This document shows, piece by piece, positions 1 through 44,858 of a stretch of 44,858 nucleotides of DNA. The position numbers were made by a program, and so were the translations under genes. The notes under the pieces are model-generated. The model worked only from the letters and a program-made list of their open reading frames with translations, searched no databases and was not told the origin of the DNA. The number at the start of each line of letters is the position of its first letter. Position 1 is the stretch's first letter. Source of the stretch: Candidatus Moraniibacteriota bacterium (GTDB lineage Bacteria; Patescibacteriota; Minisyncoccia; Moranbacterales; UBA9337); NCBI GenBank assembly GCA_036584565.1, contig JAZHDF010000082.1:1-44858 (forward strand), read 5' to 3'.

Positions 1-1
1 A

Positions 2-54
2 GATTTAATTAGAATTTTACATAAATATTAATTAGTTTGATGGTCTAGAGCCTT
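2..54. repeat. Left arm of a perfect 53-bp inverted repeat that forms the window ends
   Basis: The reverse complement of 2-54 is identical to 44806-44858. The arm abuts the stop codon of the first gene. Confidence 0.9.
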
Positions 55-1184
55 TATAAATATTTTTTTAATACCACCATTCTACTTCCAACTTGTCTAT
101 TAATTGAAAAAACTTCCATAAAACTTTCTTGGCAATTTAAAGCCAAATCATATAGCTTATTCGTATCAGAATAAAATTTCATTATTTTATCAACTATTCT
201 CTCTGCATCAATAGGAATAATACAAATATCTTTCTTGTTGGTAAATTTTTGATTCATATTTAATTCATCTGAGCAGAAAACCGCTACTCCTGAAAGTCCT
301 GCCTCCACGCAACTTCCAGTTGGAAATCCATCGAAGCTTCCAGGCATTAAAACATAAGGACGATTAGGAGAAAGAATTATATCCATTTTTGAATAAAACT
401 CGGGGAAAAATTCCCTATATTTTAAACCGTAAAACTTTATTCTACCGGTTAGCTCATCAGCGGGAATATCAGACTCATCATATGCCCCCACAACATGAAA
501 ATTTATATTTTTTGCTTTTTTAACTAAAATCTTTGCAACATCTATAAATATATCATAGCCCTTATCCAAACCTCTATCCATATATTTATTAGCTACAAAA
601 CAAATATCCAAAGTGTCCTTCTCTTTTTTATAATATTTTTTTGACACACTATTGCTCTCATAATAATCCGAAGGCAAAACTCCGCCATATATAAATTCTA
701 TCTTATCACCTGAACAAAACTTATTTTTAATCAAATAATCAAAAGAGTTTTTTTGTGTTACAATTATTTTTTTTAAATATTTTGAAGCACAAACTTTCCT
801 CAATTTATCATCACTCTCTTTTTGATCTATCCAAAACCCTCCTCCGGGATATAAAGTAAAAACAAAGGGAATCTTATTTTTCTCAAATATATCTAAAAAA
901 TTATACGCATTATTTAAAAAAATTGTATAGAAAAGAGATGCTGAATATTTTCTAGAGTAATCAAATTTTTTAACCCTATCTTTAAAATTAGAAAAAGTTG
1001 CATCGTACTCTAATTTATATTTATCAAAATCAGTTGCCGTAGAATATATTTCAACATTCTTAAGATTATCCAAATAATAGTTAAATTCAGCTATTCTAAA
1101 GCCGCTCAAAAGATAAGGAAAAAGATCATCTAATATTATTAGTTTATTAGATTTAAAAAAATTATTCAAAAAATTCATATACAA
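54..1184 (-). CDS. Glycosyltransferase, GT-B/GT1(GT4)-like
   Basis: 376-aa ORF. The C-terminal half has a GT1-like pattern (GFPTGSCVEAGLSGVAVFCSD). It lies directly downstream of the polysaccharide-export ABC ATPase. The ATG at 1178 is a likelier start than the TTG at 1184. Confidence 0.55.
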   Translation of the reverse strand: MYMNFLNNFFKSNKLIILDDLFPYLLSGFRIAEFNYYLDNLKNVEIYSTATDFDKYKLEYDATFSNFKDRVKKFDYSRKYSASLFYTIFLNNAYNFLDIFEKNKIPFVFTLYPGGGFWIDQKESDDKLRKVCASKYLKKIIVTQKNSFDYLIKNKFCSGDKIEFIYGGVLPSDYYESNSVSKKYYKKEKDTLDICFVANKYMDRGLDKGYDIFIDVAKILVKKAKNINFHVVGAYDESDIPADELTGRIKFYGLKYREFFPEFYSKMDIILSPNRPYVLMPGSFDGFPTGSCVEAGLSGVAVFCSDELNMNQKFTNKKDICIIPIDAERIVDKIMKFYSDTNKLYDLALNCQESFMEVFSINRQVGSRMVVLKKYL

Positions 1185-1192
1185 TATTTAAG

Positions 1193-2476
1193 CTATTTCC
1201 ACTCGTAATCAAGAGAAATTATACCCTCCTTTAATTCAGAGGAGATTATTTTAAACAGTTTTGATTTATCTATAAATGCATACAATGATGCTGAAGAAAA
1301 ATTTTCTCCAACTACACTGGCCTTTATATAATAAGTGCCACTTAAAAGAGAAAGATTTTTTAAATCAACTTGAAAATATCCGTTTTTTAAGTTATTCTCA
1401 GTGTCAAAATTATCTGCAATTGTGCTTATACCAAAAAGATAAATATTCTGTAAATTATATAATCCAAATCCAAAATTTATTTTTTTTATTTTTTTATCTA
1501 ATAAGTTAAAATATATTTTTACTGAAACGCAATCCTTAGTTTCAAAAACATTTTTTGATTTTCCTTCTTCATTTAAAAATTCTACTCTGGTTATTTCGGC
1601 AATTTTTTGAGGATTAATTTCATCTTTTTCAACTATATCAACTTTCACACTATCAGCGCTGGAAAGTCTCAACTCCTCATCCTTTATATTCCCTTGTATG
1701 TATTCATTAGCTACCTCATCTGCTTTGCCGATTTTTATAATTTTCCCATTTCGAAGCAATAATGCCCGATCACAATACCTCTCTACTACAGAGATATCAT
1801 GAGTAACAATTATTACTGTCCGGCCCATATCCCGATATTTGTTGAATTCTTCGAGGCATTTGGATTGGAAATTACTGTCTCCCACGGCGAGGACTTCGTC
1901 CATCAGGAGGATGTCCCGATTGGCATGGATTGAGACTGAGAAAGCCAAGCGAACTTGCATTCCGGAGGAGTAATTTTTGAGCTTTTGGTCAATAAACCGC
2001 TCCAACTCCGAGAATTTGACGATGTCATCGAATTTTTTGTCAATTTGTTTCTTGGTCATTCCCAGGACTGTGGCATTGAGATAAATATTGTCCCGCCCGG
2101 AGAGTTCGGGATTAAACCCGATGCCTAGCTCGAGAAAGGGCGAAATCATTCCATGCACTTTAACCTTACCTTTGTCGGCTTGATAAATCCCGGCCAGAAT
2201 CTTGAGCAGGGTGGATTTGCCCGAGCCGTTTCGTCCGATCACGCCGAAAAATTCTCCCTTTTTCACCTCAAAAGAGACATCCTCCAGAGCCTTGAATTCC
2301 TCATAAGAAGAACCCCCTCCCTGCCCTCCCCCTAAAATGGGGAGGTGCACGGATGATAAACCGCTCACCACCGCCCCGCGCAAACTGGTGATTTTTTCAT
2401 GCGGAATCCGAAAGGTCTTGCTGACATGATCAACTTTTATAGCGATATCTTTGTTTTTATTTAAATCCTTTTTCAT
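1193..2476 (-). CDS. Polysaccharide/teichoic-acid export ABC transporter ATP-binding protein (Wzt/TagH-like) with a C-terminal Wzt-type binding domain
   Basis: Walker A GRNGSGKST, signature YSSGMQVRLAF and Walker B ILLMDEVLAVGD. A C-terminal extension of about 150 aa is typical of Wzt. There is an unusual GGGQGGG insert before Walker A. Confidence 0.9.
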   Translation of the reverse strand: MKKDLNKNKDIAIKVDHVSKTFRIPHEKITSLRGAVVSGLSSVHLPILGGGQGGGSSYEEFKALEDVSFEVKKGEFFGVIGRNGSGKSTLLKILAGIYQADKGKVKVHGMISPFLELGIGFNPELSGRDNIYLNATVLGMTKKQIDKKFDDIVKFSELERFIDQKLKNYSSGMQVRLAFSVSIHANRDILLMDEVLAVGDSNFQSKCLEEFNKYRDMGRTVIIVTHDISVVERYCDRALLLRNGKIIKIGKADEVANEYIQGNIKDEELRLSSADSVKVDIVEKDEINPQKIAEITRVEFLNEEGKSKNVFETKDCVSVKIYFNLLDKKIKKINFGFGLYNLQNIYLFGISTIADNFDTENNLKNGYFQVDLKNLSLLSGTYYIKASVVGENFSSASLYAFIDKSKLFKIISSELKEGIISLDYEWK

Positions 2477-2483
2477 TTGACAA
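2290..2483. repeat. Copy 1 of a perfect 194-bp direct repeat (wzt codons 1-62 plus 7 bp upstream)
   Basis: Identical by eye, base for base, to 3923-4116 (offset 1633). Weaker similarity continues for about 25 bp further. Confidence 0.9.
2313..2332 (-). other. G-quadruplex-type motif GGGGGAGGGCAGGGAGGGGG on the coding strand (second copy at 3946-3965)
   Basis: Four G-tracts of at least 3 with 1-2 nt loops, in an otherwise AT-rich genome. It encodes GGGQGGG. Confidence 0.5.
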
Positions 2484-2504
2484 ATTTTATTTTAGGTGTA
2501 TAAT
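2477..2504 (+). promoter_or_regulatory. Consensus sigma70-type promoter on the plus strand (TTGACA-N16-TATAAT)
   Basis: TTGACA at 2477-2482 and TATAAT at 2499-2504. It diverges from the wzt start codon. The same consensus type is used by the hrcA, rpoB and xre promoters on the minus strand. Confidence 0.4.
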
Positions 2505-2510
2505 ATAATT

Positions 2511-2594
2511 AAAGTTAGCTGAACACCGACCGTATGGCGGGTCTCCTCTTTTGGAGGATAGGCTCTTCCCCCTATAAACGGGGGTTTTATTTTT
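2511..2594 (+). ncRNA. Candidate small RNA of about 85 nt, ending in a plus-strand intrinsic terminator
   Basis: It lies downstream of the 2477-2504 promoter. Internal hairpin TCCTC/GAGGA. The terminator is CCCCC-tataaac-GGGGG (2568-2584) followed by TTTTATTTTT, and the U-tract is present only in plus orientation. Confidence 0.25.
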
Positions 2595-3170
2595 CACAAG
2601 CTTTTTACTATTCCATTTTTCATAAGCTCATTTAGAATTTCCAACGCCCATTTATTTTCAGCCTCAGCATCCCTAATCAAGCCGCAAACAGCATCAACCA
2701 ATCTTATAAAAGCATTATTTTCATCTTTTTTTATGCCCCTTATTTTCTTAGTTTTTATTCTCAATTCTCTGATTCCCCGAGTAAAAATTTCAATTTCTTT
2801 TTTCTTAAATCCATCTACAAAAATAGTTGCTTTGTAATTTTCGTTATTGCTAACCTTTTTTAATATAGCTCTAGCTGTCGCATATGATGTTAGATTTATG
2901 TATTTTTCTTTATCTCTAAATTTATCAAAAAATATTCCACCTTTTAACTCTTTAATTTTAGAAATACTTTCAATATATGACTTTCTATATTGAAATTTAG
3001 ATTTATTCCATTTTGCACTCTTTTTTCCACTTTCTTTTTCAATTAATTCTAATCTTTCTAAAATATTCTCTCTCCCTTTTTTTAAAAATTAAAACACTCA
3101 CCACAAAGATTATCCCTTCCGTATCCTGACCAGATTCATCAACGTAAGCATAAATTTTTTTATTTTTAAT
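2594..3170 (-). pseudogene. DUF3800-like gene, frameshifted in an A7 run and lacking an ATG start
   Basis: The N-terminal frame reads (I)KNKKIYAYVDESGQDTEGIIFVVSVLIFKK. After the homopolymer at 3077-3083 the reading continues in another frame as GRENILERLELIEKES...NAFIRLVDAVCGLIRDA...KSL*. Removing one A joins the two frames. Confidence 0.55.
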
Positions 3171-3740
3171 GAATTACCCCGCAGCAAGCTGGCGGGGTAT
3201 CTGGTGCCTGCACTAGATACCTTCAAATAATCTTGCTTGCGTAGAGTAATGTTTTTTATAATTTCTTCCTTGATTTTTTACATAATTTTTTATCGTGTCT
3301 GCTCCTGCGTATAGTCCTACTGTGTTTATGTAATAACCGCTTGTCCAAAACTTTCCGCCCCAAAGCATCTTTTTTATTTCAGGATGGTATTTGAATAGTT
3401 CTCTGGCAGTAATACTTTTTATTATTTGAACTATGTTTTTAGGTGCCATCGTTGGAATACTTTGGACTAGAAAATGCACATGATCGCTATCGTCTCCAAT
3501 TTCCATAAAATGAATTTCGAATCTTTCTCCAATTTCTATGCAGACACTTTTCAATGTTTCAGCCACTCTTTCATTAATTACTTTTCTTCGGTAGCCTACG
3601 GGACAAACAATGTGATATATCAATGCACTTTTGTTGTGTGATCTTCTTATGTGTTTATCTTTATCTATTTCCATTACTACAGTATAACATATCACTGGAT
3701 TATATATGTGTCCCCGCAGCAAGCTGACGGGGAATATTTA
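3170..3740 (-). mobile_element. IS200/IS605-family element (tnpA only)
   Basis: A Y1 transposase ORF is flanked by two same-orientation imperfect hairpins sharing CCCCGCAGCAAGCTG (3177-3197 and 3711-3733). Exact ends were not determined. Confidence 0.7.
3213..3674 (-). CDS. tnpA: IS200/IS605 family Y1 (HUH) transposase TnpA
   Basis: HUH motif HVHFLV, and a typical IS200 N-terminus (ALIYHIVCPVGYRRKV) and C-terminus (WTSGYYINTVG). ATG at 3674; the track ORF starts at a TTG at 3722. Confidence 0.85.
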   Translation of the reverse strand: MEIDKDKHIRRSHNKSALIYHIVCPVGYRRKVINERVAETLKSVCIEIGERFEIHFMEIGDDSDHVHFLVQSIPTMAPKNIVQIIKSITARELFKYHPEIKKMLWGGKFWTSGYYINTVGLYAGADTIKNYVKNQGRNYKKHYSTQARLFEGI

Positions 3741-4109
3741 TGATTCAATATTTTTTTCATATCCCACAAGAACAAAAATAAACCCCACCGTGCCCCTAAA
3801 AGGAGTCAGCGCGGGTGGTTTTAATACTCTAATATTATCATATATTTTTTTACTTATCAACCCCGTAAATTTCTCAAAGAACCCATCATCCAGCGCCCCG
3901 ATCACACTTACGACGGGATAAACCTTGAATTCCTCATAAGAAGAACCCCCTCCCTGCCCTCCCCCTAAAATGGGGAGGTGCACGGATGATAAACCGCTCA
4001 CCACCGCCCCGCGCAAACTGGTGATTTTTTCATGCGGAATCCGAAAGGTCTTGCTGACATGATCAACTTTTATAGCGATATCTTTGTTTTTATTTAAATC
4101 CTTTTTCAT
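3738..4109 (-). pseudogene. Chimeric ORF: duplicated first 62 codons of wzt fused to unrelated sequence
   Basis: The N-terminal 62 aa are identical to ORF 1193-2476. There are no Walker motifs. It diverges exactly at the repeat boundary (3923). Confidence 0.75.
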
Positions 4110-4116
4110 TTGACAA
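3923..4116. repeat. Copy 2 of the perfect 194-bp direct repeat
   Basis: Identical to 2290-2483. Confidence 0.9.
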
Positions 4117-4138
4117 GTTTTTAAAAAGAGTGTACAAT
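4110..4138 (+). promoter_or_regulatory. Second plus-strand consensus promoter (TTGACA-N17-TACAAT)
   Basis: The -35 lies inside the duplicated segment and the -10 lies in a diverged flank at the correct spacing. Confidence 0.3.
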
Positions 4139-4149
4139 GTAAATAGAAT

Positions 4150-4200
4150 AAATCTCGGCCAGAAGTTTATACACTTCACATCGTTAGGCGGAGATTTTTT
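4150..4200. terminator. Bidirectional hairpin terminator
   Basis: AAATCTCGGCC...GGCGGAGATTT stem with an inner GAAGT/ACTTC hairpin. T7 follows on the plus strand and a T-rich run follows on the minus strand. It lies just downstream of the stop of ORF 4203-4601. Confidence 0.5.
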
Positions 4201-4202
4201 TA

Positions 4203-4601
4203 TTATCCTGGAGGAAAACACGACATAAAATATTTTTCACCTTTTTTGTTCTCTTTTATCTGAACATAAAATAATTCTCTCTCTTTGGTCATACCGGCAA
4301 ATCTATAAAATACTTCTTTTCCGTTCTCCTTTATTATAGGTTTATTTTTTGAATATTTTATCAATTCGATCGCGGCTTTAAAATATTTAAGCCTTTTCAT
4401 TCTTTCTCTGGGAGACTTTTGAAAGATATGTTTTTTAAAATAATCAAAAAATACTTTTTCTTTTTTAAAATAGGCAGACCTTAAATAAGTTTTTCTTTTA
4501 GTTTTTTTCTCTATTTCATTATACAGGCGAAATGCATTTTTTAACACCTCTCCGTAACTACTACCGGAAATTTTCTTGGATTTCGTCTGATAAGGTATCA
4601 T
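4203..4601 (-). CDS. Uncharacterised small protein, 'HIF-motif' family (paralogue of ORF 42298-42756)
   Basis: 132 aa. It shares collinear motifs with the 152-aa ORF at 42298-42756: HIF, R-x-R-x-KR-[LM]-x-[YF]-[FI]-K, F-x-x-F, [FV][YV][VY]-x-[IR], G-x-K-x-x-M-x-x-F. Confidence 0.5.
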   Translation of the reverse strand: MIPYQTKSKKISGSSYGEVLKNAFRLYNEIEKKTKRKTYLRSAYFKKEKVFFDYFKKHIFQKSPRERMKRLKYFKAAIELIKYSKNKPIIKENGKEVFYRFAGMTKERELFYVQIKENKKGEKYFMSCFPPG

Positions 4602-4718
4602 AATTTTTATCTAATTTACTTCTCCATCAAAAAAGGATATAATACTCTTGTGGTTGATATTATTCATTTCAGCTATTAAAACAAGCGTCGCTCGTTGTGG
4701 GCCATGGCTTGTTTTTTA

Positions 4719-4982
4719 ATTAAGCGCATTGATGCTTTTTGACCTTGGATTTATTGCAATCAAATATGGTTGCCCTTATTTTACATTCGCCCCTTTTAAT
4801 TCTTCTCTATAATTAAATCTCTACCTTGTCTTTCTTATTTCATTATACATCTTTTCGGGTCTATTGATTTTTATAATTCCTATGGCAAAAAATCTATCTC
4901 TTTGACTGTTAATAAGCCCCGTTTCATCCATAAAGCAGAAAGAGCTTCTTATCTTTTTAAATTGATTTTTATCTTTTTCCAT
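4719..4982 (-). pseudogene. DUF3800 relic with in-frame stops and a deleted C-terminus
   Basis: MEKDKNQFKKIRSSFCFMDETGLINSQRDRFFAIGIIKINRPEKMYNEIRKTR*RFNYREELKGANVK*GQPYL... This is collinear with the intact DUF3800 ORF 42725-43636 (YCDES..., NEIREIF..FKYELKWSKV). Confidence 0.6.
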
Positions 4983-5005
4983 TTTTATATTATACACCCA
5001 TAGGG

Positions 5006-6277
5006 CTAGTTAAAAAAGTTTTTTAAATCAACCAAGAGAAATTTACTGAGAGGTAAAAATATAATATTAATACCATCATTCTCTTGTCGTGACTCCAGAC
5101 TTCGCGTTATCACAAACACTTGATTAGTTTTGAGCTCTATCGCAACATTTCTAATTGTGTCCAGCGCTCCCTTATTGAGTTCATCAAATTTATCAATATA
5201 TTTAGATTCCACCAATACTATATCTTTTTTTTCATTAATAAACACAAAGTCGATTTCTCGTTGATTTTCATAATAAAAATTTACTTTAAAATTTGTACTT
5301 AAAAATTTATACAGAATATTTTCCGCCGCACTTCCCAGATTAAATTTGCCTGATAAATTATGTAACATCCCGGTATCATGCAAATAGAATTTTTTAGCCG
5401 AATATATTTTTTTACTGCGTGAAGTTGAAAATCGCTCTATTTCTTCGACAATAAATGTTTGCTTCAGAAAATTTACATACTCCTTTGCCGTGTCTACTGT
5501 TATTCCAAGAATTTTTCCCAATTTCGTAAAACTTGTCTGGTGTCCGTTTCTGTCAGAAAGAAGCAATAATAAATCACGAATAATATCCGGATTTTTAATG
5601 CCGTGCATATACACGATATCTTTAAAAATAATCGCTTCCAGCAAATCCGTAAAGTAACTGCTATCCTCTTGCAAAATATATTCCGGATATCCGCCCAGTC
5701 TTATGTATTCCTCCAGATATGCGGTATATTTATACCCCTCTGCACTGGAAATATCCACATTCTTAAATTGCAAAAATTCTTCAAAACTCAATGGATCGAT
5801 TTTAAATTTTTCATATCTTCCCGTTAAAAATGGGGTTTTCTGAAAAAGTTCCGTACTGGCGGATCCGGATAAAAAAATCTTGACATTCTCCAAGTCCAAA
5901 AGAGACTTCACTTCCTGCTCCCAATCCTTTAAATATTGAACTTCATCAAAAAACAGAAATATTTTTTCATCCCTATCAAGCAGATGTATCTCCCTAAATT
6001 CATTAACCATTTCCAAAATAGAAACTTTTGCGAGACGAGGATGATCAAGAAGCGCATATAAAATATTTTTTGGCGCTATTTTATCCTCCTTAATCAAATA
6101 TTGAATTAATTGTTTCAACAGAGTTGTCTTTCCCACCCTGCGCGATCCCGTAATTAAAACAGCCCGCTTGTGCTTGAGCGATCTTATAAGTTTGGGTAAA
6201 TATTTCTGTCGATAAATCCCGGAATCAAATTCTTTCTTTTCCCACCAAGGATTAGTAACGAATAATATTTCTTTCAT
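5006..6277 (-). CDS. AAA+ ATPase, COG1373/DUF4143-type
   Basis: 423 aa. Walker A GSRRVGKTT and Walker B FLFFDEVQ, with the N-terminal NPWW motif typical of this orphan ATPase family. Confidence 0.8.
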   Translation of the reverse strand: MKEILFVTNPWWEKKEFDSGIYRQKYLPKLIRSLKHKRAVLITGSRRVGKTTLLKQLIQYLIKEDKIAPKNILYALLDHPRLAKVSILEMVNEFREIHLLDRDEKIFLFFDEVQYLKDWEQEVKSLLDLENVKIFLSGSASTELFQKTPFLTGRYEKFKIDPLSFEEFLQFKNVDISSAEGYKYTAYLEEYIRLGGYPEYILQEDSSYFTDLLEAIIFKDIVYMHGIKNPDIIRDLLLLLSDRNGHQTSFTKLGKILGITVDTAKEYVNFLKQTFIVEEIERFSTSRSKKIYSAKKFYLHDTGMLHNLSGKFNLGSAAENILYKFLSTNFKVNFYYENQREIDFVFINEKKDIVLVESKYIDKFDELNKGALDTIRNVAIELKTNQVFVITRSLESRQENDGINIIFLPLSKFLLVDLKNFFN

Positions 6278-6314
6278 ATAAAACAGTCTACTATGAATTT
6301 ATTCTTTTGTCAAT

Positions 6315-6339
6315 AACTATCGATTAGCAATCGATAGTT
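6315..6339. promoter_or_regulatory. 11-bp-arm perfect inverted repeat AACTATCGATT-agc-AATCGATAGTT upstream of the AAA ATPase
   Basis: Seen directly, 38 nt upstream of the ATG at 6277. Confidence 0.3.
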
Positions 6340-6684
6340 TATTGTGCCAATAATACCGAAAACTCCCCTTTTTGACCTTTTTGAACTCAATTGCTTAAAC
6401 TTCACTAATAACGTCAAAACCCTTAAAGCTTCCGGTAATCGAAAGACCGATTACTTTCTTCGCAATGCCCTTTCTCTTTAATAGAAAGTTCATAATTCAT
6501 ACTTAACTATGAACTATTATAAAATAAATACTATAATTATCAAATCAAGCAAAACCATTTAAAAAGCTCTTTTTAAACAAAAACAAACTGGCCATTACAA
6601 AGGCTTTTTTCTTTACTAATTAATTTTATCACCCCAAAAGCCAAAACGCAACTCAACCCCAATCGCCCCCATTCTTCCAACCCA

Positions 6685-6813
6685 AAACCAAAAGGTAATA
6701 CGAAACCACGGCCGTAAATAAATATTACCTTTTTATTTATTTCTTTTTTCTTATTTATTTGCATCTTTTTGCAAAGGTAATACGAGGCTACGGCCGTAAA
6801 TAAACGTTACTTT
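6685..6813. repeat. Copy 1 of a ~130-bp direct repeat with two ACGGCCGT-centred 34-nt motifs
   Basis: Near-identical to 7462-7601. The motifs GGTAATACGAAACCACGGCCGTAAATAAATATTACC and GTAATACGAGGCTACGGCCGTAAATAAACGTTAC have ACGGCCGT cores at 6708-6715 and 6789-6798. Confidence 0.85.
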
Positions 6814-6881
6814 TTTGGCTGCAACCCCGAAACTGAAAATATAATAAAATAAAAATGCCACTTAAGACTTGGTGGAAATTT

Positions 6882-7442
6882 TTAAAGATTTTTAAAGAAA
6901 TGTTTTTTGAGTGTTTTTTCATTATCAATCTCTGTGGCTGTAATTACCCGAACATAACGACTGGCGGAATATAAATCGATCAATTGAAGAATGGATTTTT
7001 CATAAGGATACGGGGAGACAAAAACGCTTTGTTGTATTTTAAAAAAATCAAGCTCGTACAGATGTTGACGCAAAATATCCCTGAAAATTCTATCTCTTTC
7101 GGGAATATCAAAAATCACAATTCTCCATTTCTTGTCCCATTTTTTGGGTTTTTTAAAATTTATCGCGCTTCCCATAATATTCAATTTCATCGCCTCCGCC
7201 TCACCCCTTTTGGTAAGGATTAACTTGAAAGATCCGTCGGGCATTTTCTTTTCCTCGATTAATTTTTCTCTGGCAAGCTGTCGGATTGAATAATTGAAAC
7301 TACGCCTATTTAAATTTTTCCATTCGCTTTTTATTTTTTTGAAAGTATTAAAATATTGTTTGGGAGAAGCGGAACAACCCAAAGCGACTCCGCCCAATAA
7401 AATAAGCATTATTTTTTCTTGATTTTTGCCAATTCTATACAT
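6882..7442 (-). CDS. PaaX-like regulator (N-terminal winged-helix-like region plus Cas2/PaaX-like domain)
   Basis: 186 aa. The signature KWDKKWRIVIFDIPERDRIFRDILRQHLYELDFFKIQQSVFVSPYP matches the PaaX-family pattern WDGxW-x-VxFxxPE...R..LR..L..GF..L..SVW. Confidence 0.55.
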   Translation of the reverse strand: MYRIGKNQEKIMLILLGGVALGCSASPKQYFNTFKKIKSEWKNLNRRSFNYSIRQLAREKLIEEKKMPDGSFKLILTKRGEAEAMKLNIMGSAINFKKPKKWDKKWRIVIFDIPERDRIFRDILRQHLYELDFFKIQQSVFVSPYPYEKSILQLIDLYSASRYVRVITATEIDNEKTLKKHFFKNL

Positions 7443-7461
7443 ATTTTTCTATAATTTTCAT

Positions 7462-7601
7462 AAACCAAAAGGTAATACGAAACCACGGCCGTAAATAAAT
7501 ATTACTTTTTTATTTATTTCTTTTTTCTTATTTATTTGCATCTTTTTCGCAAGTCTTCACAAAAGTAATACGAGGCTACGGCCGTAAATAAACGTTACTT
7601 T
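7462..7601. repeat. Copy 2 of the ~130-bp direct repeat
   Basis: Same two 34-nt motifs (ACGGCCGT cores at 7485-7492 and 7577-7586), with one ~11-bp indel relative to copy 1. It overlaps the stop codon of ORF 7595-8026. Confidence 0.85.
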
Positions 7602-8026
7602 GGTTTGTGTTGGGCTTTTCTTTCCTTGATTGACCAAAATGTTATCAAGACAAGGCTGCTAACCAAAAACAAAGAACTCATCCAGATTGAAACTTGTTCT
7701 CTTTCTATAATAATTGGATTGAAACTGTGCATACCAACTGGAGTAGACAAAATAACGAACCAAGCAATGACTGCATAACCAATTGCGAACTTAATCCACT
7801 TATAAAAAATTTTGTCTTTAACCAAAAACAGAAAAGCTGAAATTACAGCTACTGAAATAAAAAAATAAACAAATGGCTCCCAAAGTGCATTTCTAAATTC
7901 TAAAAAAAAGCATTTATTGCTGTAATTTCCAGAAAAACAGAAATAATTATTATAAATAAATTCAAATATAATAATAAATATGCTCAATAACAAAAGCACA
8001 ATTCTTCCTCTATATTCTTTTTTCAT
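7595..8026 (-). CDS. Integral membrane protein, unknown function
   Basis: 143 aa with about four hydrophobic segments. Confidence 0.5.
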   Translation of the reverse strand: MKKEYRGRIVLLLLSIFIIIFEFIYNNYFCFSGNYSNKCFFLEFRNALWEPFVYFFISVAVISAFLFLVKDKIFYKWIKFAIGYAVIAWFVILSTPVGMHSFNPIIIEREQVSIWMSSLFLVSSLVLITFWSIKERKAQHKPK

Positions 8027-8051
8027 ATATTTGTTTTTTGCCGATTGTCGG

Positions 8052-11000
8052 CTAATTATTTATATTATTTTTTATAAATTCCAAGTCACTTACAATTATC
8101 TCTTTTATCATTGTAGCATAATTTTTCTTATCGGCCTCTATTTTTTTCTCGATTATTTCGAGATGTTTTATAATTCGCTCTTTGGTAGCGGCCAATTTTT
8201 GCGAGTTCTTATCTCCGTCAGCCTTAAGAAATTCAATCTCTCTCTCCGCCATTGCAAGATTATTGAGAATCATTTTCTTTTCCCCTTCGGACCTTATCAG
8301 GCCCAGATTATAAAAATGCTCGATGTTTTCTTTCAATATCCCAATATCCGTGATTATTTCAAATTCTTCTTCCGAATTTGATTTATTTTCCGCCTCATCT
8401 TTTGCTTGGATAATTAGCTTGTGATGGCCGGTCTCAAGCAAAGAAAGATCGATTTCTCTTTCCTCGATTTCTCCGCCATCCAAAAATACTTTGGTCTCAA
8501 TCTTATCCTGTACGCTCCTGTCATCGGAAACTTCATAGACAATTTCCAATAGCTCATCTTTTTGATAGAATTTATCTTTGGGAGAGATTATTTTTATCCG
8601 AGGCGGAGTTATATCCGGCATGGTCACTTCCCCGTTCAAAACCGGCTCCAAAAAATAATCCTCATCCCCATCCCCGTCATAATCAGCCTCCAAGCCGGAG
8701 AGTTCTTCCAAACCATTGGCCGAAACGGTCACTTTAACTCGAGTCTCCTCCGAGGCGGGCAAGTTTTTGAAAGTAATGTGATTCACGACTTCTTCTCCTG
8801 TTTCGGTCTCTCTAAGTTCCTCAAATTTAAGGGTATAAGGGCCCTTGGCGTAGCCTTCCAGCTCTATCTCAATATCTTCGCCTGTTCTAAATCCGGCATA
8901 TTTGCGCTCCCCCAATTGCAGATAATAACTGTTGGGAATTTTTTCTTCTAATATTTTTTGCGGTCCTTCCTCGGTCTCAATTTCCTTGTAGCCGGTATGC
9001 TTGCCGTTTAAATCATAAAGGTGAATATCCAGCGGAGAGTACAAAGACATTCTGATTTCGGATTTCATATCTTCAAAATCATCCGGCTTTCCGTTACTGA
9101 TGTATTCCGGCAGATCGGCTTCTTTGTCTTGAATTTTATTTTTTATGAAATCTCTGACATTGCCAGCTTCTAAAATATTTGCATGTTCAATATTTAACTT
9201 ACTCCTCATAATATCAAACCAATATTTCTCCACATTATCCGCCTGGCTCATCATCAATCCACTGGGAGTGGTCACCACTTCGTCTCCGTCGGAAGTGAAT
9301 TTCGGCTCCGCAATCAAAGTGTACTTCCCCTCCTCCTCGGCGCAAACCGGCAAAGCCGATAATTCCCTCTCCAGACAGGTGGCATTTTTCTTTTCGGTAT
9401 ATTTAATCCCGCTCACCGTCGGCAAACCCCAACCCGCCAATTGAATCACTTCGACATCGGCGGGCGGAGTCCAGCTGTTCAAATTTTTGTGGGTATCGAT
9501 AGCTTGATTTAAAAGTTTTTGGTTTAAAATATTTTCCAATTCCACCTCGTCGCTCTCCGGCTTGGCTCGATGATCTTTTTCGGCCAAGAGGAATTCTCTG
9601 AACTCGGAAAAATTATCTATTTTTTCTCCATAAGCTTCTCTAAACATAATTCCTCTTTCCGCATTCTCCGCGGAAAAATCAATCAAAGGCTCTTGCGCTC
9701 GACTAAAATATTCTTCATCGGGCAAAAGTCCGTAAGCCCCGGGCATATTTTCAATCAAATCGCGCGCTTCGGACTGAGACAAAAGAGTCGGCAAACTCTC
9801 CTCATAGCCATAGAGAAAAGAAAGGGTGGTCAGCGGAGTCCCCATCTGGGGCGTACTGACAAAAATAATTTTATCCACTTTATCCGCCAAATTCAATCTT
9901 TGCAATTCCAGCATTGTCGCTTTGGCCACCAGTCCGCCATTGGAATGCGCCACAATAGTAACTTTTTTGCTTTTGGAATTTTGGGCCAAGGTATCGATTT
10001 CCGAAACAATCGATTTGATTTGTTCGCCCTCGTAAGGGGTTCCGTTTTGGGCGATATCCTCGACATTTTGTCTCCAATCATAAGCAAAAGCTCGGTAATT
10101 ATTGATAGCGCCGGCGGTCTTCAATTCTTCCAAGTCGGTCAAAAAACTTTCATAAAGATTGCCCATCACCGTGCTTCGCAAAACCCCGTCTTTTCTGGCA
10201 AAAACTTTTTGGATACTCTCACCGTCGCTATCGAGTCGCAAATCCTCAATATCATCCCCCCACCAATTGGGTACCCACAATTCATCCAAATCCTTATCCG
10301 TCTCGGAATCGTACTTGTACAACCGACTGGCCTTTATCCCCGGCAAAAACAAAACATTGGAATGACAATTTTCTTGGCAAACAGTCTCTTCTTCCACGGG
10401 ACTTTTTTGTAACCACGGATCAAACAACACTCCGTCATTTACACAATTTCCTTTACCCTCGAGATTGTCTATATTAACATAACCGTAAAACCCTCTTTTA
10501 TAATAAGGGCCCGAGACATCGCCCCACCAATTATCTCGCGCATCCAACTGATCCAGCGAAACAGGAATACCAAATATTAAAGCTCCGCATTCTGCATTGT
10601 TCGCAATAAAATTATTTCTTACAACCGATTTTTTATTACCTCCCGAAGAAATTCCTGTTTTATTATTGGAAATAATATTATTTTCTATCGTAGATGATGC
10701 ATTATAGATAAAAATACCAAAATAACCGCTGTATTTTATTTCTGAATTACGAATAGAAACATTATCTGTTCCAATTATCGCAATCTCTCCCCAAACAATT
10801 CTTGACCTAACGCCATACGAAACCGTTGCATATTCAATAATTCCCTTGGATCCCGGAGTAAAATGAATCGAATCCCAATCCCCCGATTTCGGATCGGTGA
10901 TATCTCCGTCTCCGTTTGTATCTCCGCCAAAAGAATCGTCTCTTATAGAAGTAAATATTATGCGCTCATTTTCATTGCCGATTGCAATCAATTCACTATT

Positions 11001-11252
11001 TATTTCCAATTTAGCCCGACTGTAATATGTGTAATCAAACTTTACAACCACTCCCGGTTCAATAGTCAGCGGAGCATCCACTTTGATTCCAGATGATTTG
11101 ATTAGATACGGACTCCCCTCTTTGGTCCAAACGGTCTCGGTCGTAATATCGGATTTCACCTCCGTTGGTCCGGCCGCCCGGACGGCTTGAGCAATAAAAA
11201 AAGAAAGCCCCAAGCCTCCGCAAAAAAACAATATTTTTTGAAACTTCTGCAT
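8052..11252 (-). CDS. Secreted multidomain protein: signal peptide, parallel beta-helix repeats, LCAT/PGAP1-like alpha/beta hydrolase, C-terminal Ig-like/coiled-coil region
   Basis: Signal peptide MQKFQKILFFCGGLGLSFFIAQAVRAAG. Beta-helix repeat pattern (NNIISNNKTGISSGG, VRNNFIANN). Nucleophile elbow VTIVAHSNGGLV, preceded by an LCAT-like YDWRQ motif. Confidence 0.6.
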   Translation of the reverse strand: MQKFQKILFFCGGLGLSFFIAQAVRAAGPTEVKSDITTETVWTKEGSPYLIKSSGIKVDAPLTIEPGVVVKFDYTYYSRAKLEINSELIAIGNENERIIFTSIRDDSFGGDTNGDGDITDPKSGDWDSIHFTPGSKGIIEYATVSYGVRSRIVWGEIAIIGTDNVSIRNSEIKYSGYFGIFIYNASSTIENNIISNNKTGISSGGNKKSVVRNNFIANNAECGALIFGIPVSLDQLDARDNWWGDVSGPYYKRGFYGYVNIDNLEGKGNCVNDGVLFDPWLQKSPVEEETVCQENCHSNVLFLPGIKASRLYKYDSETDKDLDELWVPNWWGDDIEDLRLDSDGESIQKVFARKDGVLRSTVMGNLYESFLTDLEELKTAGAINNYRAFAYDWRQNVEDIAQNGTPYEGEQIKSIVSEIDTLAQNSKSKKVTIVAHSNGGLVAKATMLELQRLNLADKVDKIIFVSTPQMGTPLTTLSFLYGYEESLPTLLSQSEARDLIENMPGAYGLLPDEEYFSRAQEPLIDFSAENAERGIMFREAYGEKIDNFSEFREFLLAEKDHRAKPESDEVELENILNQKLLNQAIDTHKNLNSWTPPADVEVIQLAGWGLPTVSGIKYTEKKNATCLERELSALPVCAEEEGKYTLIAEPKFTSDGDEVVTTPSGLMMSQADNVEKYWFDIMRSKLNIEHANILEAGNVRDFIKNKIQDKEADLPEYISNGKPDDFEDMKSEIRMSLYSPLDIHLYDLNGKHTGYKEIETEEGPQKILEEKIPNSYYLQLGERKYAGFRTGEDIEIELEGYAKGPYTLKFEELRETETGEEVVNHITFKNLPASEETRVKVTVSANGLEELSGLEADYDGDGDEDYFLEPVLNGEVTMPDITPPRIKIISPKDKFYQKDELLEIVYEVSDDRSVQDKIETKVFLDGGEIEEREIDLSLLETGHHKLIIQAKDEAENKSNSEEEFEIITDIGILKENIEHFYNLGLIRSEGEKKMILNNLAMAEREIEFLKADGDKNSQKLAATKERIIKHLEIIEKKIEADKKNYATMIKEIIVSDLEFIKNNINN

Positions 11253-11360
11253 AATTTCAGTCTCGGATCCTCCTGTTCCTTGTTTTAATTTGTTAAATTT
11301 TTATTTATTTTACTCTCTGGCCGAAAAAAGACAAGAGGTGACGAAACACCGATAAATTTT

Positions 11361-11484
11361 ATTGCAATGACAAACTAAGCGTGTCATCTTAAGCAGCGAG
11401 ATTGCCGCGTCGGAGTACCTCCTCGCAAAGACAAACGGCTTGGTATTTTTTCGATGACGGTTGACCAATGACTCGATGACAAAC
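11361..11484 (-). repeat. GTTTGTCAT-headed modular repeat cluster, copy 1 (modules A and B)
   Basis: On the minus strand it reads GTTTGTCATCGAGTCATTGGTCAACCGTCATCGAAAAAATACCAAG (B) followed by TTGTCTTTGCGAGGAGGTACTCCGACGCGGCAATCTCGC (A). Related clusters lie at 12435, 13645 and 22885. Confidence 0.85.
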
Positions 11485-11501
11485 ATTTTCCGATTACCAA
11501 T

Positions 11502-12278
11502 CTAAATCTCCTCCGCCACCTTGGCAATCAATTTCCGATAGGCCCAAATGCTAAAAACAAGAAAAACGAAAACAATGGTGATAAAAATGCTGTATTGATG
11601 CCAATCGGCAAAATGATTGTTGATCATCGATTCCTTGGTAAAATGCACGATAAAAGCAATCGGATTGAGAAGAATAATTTTATGATATTCGGCCGGCAAA
11701 GTGGCCAAAGGATAAATAACCGGAGAAGCGTATAACAATATCATTGTAATTACATCCCAAATCATCGCCAAATCCCTGAATTTTACATAAAGCGGAGCGG
11801 CTATCAGAGAAAAGGAAAGCACAATAACATAAATAAAAATTGAAAAGAGCAAAAAAAGAAAAATCGAAGGCAAGCTCGGCATAAAGCCTTTATAGACAAA
11901 AAGTCCCACTATTACCACCAAATTCATCAAAAAAATCATCGTGGCATTGATAGTGGAAGCCAGGATAATCGTCCAGCGGGGCACATAAATCTTGGTCACT
12001 AGTTGAGCTTTGCTAAGCAAAGAAGCCATTCCGGCGCTCGTCCCTTCGGCAAAAAAATAATACATCATCAAGCCCACGATCAATTGCAGTGAATAAGTGT
12101 TTGCCCCTGTTCCGCGCGGATTGAAAATCGAAGAAAAGACAAAATTTAAAATGGCAAAAGTCAAAAGCGGTTTAAGGAGCGCCCACAAATAACCCAGCAC
12201 ACTCCCATGATAGCGCAATTTAAAATCGGTTTTGGCTAACATCCAAATCAATTCTTTGTAATTTTCGTGTTTTTTCAT
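11502..12278 (-). CDS. ABC-2 type polysaccharide export permease (Wzm/TagG-like)
   Basis: N-terminus LIWMLAKTDFKLRYHGSVLGYLWALLKPLL followed by six hydrophobic segments. The ATG at 12278 is preferred over the track start at 12386. Confidence 0.85.
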   Translation of the reverse strand: MKKHENYKELIWMLAKTDFKLRYHGSVLGYLWALLKPLLTFAILNFVFSSIFNPRGTGANTYSLQLIVGLMMYYFFAEGTSAGMASLLSKAQLVTKIYVPRWTIILASTINATMIFLMNLVVIVGLFVYKGFMPSLPSIFLFLLFSIFIYVIVLSFSLIAAPLYVKFRDLAMIWDVITMILLYASPVIYPLATLPAEYHKIILLNPIAFIVHFTKESMINNHFADWHQYSIFITIVFVFLVFSIWAYRKLIAKVAEEI

Positions 12279-12434
12279 AATATCAAAAATAAAATAGATT
12301 GTCTCTATGATTAATTTCCACCTTCCAAACTTGGGCTCTAAGAGCCTAATTTTTTTACCGGGGTACTCAAAAATTATAATATTCAATCATCAATATTTAA
12401 TATACATCCAATGATAAAATAATCAAATTTAATA

Positions 12435-12770
12435 ATTGCCCGTCGGTCTCGGACGAGATTGCCGCGTCGGATTACCTCCTCGCAAAGACAAGCAGATTGG
12501 TATTTTTTCAATGACGGTTGACCAATGACTCGATGACAAACTGCACTTGTCATCCAGGAACCATATGTGTCATCTCGACCTTGTGGAGAGATCTTTATTT
12601 TAAAAAATTCTTCTCTCTTAACTACTGATTACAAGTTGCTAATTATCTATTATTATTGACCGATGACTCGATGACAAAATCTCTTTTTCTGCTTTTAAAT
12701 TATTAATTCTTAATTTTTAATTCTTTAATCCCCAATTACCAATTACCGGTTACTGATTACCTATCACTTC
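12435..12770 (-). repeat. Modular repeat cluster, copy 2 (modules A, B, inverted C, partial B, then ATTCTTAAT and ATTACC word tracts)
   Basis: Module A at 12454-12494, B at 12497-12541, C in opposite orientation at 12568-12588 (TGTCATCTCGACCTTGTGGAG), and partial B at 12654-12680. Confidence 0.8.
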
Positions 12771-12821
12771 TTCCCCCTCATTATGCCACACTAAAATATT
12801 TTTCACAATCCGGAAATTTTT

Positions 12822-12863
12822 CCAAAAACAAAAGCGGGCGGGTCTCTGTTGAGACCGGCCCGC
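12822..12863 (-). terminator. Rho-independent terminator of ORF 12883-13374
   Basis: GC-rich stem of 6+6 bp (12834-12863) followed on the minus strand by TTTTGTTTTTGG. Confidence 0.7.
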
Positions 12864-12882
12864 CGGCTTGGCGAAAAAAGAA

Positions 12883-13374
12883 TTAACCCTTCTCATTGAT
12901 CCGAAGAGTCAAAGAAGAAATTTCTCCTCCTCCGCTCTCTCCACCCGACTTTCCGACGAAGATCATTTTGATACTCTTGCCCCCATAACGCAAGTTGGGA
13001 TAAGGAGAGTTCTTAGTCAGCTTCTCCACTCCGTCAGTGATTAAAGGGTGGAGATATCCTTCTACGCTAAAGGGAAAAGGAGCGCTATGGGGTGACTCTG
13101 TCCCGTCCGCAAAGGTTGCAGTCAGGGTGAAATTCTGGACCGGTTTAAAGTCCGAAAAAATCACCAGATCGCAATCACTTTGAGTTAAGCTTGCACCGAC
13201 AAAATCGGCAATTGCCACTCCCTCCCGATAGAGCCGAAACCCGGAAACCACCAATCCGTCAGAAGGAGTATAAGCACTCCACTCCACATGGATGGATTTC
13301 ACCGTGGAGGCCGAGACAAGCCCCGAAAATCCGAGAAAAAGACCTAAAATCATAATAACTTTAATTTTTTTCAT
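12883..13374 (-). CDS. Secreted protein, unknown function (possibly an FN3/Ig-like fold)
   Basis: 163 aa with an N-terminal signal peptide MKKIKVIMILGLFLGFSGLVSAS. It is flanked on both sides by ~0.5-kb repeat-filled gaps. Confidence 0.5.
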   Translation of the reverse strand: MKKIKVIMILGLFLGFSGLVSASTVKSIHVEWSAYTPSDGLVVSGFRLYREGVAIADFVGASLTQSDCDLVIFSDFKPVQNFTLTATFADGTESPHSAPFPFSVEGYLHPLITDGVEKLTKNSPYPNLRYGGKSIKMIFVGKSGGESGGGEISSLTLRINEKG

Positions 13375-13644
13375 GGCACCCTCCTTTGGGTCTCTTATTT
13401 GATAAAAAAACTTGACTAACTTTTAATTATATCACGAAATTGATACTTTGTAAATACCCAGTCCCCCTCCCGCTCACTTCGCCTTTTTTAAGGTACCACT
13501 CAAATTTTTTATTTTTTCTTTTTATTTTTTGTTTTAAAAAAGATGAAATAAAACCAAGTTTATTATAGCATAAAAAATTTCCCAAAAACAAGAAAAAAGA
13601 AAATTGCGGCATTAAAATAAACCTAAGCAATTCTGCTTTATTAT

Positions 13645-13817
13645 GACGAGATTGCCACGTCGGGTTACCTCCTCGCAATGACAAGTAACTTGGCATTTTT
13701 TTCGATGACAGTTGACGGATGACTCGATTACAAACTGCACGTGTCCCAAAGACAGAGATTTCTGTGCCACCGCTAAAGCTAAGGCGACACGCAGTCCACA
13801 AGGTCGAAATGACAAAC
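13645..13817 (-). repeat. Modular repeat cluster, copy 3 (modules A, B, C)
   Basis: Module A at 13645-13686, B at 13689-13735, and C (CCACAAGGTCGAAATGACAAAC) at 13796-13817. Track ORFs 13427-13801 and 13612-13815 are translations of these repeats. Confidence 0.8.
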
Positions 13818-13883
13818 GAGAGCTGATTTTTAAATTTTAAGATTGAAAATTTATTTGAAATTTGAAATTGGTAATTTGAAATT

Positions 13884-13916
13884 AAAAAAAGCGAAGTATT
13901 TCACCTCGCTTTTTTT
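13884..13916 (-). terminator. dnaK terminator (bidirectional hairpin)
   Basis: AAAAAAAGCGAAGT-atttc-ACCTCGCTTTTTTT, 13 nt downstream of the dnaK stop. Confidence 0.7.
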
Positions 13917-13928
13917 ATGGACTCTGAT

Positions 13929-15857
<1,929 letters not shown>

Positions 15858-15941
15858 ATTTTTTGAGCTTTTAGCTAATTAGCTTTTCAGTTAATTAGTC
15901 AAAACTTTTTATTAATTATTTTTAAAAAAATTAAACAACTA

Positions 15942-15970
15942 TTGACATTTTTCTCTATTTCCCCTACTAT
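15942..15970 (+). promoter_or_regulatory. Plus-strand consensus promoter TTGACA-N17-TACTAT
   Basis: TTGACA at 15942-15947 and TACTAT at 15965-15970. It points into the GC-rich structured segment. Confidence 0.45.
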
Positions 15971-15975
15971 TCAAT

Positions 15976-16183
15976 CAATAAGCGGTCGGCAACGGAGAGG
16001 AAATACAGCAGTCCTCCCTTACTGCACTCTCTGCCTCCGACAACAACCCTCCCCTGCGCCGACCGCTTGCCCCAGCTCTTTTTGAGAACCCCCCCAGATA
16101 AAACTTGTTTGTTCCGTAAACGGGACACCCTATCAATTACGATAAATAAAAAAACAAGAAATCTGCGCGGGGGTTTTTACTTT
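15976..16183 (+). ncRNA. Candidate structured RNA of unknown class (two-domain, about 200 nt)
   Basis: A local GC spike in an AT-rich genome. An 11-12 bp closing stem (AAGCGGTCGGC 15980-15990 with GCCGACCGCTT 16058-16068) encloses nested helices GGAGAG/CTCTCT and GCAGT/ACTGC. A second long-range stem (CCCCC-CAGAT 16090-16099 with ATCTG-cgc-GGGGG 16161-16173) is followed by TTTTT. No ORF is present. Orientation is inferred from the promoter and U-tract. Confidence 0.4.
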
Positions 16184-16194
16184 GCTTTTTTTCT

Positions 16195-17115
16195 TTATTC
16201 CACTGTTACTCGCATCGGCCTGATCACTTTTTCCCCTATTTTATAACCTTTTAAAATAACTTTCTTGATCTTGTTTTTGTACTTTTCCTTTTTCTCGCAC
16301 TCGCCCTTGCTACAACAATTATCCAGCACCGCTTCGCAAAACTTAGTATCAAAATTATCTCCGACTTTTAGATCTATTTCTTCTGCCCCGTTTTCCCTAA
16401 GGACATCTTCCAACTGCTTTTGAATATACATGATTCCCTGCACCCATCCCCCATCTTTTTGATCCTCGGGAATATGCGCTGTGGAAACCTGAAAATTATC
16501 GATGACCGGGATAATTTGCAGAATAAAACTTTCAGCGGCATAACGAATTCTATCTTTTTGACTTTCGGCTTGCATCTTTTTATAATTTTCAAATTCCGCC
16601 AAACTTCTTTTCCAACCCTCCAGAGCCGTTTCTTTTTCCAAATATTTCTTGGCCTCTTTTAAGGTTTCCATCTTTTCTTCTTCAAATCCGTCCCCCGTAT
16701 TCAACTTTTCAATCGCTTCATCAAAACTCAACCATTCATAATCACTATGCTCGCGAGGATTTAATTTAACTTCCACTTCATTACAATAAACAATATAGCG
16801 CAATCCTCTGAATTTACTAACTTTTCCATTTTCGTTTTCAAACTCTGCAAATCTTATTAAATCACCAATACTTATATCCACCAATCCAGTTTCTTCTTTG
16901 ATTTCTCTTTTTAATGTATCCACCACACTTTCCCCTTCTTCAAGCCACCCGCCTGGTAAGTCGTATTTTTTAGCATTTTTTATCCCCTCATCTGCCCGCC
17001 TGAGCAATAAAACCTTTCTTTCCTTATTAAAAACAGCTGCTTTAATAGTAAGTTGGGTATTACAACCTTTTTCTACTTCCATCGTTATTTCTTCTTTTTT
17101 ATTTTCTTTTTGCAT
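16195..17115 (-). CDS. grpE: Nudix hydrolase domain fused to nucleotide exchange factor GrpE
   Basis: A perfect Nudix box GGWLEEGESVVDTLKREIKEETGL lies in the N-terminal ~150 aa. The C-terminal half has GrpE motifs WKRSLAEFENYKK, IIPVIDNFQ, VGDNFDTKFCEAV and KGYKIGEKVIRPMRVTV. It is one uninterrupted 306-aa ORF. Confidence 0.85.
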   Translation of the reverse strand: MQKENKKEEITMEVEKGCNTQLTIKAAVFNKERKVLLLRRADEGIKNAKKYDLPGGWLEEGESVVDTLKREIKEETGLVDISIGDLIRFAEFENENGKVSKFRGLRYIVYCNEVEVKLNPREHSDYEWLSFDEAIEKLNTGDGFEEEKMETLKEAKKYLEKETALEGWKRSLAEFENYKKMQAESQKDRIRYAAESFILQIIPVIDNFQVSTAHIPEDQKDGGWVQGIMYIQKQLEDVLRENGAEEIDLKVGDNFDTKFCEAVLDNCCSKGECEKKEKYKNKIKKVILKGYKIGEKVIRPMRVTVE

Positions 17116-17248
17116 AATATTATTCTTAAATTTTGAATTTAGAATTTTGAATTTCGATTCAATATTTTAATTTTATAATTCTGAAATTAACACGTTTGAA
17201 ATTTATTTAAAATTTGAAATTCAAAATTTGAAATTATTAAACATCTGC

Positions 17249-18007
17249 TCAAGATAATATAATCCCAAAACTTCCAATAACGATAATCACCACCCCACTC
17301 GCTCCCAACATCTTCTTTATATATTCAATCAATGATTTATTTTTAGCATACTTCATTCTTTTGGGTCCGATCAAGGCCAGCACCCCTCTTTGCCCGTTGC
17401 TCAATTTATAAGGCGAAACTATCATTGAACAGTTGGAAATTTTCCCGATCGGGTTTTCCGCTCCGATAAATATCTTGGTTTCCCCCTCTTTCATCTCCTT
17501 AACGATTTTATCAAACATCTCATCAATATAATCCATTGTCTCCGCCAAGCGACAGACATCGTCCAGTTTTTGAAACTCCGGCTCGCTCAAGAGATCCCTC
17601 ATTCCAAAATCATCAAATTCATCTTTGTCCAAAATTCCGCTAATCGCCAAATTGCCGGTAATCCCGGAAAGCAACTTGGCGCTGGTTCGAGAAAGTCTCA
17701 TATTTTGAGCTTTTAGTTTCAAAAGTTCTTCTTGTAACTTTATTTGTTCCCGCTTGCTCAATTCCCGATCCCTCATCAACTCTTCCACAAAATATCGATA
17801 ACCTTTGTCGGTAGGAATCCGGCCGGCGCTGATATGCGGTTGATAAAGATACCCCTCGTCTTCCAATTCCGCCATTTCGCTTCTAATCGTAGCCGGACTG
17901 GCTTTGATCTTATACTTTTCGACCAAAATTTTTGAACCGATCGGCACAGCCGTTGAAGTATATTCTTCCACAATACATTCCAAAATTTTTTCTTGCCTTT
18001 GATTCAT
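17249..18007 (-). CDS. hrcA: Heat-inducible transcription repressor HrcA (compact form)
   Basis: N-terminal wHTH (PIGSKILVEKYKIKASPATIRSEMAELEDEGYL..PHISAGRIPTDKGYRYFV) and C-terminal GVLALIGPKRMKYAKN. Only 252 aa, with a hydrophobic C-terminal tail ASGVVIIVIGSFGIILS. Confidence 0.85.
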   Translation of the reverse strand: MNQRQEKILECIVEEYTSTAVPIGSKILVEKYKIKASPATIRSEMAELEDEGYLYQPHISAGRIPTDKGYRYFVEELMRDRELSKREQIKLQEELLKLKAQNMRLSRTSAKLLSGITGNLAISGILDKDEFDDFGMRDLLSEPEFQKLDDVCRLAETMDYIDEMFDKIVKEMKEGETKIFIGAENPIGKISNCSMIVSPYKLSNGQRGVLALIGPKRMKYAKNKSLIEYIKKMLGASGVVIIVIGSFGIILS

Positions 18008-18057
18008 ATGACTTTATAAACCTTATAAAAATAAATATTTTATCCTGTACCGATTCA

Positions 18058-18085
18058 ATTATAACAAAAAATTAGCACTCGTCAA
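18058..18085 (-). promoter_or_regulatory. hrcA operon promoter TTGACG-N16-TATAAT
   Basis: On the minus strand the -35 (18080-18085) sits in the CIRCE spacer and the -10 is at 18058-18063. Confidence 0.6.
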
Positions 18086-18098
18086 GTCCGAGTGCTAA
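18072..18098. promoter_or_regulatory. CIRCE operator (HrcA binding site)
   Basis: Perfect match to the consensus TTAGCACTC-N9-GAGTGCTAA, 65-91 nt upstream of the hrcA ATG. Confidence 0.95.
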
Positions 18099-18116
18099 TA
18101 AGTTTTTCAAATTATA

Positions 18117-18677
18117 CTATTGAATAATAACTTCTTTTGCCACCTCCACCATAGTGACAAAATTATTTCCCATACTCAACCCGATTGTTTTTCGGGTAAT
18201 ATCATAAAAATAAAAGTACATCATTTTTCCCATTTTTAGATAATCTTCCGTCTTCATCATTCTCCGATTTCCTCTTTCAGGGAAAAAAGTGCAGAGCAAA
18301 AAACAAAAATCCGCACCCCTCCTGACACTTTCCGGATTATTTTCTTCAATGCCTTTCAAAAAATAATCCGAGGCGTAATAGCTTTCAGGAATATTTTTAA
18401 AATAGCAAGAAACAACTCCCGAAACATACAGGGTGCAACGAAAAATATCCGGGTCAATCATCTTGTTTTTGACCAAAAAAGAACTCATTTCAGAAAGAAC
18501 AAACTCCTTTGGATTTATCACGATGTTTATATCGCTTGGAGTTTTCTTTTTTTGAGCATTCTCCGAAACGATTTTAAGCAATTGAGTAAAATCATCGCTT
18601 ATTTTATCAGGATTGAAAAAATCTTCCCTCTTGGAAAAAATAGATATTAATTTTCCCATAAAATCCTCCTTTTTCAA
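18117..18677 (-). CDS. Hypothetical protein
   Basis: 186-aa ORF with no recognisable motifs. Confidence 0.45.
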   Translation of the reverse strand: MKKEDFMGKLISIFSKREDFFNPDKISDDFTQLLKIVSENAQKKKTPSDINIVINPKEFVLSEMSSFLVKNKMIDPDIFRCTLYVSGVVSCYFKNIPESYYASDYFLKGIEENNPESVRRGADFCFLLCTFFPERGNRRMMKTEDYLKMGKMMYFYFYDITRKTIGLSMGNNFVTMVEVAKEVIIQ

Positions 18678-18793
18678 ATATTTTATAGCTTCATTTTCTT
18701 TCCATTTTTATGTTAAAGCATAACAAAACAAAAATCAATACGATACAGATAATTATTATACAAGTTACTGCGGGGCAAAAAATTTATAAAATC

Positions 18794-20071
18794 CTACTCT
18801 TTTCTAATCGCTTCCGCCGGAGTCAATTGAGATGCTCGACGAGCGGGATAAAATCCAAACACCAATCCCGTAAACATCGAAAATCCCACCGCCAGCAAAA
18901 CCGAACTTTTGGAAACATCGAAAACCACTCCCCAACCATAAGATGAAATAAAATAGGTTGCGAATCGGGCCGATATGATTCCCAGGACAACTCCGATCAC
19001 TCCGCCGATAAAAGTCAAAAATATCGCTTCAAAAATAAACTGCCAAAGAATGTCCCTGTTCCTGGCGCCCACCGCCTTCCTCAAACCGATCTCCCGAGTG
19101 CGCTCGGTTACCGCCACATACATCACATTCATTATTCCCACTCCGCCCACTACCAAGGAAATTGAAGCTAAAGCCAGCAAAAGATAATTTATCACATTAA
19201 AAATTTTGTCTAAAATTTCCTTGGCCTCGGCAATCGAAATCACCGCAAAATCGTCATCAATCCCGTCTTTTTTATCTTGCTCGTTGTCATACTCAATGTC
19301 GTGCCTGTCTCGCATAAGAGCTCGCATTTCCTCCATGGTCTGCTCAACTTTATCCATATCCTTTACTTTAAAAATGGCAAATTGAATATGATCGATGCCC
19401 ATAATTTTCTTTTGCAACGTTCTGACCGGGATATATATTATTTTATTAAAATCAAAGCCTCCGGCCGAACTCCGTTCTTTCATCACTCCGATTACTTTAA
19501 ATTTCTTTTTTCCGACTTTGATGCTTTTTCCCACCGCCTCTTCGTTGGGAAAAAACAATTCTTTGGTTTTGCTTCCTAAGACAACTACCTGCTTCAAATC
19601 CCGATCATCCTCTTCGAGAAAAAAAGAACCCTTTTCCAATTCCGCCCCGCTGTCGGCCGCCATCATTCCGGCCGAAACTCCGAAAATAAAAGTTTGTTCG
19701 TTTTCTCCCTCGTAAGAAACAATTTGCTGACCGAGAATTCCACCATACCAATCCCCCAAATTGGGCAACTTAGCCACCTCCTCGGCATCTTCCATGCTTA
19801 AAGTGGTGATTTGCATTCCGCCTGCCATTGAGGAAACATTCTGAGAAGAAATTTGAGAGGTCTGTGGCACCTTAACTTCAATCTCGACAATATCCGTTCC
19901 GAAACTTTCCACTTGAGCCACCACAAAACCTTTTAGGCCGTTACCCAAAGACAAAATCAAAATAACCGAAGTTACTCCGATTACGATACCCAAAAGCGAC
20001 AGAGCGGTTCGCGCTTTACTGCCGTATAAATTTCGCAAAGCTAATTTAATTGAAGTTAAAAACTTTTGCAT
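18794..20071 (-). CDS. MacB/FtsX-type ABC transporter permease (second copy)
   Basis: MacB_PCD-like periplasmic domain between TM1 and TM2, and a C-terminal FtsX motif (GLRKAVGARNRDILWQF, YPARRASQLTPAEAIR). The ATG at 20071 is preferred over the track start at 20131. Confidence 0.85.
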   Translation of the reverse strand: MQKFLTSIKLALRNLYGSKARTALSLLGIVIGVTSVILILSLGNGLKGFVVAQVESFGTDIVEIEVKVPQTSQISSQNVSSMAGGMQITTLSMEDAEEVAKLPNLGDWYGGILGQQIVSYEGENEQTFIFGVSAGMMAADSGAELEKGSFFLEEDDRDLKQVVVLGSKTKELFFPNEEAVGKSIKVGKKKFKVIGVMKERSSAGGFDFNKIIYIPVRTLQKKIMGIDHIQFAIFKVKDMDKVEQTMEEMRALMRDRHDIEYDNEQDKKDGIDDDFAVISIAEAKEILDKIFNVINYLLLALASISLVVGGVGIMNVMYVAVTERTREIGLRKAVGARNRDILWQFIFEAIFLTFIGGVIGVVLGIISARFATYFISSYGWGVVFDVSKSSVLLAVGFSMFTGLVFGFYPARRASQLTPAEAIRKE

Positions 20072-20146
20072 ATTACATAAAAATAAACCAATAACCAAAA
20101 AACAATTTCCAAATAAATTACAAATGGCCAATTTACAATAACCAAA

Positions 20147-20530
20147 TTACTTTTTTCTATCTTCTGATTTAATTATAATTGAAGATAATATCTTTTTTAT
20201 TTCCATAGATTCAGTTAATAAACCACTTATTTTATATTCCAAGTCCTTATTTGCCTCTATAATTAGATTTAACCAAAACTCGGTTTCTTTTGCCTCCCTG
20301 CGAGCTATTTTAATTCTCATTAAAAAATCTTTTTTACTCAACGAATCATTGGCTTCTCTGTAGTTTGCACCAATTGAGCCAGCAGATCGAATAATTTGAT
20401 CAATTAACTTGAAATTTACAGTATTACTAGGAAGAACTTTGCACATTCTAATGATTCTTTTTGCAAATTCCAATGTTCTATCCTCTAAATCAAATTTATG
20501 ATTTTTTGTTTGTCTGTTTTTATTTATCAT
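20147..20530 (-). CDS. Four-helix-bundle protein (23S rRNA IVS protein / Avd-like family)
   Basis: 127 aa. SIGANYREANDSLSKKDFLMRIKIARREAKETEFWL is the family signature. Confidence 0.8.
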   Translation of the reverse strand: MINKNRQTKNHKFDLEDRTLEFAKRIIRMCKVLPSNTVNFKLIDQIIRSAGSIGANYREANDSLSKKDFLMRIKIARREAKETEFWLNLIIEANKDLEYKISGLLTESMEIKKILSSIIIKSEDRKK

Positions 20531-20598
20531 AATTGATTATTGTAATTTGATTATTATTTGTTTTTTGTAATTTAATTTATTGGTTATTAAGCTTTGCG

Positions 20599-21849
20599 CT
20601 ACTCATAGCGCAAAGCTTCCATCGGACTGATTTTGGAAGCCTTAACCGCCGGGTAAAGTCCGAAAAATATCCCGATTAAAACGGAAACCGAAACCGCCAC
20701 CAAAATCGAAATCGGAGAAATAATAAATTGCCAATCATAACCCAACAAGTTGATAATTATCGAAACCAGATAAGAAACCGCGATTCCCAAAATTATGCCC
20801 CACACCCCGCCGATAAAAGAAATGGTGGCCGATTCGATCAAAAATTGAATCATCACATCGCTGTTTTTGGCGCCCACGGCTTTTCTCAGTCCAACCTCGT
20901 TTATCCTTTGATTAACGGCAATCAACATCACATTCATCACTCCCACTCCGCCGACTATCAAAGAAATTGTCCCGACCGCCAAAAGAAAATAACGCATTGC
21001 ATCGGTTACGGTTGATAATATTTCTATGGCCGAAGCCCAATCTCTGACCGAAAAATCATCGTCCTCCGGATCATCAATATCATGTTGATTTCTCAAAACA
21101 TTTTTTACATCTTCTTTGGCAATCGGGATATTTTCTTCCGAATCTATTTTTAGCCGGATATAACCCAAATGATTTATCCCCATCAATAATTTCTGGGCGG
21201 TAGCCAGAGGAATGAAAACGGTTTCGTCCTGGCTGGAAACCCCGAATCCGGCCGAGGCTCTTTCTTGTAAAACCCCGATAACCGTAAAATCATAATCCTT
21301 GATTTTTATTTTTTTACCCAAAGGGTCCGTGTCGCCAAAAACATCCTTAACCAAAGAAGCTCCCAAAACGGCCACTCGCGACAAATTAATTTCCTCATCC
21401 TCACTTATGAACCTCCCCTTTTCAATTTCGGTACTTTCCACTTCCAAATAGTCGGCCGTTGTCCCGGTAAAAGAAACGCCGAGTTCTTCTTCGTCATTCT
21501 CCAATATCGCCGTACCCATCAGATATCCGGCGGCCGCTTCCACCCCGGTCACGTTTTTAGGTTTTTTGAGTTCCAAGAGATCGTCATATTTCAAGGTGGT
21601 CACCACCACACCCACAGCCGAAGCCGGCGGACCTTTTTCATCCGAAGCGCCGGGTAAAACTCCGATTAAATTAGAGCCCACTCCTCTAATTTGATCCAAA
21701 ATCAACTCTTGAGCGCTTTGACCGACGGCAAAAATTATAATCACCGAAGCCACTCCGATAATAATTCCCAACATAGTTAAAAAGGAGCGGAACTTGGCCG
21801 CCATCAGATTTTTAAAAGAAATTTTTATGGGAATAATTACATTAAACAT
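20599..21849 (-). CDS. MacB/FtsX-type ABC transporter permease (first copy)
   Basis: 416 aa. N-terminus AAKFRSFLTMLGIIIGVASVI and C-terminus GLRKAVGAKNSDVMIQF...YPAVKASKISPMEALRYE. Confidence 0.9.
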   Translation of the reverse strand: MFNVIIPIKISFKNLMAAKFRSFLTMLGIIIGVASVIIIFAVGQSAQELILDQIRGVGSNLIGVLPGASDEKGPPASAVGVVVTTLKYDDLLELKKPKNVTGVEAAAGYLMGTAILENDEEELGVSFTGTTADYLEVESTEIEKGRFISEDEEINLSRVAVLGASLVKDVFGDTDPLGKKIKIKDYDFTVIGVLQERASAGFGVSSQDETVFIPLATAQKLLMGINHLGYIRLKIDSEENIPIAKEDVKNVLRNQHDIDDPEDDDFSVRDWASAIEILSTVTDAMRYFLLAVGTISLIVGGVGVMNVMLIAVNQRINEVGLRKAVGAKNSDVMIQFLIESATISFIGGVWGIILGIAVSYLVSIIINLLGYDWQFIISPISILVAVSVSVLIGIFFGLYPAVKASKISPMEALRYE

Positions 21850-21860
21850 TAATCATGAAA

Positions 21861-21962
21861 CATAAAACATATAGCATGAAGCATGGGGGCATTAAACATT
21901 TAATTTAAATAACATTGTGTTATAGAATTTTATATTACATGTTATGCGCTATATGTTATATG
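21861..21962. repeat. Imperfect 24-bp inverted repeat built from ATAACAT/ATGTTAT words
   Basis: 21861-21884 pairs with 21939-21962 (exact core AACATATAGC / GCTATATGTT). It fills the ATPase-permease intergenic gap. Confidence 0.6.
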
Positions 21963-21995
21963 CTTTAATGTTACGTGTTATGTGTTATGTGAAAT

Positions 21996-22724
21996 TTATT
22001 TCAAAAGTTCTCCATCCACCGCGATTTTCCTTTCTTTAACCGGATCATCCGCAACAATCAAACCGTCTTTGACAAAAAGAATTCGCTTGGCGTGCTGAGC
22101 GGTAAAAGTTTCATGAGTCACAAGAATAATCGTCTTACCGGCATCGTTCAATTTTTGTAAAATTTGCATTATCTGAGTCCCGCTTTTGGAATCAAGGTTT
22201 CCGGTCGGCTCGTCGGCAAAAATTATCTCCGGATCGGTTACCAAAGCCCGCGCAATCGCCACTCGTTGCTTTTCGCCACCGGAAAGTTGATTGGAGTAGT
22301 AATAAGTTCGATGCTCCATTCCCACCGCTTTTAGCGCTTCCTTTATCTTACCCTCATTCACCTTGTTGCTGATATCGTGATTGTAAAGAAGAGGCAATTC
22401 CACGTTCTCATAAACGGTGGTACGGGGGAGGAGGTTAAAAGTTTGAAAAATAAAACCGATTTTACTGTTTCGAGTTTCCGCCGATTCATCATCTGAAAAA
22501 GTGCCGGTATCCCTACCTTCCAAAAAATATTCTCCCCCTGTCGGTCGATCCAATAAACCCAAGACTTGCATCAAAGTGGACTTACCGCTTCCGCTCGGTC
22601 CCATAATGGAAACGAATTCGCCCTTATCGATTTCAAAAGAGTTCTCGCGTAAAGCCAAAGTTTCCACTTCGCCGTTAGTGTAAGTTTTACTTATTTTATT
22701 TGCTTTAATAATCGGAATTGACAT
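21996..22724 (-). CDS. MacB/LolD-type ABC transporter ATP-binding protein
   Basis: Walker [10 protein letters not shown], signature [15 protein letters not shown] and Walker [16 protein letters not shown] at 22724. Confidence 0.92.
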
Positions 22725-22884
22725 ATGGATTGAAAATTTTGTAATTTTTAAATAAAAATTCAAAATAACAAATATTTATAATTATCGATTACGAGTCAAC
22801 TGGCGGAGGATTTTTTTTACAAAAATAAAAATAGATCGTCTCTGCGAGTAATTTCCGTACTCGGAAATTGCGCAGCAGTCTTGT

Positions 22885-23150
22885 GCGAGATTGCCACGTC
22901 GGAGTACCTCCTCGCAATGACAAACCGCACGTGTAATCTCGAGCGTATCCGCCAACTGGAGGAGGAGTCGAGAGATCTAGATTTCTCCACAAGGTCGAAA
23001 TGACAGAGGGAGGCTTCGCGCCGGCAAAAATATTGGTATTTTTTCGATGACGGTTGACTGATGACTTGATGACAAAATACCCTCATTACCAATTATTCAT
23101 TCTTAATTCTTCATTCTTAATTTTTCTTTAATTACCAGTTACCGATTATT
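22885..23150 (-). repeat. Modular repeat cluster, copy 4 (A, C, B, then ATTACC/ATTCTTAAT word tracts)
   Basis: Module A at 22885-22925, C at 22987-23006, B at 23033-23077. Track ORFs 22789-22992 and 22817-23092 are translations of it. Confidence 0.8.
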
Positions 23151-23155
23151 ATTAA

Positions 23156-24172
23156 CTACTTCCCTTCTTTTGTAAAAGTTACCACCTCTTCTCCCCCGTT
23201 TAAACCGGTAACGATTTCCGTCAGACCGCTGTCTCCCCGCAATCCCGCCTTGACATCCGCTCTTCTGACAGTTTTTTCTTGATCGGCGCCTATCTCCAAA
23301 ATTTCCACATAACGTTTGCCATCTTCATTTTTTATAGCTTGATTGGAGATTGCCAAGACGTCTTTCTTTTCGGCTGTCAAAATATCGATATCGGTACTCA
23401 TCCCGGATTTAATTCTCTCGTCTTCGGTCAAAATTTTGAAAGTCACCCGATAATAAACCACATCTTGAATAATGGTGGCGGCTGGCTCAATCTCCGTAAC
23501 TTCAAACTCAAATATTTCATCGGAAAGGAAAGCGTCAAAAGTCGCCTGTCCTTTTTGACCGATTTTTATTTTATCAATATCGGACTCCGGTACATCCGCT
23601 TCAATTTCAAAACCTTTTTCTCCCGAAATGGTCACCAGCGGTTTCCCCATAGTGGCCATTTCCCCTTGTGCTAAATATTTTTTGGCAATAACTCCGTCGA
23701 TAGGAGCATACACGATATTTTTTTTCATTTGTTTTTGCAATGTCCAGGTGGCGGCGCGCGCGCTTTCCACCGCCAATTTAGCCGCCTCTCTCTCTTCCGG
23801 CTTTAATTCGTCCCATTTTCTCCTCTTTAAATCCAGCTGTTCTTGTTGAATTTGAAGAGCGATTAACGTCTCGTTCAATTGTGCTCGCACTACGGAATCA
23901 TTAATCTTGGCAATCTTTTGCCCCTTTTCAATTCTATCTCCGACTTCTATCACTAACTCTTCCACCGTACCGCTTATTTCCGGCGAAACATCGGCTTTTA
24001 CAATATCAACCACTTCACCGGTTACGGAAACGGTCTGCTTTAAATCGGTCCTGATCGCTTTTTCCGTGGTGTATTCCGGTCCTGTATCTTTGGGCTTAAA
24101 ATAATAAAAAGCGCCGGCGCCCAAAACCGCCAACAAAGTTACCCAAATTAATATTTTTTTTCTTTTTTTCAT
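23156..24172 (-). CDS. Efflux transporter periplasmic adaptor (HlyD/MacA family)
   Basis: N-terminal membrane anchor, then lipoyl/barrel-sandwich motifs (VTGEVV...ISGTVEEL.VEVGD.V.KGQ.IAKI), a coiled-coil hairpin, and a beta-barrel C-terminus. ATG at 24172. Confidence 0.85.
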   Translation of the reverse strand: MKKRKKILIWVTLLAVLGAGAFYYFKPKDTGPEYTTEKAIRTDLKQTVSVTGEVVDIVKADVSPEISGTVEELVIEVGDRIEKGQKIAKINDSVVRAQLNETLIALQIQQEQLDLKRRKWDELKPEEREAAKLAVESARAATWTLQKQMKKNIVYAPIDGVIAKKYLAQGEMATMGKPLVTISGEKGFEIEADVPESDIDKIKIGQKGQATFDAFLSDEIFEFEVTEIEPAATIIQDVVYYRVTFKILTEDERIKSGMSTDIDILTAEKKDVLAISNQAIKNEDGKRYVEILEIGADQEKTVRRADVKAGLRGDSGLTEIVTGLNGGEEVVTFTKEGK

Positions 24173-24209
24173 ATGCGACTCTAATTTATCAAATAACACG
24201 CGAATGACT

Positions 24210-24611
24210 CTAATTCGAATGAAATTTGGAATTTATTACTCTTTTTGGTTTTAAATATGTATGTCTAAAATTTACTATCAAGCCCAATGGAAGATTGGAT
24301 ACTTCCAAATATCTTAACATTTGAAAATAATCATTCTTTGTTATAAACTTTTTAGCTTTAAAATCTATTATAATAATCTTTTTAATAATAAAATCCGGTA
24401 TGTTCCCATTTTCTTTTGCATTATTAAAAATATTTTTTAATTCAGACTCCCTCGTATAATCAATTTTTATTAACTTTAATTTTTCTTCGAACAAATCACA
24501 GTATTGTCTTTCTGTTTTAAATCTTCCCAATTCATTATGAACCTTAAACATTATGCCGGTCAATTTATATGATAATTCCGGATAATACAAATCTTTTTTT
24601 ATCGGACCCAT
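24210..24611 (-). CDS. GxxExxY-family protein (PD-(D/E)xK-like)
   Basis: 133 aa. ELSYKLTGIMFKVHNELG..TERQYCDLFEEKL resembles the family N-terminus. Assignment is by pattern only. Confidence 0.55.
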   Translation of the reverse strand: MGPIKKDLYYPELSYKLTGIMFKVHNELGRFKTERQYCDLFEEKLKLIKIDYTRESELKNIFNNAKENGNIPDFIIKKIIIIDFKAKKFITKNDYFQMLRYLEVSNLPLGLIVNFRHTYLKPKRVINSKFHSN

Positions 24612-24663
24612 TTTAAAAAATTTAAAAATTCTAAAAAAATATCTGGATTGTTTTTAATTCGAA

Positions 24664-25128
24664 TTATTCGAGTGGCAATTGATTTATTTGGGTCGCCCCC
24701 TTATCCAGCGCCTCGTTAACCAACTTGTCCGCCACGGTGTTTTTTTCACGGGGAATATGAAAAAATTTAACATTTTTAAAGTCCAGCATTAAATTCCAAA
24801 TTTCGATAAAATATTTTTGAATCCTTTCTTCTTTCAATTTATATTGATGATTTAATTGCTTGACCATCAATTCGCTATCCGCATAACACTCAATTTGAAA
24901 CTCCTTGGCTTTGGTCTTGCCGATTAGCGCCTTGGTTTTTTTTAAACCGAAAATCAACGCTTCATATTCGGCGTCATTATTGGTTTTTATTCCAATACAT
25001 TCTCCATATTTTTTGTCGATATCCCCCGCAAGTCCGCTTTTGGGAGCGGAAATCCAAATACCAATTCCGGCCGGCCCGGGATTGCCCCGCGAACCGCCAT
25101 CGGTATGGATAGTTATTTTATTTTCCAT
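24664..25128 (-). CDS. rnhA: Ribonuclease HI
   Basis: 154 aa. TDGGSRGNPGPAGIG, NNDAEYEALIFGL and a C-terminal NTVADKLVNEAL. Confidence 0.88.
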   Translation of the reverse strand: MENKITIHTDGGSRGNPGPAGIGIWISAPKSGLAGDIDKKYGECIGIKTNNDAEYEALIFGLKKTKALIGKTKAKEFQIECYADSELMVKQLNHQYKLKEERIQKYFIEIWNLMLDFKNVKFFHIPREKNTVADKLVNEALDKGATQINQLPLE

Positions 25129-25162
25129 ATCTTAATATTAGCATACCTCGATATTTTTGGAA

Positions 25163-25195
25163 ATAAAAAAAAGCCGGATCCTCCCTGGTCCGACT
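25163..25195 (-). terminator. Rho-independent terminator after ORF 25212-25559
   Basis: On the minus strand: AGTCGGA-ccagggagga-TCCGGCT followed by TTTTTTTTATTT. Confidence 0.6.
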
Positions 25196-25211
25196 TGATG
25201 CAAAAAAAAGA

Positions 25212-25559
25212 CTAAAAAATACCCATGTCCCAATGCGACTTAATAACCAGCTGAGAAAATAATCCGACTAGAAGATAAACCGCCAGAAAATAAATTATTC
25301 CCAAAAACCACCCGCCCAAATTAAAGGCAAAAAAAACATTTAAAGTATCTTTTTCCAAGATTAAAATCTTCCAATCAAATTTTACGGATAAAAAAAATGT
25401 AATCACCGGCAAAACTGTCCCGAGTGTCGCAAATAAACAACATTCCTTATTGTATTCGTCCCCGCAATTATCTCCCGCCTCCAAAATTAGAAATGGCAGC
25501 CAAAATAAAAGATTTAAAAATTTGTCACTTTTTTTGCCACTGTCAAAAAAATATTTCAT
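25212..25559 (-). CDS. Small membrane protein, unknown function
   Basis: 115 aa with three hydrophobic segments. Confidence 0.45.
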   Translation of the reverse strand: MKYFFDSGKKSDKFLNLLFWLPFLILEAGDNCGDEYNKECCLFATLGTVLPVITFFLSVKFDWKILILEKDTLNVFFAFNLGGWFLGIIYFLAVYLLVGLFSQLVIKSHWDMGIF

Positions 25560-25635
25560 TTTCCTCTCCCCCTCTTTTGATTATTCGTAAGGAACTCCTT
25601 ATTAAATTATAAAAAATATCCCAAAAAGTCAATTC

Positions 25636-25917
25636 TTATTCCAAATCCTTTTTTACTCCCAATGCTTTATAGAGCATCCCGGTAAAAAATAAGACTACTG
25701 TGCCGATCAAAATCAAGGCAAAAGGATATTGTTTAAAAAAATCCACCCGGCTTAAAATCAACTCAAAACCGTAAATAATCGAAGCGGTACTGAAGACCGC
25801 CAAAAAGGAAAATAAGATCGGATAACGATGGACTGCCGTTTGTTGATAATAAACCAACTTTTCATCCGCCTTTTGGGCGACTTTTTCTATCTCCAAGATT
25901 GGATCGGGAATTTGCAT
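25636..25917 (-). CDS. Small membrane protein, unknown function
   Basis: 93 aa with two hydrophobic segments. Confidence 0.45.
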   Translation of the reverse strand: MQIPDPILEIEKVAQKADEKLVYYQQTAVHRYPILFSFLAVFSTASIIYGFELILSRVDFFKQYPFALILIGTVVLFFTGMLYKALGVKKDLE

Positions 25918-25968
25918 AAATTTTTAAAAATATTTAAATTACCTCTACATTATAACATATTTATCAAA

Positions 25969-26002
25969 CAAAAAACCGCCCCTTAAAACAGGCGGTTTTT
26001 TT
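25969..26002 (-). terminator. rplA terminator (bidirectional)
   Basis: AAAAAACCGCC-ccttaaaaca-GGCGGTTTTTTT, 24 nt downstream of the rplA stop. Confidence 0.75.
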
Positions 26003-26025
26003 ATTTAAAGATTTTTTCTCTCAGA

Positions 26026-26715
26026 TTATCTAACCTCCACTCCGGGACCCATAGTTGAACAAATCACGATTTTGGTTATCAATTTTCCTTTAACAGCTTC
26101 TTGTTTGGATTTTTCCAAAGCCTCGACAAACACCTCCAAATTTTCTTTCAACTGAGCCACTTCAAATGAAGCTCTTCCGATTACTTGATGGACATTGCCG
26201 GTATTGTCATTTTTAAAACTCACTTTTCCCTTCTTAAGCATCTCCACCGCCTCCTTAACCTTGTCGGTTACAGTATCGGTTTTAGGATTGGGCATTAAAC
26301 CTTTCGGTCCCAAAATTTTGGCCACTTGAGCAAGTTTGGGCATCATCTCCGGAGTAGCCACCAAAATATCAAAATTCAACTTTCCTTTCTTGATTTCATC
26401 GATCATTTCCTCTCCCATCACCACATCCGCCTTGGCCTCCTTGGCTTCTTTGGCTTTGGTAGAAGTAATTACCCCGATTCGCTTGCTTTTTCCGGTTCCA
26501 TGAGGAAAAACCACCGAACCTCTGAGCTGCTGGTCGCCTTTTTTGGGATCAATGCCGGTTTTAACATGAACCTCGATCGACTCATCAAATTTGGCCACTT
26601 TATTTTCCTTTACCAGCGCCAAACCCTCTTCGACGGAATAAACTTTTTTCTCGATTTTCTCCGCCACTTCCTTATATTTTTTTCCTCTTCTCATTATTTT
26701 TCGTGGTCCTTGCAT
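26026..26715 (-). CDS. rplA: 50S ribosomal protein L1
   Basis: MRRGKKYKEVAEKIEKKVYSVEEGLALVKE... is typical of L1. The true start may be the ATG at 26694 (M8). Confidence 0.95.
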   Translation of the reverse strand: MQGPRKIMRRGKKYKEVAEKIEKKVYSVEEGLALVKENKVAKFDESIEVHVKTGIDPKKGDQQLRGSVVFPHGTGKSKRIGVITSTKAKEAKEAKADVVMGEEMIDEIKKGKLNFDILVATPEMMPKLAQVAKILGPKGLMPNPKTDTVTDKVKEAVEMLKKGKVSFKNDNTGNVHQVIGRASFEVAQLKENLEVFVEALEKSKQEAVKGKLITKIVICSTMGPGVEVR

Positions 26716-26737
26716 ATTACGTAATTAATTACGTAAT
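26716..26737. promoter_or_regulatory. Perfect 22-bp palindrome ATTACGTAATT/AATTACGTAAT abutting the upstream rplA ATG
   Basis: Seen directly. GGGAG lies immediately 5' of it on the mRNA strand (26740-26744). Confidence 0.4.
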
Positions 26738-26851
26738 ACTCCCACAAATTAAATTGATTATTTTGCTTCTTAAATTCTTAACCTCCCAAATTCCCAACTT
26801 CCCGATCACAATTCGAGTCATTAGCGTAATATTTGCAAATTAGTGTCGTCT

Positions 26852-27271
26852 TTATTCAACCTTAATCCCCATTGATCGAGCGGTTCCCTCGATAATTTTC
26901 ATCGCTCCTTCGATATCATCCGCATTCAAATCTTCCATTTTCTTCTCGGCGATTTCTTTTACTTGAGCTTTGGTAACCTTGCCCACTTTATCTTTAAGCG
27001 GATTGCCGGCACCTTTCTCTACACCGGCCGCTTTTTTTAGCAAATCGGCTGCCGGAGAAGTCTTCATTATAAAAGAAAAGCTTCTGTCTTCATAAACGGA
27101 AATTTCCACCGGCACAATGTCTCCCATTCGCTCTTTACTTTTATCGTTAAACTGGGAACAGAAATCTTGAATATTGACCCCGTGCTGACCCAAGGCCGGT
27201 CCCACCGGAGGAGCCGGATTGGCCTTGCCGGCCGGTATTTGAAGTTTTATAACAGTTTTTACTTTTGCCAT
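26852..27271 (-). CDS. rplK: 50S ribosomal protein L11
   Basis: [34 protein letters not shown]. Confidence 0.97.
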
Positions 27272-27279
27272 ATATTTCT

Positions 27280-27314
27280 GGTAACTAGTAACCGGTAATC
27301 AGTAACTAGTAATA
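27280..27314 (-). repeat. Five tandem heptamers (plus strand RGTAAYN; mRNA strand TTACYNR) in the rplK 5' leader
   Basis: GGTAACT AGTAACC GGTAATC AGTAACT AGTAATA, ending 8 nt before the ATG. Confidence 0.8.
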
Positions 27315-27375
27315 AATAATTTAATCTTATAACTTATTTGTATATTCTTATAAATTCGTAATTGGTAAAAAATCG

Positions 27376-27921
27376 CTAGATTTTCTTAATTTGTAAAAAG
27401 TCCAATTCGACCGGAGTTTCACGACCGAAAATTGAGACTGAAACCTTAACCTTACCCCTCTCCTCGTCAATTTCCTTGATTTTTCCTTCATGCTCTTTAA
27501 ACGGTCCGTCGATAATTTTAACCGACTCACCCTCTTTGATATCAATCTTATATTTAGGCTCAGCCACCCCGATTCTTTTTTTGAGATTATTTATCTCTTC
27601 CATACTGATAGGTGTCGGAGTGGTTCCCAATCCGATAAATCCGGTCACATTGGGAGTGTTACGCACCACATACCAGGAAGCATCGGTCACGATCATGTCC
27701 ACCAATACATATCCGGGATAAATTCTCTCTTCCACTGTCACTCTTTTTCCGCCCTTGATCTTTATTTTTTTCTCTTTGGGAACAATAACATCAAAAATCA
27801 AATCCTGCATATCCATAGATTCGATTCTTTGCTTCAAATTGTAAGCCACATTATCTTCGTAACCGGAATAAGTATGCAAGACATACCAAGAACGACCGTG
27901 GTGTTGACTTTGCTTTGCCAT
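27376..27921 (-). CDS. nusG: Transcription termination/antitermination factor NusG
   Basis: 181 aa with an NGN domain (WYVLHTYSGYEDNV) and a KOW domain (GESVKIIDGPFKEHEGKIKEID). Confidence 0.95.
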   Translation of the reverse strand: MAKQSQHHGRSWYVLHTYSGYEDNVAYNLKQRIESMDMQDLIFDVIVPKEKKIKIKGGKRVTVEERIYPGYVLVDMIVTDASWYVVRNTPNVTGFIGLGTTPTPISMEEINNLKKRIGVAEPKYKIDIKEGESVKIIDGPFKEHEGKIKEIDEERGKVKVSVSIFGRETPVELDFLQIKKI

Positions 27922-27927
27922 ATATTT

Positions 27928-27962
27928 AGTAATCAGTAACTAGTAATTAGTAACTGGTAAAA
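27928..27962 (-). repeat. Five tandem heptamers in the nusG 5' leader
   Basis: AGTAATC AGTAACT AGTAATT AGTAACT GGTAAAA. The proximal context AAATATATGGCAAA is the same as for rplK. Confidence 0.8.
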
Positions 27963-28005
27963 TTATTAAATAGATAAAAAAATTAAATACCGTGAAATAG
28001 TCAAA

Positions 28006-28191
28006 CTACTTTATAATAAACTTCTTTAAAATCATCCCGAATAAATAGTCCAACCCGCCCAAAAACAAAGCTACCGCCAAACTGACTCCGATTATTATCA
28101 ACGTATAATTCAGAGCTTGTTTTTTGGTCGGCCAATTGACTTTTATCAATTCCGCTTTGGCGTCCAAAATAAAATCGTAAATTTTTTTCAT
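28006..28191 (-). CDS. secE: Preprotein translocase subunit SecE
   Basis: 61 aa. ELIKVNWPTKKQ followed by a single TM helix. It sits upstream of nusG as in most bacteria. Confidence 0.85.
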   Translation of the reverse strand: MKKIYDFILDAKAELIKVNWPTKKQALNYTLIIIGVSLAVALFLGGLDYLFGMILKKFIIK

Positions 28192-28230
28192 TTTTTTTTA
28201 AATTTAAGGCTTGAGAATTAAACCTTTTTT

Positions 28231-28253
28231 AAAAAGCCTTGAGAGGCTTTTTT
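28231..28253 (-). terminator. efp terminator (bidirectional)
   Basis: AAAAAGCC-ttgaga-GGCTTTTTT. Confidence 0.65.
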
Positions 28254-28348
28254 ATAGATTAACTATATAGCAAAAAGCCGACTTTGTCAAACAATACTTT
28301 TTTTAAAAATCCGAAAATATAGCAACCTCAATCCTACAGCCGAAAAAA

Positions 28349-28906
28349 CTAGGCGCGAGAAACATATTCACCCTTTTCGGTATTAACGACAATTTTATCG
28401 CCCTTATTGATAAATAACGGAGTGGTTATCTTGGCGCCGGTTTCCACCGTTACCAATTTATCTCCGCTCGAAGCGGTATCGCCTTTGATTCCCGGAGGCG
28501 CTTCGACTACCGTTAACTCAACTTTGACCGGCAATTCGATATTGATGGGATTACCGTTAAAATTAATAATTGAAACTTCCACTCCCTCCACCAAATAATC
28601 GGCCATTTCTCCGATAACTTTCTTGGCTAGAAAAAATTGCTCATAATCGGCCGTATCCATAAAGGTAAAACCGTCTCCGTCCTGATAAAGATATTGGGCG
28701 TAAGTTTTTTCTATATCCGCCTCATCCACTTTGTCGGCTCCCTGAAAAGTTTTTTCCAAAACCGCGCCGGTAACCAAATTTTTTAATTTGGTTCGTAAAA
28801 CCGCGCCGGCTCGACCCGTCTTGGAATGCTCATCCCAAATAACCTTGAAAGGCTCGCCCTCCACTACGATATTTTTCCCCGCTTTTATTTTTGAAATGTT
28901 TAACAT
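28349..28906 (-). CDS. efp: Elongation factor P, Arg32 type
   Basis: 185 aa. The loop HSKTGRAGAVLRTKLKNLVTGA has Arg (codon 28811-28813) where Lys34-type EF-P has Lys. Confidence 0.93.
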   Translation of the reverse strand: MLNISKIKAGKNIVVEGEPFKVIWDEHSKTGRAGAVLRTKLKNLVTGAVLEKTFQGADKVDEADIEKTYAQYLYQDGDGFTFMDTADYEQFFLAKKVIGEMADYLVEGVEVSIINFNGNPINIELPVKVELTVVEAPPGIKGDTASSGDKLVTVETGAKITTPLFINKGDKIVVNTEKGEYVSRA

Positions 28907-29001
28907 AATTTATCCAAGACACAAATTCCAAGATACAATTTCCAAACAATTTACAAATATTGAACCATTAAACAAAAAATTGAATTTTTTATTTTTTAAT
29001 T

Positions 29002-29021
29002 CCTGCCTGCCGGCAGGCAGG
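29002..29021. other. Perfect GC-rich 20-bp palindrome CCTGCCTGCC/GGCAGGCAGG between rpsR and efp
   Basis: Seen directly. The T-rich flank is on the plus strand only, and TCCAAG-type words lie on both sides. Confidence 0.5.
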
Positions 29022-29052
29022 TGTTTGCTTCTTGTTTCTTGAAGCTTGGATC

Positions 29053-29262
29053 TTATTTAATAACAATCGGCGTTATCGCCATTATTCTCGATCGCTTGAT
29101 CGCCCGAGTCAAAATTCGCTGATGCTTGGTGCAAGTTCCGAATCTTCGAGGAGGATAAATTTTTCCCTGAGAATTGACAAATCTTCTCAATAAATCGGCA
29201 TTTTTGTAATCTATTTTATCAACTTTATCCTGGCAAAACTGACAAGTCTTTTTTTCTATCAT
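29053..29262 (-). CDS. rpsR: 30S ribosomal protein S18
   Basis: 69 aa. IDYKNADLLRRFVNSQGKIYPPRRFGTCTKHQR. Confidence 0.93.
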   Translation of the reverse strand: MIEKKTCQFCQDKVDKIDYKNADLLRRFVNSQGKIYPPRRFGTCTKHQRILTRAIKRSRIMAITPIVIK

Positions 29263-29347
29263 TTTTTTATGGCTTAAATATATATTAGATATAATTTAAT
29301 ATAACAAGCTTATTTTACTTATATAACCTACCTATTTCATTATTTAA

Positions 29348-29869
29348 TTAAAACGGGACATCTTCTATCTTTATCTCTTCTTGCTCTTCATCCAGATTGA
29401 TAGTCGGAATTTCTTCCTCTGCCGGAGCGGGGGCCGGATTGTTGGCCGGAGCATTTTGACTTTGATTTTGATTTTGGTTGGCCGGAGCGACATTGTTGCT
29501 TGCCGGTCGAGCGGAATTATAGTTGCCTTGTCCGGCCCCTTGCGGTTTGGCTCCGAATTGCATCTCTGTAGCCACCACTTCCGTCACTCTTCTCTCCACA
29601 TTATCCTTGCCGACATAACTTCTGGTTTGCAATCTTCCCTCAAAAAAAGCTTCTTGACCTTTGACCAGATATTGACCGGCCACTTCGGCCAATTTTCCGA
29701 AAATTACAATATTATGGAATTCGGTGTTTTCTTGTTTTTGTCCGTTTTTGTCGGTCCAAAAACTGTTGGTTGCCAAAGAAATACTGGCCACGGTCGAACC
29801 GGTATTGGTGGTTCTGATTTCCGGATCGCGAGTTAGCCGTCCCACCAAAGTTACTTTATTGATATTCAT
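29348..29869 (-). CDS. ssb: Single-stranded DNA-binding protein
   Basis: OB fold (MNINKVTLVGRLTRDPE), a Q/N/P-rich linker and an acidic tip EDVPF. Confidence 0.93.
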   Translation of the reverse strand: MNINKVTLVGRLTRDPEIRTTNTGSTVASISLATNSFWTDKNGQKQENTEFHNIVIFGKLAEVAGQYLVKGQEAFFEGRLQTRSYVGKDNVERRVTEVVATEMQFGAKPQGAGQGNYNSARPASNNVAPANQNQNQSQNAPANNPAPAPAEEEIPTINLDEEQEEIKIEDVPF

Positions 29870-29915
29870 ATTTTTTTGAAAACAAAAACCCGAGTTGTTG
29901 TTTTCGATTTAAGAA

Positions 29916-30572
29916 TTATATATTTAGGATTTCATCCAGCTTCTCGTCAATATCGTCTCCCAAAATATTTTCCGCTTCTTTTTTCTTGGCAACTTTTTTC
30001 TTCGGTTCGGCTTTTTTTTCTTTCGGCGCAGCTTCTTCGATTTTCTCTTCCTTCTTCTCTGCTTTTTCTTCCTTAACTTCCTCAACCTCCTCGACTTGCT
30101 CCTCCTTTACTTCTTCCTTCTCAACGGTAACAACCTCCGCTTTTTTTTCTTCAACTTTTTCGGTTATCTTTTCCACTTTCGGCTTTTCTTCTTTTCTAAA
30201 CTCCCTTTTTTCCTCCGTAACTCTTTCTTCGCTCAATTCCAAATCTTTCAAAGGTGGTAAATCGTCGGTTTTAATCAAAATATAACGCAAAAGATTTTGA
30301 TTAAAACGCAATTCTTTGTTTATTTCTCCCATTATATCATAATCCGGATACAATTCCTCCCGCTCATCCTTGGAAGGGATGGTAAATCTTCTTGCCACAT
30401 AAGTGCCTCTCTTTTCCCCCTTGATTTCATAAGCCATCCTTCTCTTGCGCAAAAATTCCCCCTCTGAAAAAACACCTTTATGCTTGGTGATTATACCTTC
30501 GATCTCCGGTCTGATTTTTTCCAAATCAGCCTCTTTTGACTCTCCGATGAGATAACAAATTTCATATTCCAT
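29916..30572 (-). CDS. rpsF: 30S ribosomal protein S6 with a long Lys/Glu-rich C-terminal extension
   Basis: MEYEICYLIG... S6 core of about 100 aa, followed by a ~115-aa KE-rich tail. ATG at 30572; the track ORF starts at 30587. Confidence 0.88.
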   Translation of the reverse strand: MEYEICYLIGESKEADLEKIRPEIEGIITKHKGVFSEGEFLRKRRMAYEIKGEKRGTYVARRFTIPSKDEREELYPDYDIMGEINKELRFNQNLLRYILIKTDDLPPLKDLELSEERVTEEKREFRKEEKPKVEKITEKVEEKKAEVVTVEKEEVKEEQVEEVEEVKEEKAEKKEEKIEEAAPKEKKAEPKKKVAKKKEAENILGDDIDEKLDEILNI

Positions 30573-30636
30573 ATTTTTTTTAAACAATCAATATCTGCGT
30601 GAGATAAAAACTGCTCTAAATTATTAAAAAAATAAA

Positions 30637-30720
30637 CTTACCAAAAAAGTCCGACTTTGGTAAGTTTATCAGATGTCTTATCCTTCTCGATTAGAAGGCG
30701 AAACACCTCGGGACTTTTTT
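30637..30720 (-). promoter_or_regulatory. rpsF leader with mutually exclusive hairpins (attenuator-like)
   Basis: Terminator-like CTTACCAAA/TTTGGTAAG (30637-30664) is followed on the minus strand by TTTATTTTTTT. It competes with a long-range pairing of AAAAAAGTCC (30643-30652) with GGACTTTTTT (30711-30720), which encloses hairpin CCTTC/GAAGG. Confidence 0.35.
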
Positions 30721-30778
30721 GATTGTAATTAAACTAAACGCTATCGGGCAAAAATTATTCTTCGAACCGGAAAAACTG

Positions 30779-30864
30779 AATTATTTCCCCGAAAAGGATT
30801 TTTTTTCGCAGCTGCCGGATGAAATGGAAGGCCGGAGAAAAAGAAACTTTTCGGGGAAATAATT
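30779..30864 (-). terminator. Perfect 18-bp stem with a 50-nt loop downstream of rpoC
   Basis: AATTATTTCCCCGAAAAG (30779-30796) pairs with CTTTTCGGGGAAATAATT (30847-30864). It is followed on the minus strand by CAGTTTTTCC. Confidence 0.45.
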
Positions 30865-30923
30865 ATTTCACCTTACACTGATTACTACCAGCTTAACAAC
30901 CTCTCGCGCAAATGTCAACTTTC

Positions 30924-33900
30924 TTATTCATTATCGCGAAAACCGCTTCCGGCCGGAATCAATCTTCCGATAATCACATTTTCCTTGAGACCTTTCAACG
31001 TATCTTCTTTGCTCTCTACGGAAGCATTGATCAATACCCTGGCAGTCTCGATAAAGGAAGCTGCGCTCAAGAATGATTCGGTGGAAAGCGCTACTTTGGT
31101 AATTCCGAGAATAACCGGCTTGCCTTTGGCTGATTTCTTTCCTTTACCCTTGGCCTTTTCATTGACCGTTTCAAACCTCTCTCGACTGACCACATCGCCC
31201 GCCAACAATTCAGTCTCGCCCGAATCATCAACTTTTATCCGGCTCAACATCTGTCGAATAATAACCTCAATATGCTTATCATTTATACCCTCTCCTTGGG
31301 AAGCGTAAATTTCCTGAATTTCCCGAACGATATAACGATGGACCGCTTCATACCCCATCACTTTGTAAAGCTTCTTCAAATCGATATGCCCTTCGGACAA
31401 AACTGCGCCTTCCGGCACCAATTCACCTTGGGAAACTTTGATCGTGGCATTGGAAGGAAGTTGATATTCTTTTATCTCATTCTTATCCTGGGCTGATTCT
31501 ATTTTGATAGTGGTATATTTACCTTTGGCGTCAGTCTCGATACTTCTTACATTTCCGCTCACTTCCGAAATCAAAGCTTCTCCTTTGGGCGGACGCACTT
31601 CAAAAATTTCTTCTACTCGAGGCAAACCTTGGGTGATGTCCGAACCGGCTACTCCTCCGATATGGAAAGTACGCATGGTAAGCTGGGTGCCGGGCTCTCC
31701 GATTGCTTGAGCCGCCACAATTCCGACTGCTTCACCTTTCTTGACCAATCCGCCTCTACCCAGATCCAATCCGTAACATTTTTGACAAACACCGACTCTG
31801 GTTTTACAACTCACCACACTTCTGATTTTAACTTTTTCAATATTGCATTTTTCAATCTCCTTGGCTTGTTCGGAAGTCACCAATTCACCTTTACCGGCCA
31901 ATTTTTTCTTACTCTTGGGATCGATTACATCCTCCAAGAGAGTTCTTCCGGCTACTCTGTCGGCAAAACTTTGACCGATTCTGTCGGAATCCTCTTTGTA
32001 CAAATATGCGCCTTCTTTGTCTCCGCAGTCTTCTTCTCTGACCACAATATCCTGACTCACATCCACCAAGCGACGAGTCAAATATCCGGCAGTCGCGGTT
32101 CGAAGAGCCGTATCGGCCATACCTTTTCTGGCTCCGTGAGTGGACATAAAATATTCCAACACATTCAAGCCTTCTTTAAAGGAACTCTTGACCGGCAATT
32201 CCATCGTTTCACCGCTGGCGTCGGCCATCAAACCCTTCATACCGGTCATCTGTACCACCACCGACTCGCTTCCTCTCGCCTTGGAATACACCATGGCATA
32301 AACCGGACCCTCTTTGTCCAAAGTTTCTCGCACTTTGTCGGTTATTCTATTTTTGGCCTCGTTCCAAATTTCAATCGATTTATTTTTCTTCTCTTCGGCG
32401 GTCAAAAGACCCATATTGTATTGATCCATCACTAGATTTATTTTGTCTTCCGATTCCTTCAGGATTTTGCCTTTTTCTTTGGGTACCGCCAAATCGTCCA
32501 TTCCCCAACTTATTCCCGATTTTCCGGCCGCTTTGAAACCCAAGTTTTTTACGCTATCGACAAATTCGGCTGTTCGCTCTTGACCGACCGCCACAATCAT
32601 TTTGGAAACTATCTTCTTTAATTCCCCTTTGGTCATCTCGGCATTGACAAATCTCAATTCCTCCGGCAAAAGCTCGTTAAACATAATTCTTCCGACCGAA
32701 GTTTCCAATAGCTCCCCGTTGATAACAACTTTGATATTGGAATTGATTTTCAAGTGACCCAATTGATAAGCCATCAAAGATTCCTCGATTGAAGAGAAAG
32801 CTTTAATTTTTTTATCTTGGGATTCTTTGATGTGAGTCAGATAATAAATACCCAAAACGATATCCAAAGTCGGGATAGTAATCGGATCGCCGCTGGCCGG
32901 CTTCAAAAGATTTTTGGAAGAAAGCATCATATTGGCGCTCTCTTCACGAGCCTTGTCAGTCAACGGAACATGCACCGCCATCTGATCTCCGTCGAAATCC
33001 GCGTTGAAAGCGCTACACACCATCGGATGAAGCTGGATAGCCTTACCCTCGATAAGCACCGGTTGAAAAGCCTGAATAGAAAGACGATGGAGGGTGGGAG
33101 CACGATTCAAAAGTACATAATGCTTTCGAATAATATCATCCAAAATTTCATAAGCGATTTCCGTCTCGGTATCCACCATTCGACCGGCCATTCTGACATT
33201 ATGAGCATGCTCTTTTTCAATCAGCTTGTTGATAATGAAAGGTTTAAACAATTCCAAAGCCATCTTTTTGGGCAGACCGACTTGATGAAGTTTCAATTGC
33301 GGTCCGACCACGATCACGCTTCGACCGGAATAGTCAACTCTTTTTCCCAAAAGGTTTTGACGAAAACGACCTTGTTTTCCCTTGAGCGAATCCGCCAAAG
33401 ATCGCAAAGGTCTTTTTTGTCCGGTAGAAGCCGCTACAGAAGCGTGGGATCGACGCATACTGTTGTCAAACAAAGAGTCCACTGCTTCTTGCAACATTCT
33501 CTTTTCATTTCTGGTGATAACCTCCGGCGCCCCCAGACTGATTAATTTTTTCAAGCGATTGTTTCTGTTGATAATCCTTCGATACAAATCGTTTAAATCG
33601 CTGGTCGCATAACGACCGCCGTTAAGAGCCACCATCGGACGAAGATCGGGTGGAATAACCGGGATAACGGTCGGAAACATCCATTCCAATTCCAAACCGG
33701 AATCCTTGAAGCCTTGTAAAAGCTTGATTCTTCTAATTATTTTTTGATCATTGGTCTTACCGGCTTCGTTCAACTCCTTTTTTAATTGAGTAATGGAAGA
33801 ATCGATATTTAACTCCGAGAGTAAAGAACGAATCGCTTCCGCCCCGATCCCGGCGGTAAAAACTTGTCCGGCCTGAGAAGAAAGATTAAAATAATCCACT

Positions 33901-34511
33901 TCCGACAAAACTTGAAACAATTTTAAATTTTTGACTTCATTGGCGATATAATCGTATTGACTTTTGATATCTTCCGCTTTAACTGAAGCCTCGGCTTCGT
34001 CTTTAATTTCTTTTTTAACCTTTTTAATCTTATTTTTGTACTCTTTTTTAGCTTGATCAAGGAAGTCTTTTTTCTTTTCTTCATCCACACCGGTAACTAT
34101 ATAAGCGGAAAAATAAACCACTCTTTCCAAATTTTGATAAGACAAACCCAAAGCCAAACCGACTCGAGAAGGCACACTGCGCAAAAACCAAATATGAGAA
34201 ACCGGCACCGCCAATTGGATATGCCCCATCCTTTCTCTTCGCACGCTGGATTTGGTCACTTCCACTCCGCATTTATCGCAAACTATTCCCTTATAACGAA
34301 TTCTTTTGTACTTTCCGCAATAACATTCCCAGTCCTTGGCCGGACCGAAGATTTTTTCGCAAAAAAGACCGTCTTTTTCGTAGCGTTGAGTCCGATAATT
34401 GATAGTCTCGGGCTTGGTTACTTCGCCTCTGGACCAACCCAAGATCTTATCCGGACTGGCGAGACTTAAGCGGACGCTTTTGAAATCACTTACTCCTGTA
34501 TTATTTTCCAT
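30924..34511 (-). CDS. rpoC: DNA-directed RNA polymerase subunit beta'
   Basis: 1195 aa with the NADFDGD active site and a Zn-binding CYCGKYKRIRYKGIVCDKCGVEV. Confidence 0.98.
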   Translation of the reverse strand: MENNTGVSDFKSVRLSLASPDKILGWSRGEVTKPETINYRTQRYEKDGLFCEKIFGPAKDWECYCGKYKRIRYKGIVCDKCGVEVTKSSVRRERMGHIQLAVPVSHIWFLRSVPSRVGLALGLSYQNLERVVYFSAYIVTGVDEEKKKDFLDQAKKEYKNKIKKVKKEIKDEAEASVKAEDIKSQYDYIANEVKNLKLFQVLSEVDYFNLSSQAGQVFTAGIGAEAIRSLLSELNIDSSITQLKKELNEAGKTNDQKIIRRIKLLQGFKDSGLELEWMFPTVIPVIPPDLRPMVALNGGRYATSDLNDLYRRIINRNNRLKKLISLGAPEVITRNEKRMLQEAVDSLFDNSMRRSHASVAASTGQKRPLRSLADSLKGKQGRFRQNLLGKRVDYSGRSVIVVGPQLKLHQVGLPKKMALELFKPFIINKLIEKEHAHNVRMAGRMVDTETEIAYEILDDIIRKHYVLLNRAPTLHRLSIQAFQPVLIEGKAIQLHPMVCSAFNADFDGDQMAVHVPLTDKAREESANMMLSSKNLLKPASGDPITIPTLDIVLGIYYLTHIKESQDKKIKAFSSIEESLMAYQLGHLKINSNIKVVINGELLETSVGRIMFNELLPEELRFVNAEMTKGELKKIVSKMIVAVGQERTAEFVDSVKNLGFKAAGKSGISWGMDDLAVPKEKGKILKESEDKINLVMDQYNMGLLTAEEKKNKSIEIWNEAKNRITDKVRETLDKEGPVYAMVYSKARGSESVVVQMTGMKGLMADASGETMELPVKSSFKEGLNVLEYFMSTHGARKGMADTALRTATAGYLTRRLVDVSQDIVVREEDCGDKEGAYLYKEDSDRIGQSFADRVAGRTLLEDVIDPKSKKKLAGKGELVTSEQAKEIEKCNIEKVKIRSVVSCKTRVGVCQKCYGLDLGRGGLVKKGEAVGIVAAQAIGEPGTQLTMRTFHIGGVAGSDITQGLPRVEEIFEVRPPKGEALISEVSGNVRSIETDAKGKYTTIKIESAQDKNEIKEYQLPSNATIKVSQGELVPEGAVLSEGHIDLKKLYKVMGYEAVHRYIVREIQEIYASQGEGINDKHIEVIIRQMLSRIKVDDSGETELLAGDVVSRERFETVNEKAKGKGKKSAKGKPVILGITKVALSTESFLSAASFIETARVLINASVESKEDTLKGLKENVIIGRLIPAGSGFRDNE

Positions 34512-34598
34512 AAGTTTTGGAAAAGATTAGTCAAAACCATTTTTGGTTTAATGAACTAACTTGAAATATTATGAAGTTATTTAAAAATTATAAATTAT

Positions 34599-37500
34599 TT
34601 ATGCTTCATCTTCCTGACTCTTTTTTATTCCTGTCAATTCCACATCCATACACAAGCCTTTTAATTCATTAACCAATACATGGAAAGAGGCCGGGATGCT
34701 CGGACTGCTGATTTTTTCTCCCTTGATGATAGACTCGTAAGCGCTGGATCTTCCTCTAACATCGTCGGATTTAATCGTCAACATTTCCTGCAAAGAGTAG
34801 GCCGCTCCGTAACCCTCCAGCGCCCATACCTCCATCTCTCCAAAACGCTGTCCTCCGAATTGAGCTTTTCCGCCCAAGGGTTGCTGAGTAATTAAAGAAT
34901 AAGGTCCGATGGAACGCATATGCATCTTGTCATCGATCAAATGGTTCAATTTCATAATATACATCACTCCGACTGTCGATTCATTATCGAAATATTCTCC
35001 GGTTTTTCCGTCAACCAATCTTACTTTTCCGTTTTCCGGCAAACCGGCTTTTTTTAATTCCGCTTTGATATCATCTTCGTTCACTCCGTCCAAAGCCGGG
35101 GTAGCCACATTGTAACCCAGTTTTGAAGCCGCCCAACCCATATGAATTTCCAAAATCTGACCGATATTCATACGACTGGCCACACCCAAAGGATTTAAGA
35201 TAACATCCATCGGAGTTCCGTCCGGCAAATGAGGCATATCCTCAACCGGCGCGATTCTGGAAATAACACCTTTGTTTCCATGTCTTCCAGCCAATTTGTC
35301 TCCCACCGCCACTCTTCTCAACTGAGCAATGGAAACCTGAATTTTTTTGATTACACCGGTGGAAAGTTTGTCACCTTGTTCTCTGGAGAAAACTCTCACA
35401 TCCACCACTTTACCGTGTTTGCCGTGAGAGAGATATAGAGAAGAATCTTTGACATCTCTGGATTTTTCACCGAAAATAGCTCGCAACAATCTTTCTTCCG
35501 CCGTCAAATCACCCTCTCCTTTGGGAGTGATTTTGCCGACCAAGATATCACCGGAAACCACCTCGGCCCCCACTCGAATAATTCCTTCTTGATCCAAATT
35601 TTTTAAACGGTCTTCGCCGATATTGGGAATGTCTCGAGTAACTACTTCCGGTCCGAGCTTGGTATCTCGCACATCAATCGAAAAATCCTCGATATGGATA
35701 GAGCTGTATCTGTCATCATGCAACAATCTCTCCGACAAAATCATAGCATCTTCAAAATTATAGCCCTCCCAAGGAATAAAAGCGGTTAACACATTTTGTC
35801 CCAAAGCGATTTCTCCGTGATCGGTAGAAGCGCCATCAGCCAATAATTGACCTTTGACCACTTTGTCTCCCACCGTTACCCGCGGGATCTGATTCATACT
35901 GGTAAAAGCGTTGGACTTGGCAAAACTCTGCAAAACATATTCTCTTTTATAAAATTTATTTTTCGCTCCGGCCGGATTTTCTTCTCTGATTACGATTCGA
36001 CCGGCATCGGCCACGATTACTTCTCCATCCTTCTTGGCTAAAACCACCTGACCGCTGTCCGCCGCCGCTTTGTCCTCGATTCCGGTACCCACAATCGGAG
36101 CTTCGGGATTAACACAAGAAACTGCTTGACGTTGCATATTTGAACCCATCAAAGCTCGATTGGCATCGTCATGCTCCAAAAAAGGAATCATTGAAGTCGC
36201 CACCGAAATACATTGTTTAGCGGAAACATCGACAAAATCGATACTGTCTATTTCGATCATGGAAGGATGGCCCTTTACTCGCGCCTCGGCATTTTTAGTG
36301 ATAATATTTCCATAATCATCGGTTTTTATCCCGGCGTGCGCAATGGTCTTTCTGTCCTCGACGGTCGCATCGATAAATTCTATTTCTTCACTGATAAAAG
36401 GCACGACCCTGATCTCGTCCTTACCGGCTTTACTTAATTCTTTGGCTTTTTTGGCATCGATAAAGTCACCTTTTTTGCCGATTCCGTTGATATTTTCATC
36501 CAAAATTCTGTTTTCCAAAAGTTCGGAATTATTTTTAACACTTCGAACCACTTTCAAATAAGGAGTTTCCAAAAACCCGTATTTATTTATCCGCGAGTAG
36601 GTGGCCATTTGACCGACCAATCCGATATTCGGACCTTCCGGAGTCTGCACCGGACAAATTCTTCCGTAATGAGAATGATGCACATCTCGCACCTCAAAGC
36701 CGGCTCTTTCTCTGGTCAAACCGCCGGGTCCCATGGCGCTCAATCTTCGCTTGTGTTCCAACTCGGCCAAAGGATTGACTTGGTCCATAAATTGAGAAAG
36801 CTGGGAACTGGAAAAAAATTCCTTAATTGCGGCCGCTACCGGACGAGAGTTGACGATTTGACCCGGCACTACCGTATCGACATCACAAGTACTCATCCTG
36901 TCTTTGGCGTTTCTGGCCATTCTGGCCATTCCGACTCTCAATTTGTTTTGAATCAACTCGCCCACCCCTCGCACTCTTCGGTTTCCAAGATGATCGATAT
37001 CGTCGGCTTGCGCTAAAGGATCGTTATTTAAACGAATAATTTCTTTGATAATCAAAACCAAATCATCCACCATTAAAATTCTATTTTCTTTGTCATCCGA
37101 CAAGCTCAATTCCAAACGCTGATTAAGACGATATCGTCCCACGCTGCCGAAATCGTATTTGTCAAAATCAAAAAACATCGAATCGATCATTTGTTTGGCA
37201 TTTTCTTCGGTGGCAAAATCTCCCGGTCGCACTCTTTTATAAATTTCTTTGTAACTTTCGCCTTGAGTTTTGCAAATATCTTTGGCCAAAGTGGTTTCCA
37301 AATAATCGATATCTCCCTTGTTTACATCGGCGAAAGCTTTTTTCATTATGGCGTTACTTTGTCCGAAAGCTCTCAGCAAAGAAGTGATCGGCAATTTTCT
37401 TTTACGATCGATTTTTACCGAGATAACTCCTTCCGAATCGGTGTCGATTTCCAACCAAGCTCCGCGATTGGGAATTATTTTAGCGCCGAAAGTCTTCCTA

Positions 37501-37982
37501 CCTTTTTGGTAAGTCATAGTAAAAAACACACCGGGGCTTCGAATAAGTTGGTGCACCACTACGCGCTCCACTCCGTTGATGATAAAAGTTCCTCTTTCGG
37601 TCATTATCGGAAAGTCGCCCAAGTAAATTTCCTGTTCTCTTATTTCTCCGGTTTTTTTAATCAGCAAGGAAGCTTTGGCTTTAAGCGGCGCTTCATAAGA
37701 AATATTTTTTTCTTTGGAAACCGACTCTATATATTTGGGTTCATCCAAATAAAAATCCGAGACAGTTACCTCCAAATTTCCCGAAGAATCTTTGAGGGGA
37801 TTTATTTCGTCGATTAAATCTTGAAAACCTTTTTCCAAGAACCAATTATATGAATCTGTTTGAGATTCGATAAGATTGGGCAAAGAAACCATAATGCTTC
37901 TTTTGAAAAACTTTCTTTTGGAGAGAGATGACGACGAACCTATCTTTTTTTTGACCTTGAGCTCCTTCTTGCTTTTAGACAT
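34599..37982 (-). CDS. rpoB: DNA-directed RNA polymerase subunit beta
   Basis: Motifs PNLIESQTDSY, GRHGNKGV and PFLEHDDANRALMGSNMQRQAV. The ATG at 37982 is preferred; the track ORF starts at a TTG at 38015. Confidence 0.98.
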   Translation of the reverse strand: MSKSKKELKVKKKIGSSSSLSKRKFFKRSIMVSLPNLIESQTDSYNWFLEKGFQDLIDEINPLKDSSGNLEVTVSDFYLDEPKYIESVSKEKNISYEAPLKAKASLLIKKTGEIREQEIYLGDFPIMTERGTFIINGVERVVVHQLIRSPGVFFTMTYQKGRKTFGAKIIPNRGAWLEIDTDSEGVISVKIDRKRKLPITSLLRAFGQSNAIMKKAFADVNKGDIDYLETTLAKDICKTQGESYKEIYKRVRPGDFATEENAKQMIDSMFFDFDKYDFGSVGRYRLNQRLELSLSDDKENRILMVDDLVLIIKEIIRLNNDPLAQADDIDHLGNRRVRGVGELIQNKLRVGMARMARNAKDRMSTCDVDTVVPGQIVNSRPVAAAIKEFFSSSQLSQFMDQVNPLAELEHKRRLSAMGPGGLTRERAGFEVRDVHHSHYGRICPVQTPEGPNIGLVGQMATYSRINKYGFLETPYLKVVRSVKNNSELLENRILDENINGIGKKGDFIDAKKAKELSKAGKDEIRVVPFISEEIEFIDATVEDRKTIAHAGIKTDDYGNIITKNAEARVKGHPSMIEIDSIDFVDVSAKQCISVATSMIPFLEHDDANRALMGSNMQRQAVSCVNPEAPIVGTGIEDKAAADSGQVVLAKKDGEVIVADAGRIVIREENPAGAKNKFYKREYVLQSFAKSNAFTSMNQIPRVTVGDKVVKGQLLADGASTDHGEIALGQNVLTAFIPWEGYNFEDAMILSERLLHDDRYSSIHIEDFSIDVRDTKLGPEVVTRDIPNIGEDRLKNLDQEGIIRVGAEVVSGDILVGKITPKGEGDLTAEERLLRAIFGEKSRDVKDSSLYLSHGKHGKVVDVRVFSREQGDKLSTGVIKKIQVSIAQLRRVAVGDKLAGRHGNKGVISRIAPVEDMPHLPDGTPMDVILNPLGVASRMNIGQILEIHMGWAASKLGYNVATPALDGVNEDDIKAELKKAGLPENGKVRLVDGKTGEYFDNESTVGVMYIMKLNHLIDDKMHMRSIGPYSLITQQPLGGKAQFGGQRFGEMEVWALEGYGAAYSLQEMLTIKSDDVRGRSSAYESIIKGEKISSPSIPASFHVLVNELKGLCMDVELTGIKKSQEDEA

Positions 37983-38102
37983 AAAAACAATTCCCACCAT
38001 AACCCTTTTTTGCAAAACAAAAAAGAGTTATTTAATGAGTTCTTAAATAAGTTATTTAGTTGTTTTTTCTATATATGTAGTTCATTTGGTATCTACATAT
38101 CT

Positions 38103-38130
38103 ATTATACATATATAAATAGAAATGTCAA
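38103..38130 (-). promoter_or_regulatory. rpoB promoter TTGACA-N16-TATAAT
   Basis: On the minus strand the -35 is at 38125-38130 and the -10 at 38103-38108. Confidence 0.6.
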
Positions 38131-38204
38131 ATTAGTGTATAAGTCCAATCCATTTTACACTCTTTGAAAAAATTAAAGACATAAACCGCAGGATAAAATC
38201 AGGT

Positions 38205-38522
38205 TTATAAAGGATAAAAAAACCGTCTCTCCGAGGAAAGACGGGCTGATATATTTGAATTTAAGTCGATATTGCCCATACCAAGATTGAATCCAAGTTC
38301 ACCGGCATTATTATACCAATATCTGGCATCTCCGCTGATGCCGGCCGATGCCAAGTCCGGACGCATAAAGGCCGCCCACCAGGTACAATTACCATATGCA
38401 CCACATTGAAAATAACTTGTTGTGGATGTATATCCGTAACATTTCAAGTCACCGGAGAAAACAGTATCTCCATTCAGAATCCCGACTATACTTATCACCA
38501 ACCAAATAAATATCGTTTTCAT
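38205..38522 (-). pseudogene. Truncated CHAP-domain (peptidoglycan amidase/peptidase) protein
   Basis: Signal/TM segment, then the catalytic-Cys context GNCTWWAAFMRPDL typical of the CHAP N-terminal half. The ORF ends before the expected His/Asp half. A GGAGG Shine-Dalgarno is present, so it may still be expressed. Confidence 0.45.
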
Positions 38523-38634
38523 TTTTTACGAACCTCCACATTTGTATTGACAAAGAGCTAAAAAATTCTCAAGAAGCAATTCAGCTGCTTCATAGTTTTA
38601 GCAAAAATATTACTAAAACAAAAATAAGCCGAAT

Positions 38635-39354
38635 TTAGAAAGCTTTACTCAATATCATATTCTTTGCAATCTCATAAAAAATTTCTTTTTTTGCTAAATT
38701 ATCTTCAGTTGTCCGAATCGAAAAGAAAATTTTGTTTTTCTCATTAACTACAAAATAAGTTTGCACCTTTTGATAATTTGAATCCGCAAAAATACAATTT
38801 GCAATAATAATGGGTAAGTCTGTTAAATCAGAAGAATATTCACATATTGCTTGTAAATGATTCTCTCTTATTCCGCGAAGTCCGGACTCAATGCTTTGTT
38901 GCGGAGTACCAGCATCGGATGTTGCCGCTCCGCTAAAAGAAATAACCACCTCATTTTTATTTTCAAATTCTAAAGGATAATTACCTCCGGTCCCCACCCC
39001 TATATCCGCATATTTATCTATATCAAAATTAGGATTATTTGTAATCATTCGTGAATGATATCCCGTTTTTTCAGGATCCGATTCCAACCAATACCACTCT
39101 TTTGGAAATTTGATTGTAAAAAATTCCGTTTCTTTTGTTTGCCAATGATCAACATTCATGTCGACATCGACAACAAATTCTTGTTTTTTTTCTTGATTTA
39201 GATGTTGCGATTCTTCTGTAGCGACATCGTTTTCTGCTTTTTCTTTTAAAATAATTTCATTACTTCCCTCTTGATTTTTTGCAACCCAAAAACCGATTCC
39301 CGCTATCGCCGAAATTAACATTATAGAAATTACAATAATTGATTTATTTTTCAT
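38635..39354 (-). CDS. Membrane-anchored extracytoplasmic protein, unknown function
   Basis: 239 aa with an N-terminal TM anchor (IIVISIMLISAIAGIGFWVA). Confidence 0.45.
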   Translation of the reverse strand: MKNKSIIVISIMLISAIAGIGFWVAKNQEGSNEIILKEKAENDVATEESQHLNQEKKQEFVVDVDMNVDHWQTKETEFFTIKFPKEWYWLESDPEKTGYHSRMITNNPNFDIDKYADIGVGTGGNYPLEFENKNEVVISFSGAATSDAGTPQQSIESGLRGIRENHLQAICEYSSDLTDLPIIIANCIFADSNYQKVQTYFVVNEKNKIFFSIRTTEDNLAKKEIFYEIAKNMILSKAF

Positions 39355-39466
39355 CGAATTTGATACAGTTTTACTCTTTCAGGATAACATTGATTATTTT
39401 TTTACGTCAAACAAATATTTATAGATACAACAAATTAGTCATTTTAAGCAGTTTAAACTATCCTCT

Positions 39467-40990
39467 TTAAATCAATTCATCCAATCTGACCAGCTCGTCT
39501 TTTAAAACCAGCGTGGCCTTGCAATCATCCTCGTTATAATCCAAAATTCTCTGCAAATCCTCGGGCTTTTCGGTCTCCAAATATTGATTGAACCATTGAA
39601 TCGACAAAGCGCCCGAAGGAGTTTTGTCCCGCCAACTGAAGCCCAGATATTGGGCGATTTCTTTGATGGAATAACTGCCCAAAGGCCAATCCGTATCGGC
39701 TAAGACTATTTTATACAAATCAATCACCTTGGGATTACTGAAAAATGCGCCCAATTCCTCAATCGAGATAACCTCCGGATATTTCTTTTGCATTTTGAAA
39801 TAGGTGTTTTTTTCGTGAGGAGAATAATAATAAACCGCAAAATCATCCTCGGGCAATGAGCGGATGTAATCCCAAAATCTTTGCCAAGCATCCCGCTCGG
39901 CTTCTCGAGAATCGTCCCGGGCGGTAAAATCCAAAAACCACTCCCCCTGCGGACTCCGCTCGTACACTCCGTGGAGATAAACAAACTCCCGTGTCGGATC
40001 ATCCTCGATATCAAAAAACAATTCATATTTCACTTCGGGTAAATTCAATTTTCTGTACAAAACCGCTCCCTTGCCGTTTTCCAAAATATCCGCCCGGGCA
40101 ATAATTTTTTCCAGTGTCTTTTCGCCCACTCCTTTGAGGAAATTTTTATCTTGCTTTTTTCTCTCCAGCACTTCCCGCACATCCAACTCGAGCATTTCTC
40201 CGACTTTTTCGATATACAAATCTTGGTTGATAATATCTCGTTTGGAGCGCCCCAGATAAAAAATATTGGTCAAGTCTTTATTTTCTTTGCACCATTTTTT
40301 GCAACTCTTGTACCACGGACACAGTTTGCAACTGCCCGCCATGGCCGGTTTGTTTTGAACTTTATTATTGATTAAATTTTCCACTTGTTCCTTGGTCTCC
40401 TCATAAAATTCCCAGAAAGTTTGCTTATTTATTTTTCCCAGAGGCTGGTCTAAAAAATATTCTTTCTCCGTACCGCTGGCATCAATCACAAAACTCCGCT
40501 TGGATTTGCCAAAACCCAAAATATTCAAAAGCTCAATATATAGACAAAGCTGAACGGCATAAGTTTTCTTCGGCTTGCCGTTTCCGTTTTCCAAATCCTC
40601 TTCATCGTTAAAATCGCTTGCTCCGGCAAATCCCATACCCGATTTGATCTCAATCGGCGCATAACTCCCGTCCGGCATCCGACGCAAAAGATCGGGAATA
40701 CCTTTAAGATTGCCATACACCAACACGCCCTGATAAATCAAAGGCACGCCCTCGCGCATGGCTTTGATTGTCTCGACAAATCTGTCTTGCAATTTTCCCT
40801 CGCGCAAATCCAAATATTCGCCCATCTTGGCCACCACTTCTTCTTCGTGAGCCACTCCTCTGTTCCAAAGCAATTCCACGAAGGGATTTTTTTCTTCTAT
40901 TTTTTCTTCCTTCGGACCGTAAACATCCCGCCACACCTTGTGCGGACATTGGATATAATCGTAAAGTTTTGAACCGGTGATTGTTTTCAT
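39467..40990 (-). CDS. TM0106-family RecB-like nuclease (Cas4-like PD-(D/E)xK N-domain plus RNase-H-like C-domain)
   Basis: 507 aa. N-terminus KLYDYIQCPHKVWRD, then GIPDLL...IEIKSG, a Cys cluster CKLCPWYKSC, GVGEKTLEKI, and C-terminal ELFFDIEDDP...YLHG. Confidence 0.7.
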   Translation of the reverse strand: MKTITGSKLYDYIQCPHKVWRDVYGPKEEKIEEKNPFVELLWNRGVAHEEEVVAKMGEYLDLREGKLQDRFVETIKAMREGVPLIYQGVLVYGNLKGIPDLLRRMPDGSYAPIEIKSGMGFAGASDFNDEEDLENGNGKPKKTYAVQLCLYIELLNILGFGKSKRSFVIDASGTEKEYFLDQPLGKINKQTFWEFYEETKEQVENLINNKVQNKPAMAGSCKLCPWYKSCKKWCKENKDLTNIFYLGRSKRDIINQDLYIEKVGEMLELDVREVLERKKQDKNFLKGVGEKTLEKIIARADILENGKGAVLYRKLNLPEVKYELFFDIEDDPTREFVYLHGVYERSPQGEWFLDFTARDDSREAERDAWQRFWDYIRSLPEDDFAVYYYSPHEKNTYFKMQKKYPEVISIEELGAFFSNPKVIDLYKIVLADTDWPLGSYSIKEIAQYLGFSWRDKTPSGALSIQWFNQYLETEKPEDLQRILDYNEDDCKATLVLKDELVRLDELI

Positions 40991-40991
40991 T
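40963..40991. repeat. Nuclease 5' end, duplicated at 42131-42159
   Basis: 27 of 29 identical. Both differences are synonymous in codons 1-10. Confidence 0.75.
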
Positions 40992-40995
40992 GGGT

Positions 40996-41610
40996 TTATT
41001 TTTTAAAATTATTCAGATCATTTAAAGCAATTTCGACTGTTCCGGAGGAAACTGAAAATAAAGAAGCGATATGACCAGCTAGATATGAGTTTAATGTTTT
41101 TTCATCAAAAACAGAAATGTCCCGCTTCTTACTCAATTTTTCTCTTAAAATCTTTTCTCTTATTTTGGAAAGTTCTTCTCTTGGCACCAGAAAGTAATTG
41201 GCAAATTTGTTGGCTTGAGTCTCAAGATATGAATATTCATCCGCATCAATTTCCTCCATAAATTCATAAATTTCATCCATACTGGAAATATTTAATTTTT
41301 CATAAAAAACCCTATGCAAAACCAAATGCCCCAATTCATGCGCCAAAGAGAATCTGAATCTGCTCGTATTGTTTTCATAATTTTTCAGATCGACATAGAT
41401 AGATTTAAAATCAGATGCTATCTGAGCATCCAATCCGCATTGACTCATCAAATCCGGTATCGGAATTATTTCTATTCCCATTTTTAACTCCACTATCTCC
41501 TCTATTTCAACAGGAATTCCTTTTTTCCAATATTTCAGCCTCAAACTATCCGCTTTATTTTTTATTTCTCCGTTGCTGATAAAAGCAATTTTTATGTTTT
41601 TATATTTCAT
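40996..41610 (-). CDS. ImmA/IrrE-family (M78) zinc metallopeptidase
   Basis: HExxH in FSLAHELGHLVLH, with a downstream E in QANKFANYFLVPREEL. ATG at 41610, or TTG at 41619 as in the track. Confidence 0.78.
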   Translation of the reverse strand: MKYKNIKIAFISNGEIKNKADSLRLKYWKKGIPVEIEEIVELKMGIEIIPIPDLMSQCGLDAQIASDFKSIYVDLKNYENNTSRFRFSLAHELGHLVLHRVFYEKLNISSMDEIYEFMEEIDADEYSYLETQANKFANYFLVPREELSKIREKILREKLSKKRDISVFDEKTLNSYLAGHIASLFSVSSGTVEIALNDLNNFKK

Positions 41611-41621
41611 TTGTCTCAATA

Positions 41622-42005
41622 TTAGGAGTTTTTTATGAAATTGATTATTTTATCCATGTCTTCCTTGGTTGGTTTTTTATTTTTTAACGTTCGGAAAAAG
41701 GCCGGTAAGTTAGCCACCAGTTCTCTCTCTTCCATAATCTCAGAGGGAATTATCCCTTGGGCCACATTGGCATTGTATATAAAATTATCGAATTCTTTGG
41801 TACCGCTCTTTAATCCGAGAGTCTTTGCCCATAAATTCAATATTTTTTTATCGGCCGGCGGCGATATTTTTCCTCTTTCAATTTTGCTAAAATTACTCGG
41901 ATCATATCCGACCCTACGACACATTTCTCTTAGCGTAAATTCTTTTTTGATTCGGAGTTCATACAAAAGTCTTCCGAATTTTTTTAAATTATCCCCCTTA
42001 TTCAT
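41622..42005 (-). CDS. XRE-family helix-turn-helix transcriptional regulator
   Basis: HTH_3 pattern LRIKKEFTLREMCRRVGYDPSNFSKIERGKISPP. Confidence 0.8.
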   Translation of the reverse strand: MNKGDNLKKFGRLLYELRIKKEFTLREMCRRVGYDPSNFSKIERGKISPPADKKILNLWAKTLGLKSGTKEFDNFIYNANVAQGIIPSEIMEERELVANLPAFFRTLKNKKPTKEDMDKIINFIKNS

Positions 42006-42026
42006 ATTTTTTTGCTTATTTAAATT

Positions 42027-42066
42027 AAAATATCCTTGTGGTAATATATTACCACAAGGATATTTT
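42027..42066. promoter_or_regulatory. Perfect 40-bp palindrome (20-bp arms), candidate XRE operator
   Basis: AAAATATCCTTGTGGTAATA/TATTACCACAAGGATATTTT, 21 nt upstream of the xre ATG. It overlaps the spacer, the -10 and the predicted transcription start of the promoter. Confidence 0.6.
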
Positions 42067-42073
42067 TTGTCAA
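42046..42073 (-). promoter_or_regulatory. xre-immA-nuclease promoter TTGACA-N16-TAATAT
   Basis: On the minus strand the -35 is at 42068-42073 and the -10 at 42046-42051, in the palindrome centre. Confidence 0.55.
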
Positions 42074-42122
42074 ATACCGCAAATATTTAGCCACCCCGTC
42101 AAGCTTTATTTGGATATTAAAT

Positions 42123-42159
42123 TTAACAATAAAGTTTTGAACCAGTAATTGTTTTCATT
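42123..42159 (-). pseudogene. Relic 5' end of the RecB-like nuclease gene (MKTITGSKLYC*)
   Basis: The first 10 codons encode the same peptide as ORF 39467-40990 and are followed by a stop. Confidence 0.7.
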
Positions 42160-42172
42160 AAGTTTTTACGCA

Positions 42173-42201
42173 ATTATACATACTATTGATTTTATTGTCA
42201 T
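42173..42201 (-). promoter_or_regulatory. Probable ancestral nuclease promoter ATGACA-N17-TATAAT
   Basis: On the minus strand the -10 is at 42173-42178 and the -35 at 42196-42201, 15 nt upstream of the relic ATG. Confidence 0.4.
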
Positions 42202-42297
42202 TTTATGCTATATTTTAGCTAAGCTTTACAGTGTAAAGCTGTCGGTATTTCTGGAAGGTTGTTGACCCAAAAATAACAGCTTTCCCCCGCAAGGGTT

Positions 42298-42756
42298 TCA
42301 CAATTTGTTTTTCAACTCCTGAAGTGTTATTTCTATACACTTCTTTTTTTGTTTTAAATACATTTTATTATGGTTTCTTCCGAAATCAAAAAATGTTCCC
42401 ATCTGCAACTTACCACTTCCAATGCGAGATCGCAAATAAACAACACATTCTAAATCATAACAAAAAATAGCAAAAGTTCCTCGATCATCTTCATACATCA
42501 ATTCTGTATTAAAATTTCCCGCCAATATTTCTTTTATAAATAACATCCTCTTTGCTCTCCTAGTACTGAACCTATATTCTCCACCCTTGCCTGGCTCAAA
42601 AAATATGTGATTAAAATCTTTTTCAATAAAAGAAATTGGGATATCTCCAATAGAAAAATCTTTCCCTATAAAAGTACTATTATAGAAATCCCGATATTGA
42701 TTCTCATTTTCTAATATTATTATTTCAGCTTTTTTCATCAATTTCCTTCCAAACAA
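42298..42756 (-). CDS. Uncharacterised small protein, 'HIF-motif' family, partner of DUF3800
   Basis: 152 aa (146 aa from the ATG at 42738). It overlaps the DUF3800 stop by 14-32 nt. It shares collinear motifs with ORF 4203-4601. Confidence 0.55.
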   Translation of the reverse strand: MFGRKLMKKAEIIILENENQYRDFYNSTFIGKDFSIGDIPISFIEKDFNHIFFEPGKGGEYRFSTRRAKRMLFIKEILAGNFNTELMYEDDRGTFAIFCYDLECVVYLRSRIGSGKLQMGTFFDFGRNHNKMYLKQKKKCIEITLQELKNKL

Positions 42757-43636
42757 AAATGTTAAATTTATCCTCGCTCAAAAAAGATGTCTGACACAAA
42801 TCTTTTCTAGCAATTTTTTCCTCAAAATATTTAATCATTTCATACTTAAAGCTATTTTTTAAATCGTAGTCATTGCAAGCAAAACCAATCATGCCTGTAA
42901 AAAAATCACTTAATTGAATCAATAAATTATTACCAGAATCATACGCCTGAAGATGCTTTATTCTGCAATCCTTTTTATTTTTGAAAATGTGAAATTCCAA
43001 AAAATGATTCAGGGCATTCAAAATATTTCTATCTCTTGAAGGTTTTTTATCTAGAAATATATAGTATTCGTTTTGGCTCGCTAGCTTGGCCTTAATCATT
43101 ATATAATAGAACTTATAGAATGCCGTCTCCAGGCTTCCATTATGATATTCTTTAAACTTAACTTTGCGCTTGTCTACTATTATTCCACGAAAATTCAAAT
43201 GTTCGTTCGCCAAAAAATAATCGAATAATTCCTTATATAGATCGGAATATTTTCTTCCAACCTTCGACCATTTCAATTCGTATTTGAAATCATGCTTTGA
43301 GAAAATTTCCCTTATTTCATTTACAACCCTATCTTTTTTTGGACGCGACAAAAACAATGCTCCAATAACCATTTTATTTGAGTCTGTATTTTCAACTCTA
43401 CTTTCGTCACAATATATATTGTATGATTTTCGATTCATATTTTTTAATTTTGAATATCTTTTACGATTTTTTCTATTGTTTTTTCTCTTTTTTTGTGATA
43501 AAATGTAATCAGATATGAATCTTATTCCATCCAAAAAATCATCTAAACTCAAACTATCTTGGACAATATTAGCTGTGCTATCTTTTGAATTTTGCTTGAC
43601 AATCACATTAGCTTCACTTAAAATGCCTACAGGCAT
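42725..43636 (-). CDS. DUF3800-family protein
   Basis: N-terminal core motif NIYCDESRVENTD and C-terminal LIQLSDFFTGMIG (DES and QxxD signatures). The core starts at M67 (ATG 43438). The 66-aa N-extension in the track ORF is doubtful. Confidence 0.7.
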   Translation of the reverse strand: MPVGILSEANVIVKQNSKDSTANIVQDSLSLDDFLDGIRFISDYILSQKKRKNNRKNRKRYSKLKNMNRKSYNIYCDESRVENTDSNKMVIGALFLSRPKKDRVVNEIREIFSKHDFKYELKWSKVGRKYSDLYKELFDYFLANEHLNFRGIIVDKRKVKFKEYHNGSLETAFYKFYYIMIKAKLASQNEYYIFLDKKPSRDRNILNALNHFLEFHIFKNKKDCRIKHLQAYDSGNNLLIQLSDFFTGMIGFACNDYDLKNSFKYEMIKYFEEKIARKDLCQTSFLSEDKFNIFVWKEIDEKS

Positions 43637-43651
43637 TTTAAGTGAAGCTAA
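43608..43651. promoter_or_regulatory. 21-bp-arm perfect inverted repeat (2-nt spacer) spanning the upstream DUF3800 ATG
   Basis: TTAGCTTCACTTAAAATGCCT-ac-AGGCATTTTAAGTGAAGCTAA. Confidence 0.45.
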
Positions 43652-43756
43652 CTAGTTATAATAAAAAATATCACCGTTCAAACAAACATATTTATTGTTT
43701 GTTTTTTATTTTAATATTAATACTATAATAAACAAATAATATTCACTTAAAAAAAT

Positions 43757-44110
43757 TTAATGTTTATTCTTATTGACTAACTTATATTTTATTTTCCCAT
43801 TTGGGTACTGAAAAATTTTTCCATTTTGTATAATTGGAACTATAACAACTCCTCTTGGTCTACGCCATTTCCCTATTCTTTTAATTTTATCCATGAATTC
43901 AACCATAAATTCGTTTGCTTCTTCTGGACATTTCCTTGCTAGTCTTTTAAAATTATCAGAATAATGATAAAAAACTCTTTCAAATGCTATATGTTTAGAG
44001 TTTGAGAGATTTAGATGTTGGGGCAACTGATGCCTTAAAAATGTTTCAAACTTCCTACTAATTTTATCTATATCTATTTTAGACTTTATTTTATCTTTTG
44101 ATTGACTCAT
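43757..44110 (-). CDS. Hypothetical protein
   Basis: 117-aa basic ORF with no recognisable motifs. Confidence 0.4.
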   Translation of the reverse strand: MSQSKDKIKSKIDIDKISRKFETFLRHQLPQHLNLSNSKHIAFERVFYHYSDNFKRLARKCPEEANEFMVEFMDKIKRIGKWRRPRGVVIVPIIQNGKIFQYPNGKIKYKLVNKNKH

Positions 44111-44121
44111 AAAAAATATTT

Positions 44122-44787
44122 TTATAAATTATTTTTAATATATTCCTTATACTCTCCAAACAAAAACTCCATTCTTTCTGCTTCGGATTTGAATGTTTGT
44201 TTGCCGTAAGCCCTATCTACTGCCCTATCCAGATTTTGATGGGCTTTGACAAGGTCCGCTGGCATTGTGAGTGGATCATACAGATCAGCCAAGCTGGCGC
44301 CTTTGTCATTCCGTGCTTGATCCGGAATCTCATGAGATCCTGAATCAAGTTCAGGATGACAATGCATATATTTTTCTCTAACATCTAGGACTTCTTGCGC
44401 ATATTTTTCAACTGCTTTGATTTTTTCTTCACTCGGATTTTCTGGCCAAGGAAAATTATTATAAACAATGTCTTTTGAATAACGAAAATCACTTTTTAAT
44501 CTACCACAAACATGACGCACCCATGTCATATGCATTTCACTTTCCAAAACTCCAAAATGATATAATGTTGCGTTTGGAATACTCTGCATTGTATCGCTAA
44601 CTATATAATTTTTATCAAAAAATCCCATCGGAATATATTTTCTATTTTCAGATGTAGTTCTAGGAATAACAATAAAACTTTCTGGATTATTTATATCCCT
44701 AAATATTGTTGGTTTTTTGGCTAAATCTCTAGCACCTTTATCTTTGCTAGACAACCTAAATTCTTTTACTAATTTTATTTTTTCCAT
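44122..44787 (-). pseudogene. C-terminal fragment of an MmeI-like (type IIL/IIG) restriction-modification / DNA methyltransferase protein
   Basis: YIPMGFFDKNYIVSDTMQSIPNATLYHFGVLESEMHMTWVRHVCGRLKSDFRYSKDIVYNNFPWP and SLADLYDPLTMPADLVKAHQNLDRAVDRAY are hallmarks of the MmeI-family C-terminus. The ~700-aa N-terminal nuclease/methylase part is absent. Confidence 0.7.
44304..44361. mobile_element. Palindromic MITE-like element (TGTCAT...ATGACA) inserted in frame in the MmeI-like fragment
   Basis: TGTCATTCCGTGCTTGATCCGGAATCTC-at-GAGATCCTGAATCAAGTTCAGGATGACA has imperfect inverted arms. It encodes CHPELDSGSHEIPDQARND between conserved REKY and SLADLYDP. Its head is the same as that of the intergenic modules. 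Confidence 0.65.
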
Positions 44788-44805
44788 AATAACAGGAATA
44801 TTTTT

Positions 44806-44858
44806 AAGGCTCTAGACCATCAAACTAATTAATATTTATGTAAAATTCTAATTAAATC
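44806..44858. repeat. Right arm of the perfect 53-bp inverted repeat
   Basis: Reverse complement of 2-54. Confidence 0.9.

Follow-up and report, generated by a model that had tools for sequence, protein, structure and literature searches.

A palindrome-bearing xre-immA repressor-protease cassette inserted before a TM0106-family nuclease gene in a Candidatus Moraniibacteriota bacterium

Three co-directional genes encoding an XRE-family repressor, an ImmA/IrrE-type peptidase and a TM0106-family nuclease were identified on the minus strand of the window (i.e., the entire 44,858-nt stretch of DNA that was analysed), with the coordinates, close spacing and features that the initial annotation had given them:

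41622 to 42005, minus strand: xre, a 127-aa XRE-family repressor with an HTH at residues 10–65 and the LPAFFRT motif in its conserved C-terminal domain
40996 to 41610, minus strand: immA, a 204-aa ImmA/IrrE-type (M78, COG2856) zinc metallopeptidase with HELGH and E130
39467 to 40990, minus strand: TM0106-family nuclease of 507 aa, with matches to TIGR03491 and PF13482, a weak Cas4 match and the family's invariant residues

The gap between xre and immA is 11 nt, or 2 nt if translation of immA begins at an alternative TTG codon (position 41619) to give 207 residues, and the gap between immA and the nuclease gene is 5 nt. The ATG start, which gives 204 residues, is the likelier one since homologues of ImmA all begin MKYKN. 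As had also been claimed, the operon contains no integrase or conjugation genes, and it has no excisionase gene; upstream of it lie PDC-M04A/B and an MmeI-like gene in a defence-island setting. The locus lies in a variable defence hotspot adjoining rpoB.

Profile searches upheld the assignment of each protein (HTH profiles, PF06114 and TIGR03491/PF13482, respectively). Thus, the 127-aa product of xre matched HTH_31 at 7.2e-8, HTH_19 at 4.8e-7 and HTH_3 at 1.5e-4, as well as the PADLOC capH profile at 2.6e-6 over residues 8–125, and its best PDB sequence match was a 129-aa transcriptional regulator (E = 0.005). Orthologues of XRE, which were 50–91% identical, occurred upstream of immA in every case. 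The LPAFFRT motif conserved in the C-terminal domain contains a hydrophobic-Arg pair, F104-R105, which by analogy with the F82-R83 cleavage site of CapH (10.1101/2022.04.27.489752; 10.64898/2026.05.16.725639) is a candidate site for cleavage by ImmA.

The predicted peptidase matched Peptidase_M78 (PF06114) at 3.8e-11, and residues H91, E92, H95 and E130 were invariant in 24 homologues. Among PADLOC profiles it matched capP (1.5e-14) and RmrA (4.5e-15), and the best PDB folds for its AlphaFold model (pLDDT 89.7) were CapP (7t5t), which was the closest, IrrE (3dti) and PprI (8sln). The CapP profile covered ImmA only at profile positions 4–120 of 242, and a GAF domain is absent from this 204-aa protein, the model of which is all-helical after residue 144. 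A cysteine switch is also absent, no Cys being found in residues 96–129, between HExxH and the third zinc ligand. Thus, with ImmA lacking both of the features through which CapP and IrrE sense ssDNA, the GAF domain and the cysteine switch, the inducing signal cannot be read from homology.

The nuclease matched TIGR03491 at 6.2e-72 over residues 5–498 of 507 (243 bits, the curated cut-off being 97.45). Cas4 models matched its N-terminal part (residues 4–231) at 1e-7 to 1e-9, and PF13482 (RNase_H_2) its C-terminal part (residues 324–500) at 6.5e-25. The architecture is that of a Cas4-like PD-(D/E)xK domain with a four-cysteine cluster, a helical linker and an RNase-H-fold DEDD-like 3'-5' exonuclease domain. 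Residues invariant in 19 homologues were C15, C221, C224, C230 and F326-D-I-E-x-D-P332, together with D100, K116, Q147, Y151, D327, E329 and D488/D489. In the structural model (pLDDT 86.5), the N-terminal domain resembled Cas4, AdnA and EXO5 in fold and the C-terminal domain PolB-exo, ERI1, MrfB and DnaQ. A PDB sequence search with the nuclease found nothing, and a literature search on TM0106 gave only unrelated matches; to our knowledge, as in the literature searched, no member of the TIGR03491 family has been characterised.

The palindrome 5' of xre was confirmed as perfect (20+20), with 21 nt separating it from the xre ATG, and so was the promoter geometry originally described, with the -10 box ending at the palindrome centre:

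42027 to 42066, no strand: putative XRE operator, a perfect 20+20 palindrome with the core TGTGGTA-N6-TACCACA at 42037–42056
42046 to 42073, minus strand: xre promoter (P_xre), TTGACA-N16-TAATAT with a TG extension, -35 box at 42073..42068 and -10 box at 42051..42046, 10/12 matches

Within the operator, the -10 box falls across the left half-site and the spacer. With arms of 20 nt, this palindrome exceeds all others in the window, the largest of which has 12-nt arms, and first-order Markov simulation (200 runs) gave maximum arms that averaged 7.2 nt and never exceeded 13. Its proposed role as an operator is well supported, the core lying over the -10 box and being conserved 5' of xre family-wide (L005, L081, L084, L086, L169, L170, L171, L090 and others), and XRE is predicted to bind it. 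Among 72 xre upstream regions, the motif was exact in 16 and present with three or fewer mismatches in 29. Variants of the operator co-varied (TGTTGTA half-sites, N7 spacing), the TTGACA -35 box was always adjacent, and all relatives examined carried TTGACA or TTGACG followed by a -10 box within the operator.

Exact core sites numbered 19 in 257 loci, and all 19 were upstream of xre. Cassette-less nuclease genes had no operator by the same exact search, and in the 44.9-kb window, searched at up to three mismatches, the only other match had three, which is the chance level. An operator regulon thus found no support in the window and the 257 loci, where core sites occur only upstream of xre. An RNA element was considered and rejected, as an Rfam scan of 38000–44858 returned no matches and the 5' UTR of the P_xre transcript is unstructured.

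The conserved unit comprises two genes, xre (127 aa) and immA (~200 aa), with their own operator. The former was directly upstream of the latter at 72 of 88 immA loci, most of the remainder being cut by contig ends, and the pair is found widely across Patescibacteria (CPR), with Moranbacteria, Parcubacteria, Kuenenbacteria and Saccharimonadales among the groups that carry it. It often lies among core genes (ribosomal protein operons, the L10/L12-rpoB region). This breadth across CPR groups and the frequent setting amid core genes, together with the 129-aa regulator matched by XRE and the resemblance of the ImmA fold to IrrE and PprI, would suit a global SOS-like CPR regulator, i.e., a counterpart of DdrO/IrrE with a dispersed damage regulon and the nuclease as a repair enzyme controlled in cis. 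We consider such a regulator quite improbable, however, in view of the operator searches (no site except 5' of xre in 257 loci, no second site above chance in the window and none at cassette-less nuclease genes), the lack in ImmA of the GAF domain that IrrE uses for ssDNA sensing, and the upstream neighbours of the nuclease, which are defence and R-M genes rather than repair genes. The CPR-wide family and its defined operator, TGTGGTA-N6-TACCACA, are nonetheless usable for whole-genome regulon searches.

Linkage of the pair to the nuclease is rare. At none of the 86 ImmA-retrieved loci (L081–L088, L089–L168 apart from L090, L170, L171) was the nuclease directly 3' of immA; neighbours at these loci included PEMT with MscL, Fic, hypothetical proteins and convergent genes, or there was no neighbour at all. 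Of 80 nuclease loci taken at species level, 79 lacked the pair, the sole carrier being L005, and it was also missing from all four further close relatives (L254–L257). A conserved, dedicated three-gene system, as first envisaged, is therefore not what the comparison revealed: linkage does recur, in L005 and L169, and is both rare among nuclease loci and insertion-derived in the window. The full arrangement was thus found in the window and in two Moranbacteria-like relatives. In L005, the immA stop and the nuclease start overlap as ATGA, and in L169 the order is xre, immA, a 97-aa ORF and the nuclease, with overlaps or 5-nt gaps. The 97-aa ORF between immA and the nuclease had no Pfam or PDB match and may be WYL-like. 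In the window, no convincing terminator was found on the coding strand at the immA-nuclease junction, and co-transcription of the nuclease with xre and immA is plausible from this layout. A weak promoter-like site in the 3' end of immA (41036..41008, 9/12 matches) could drive the nuclease independently.

The nuclease family, ~60% identical across phyla, usually lies 2–20 nt 3' of a defence gene, such as one for R-M or a helicase. In relatives, the slot 5' of the nuclease is variously filled (SMC-like, AAA_15/21, DUF3800, small ORFs, R-M), with MmeI often further upstream, and the closest relative, L007, in which the nuclease is 88% identical, has no cassette. The nuclease is almost absent from viral contigs, and relatives of ImmA on such contigs are at most ~41% identical, for which reasons an origin as prophage or phage cargo was rejected.

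The history of the locus could be read from the sequence around the cassette, which includes the following features:

40995 to 42101, minus strand: inserted xre-immA cassette, from promoter/operator through the immA stop, with 84% nucleotide identity to L081
42092 to 42165, minus strand: degenerate second copy of the nuclease 5' end, which reads MKTITGSKLYC* and aligns to the nuclease starts of L001, L002 and L003
42173 to 42201, minus strand: ancestral nuclease promoter, ATGACA-N17-TATAAT, at 11/12 the best match of the region

The 1.1-kb cassette is 84% identical over 1112 bp to positions 4505–5616 of L081, where it occupies another genomic site, and its boundaries coincide with a 74-nt direct repeat (42092–42165 compared with 40924–40997, 74% identity). 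An empty site was seen in L001, L002 and L003; thus, window positions 42223..42111 are 87% identical in L002, and 79% in L003, to the sequence that abuts the nuclease start. The L081 cassette shares the left junction of the window, inside nuclease-like sequence. Linkage in the window visibly arose by insertion, the cassette lying between the functional nuclease gene and the decayed 74-nt copy of its 5' end. Precise excision, i.e., Campbell-type gain and loss via the 74-nt repeats, was rejected, the upstream region of L007 being unrelated and not an empty site of the L002/L003 type. We prefer, as a route that is not proven, a single homologous crossover within the nuclease gene combined with one illegitimate junction. 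In a transcript from the stranded ancestral promoter, the palindrome would fold to a hairpin of -29.8 kcal/mol with a U-rich tail after it, whereas transcription from P_xre begins within the palindrome, so that this hairpin does not form. This arrangement fits a present-day role of P_xre as the effective promoter. The locus clearly records in its sequence how a regulatory cassette was recombined before a gene, both the ancestral promoter and the decaying 5' stub being still in place.

On balance we lean towards capture of the nuclease by an autoregulated XRE/ImmA derepression switch in a small Moranbacteria-like lineage. An XRE dimer on TGTGGTA-N6-TACCACA would cover the -10 box of the sole strong promoter before the three genes and so keep basal expression of xre, immA and the co-transcribed nuclease low. 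A stress or infection signal would activate ImmA, XRE would be cut in its conserved C-terminal domain, and the freed operator would allow induction of the whole operon, nuclease included. Judged from gene position, gating of the nuclease by XRE/ImmA is probable: with the cassette directly before it, whatever signal induces the pair probably induces the nuclease too. The enzyme itself, as a defence-island-associated cellular gene product, would combine a Cas4-like Fe-S 5' nuclease with a DEDD-type 3'-5' exonuclease. Since it is presumably expressed without the switch elsewhere, the cassette would add conditional control and not complete an obligate three-part system.

Incidental juxtaposition was weighed against this capture, with the pair as one among many genes that can replace each other in a variable hotspot flanked by an MmeI-type R-M gene on one side and the nuclease on the other. 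The pair would then be self-contained, either as a selfish TA-like element or as a stand-alone stress regulator with itself or genes in trans as targets, and any read-through into the nuclease would be without selected function. Several observations fit such an account, including the heterogeneity or absence of co-directional genes downstream of the pair, the differing genes in the slot 5' of the nuclease, the lack of a cassette in L007 and the weak promoter-like site just before the nuclease. Nor are nuclease-linked cassettes monophyletic with respect to unlinked ones, the window ImmA being 85% identical to that of the unlinked L081 compared with 50% and 66% for the linked L005 and L169. Despite this divergence of the cassettes, however, the tight order, with genes overlapping or no more than 5 nt apart, is shared by the window, L005 and L169. 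The nuclease-derived left junction kept by the L081 cassette further indicates that linkage is older than these lineages and was retained, and in L005 a stop/start overlap has evolved and a terminator lies upstream of P_xre, which leaves the nuclease there with no other evident promoter. Incidental juxtaposition therefore seems to us rather unlikely, although far from negligible.

A three-component TA or abortive infection system, in which XRE would hold a nuclease toxin in check (transcriptionally or directly) until its release by ImmA killed the infected cell, recalls the predicted COG2856-Xre-toxin architecture (PMC2701414), and two observations are in keeping with it: RmrA profiles of RosmerTA match ImmA through their peptidase portion, and the context is that of a defence island (PDC-M04A/B and the MmeI-like gene upstream). 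The nuclease, however, is intact and highly conserved without the pair at at least 83 of 85 examined loci; a gene so widespread without the pair is not a toxin that needs an XRE/ImmA antitoxin, and the toxin reading was rejected on this ground. Its distribution in genomes already suggests that cells tolerate the nuclease alone. PADLOC toxin/effector models, moreover, do not match the nuclease beyond weak Cas4, and RmrA is one fused polypeptide of ~380 aa, in contrast with the separate genes of this operon, where the RmrA match is confined to the peptidase portion. Accordingly, we regard such a system as very improbable.

Apart from the switch, the TM0106 family is a candidate defence accessory, being a downstream neighbour of R-M and defence genes. 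A broader proposal, which we consider unlikely enough to be put forward only tentatively, is that the nuclease is both an unrecognised R-M/defence-island accessory, inducible where linked to XRE/ImmA, and a homologous anchor. The accessory part would fit the ~60% cross-phylum identity, near-absence from viral contigs and position 2–20 nt 3' of defence genes. As for the anchor, the conserved nuclease coding sequence could mediate exchange of defence or regulatory cassettes among CPR lineages by homology-facilitated illegitimate recombination, of which the xre-immA insertion with its 74-nt duplication would be an example caught in the act. If this proposal were true, XRE/ImmA would make the nuclease damage- or infection-inducible in carrier lineages.

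CPR bacteria have not yet been grown alone, and their regulation of stress and phage responses is almost uncharted. If gating is real, the locus would show, in a simple natural form, how these bacteria place a single DNA nuclease under a repressor that a protease cleaves. Among known systems, ICEBs1 has the order immR-immA-int, i.e., repressor, protease and cargo, the transcript from the repressor's autoregulated promoter extending into the third gene. ImmR/ImmA of B. subtilis ICEBs1 and the immunity modules of phi105-type phages resemble the window operon in pairing an XRE repressor with a downstream COG2856/M78 protease that is small, single-domain, similar in size and devoid of a GAF domain, and in a mechanism of derepression via repressor cleavage. 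The window operon differs in its cargo, a TM0106 nuclease instead of an integrase, in the lack of a divergent element promoter and in its CPR host.

In Deinococcus, the DdrO regulon is dispersed and irrE and ddrO are non-adjacent. IrrE, moreover, has an ssDNA-binding GAF-like domain, whereas here ImmA lacks one and the one operator found is before the pair itself. DdrO is an XRE repressor of ~129 aa, and a COG2856 protease cuts it within the C-terminal domain used for dimerisation; DdrO/IrrE act through palindromic operators on DNA-processing genes in the radiation-desiccation response of Deinococcus (PMC6868357, PMC10904395). CapH/CapP-type pairs regulate defence operons, CBASS included; the C-terminal half of CapP consists of an HTH and a GAF domain, the latter forming an ssDNA-binding groove, and the cysteine-switch loop is not present in all CapP homologues (10.1101/2022.04.27.489752; 10.64898/2026.05.16.725639). 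The window pair is like CapH/CapP in joining XRE and M78 proteins beside defence-type genes, in the matches of both proteins to the PADLOC capH and capP profiles and in the conserved hydrophobic-Arg motif of the repressor C-terminal domain. In contrast with CapP, ImmA has only 204 aa, no GAF domain and no Cys between HExxH and the third zinc ligand, and while capH-capP is divergent from the operon that it regulates, the cargo here is co-directional and downstream. The CapH/CapP system in the strict sense, marked by the GAF domain, the cysteine-switch loop and divergent transcription, is thus distinct.

An XRE gene and a COG2856 protease gene with a third 'effector' gene were predicted as a system in 2009 (Makarova, Wolf & Koonin, PMC2701414). 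Like the window operon, these predicted TA systems and RosmerTA bring together HTH and zinc protease functions with a third gene of nuclease type, in cassettes that are mobile and associated with islands. The toxins predicted in 2009, however, were PIN or RelE RNases, as opposed to a large DNA nuclease that normally occurs without the pair and so shows no dependence on it. RmrA of RosmerTA is a single HTH-peptidase fusion of ~370–400 aa, whereas HTH and peptidase are separate here; RmrA profiles match ImmA in the peptidase part only (e.g., positions 129–258 of 380), and PADLOC profiles gave no RmrT-like match at the locus. The nuclease likewise differs from known enzymes in combination rather than in parts. 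Thus, its N-terminal domain shares the PD-(D/E)xK fold and the C...CxxCxxxxxC cluster of Cas4, AddB-AdnA nuclease domains and EXO5, and its C-terminal domain the RNase-H fold and conserved acidic residues of DEDD exonucleases, but here the two are fused in one polypeptide without cas genes or a helicase partner. The initial annotation had been aware of no described system of such composition, which appears to hold for the cargo and not for the principle, given the 2009 prediction of XRE, protease and effector and the published CapH/CapP pairs. With its HTH repressor, M78 HExxH and Glu, adjacent co-conserved genes and palindromic operator, the window pair most probably belongs with the XRE + COG2856/M78 switches, a principle already known, of which only the TM0106 nuclease as cargo appears to be undescribed.

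Three tightly spaced genes, with gaps of 11 nt between xre and immA and 5 nt between immA and the nuclease gene, were found together with a promoter on the minus strand of the window:

42073..42046, minus strand: xre promoter (P_xre), TTGACA-N16-TAATAT with a TG extension, the end of its -10 box at the dyad centre of a palindrome
42005..41622, minus strand: xre, 127 aa
41610..40996, minus strand: immA, 204 aa
40990..39467, minus strand: nuclease gene, 507 aa

Translation of immA likely begins at the ATG (204 aa) and not at a TTG at 41619, since MKYKN begins all homologues. XRE matched the profiles HTH_31, HTH_19 and HTH_3, ImmA matched Peptidase_M78 (PF06114, 3.8e-11), and the nuclease scored 243 bits against TIGR03491 (TM0106 family, cut-off 97), matched PF13482 RNase_H_2 over aa 324-500 and weakly matched Cas4 models over aa 4-231; the profile check of the three assignments was thereby positive for HTH_3, PF06114, TIGR03491 and PF13482 alike. 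Residues H91, E92, H95 and E130 were invariant in an alignment of 24 ImmA sequences, as were C15, C221, C224, C230, D100, K116, Q147, Y151 and F326-D-I-E-x-D-P, including the motifs cited in the initial annotation, in an alignment of 19 nucleases. The nearest folds to the AlphaFold model of ImmA (pLDDT 89.7) were CapP (7t5t), IrrE (3dti) and PprI (8sln). In the model of the nuclease (pLDDT 86.5), the N-terminal half resembled Cas4, AdnA and EXO5 and the C-terminal half resembled family-B polymerase exonuclease domains, ERI1, MrfB and DnaQ.

The palindrome, a perfect 20+20 repeat at 42027-42066, is located 5' of xre, 21 nt from the ATG, and no other in the window is as long; the longest arm obtained in 200 Markov simulations was 13 nt, as opposed to 20. 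The runner-up (12+12 nt, 26715-26738) was noted at the end of an ORF at 26026-26715. Genes, palindrome and promoter, as described in the initial annotation, were borne out in full by coordinates, profiles and alignments. A shared layout was seen 5' of xre in the window, in L005 (a species-level nuclease locus), in L081, L084, L086, L170 and L171 (retrieved through ImmA), in the homologous loci L090 and L169, and in others, with TGTGGTA-N6-TACCACA placed 11-13 nt past a TTGACA (or TTGACG) -35 box and the -10 hexamer (TAATAT, TAAGAT, TAAAAT or TATTAT) made up of the last bases of the left half-site plus spacer bases. This motif was exact in 16 of 72 xre upstream regions and present with at most 3 mismatches in 29 of 72, and many further regions carried paired half-site variants (TGTTGTA...TACAACA) or a 7-nt spacer. 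All 19 exact core sites in the 257 loci were upstream of xre. Together, these sites form a strong phylogenetic footprint for predicted autorepression by XRE. Only the 7+7 core of the operator is conserved; the 20+20 extension is specific to the lineage of the window and nearly kept in L081. The lone other operator-like site in the window (5720-5739) was weak, with 3 mismatches, at chance level, and inside the gene for an AAA_14/DUF4143/nSTAND3-like ATPase (423 aa, 5006-6277, minus strand).

Homologues of ImmA numbered about 310, all of about 200 aa, and those with taxonomic names were Patescibacteria. An XRE orthologue (116-127 aa) was encoded directly upstream of immA in 72 of 88 ImmA-retrieved loci, often amid core genes, for instance those of ribosomal protein operons or of the L10/L12-rpoB region. 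The genes after immA were heterogeneous in these loci: PEMT and MscL in L081-L083, a convergent iPGM gene in L084, two hypothetical proteins in L086, Fic after a 316-nt gap in L170, a 116-aa ORF in L171 and, in the metagenome set, frequently no co-directional gene at all. L081 belongs to assembly GCA_000990885.1 and L086 to GCA_001303135.1. Gene order thus indicates that the conserved unit is the two-gene xre-immA pair.

The nuclease family, with more than 1,800 homologues and approximately 60% identity across phyla, was practically absent from viral contigs. The xre-immA pair was upstream of the nuclease in 1 of 80 species-level loci (L005) and was not found at any of four further close relatives (L254-L257). 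In most of the species-level loci the upstream neighbour was co-directional with a gap of just 2-20 nt, and these neighbours were enriched in genes for restriction-modification and other types of defence. Pfam domains tallied among 77 upstream neighbours included N6_Mtase (8), ResIII (8), Eco57I (6), Methylase_S (4), AAA_12 (4), MTES_1575 (3), GIY-YIG (3), MmeI_Mtase (3), Type ISP (2) and SLFN helicase (2), and PADLOC labelled mad2 (10), MkoA/C (4), Hhe (3) and PglX (3) as well as type I, II, IIG and III restriction-modification components. No such enrichment was seen among downstream neighbours in the same 80 loci. The nuclease behaves like a gene that closes diverse defence operons, or like the constant border of a variable hotspot.

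In the clade of the window, an MmeI-type gene was located farther upstream, and the genes separating it from the nuclease varied: an SMC-like gene in L257, an AAA_15/21 gene in L255, a 199-aa ORF followed by xre-immA and a 97-aa ORF in L169, and DUF3800/PDC-M04A+B followed by xre-immA in the window. This region, directly upstream of rpoB, is a variable defence hotspot. The DUF3800 protein (303 aa) of the window and its overlapping 152-aa partner (42298-43636, minus strand, immediately upstream of the cassette) matched PDC-M04A (1e-56) and PDC-M04B (6e-12), a candidate defence pair in PADLOC. The MmeI-like type IIG gene of the window (44122-44787, minus strand) encodes TRD and C-terminal domains only (profile 713-910/912) and looks truncated or frameshifted, with an in-frame stop ahead of the window end; MmeI-type genes were intact at the equivalent position in L169, L255 and L257. 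Small ORFs (97-112 aa) set 3-5 nt ahead of the nuclease start (65 nt in L008) comprised one BLAST family in L006 (3702-3995), L169 (5623-5916, between immA and the nuclease gene) and L257 (3202-3495), a second in L009 (167-487) and L255 (3177-3497), and one ORF alone in L008 (3597-3935). Pfam and PDB sequence searches gave no match for these ORFs, the pattern of which looks like a putative small beta-barrel (WYL-like) domain. Elsewhere in the window, a gene adjoining DnaK (13929-15857) encodes what looks like an unusual fusion (306 aa, 16195-17115, minus strand) of an N-terminal NUDIX domain (aa 22-139) and a C-terminal GrpE domain (aa 145-305).

The proposed reading of the three genes as a protease-gated nuclease switch was supported in part, but not as a conserved, dedicated three-gene system. 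The order xre-immA-nuclease recurred in L005 and, with the 97-aa ORF in third place, in L169, but was absent from 79 of the 80 species-level nuclease loci and from L254-L257. In L005, the stop codon of immA and the ATG of the nuclease gene overlap, with a terminator located closely 5' of P_xre; in L169, synteny with the window extends as far as MmeI. In L090 the nuclease was two genes upstream of the pair. Linkage is a minority arrangement: among the approximately 13 loci of the subclade with nucleases at least 72% identical to that of the window it was seen in 3, and in the family in about 1%. Nuclease-linked cassettes were not each other's closest relatives: identity of the window ImmA was 85% with unlinked L081 as opposed to 66% with linked L169 and 50% with linked L005, and the ImmA of L169 was 78% identical to that of unlinked L171. 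Either linkage is old in the Moranbacteria-like clade of the window and was repeatedly lost or relocated, or it arose more than once.

For the window, the origin of the linkage was indicated by a 74-nt direct repeat: the 5' end of the nuclease gene (40924-40997) has a 74%-identical counterpart just upstream of P_xre (42092-42165), which reads MKTITGSKLYC* on the minus strand and is decayed past approximately 30 nt. Behind this stub a second promoter was stranded:

42201..42173, minus strand: native (ancestral) nuclease promoter, ATGACA-N17-TATAAT, upstream of P_xre

The segment containing stub and native promoter (42223..42092, to 42235 in the multiple alignment) aligned with sequence abutting and entering the nuclease gene in L002 (87%), L003 (79%) and L001, three relatives that show the empty site. 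Between the repeats, 42101..40995 was 84% identical over 1112 bp to the cassette of L081, which is at a different site without a nuclease. The left flank of that cassette (4480-4520) retains AGAGTGTGGCGGGATG, which corresponds to nuclease codons ~18-23 and shares its register with the junction in the window. These alignments indicate that the linkage in the window is an insertion and, given the shared nuclease-derived left junction, that both cassettes go back to a single insertion in the 5' region of a nuclease gene; the L081 copy later lost its nuclease neighbour, which implies a nuclease-linked ancestor. In the simplest model, an xre-immA-nuclease segment acquired from a relative would have been joined by a single crossover within the conserved nuclease gene and, near nt 70 of the copy already resident, by a single illegitimate junction. 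In L007, the closest relative, two copies of a ~30-nt intergenic element, aaaagtaatacgaga[c/g][t/c]acggccgtaaataa, were noted at 1430-1540 upstream of a cassette-less nuclease. The final ~17 nt before its ATG (TTTAAATAAACCAAATG) resemble the immA-stop/nuclease junction of the window, which hints at past cassette deletion.

Transcripts from the two promoters are predicted to differ. In RNA from the native promoter (42010-42080, minus strand), the palindrome would form an 18-bp hairpin (-29.8 kcal/mol, z = -9.3), and this read-through hairpin is followed by U-rich UUUUAAUUU, whereas the P_xre transcript begins within the palindrome and forms no hairpin. Because of this difference, the palindrome, besides its role as operator, may insulate the operon from upstream transcription or act as a terminator. 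Both features fit the best-supported reading, an XRE/ImmA switch in which XRE would repress P_xre via the operator, a signal would lead ImmA to inactivate XRE, and the nuclease, being co-transcribed with the pair, would be induced together with it; gene position is the sole indication of functional gating of the nuclease. In CapP and IrrE the ssDNA-sensing groove lies between the peptidase and GAF domains, and CapP has a cysteine switch. The ImmA of the window has neither, so the inducing signal is not deducible by homology; this protein resembles a minimal ImmA type that is extended at its C-terminus by a short helical segment. In the C-terminal domain of XRE an LPAFFRT motif was strongly conserved, and by analogy with CapH, which is cleaved at F82-R83, F104-R105 is a candidate cleavage site.

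At the sequence level, the predicted switch carries the defining features of the ImmR/ImmA, DdrO/IrrE and CapH/CapP class, to which it would belong. Unlike CapH/CapP, the window pair lacks three features specific to that system, namely a GAF domain, a cysteine switch and divergent orientation. The window matches the gene order of ICEBs1, immR-immA-int, with a nuclease instead of the integrase. A prediction from 2009 placed a third 'effector' gene beside COG2856-Xre (PMC2701414), and published work describes defence operons under XRE and COG2856-type pairs (10.1101/2022.04.27.489752). What appears new here is a TM0106 nuclease as cargo, a CPR-wide xre-immA family with a defined operator, and a visible insertion scar.
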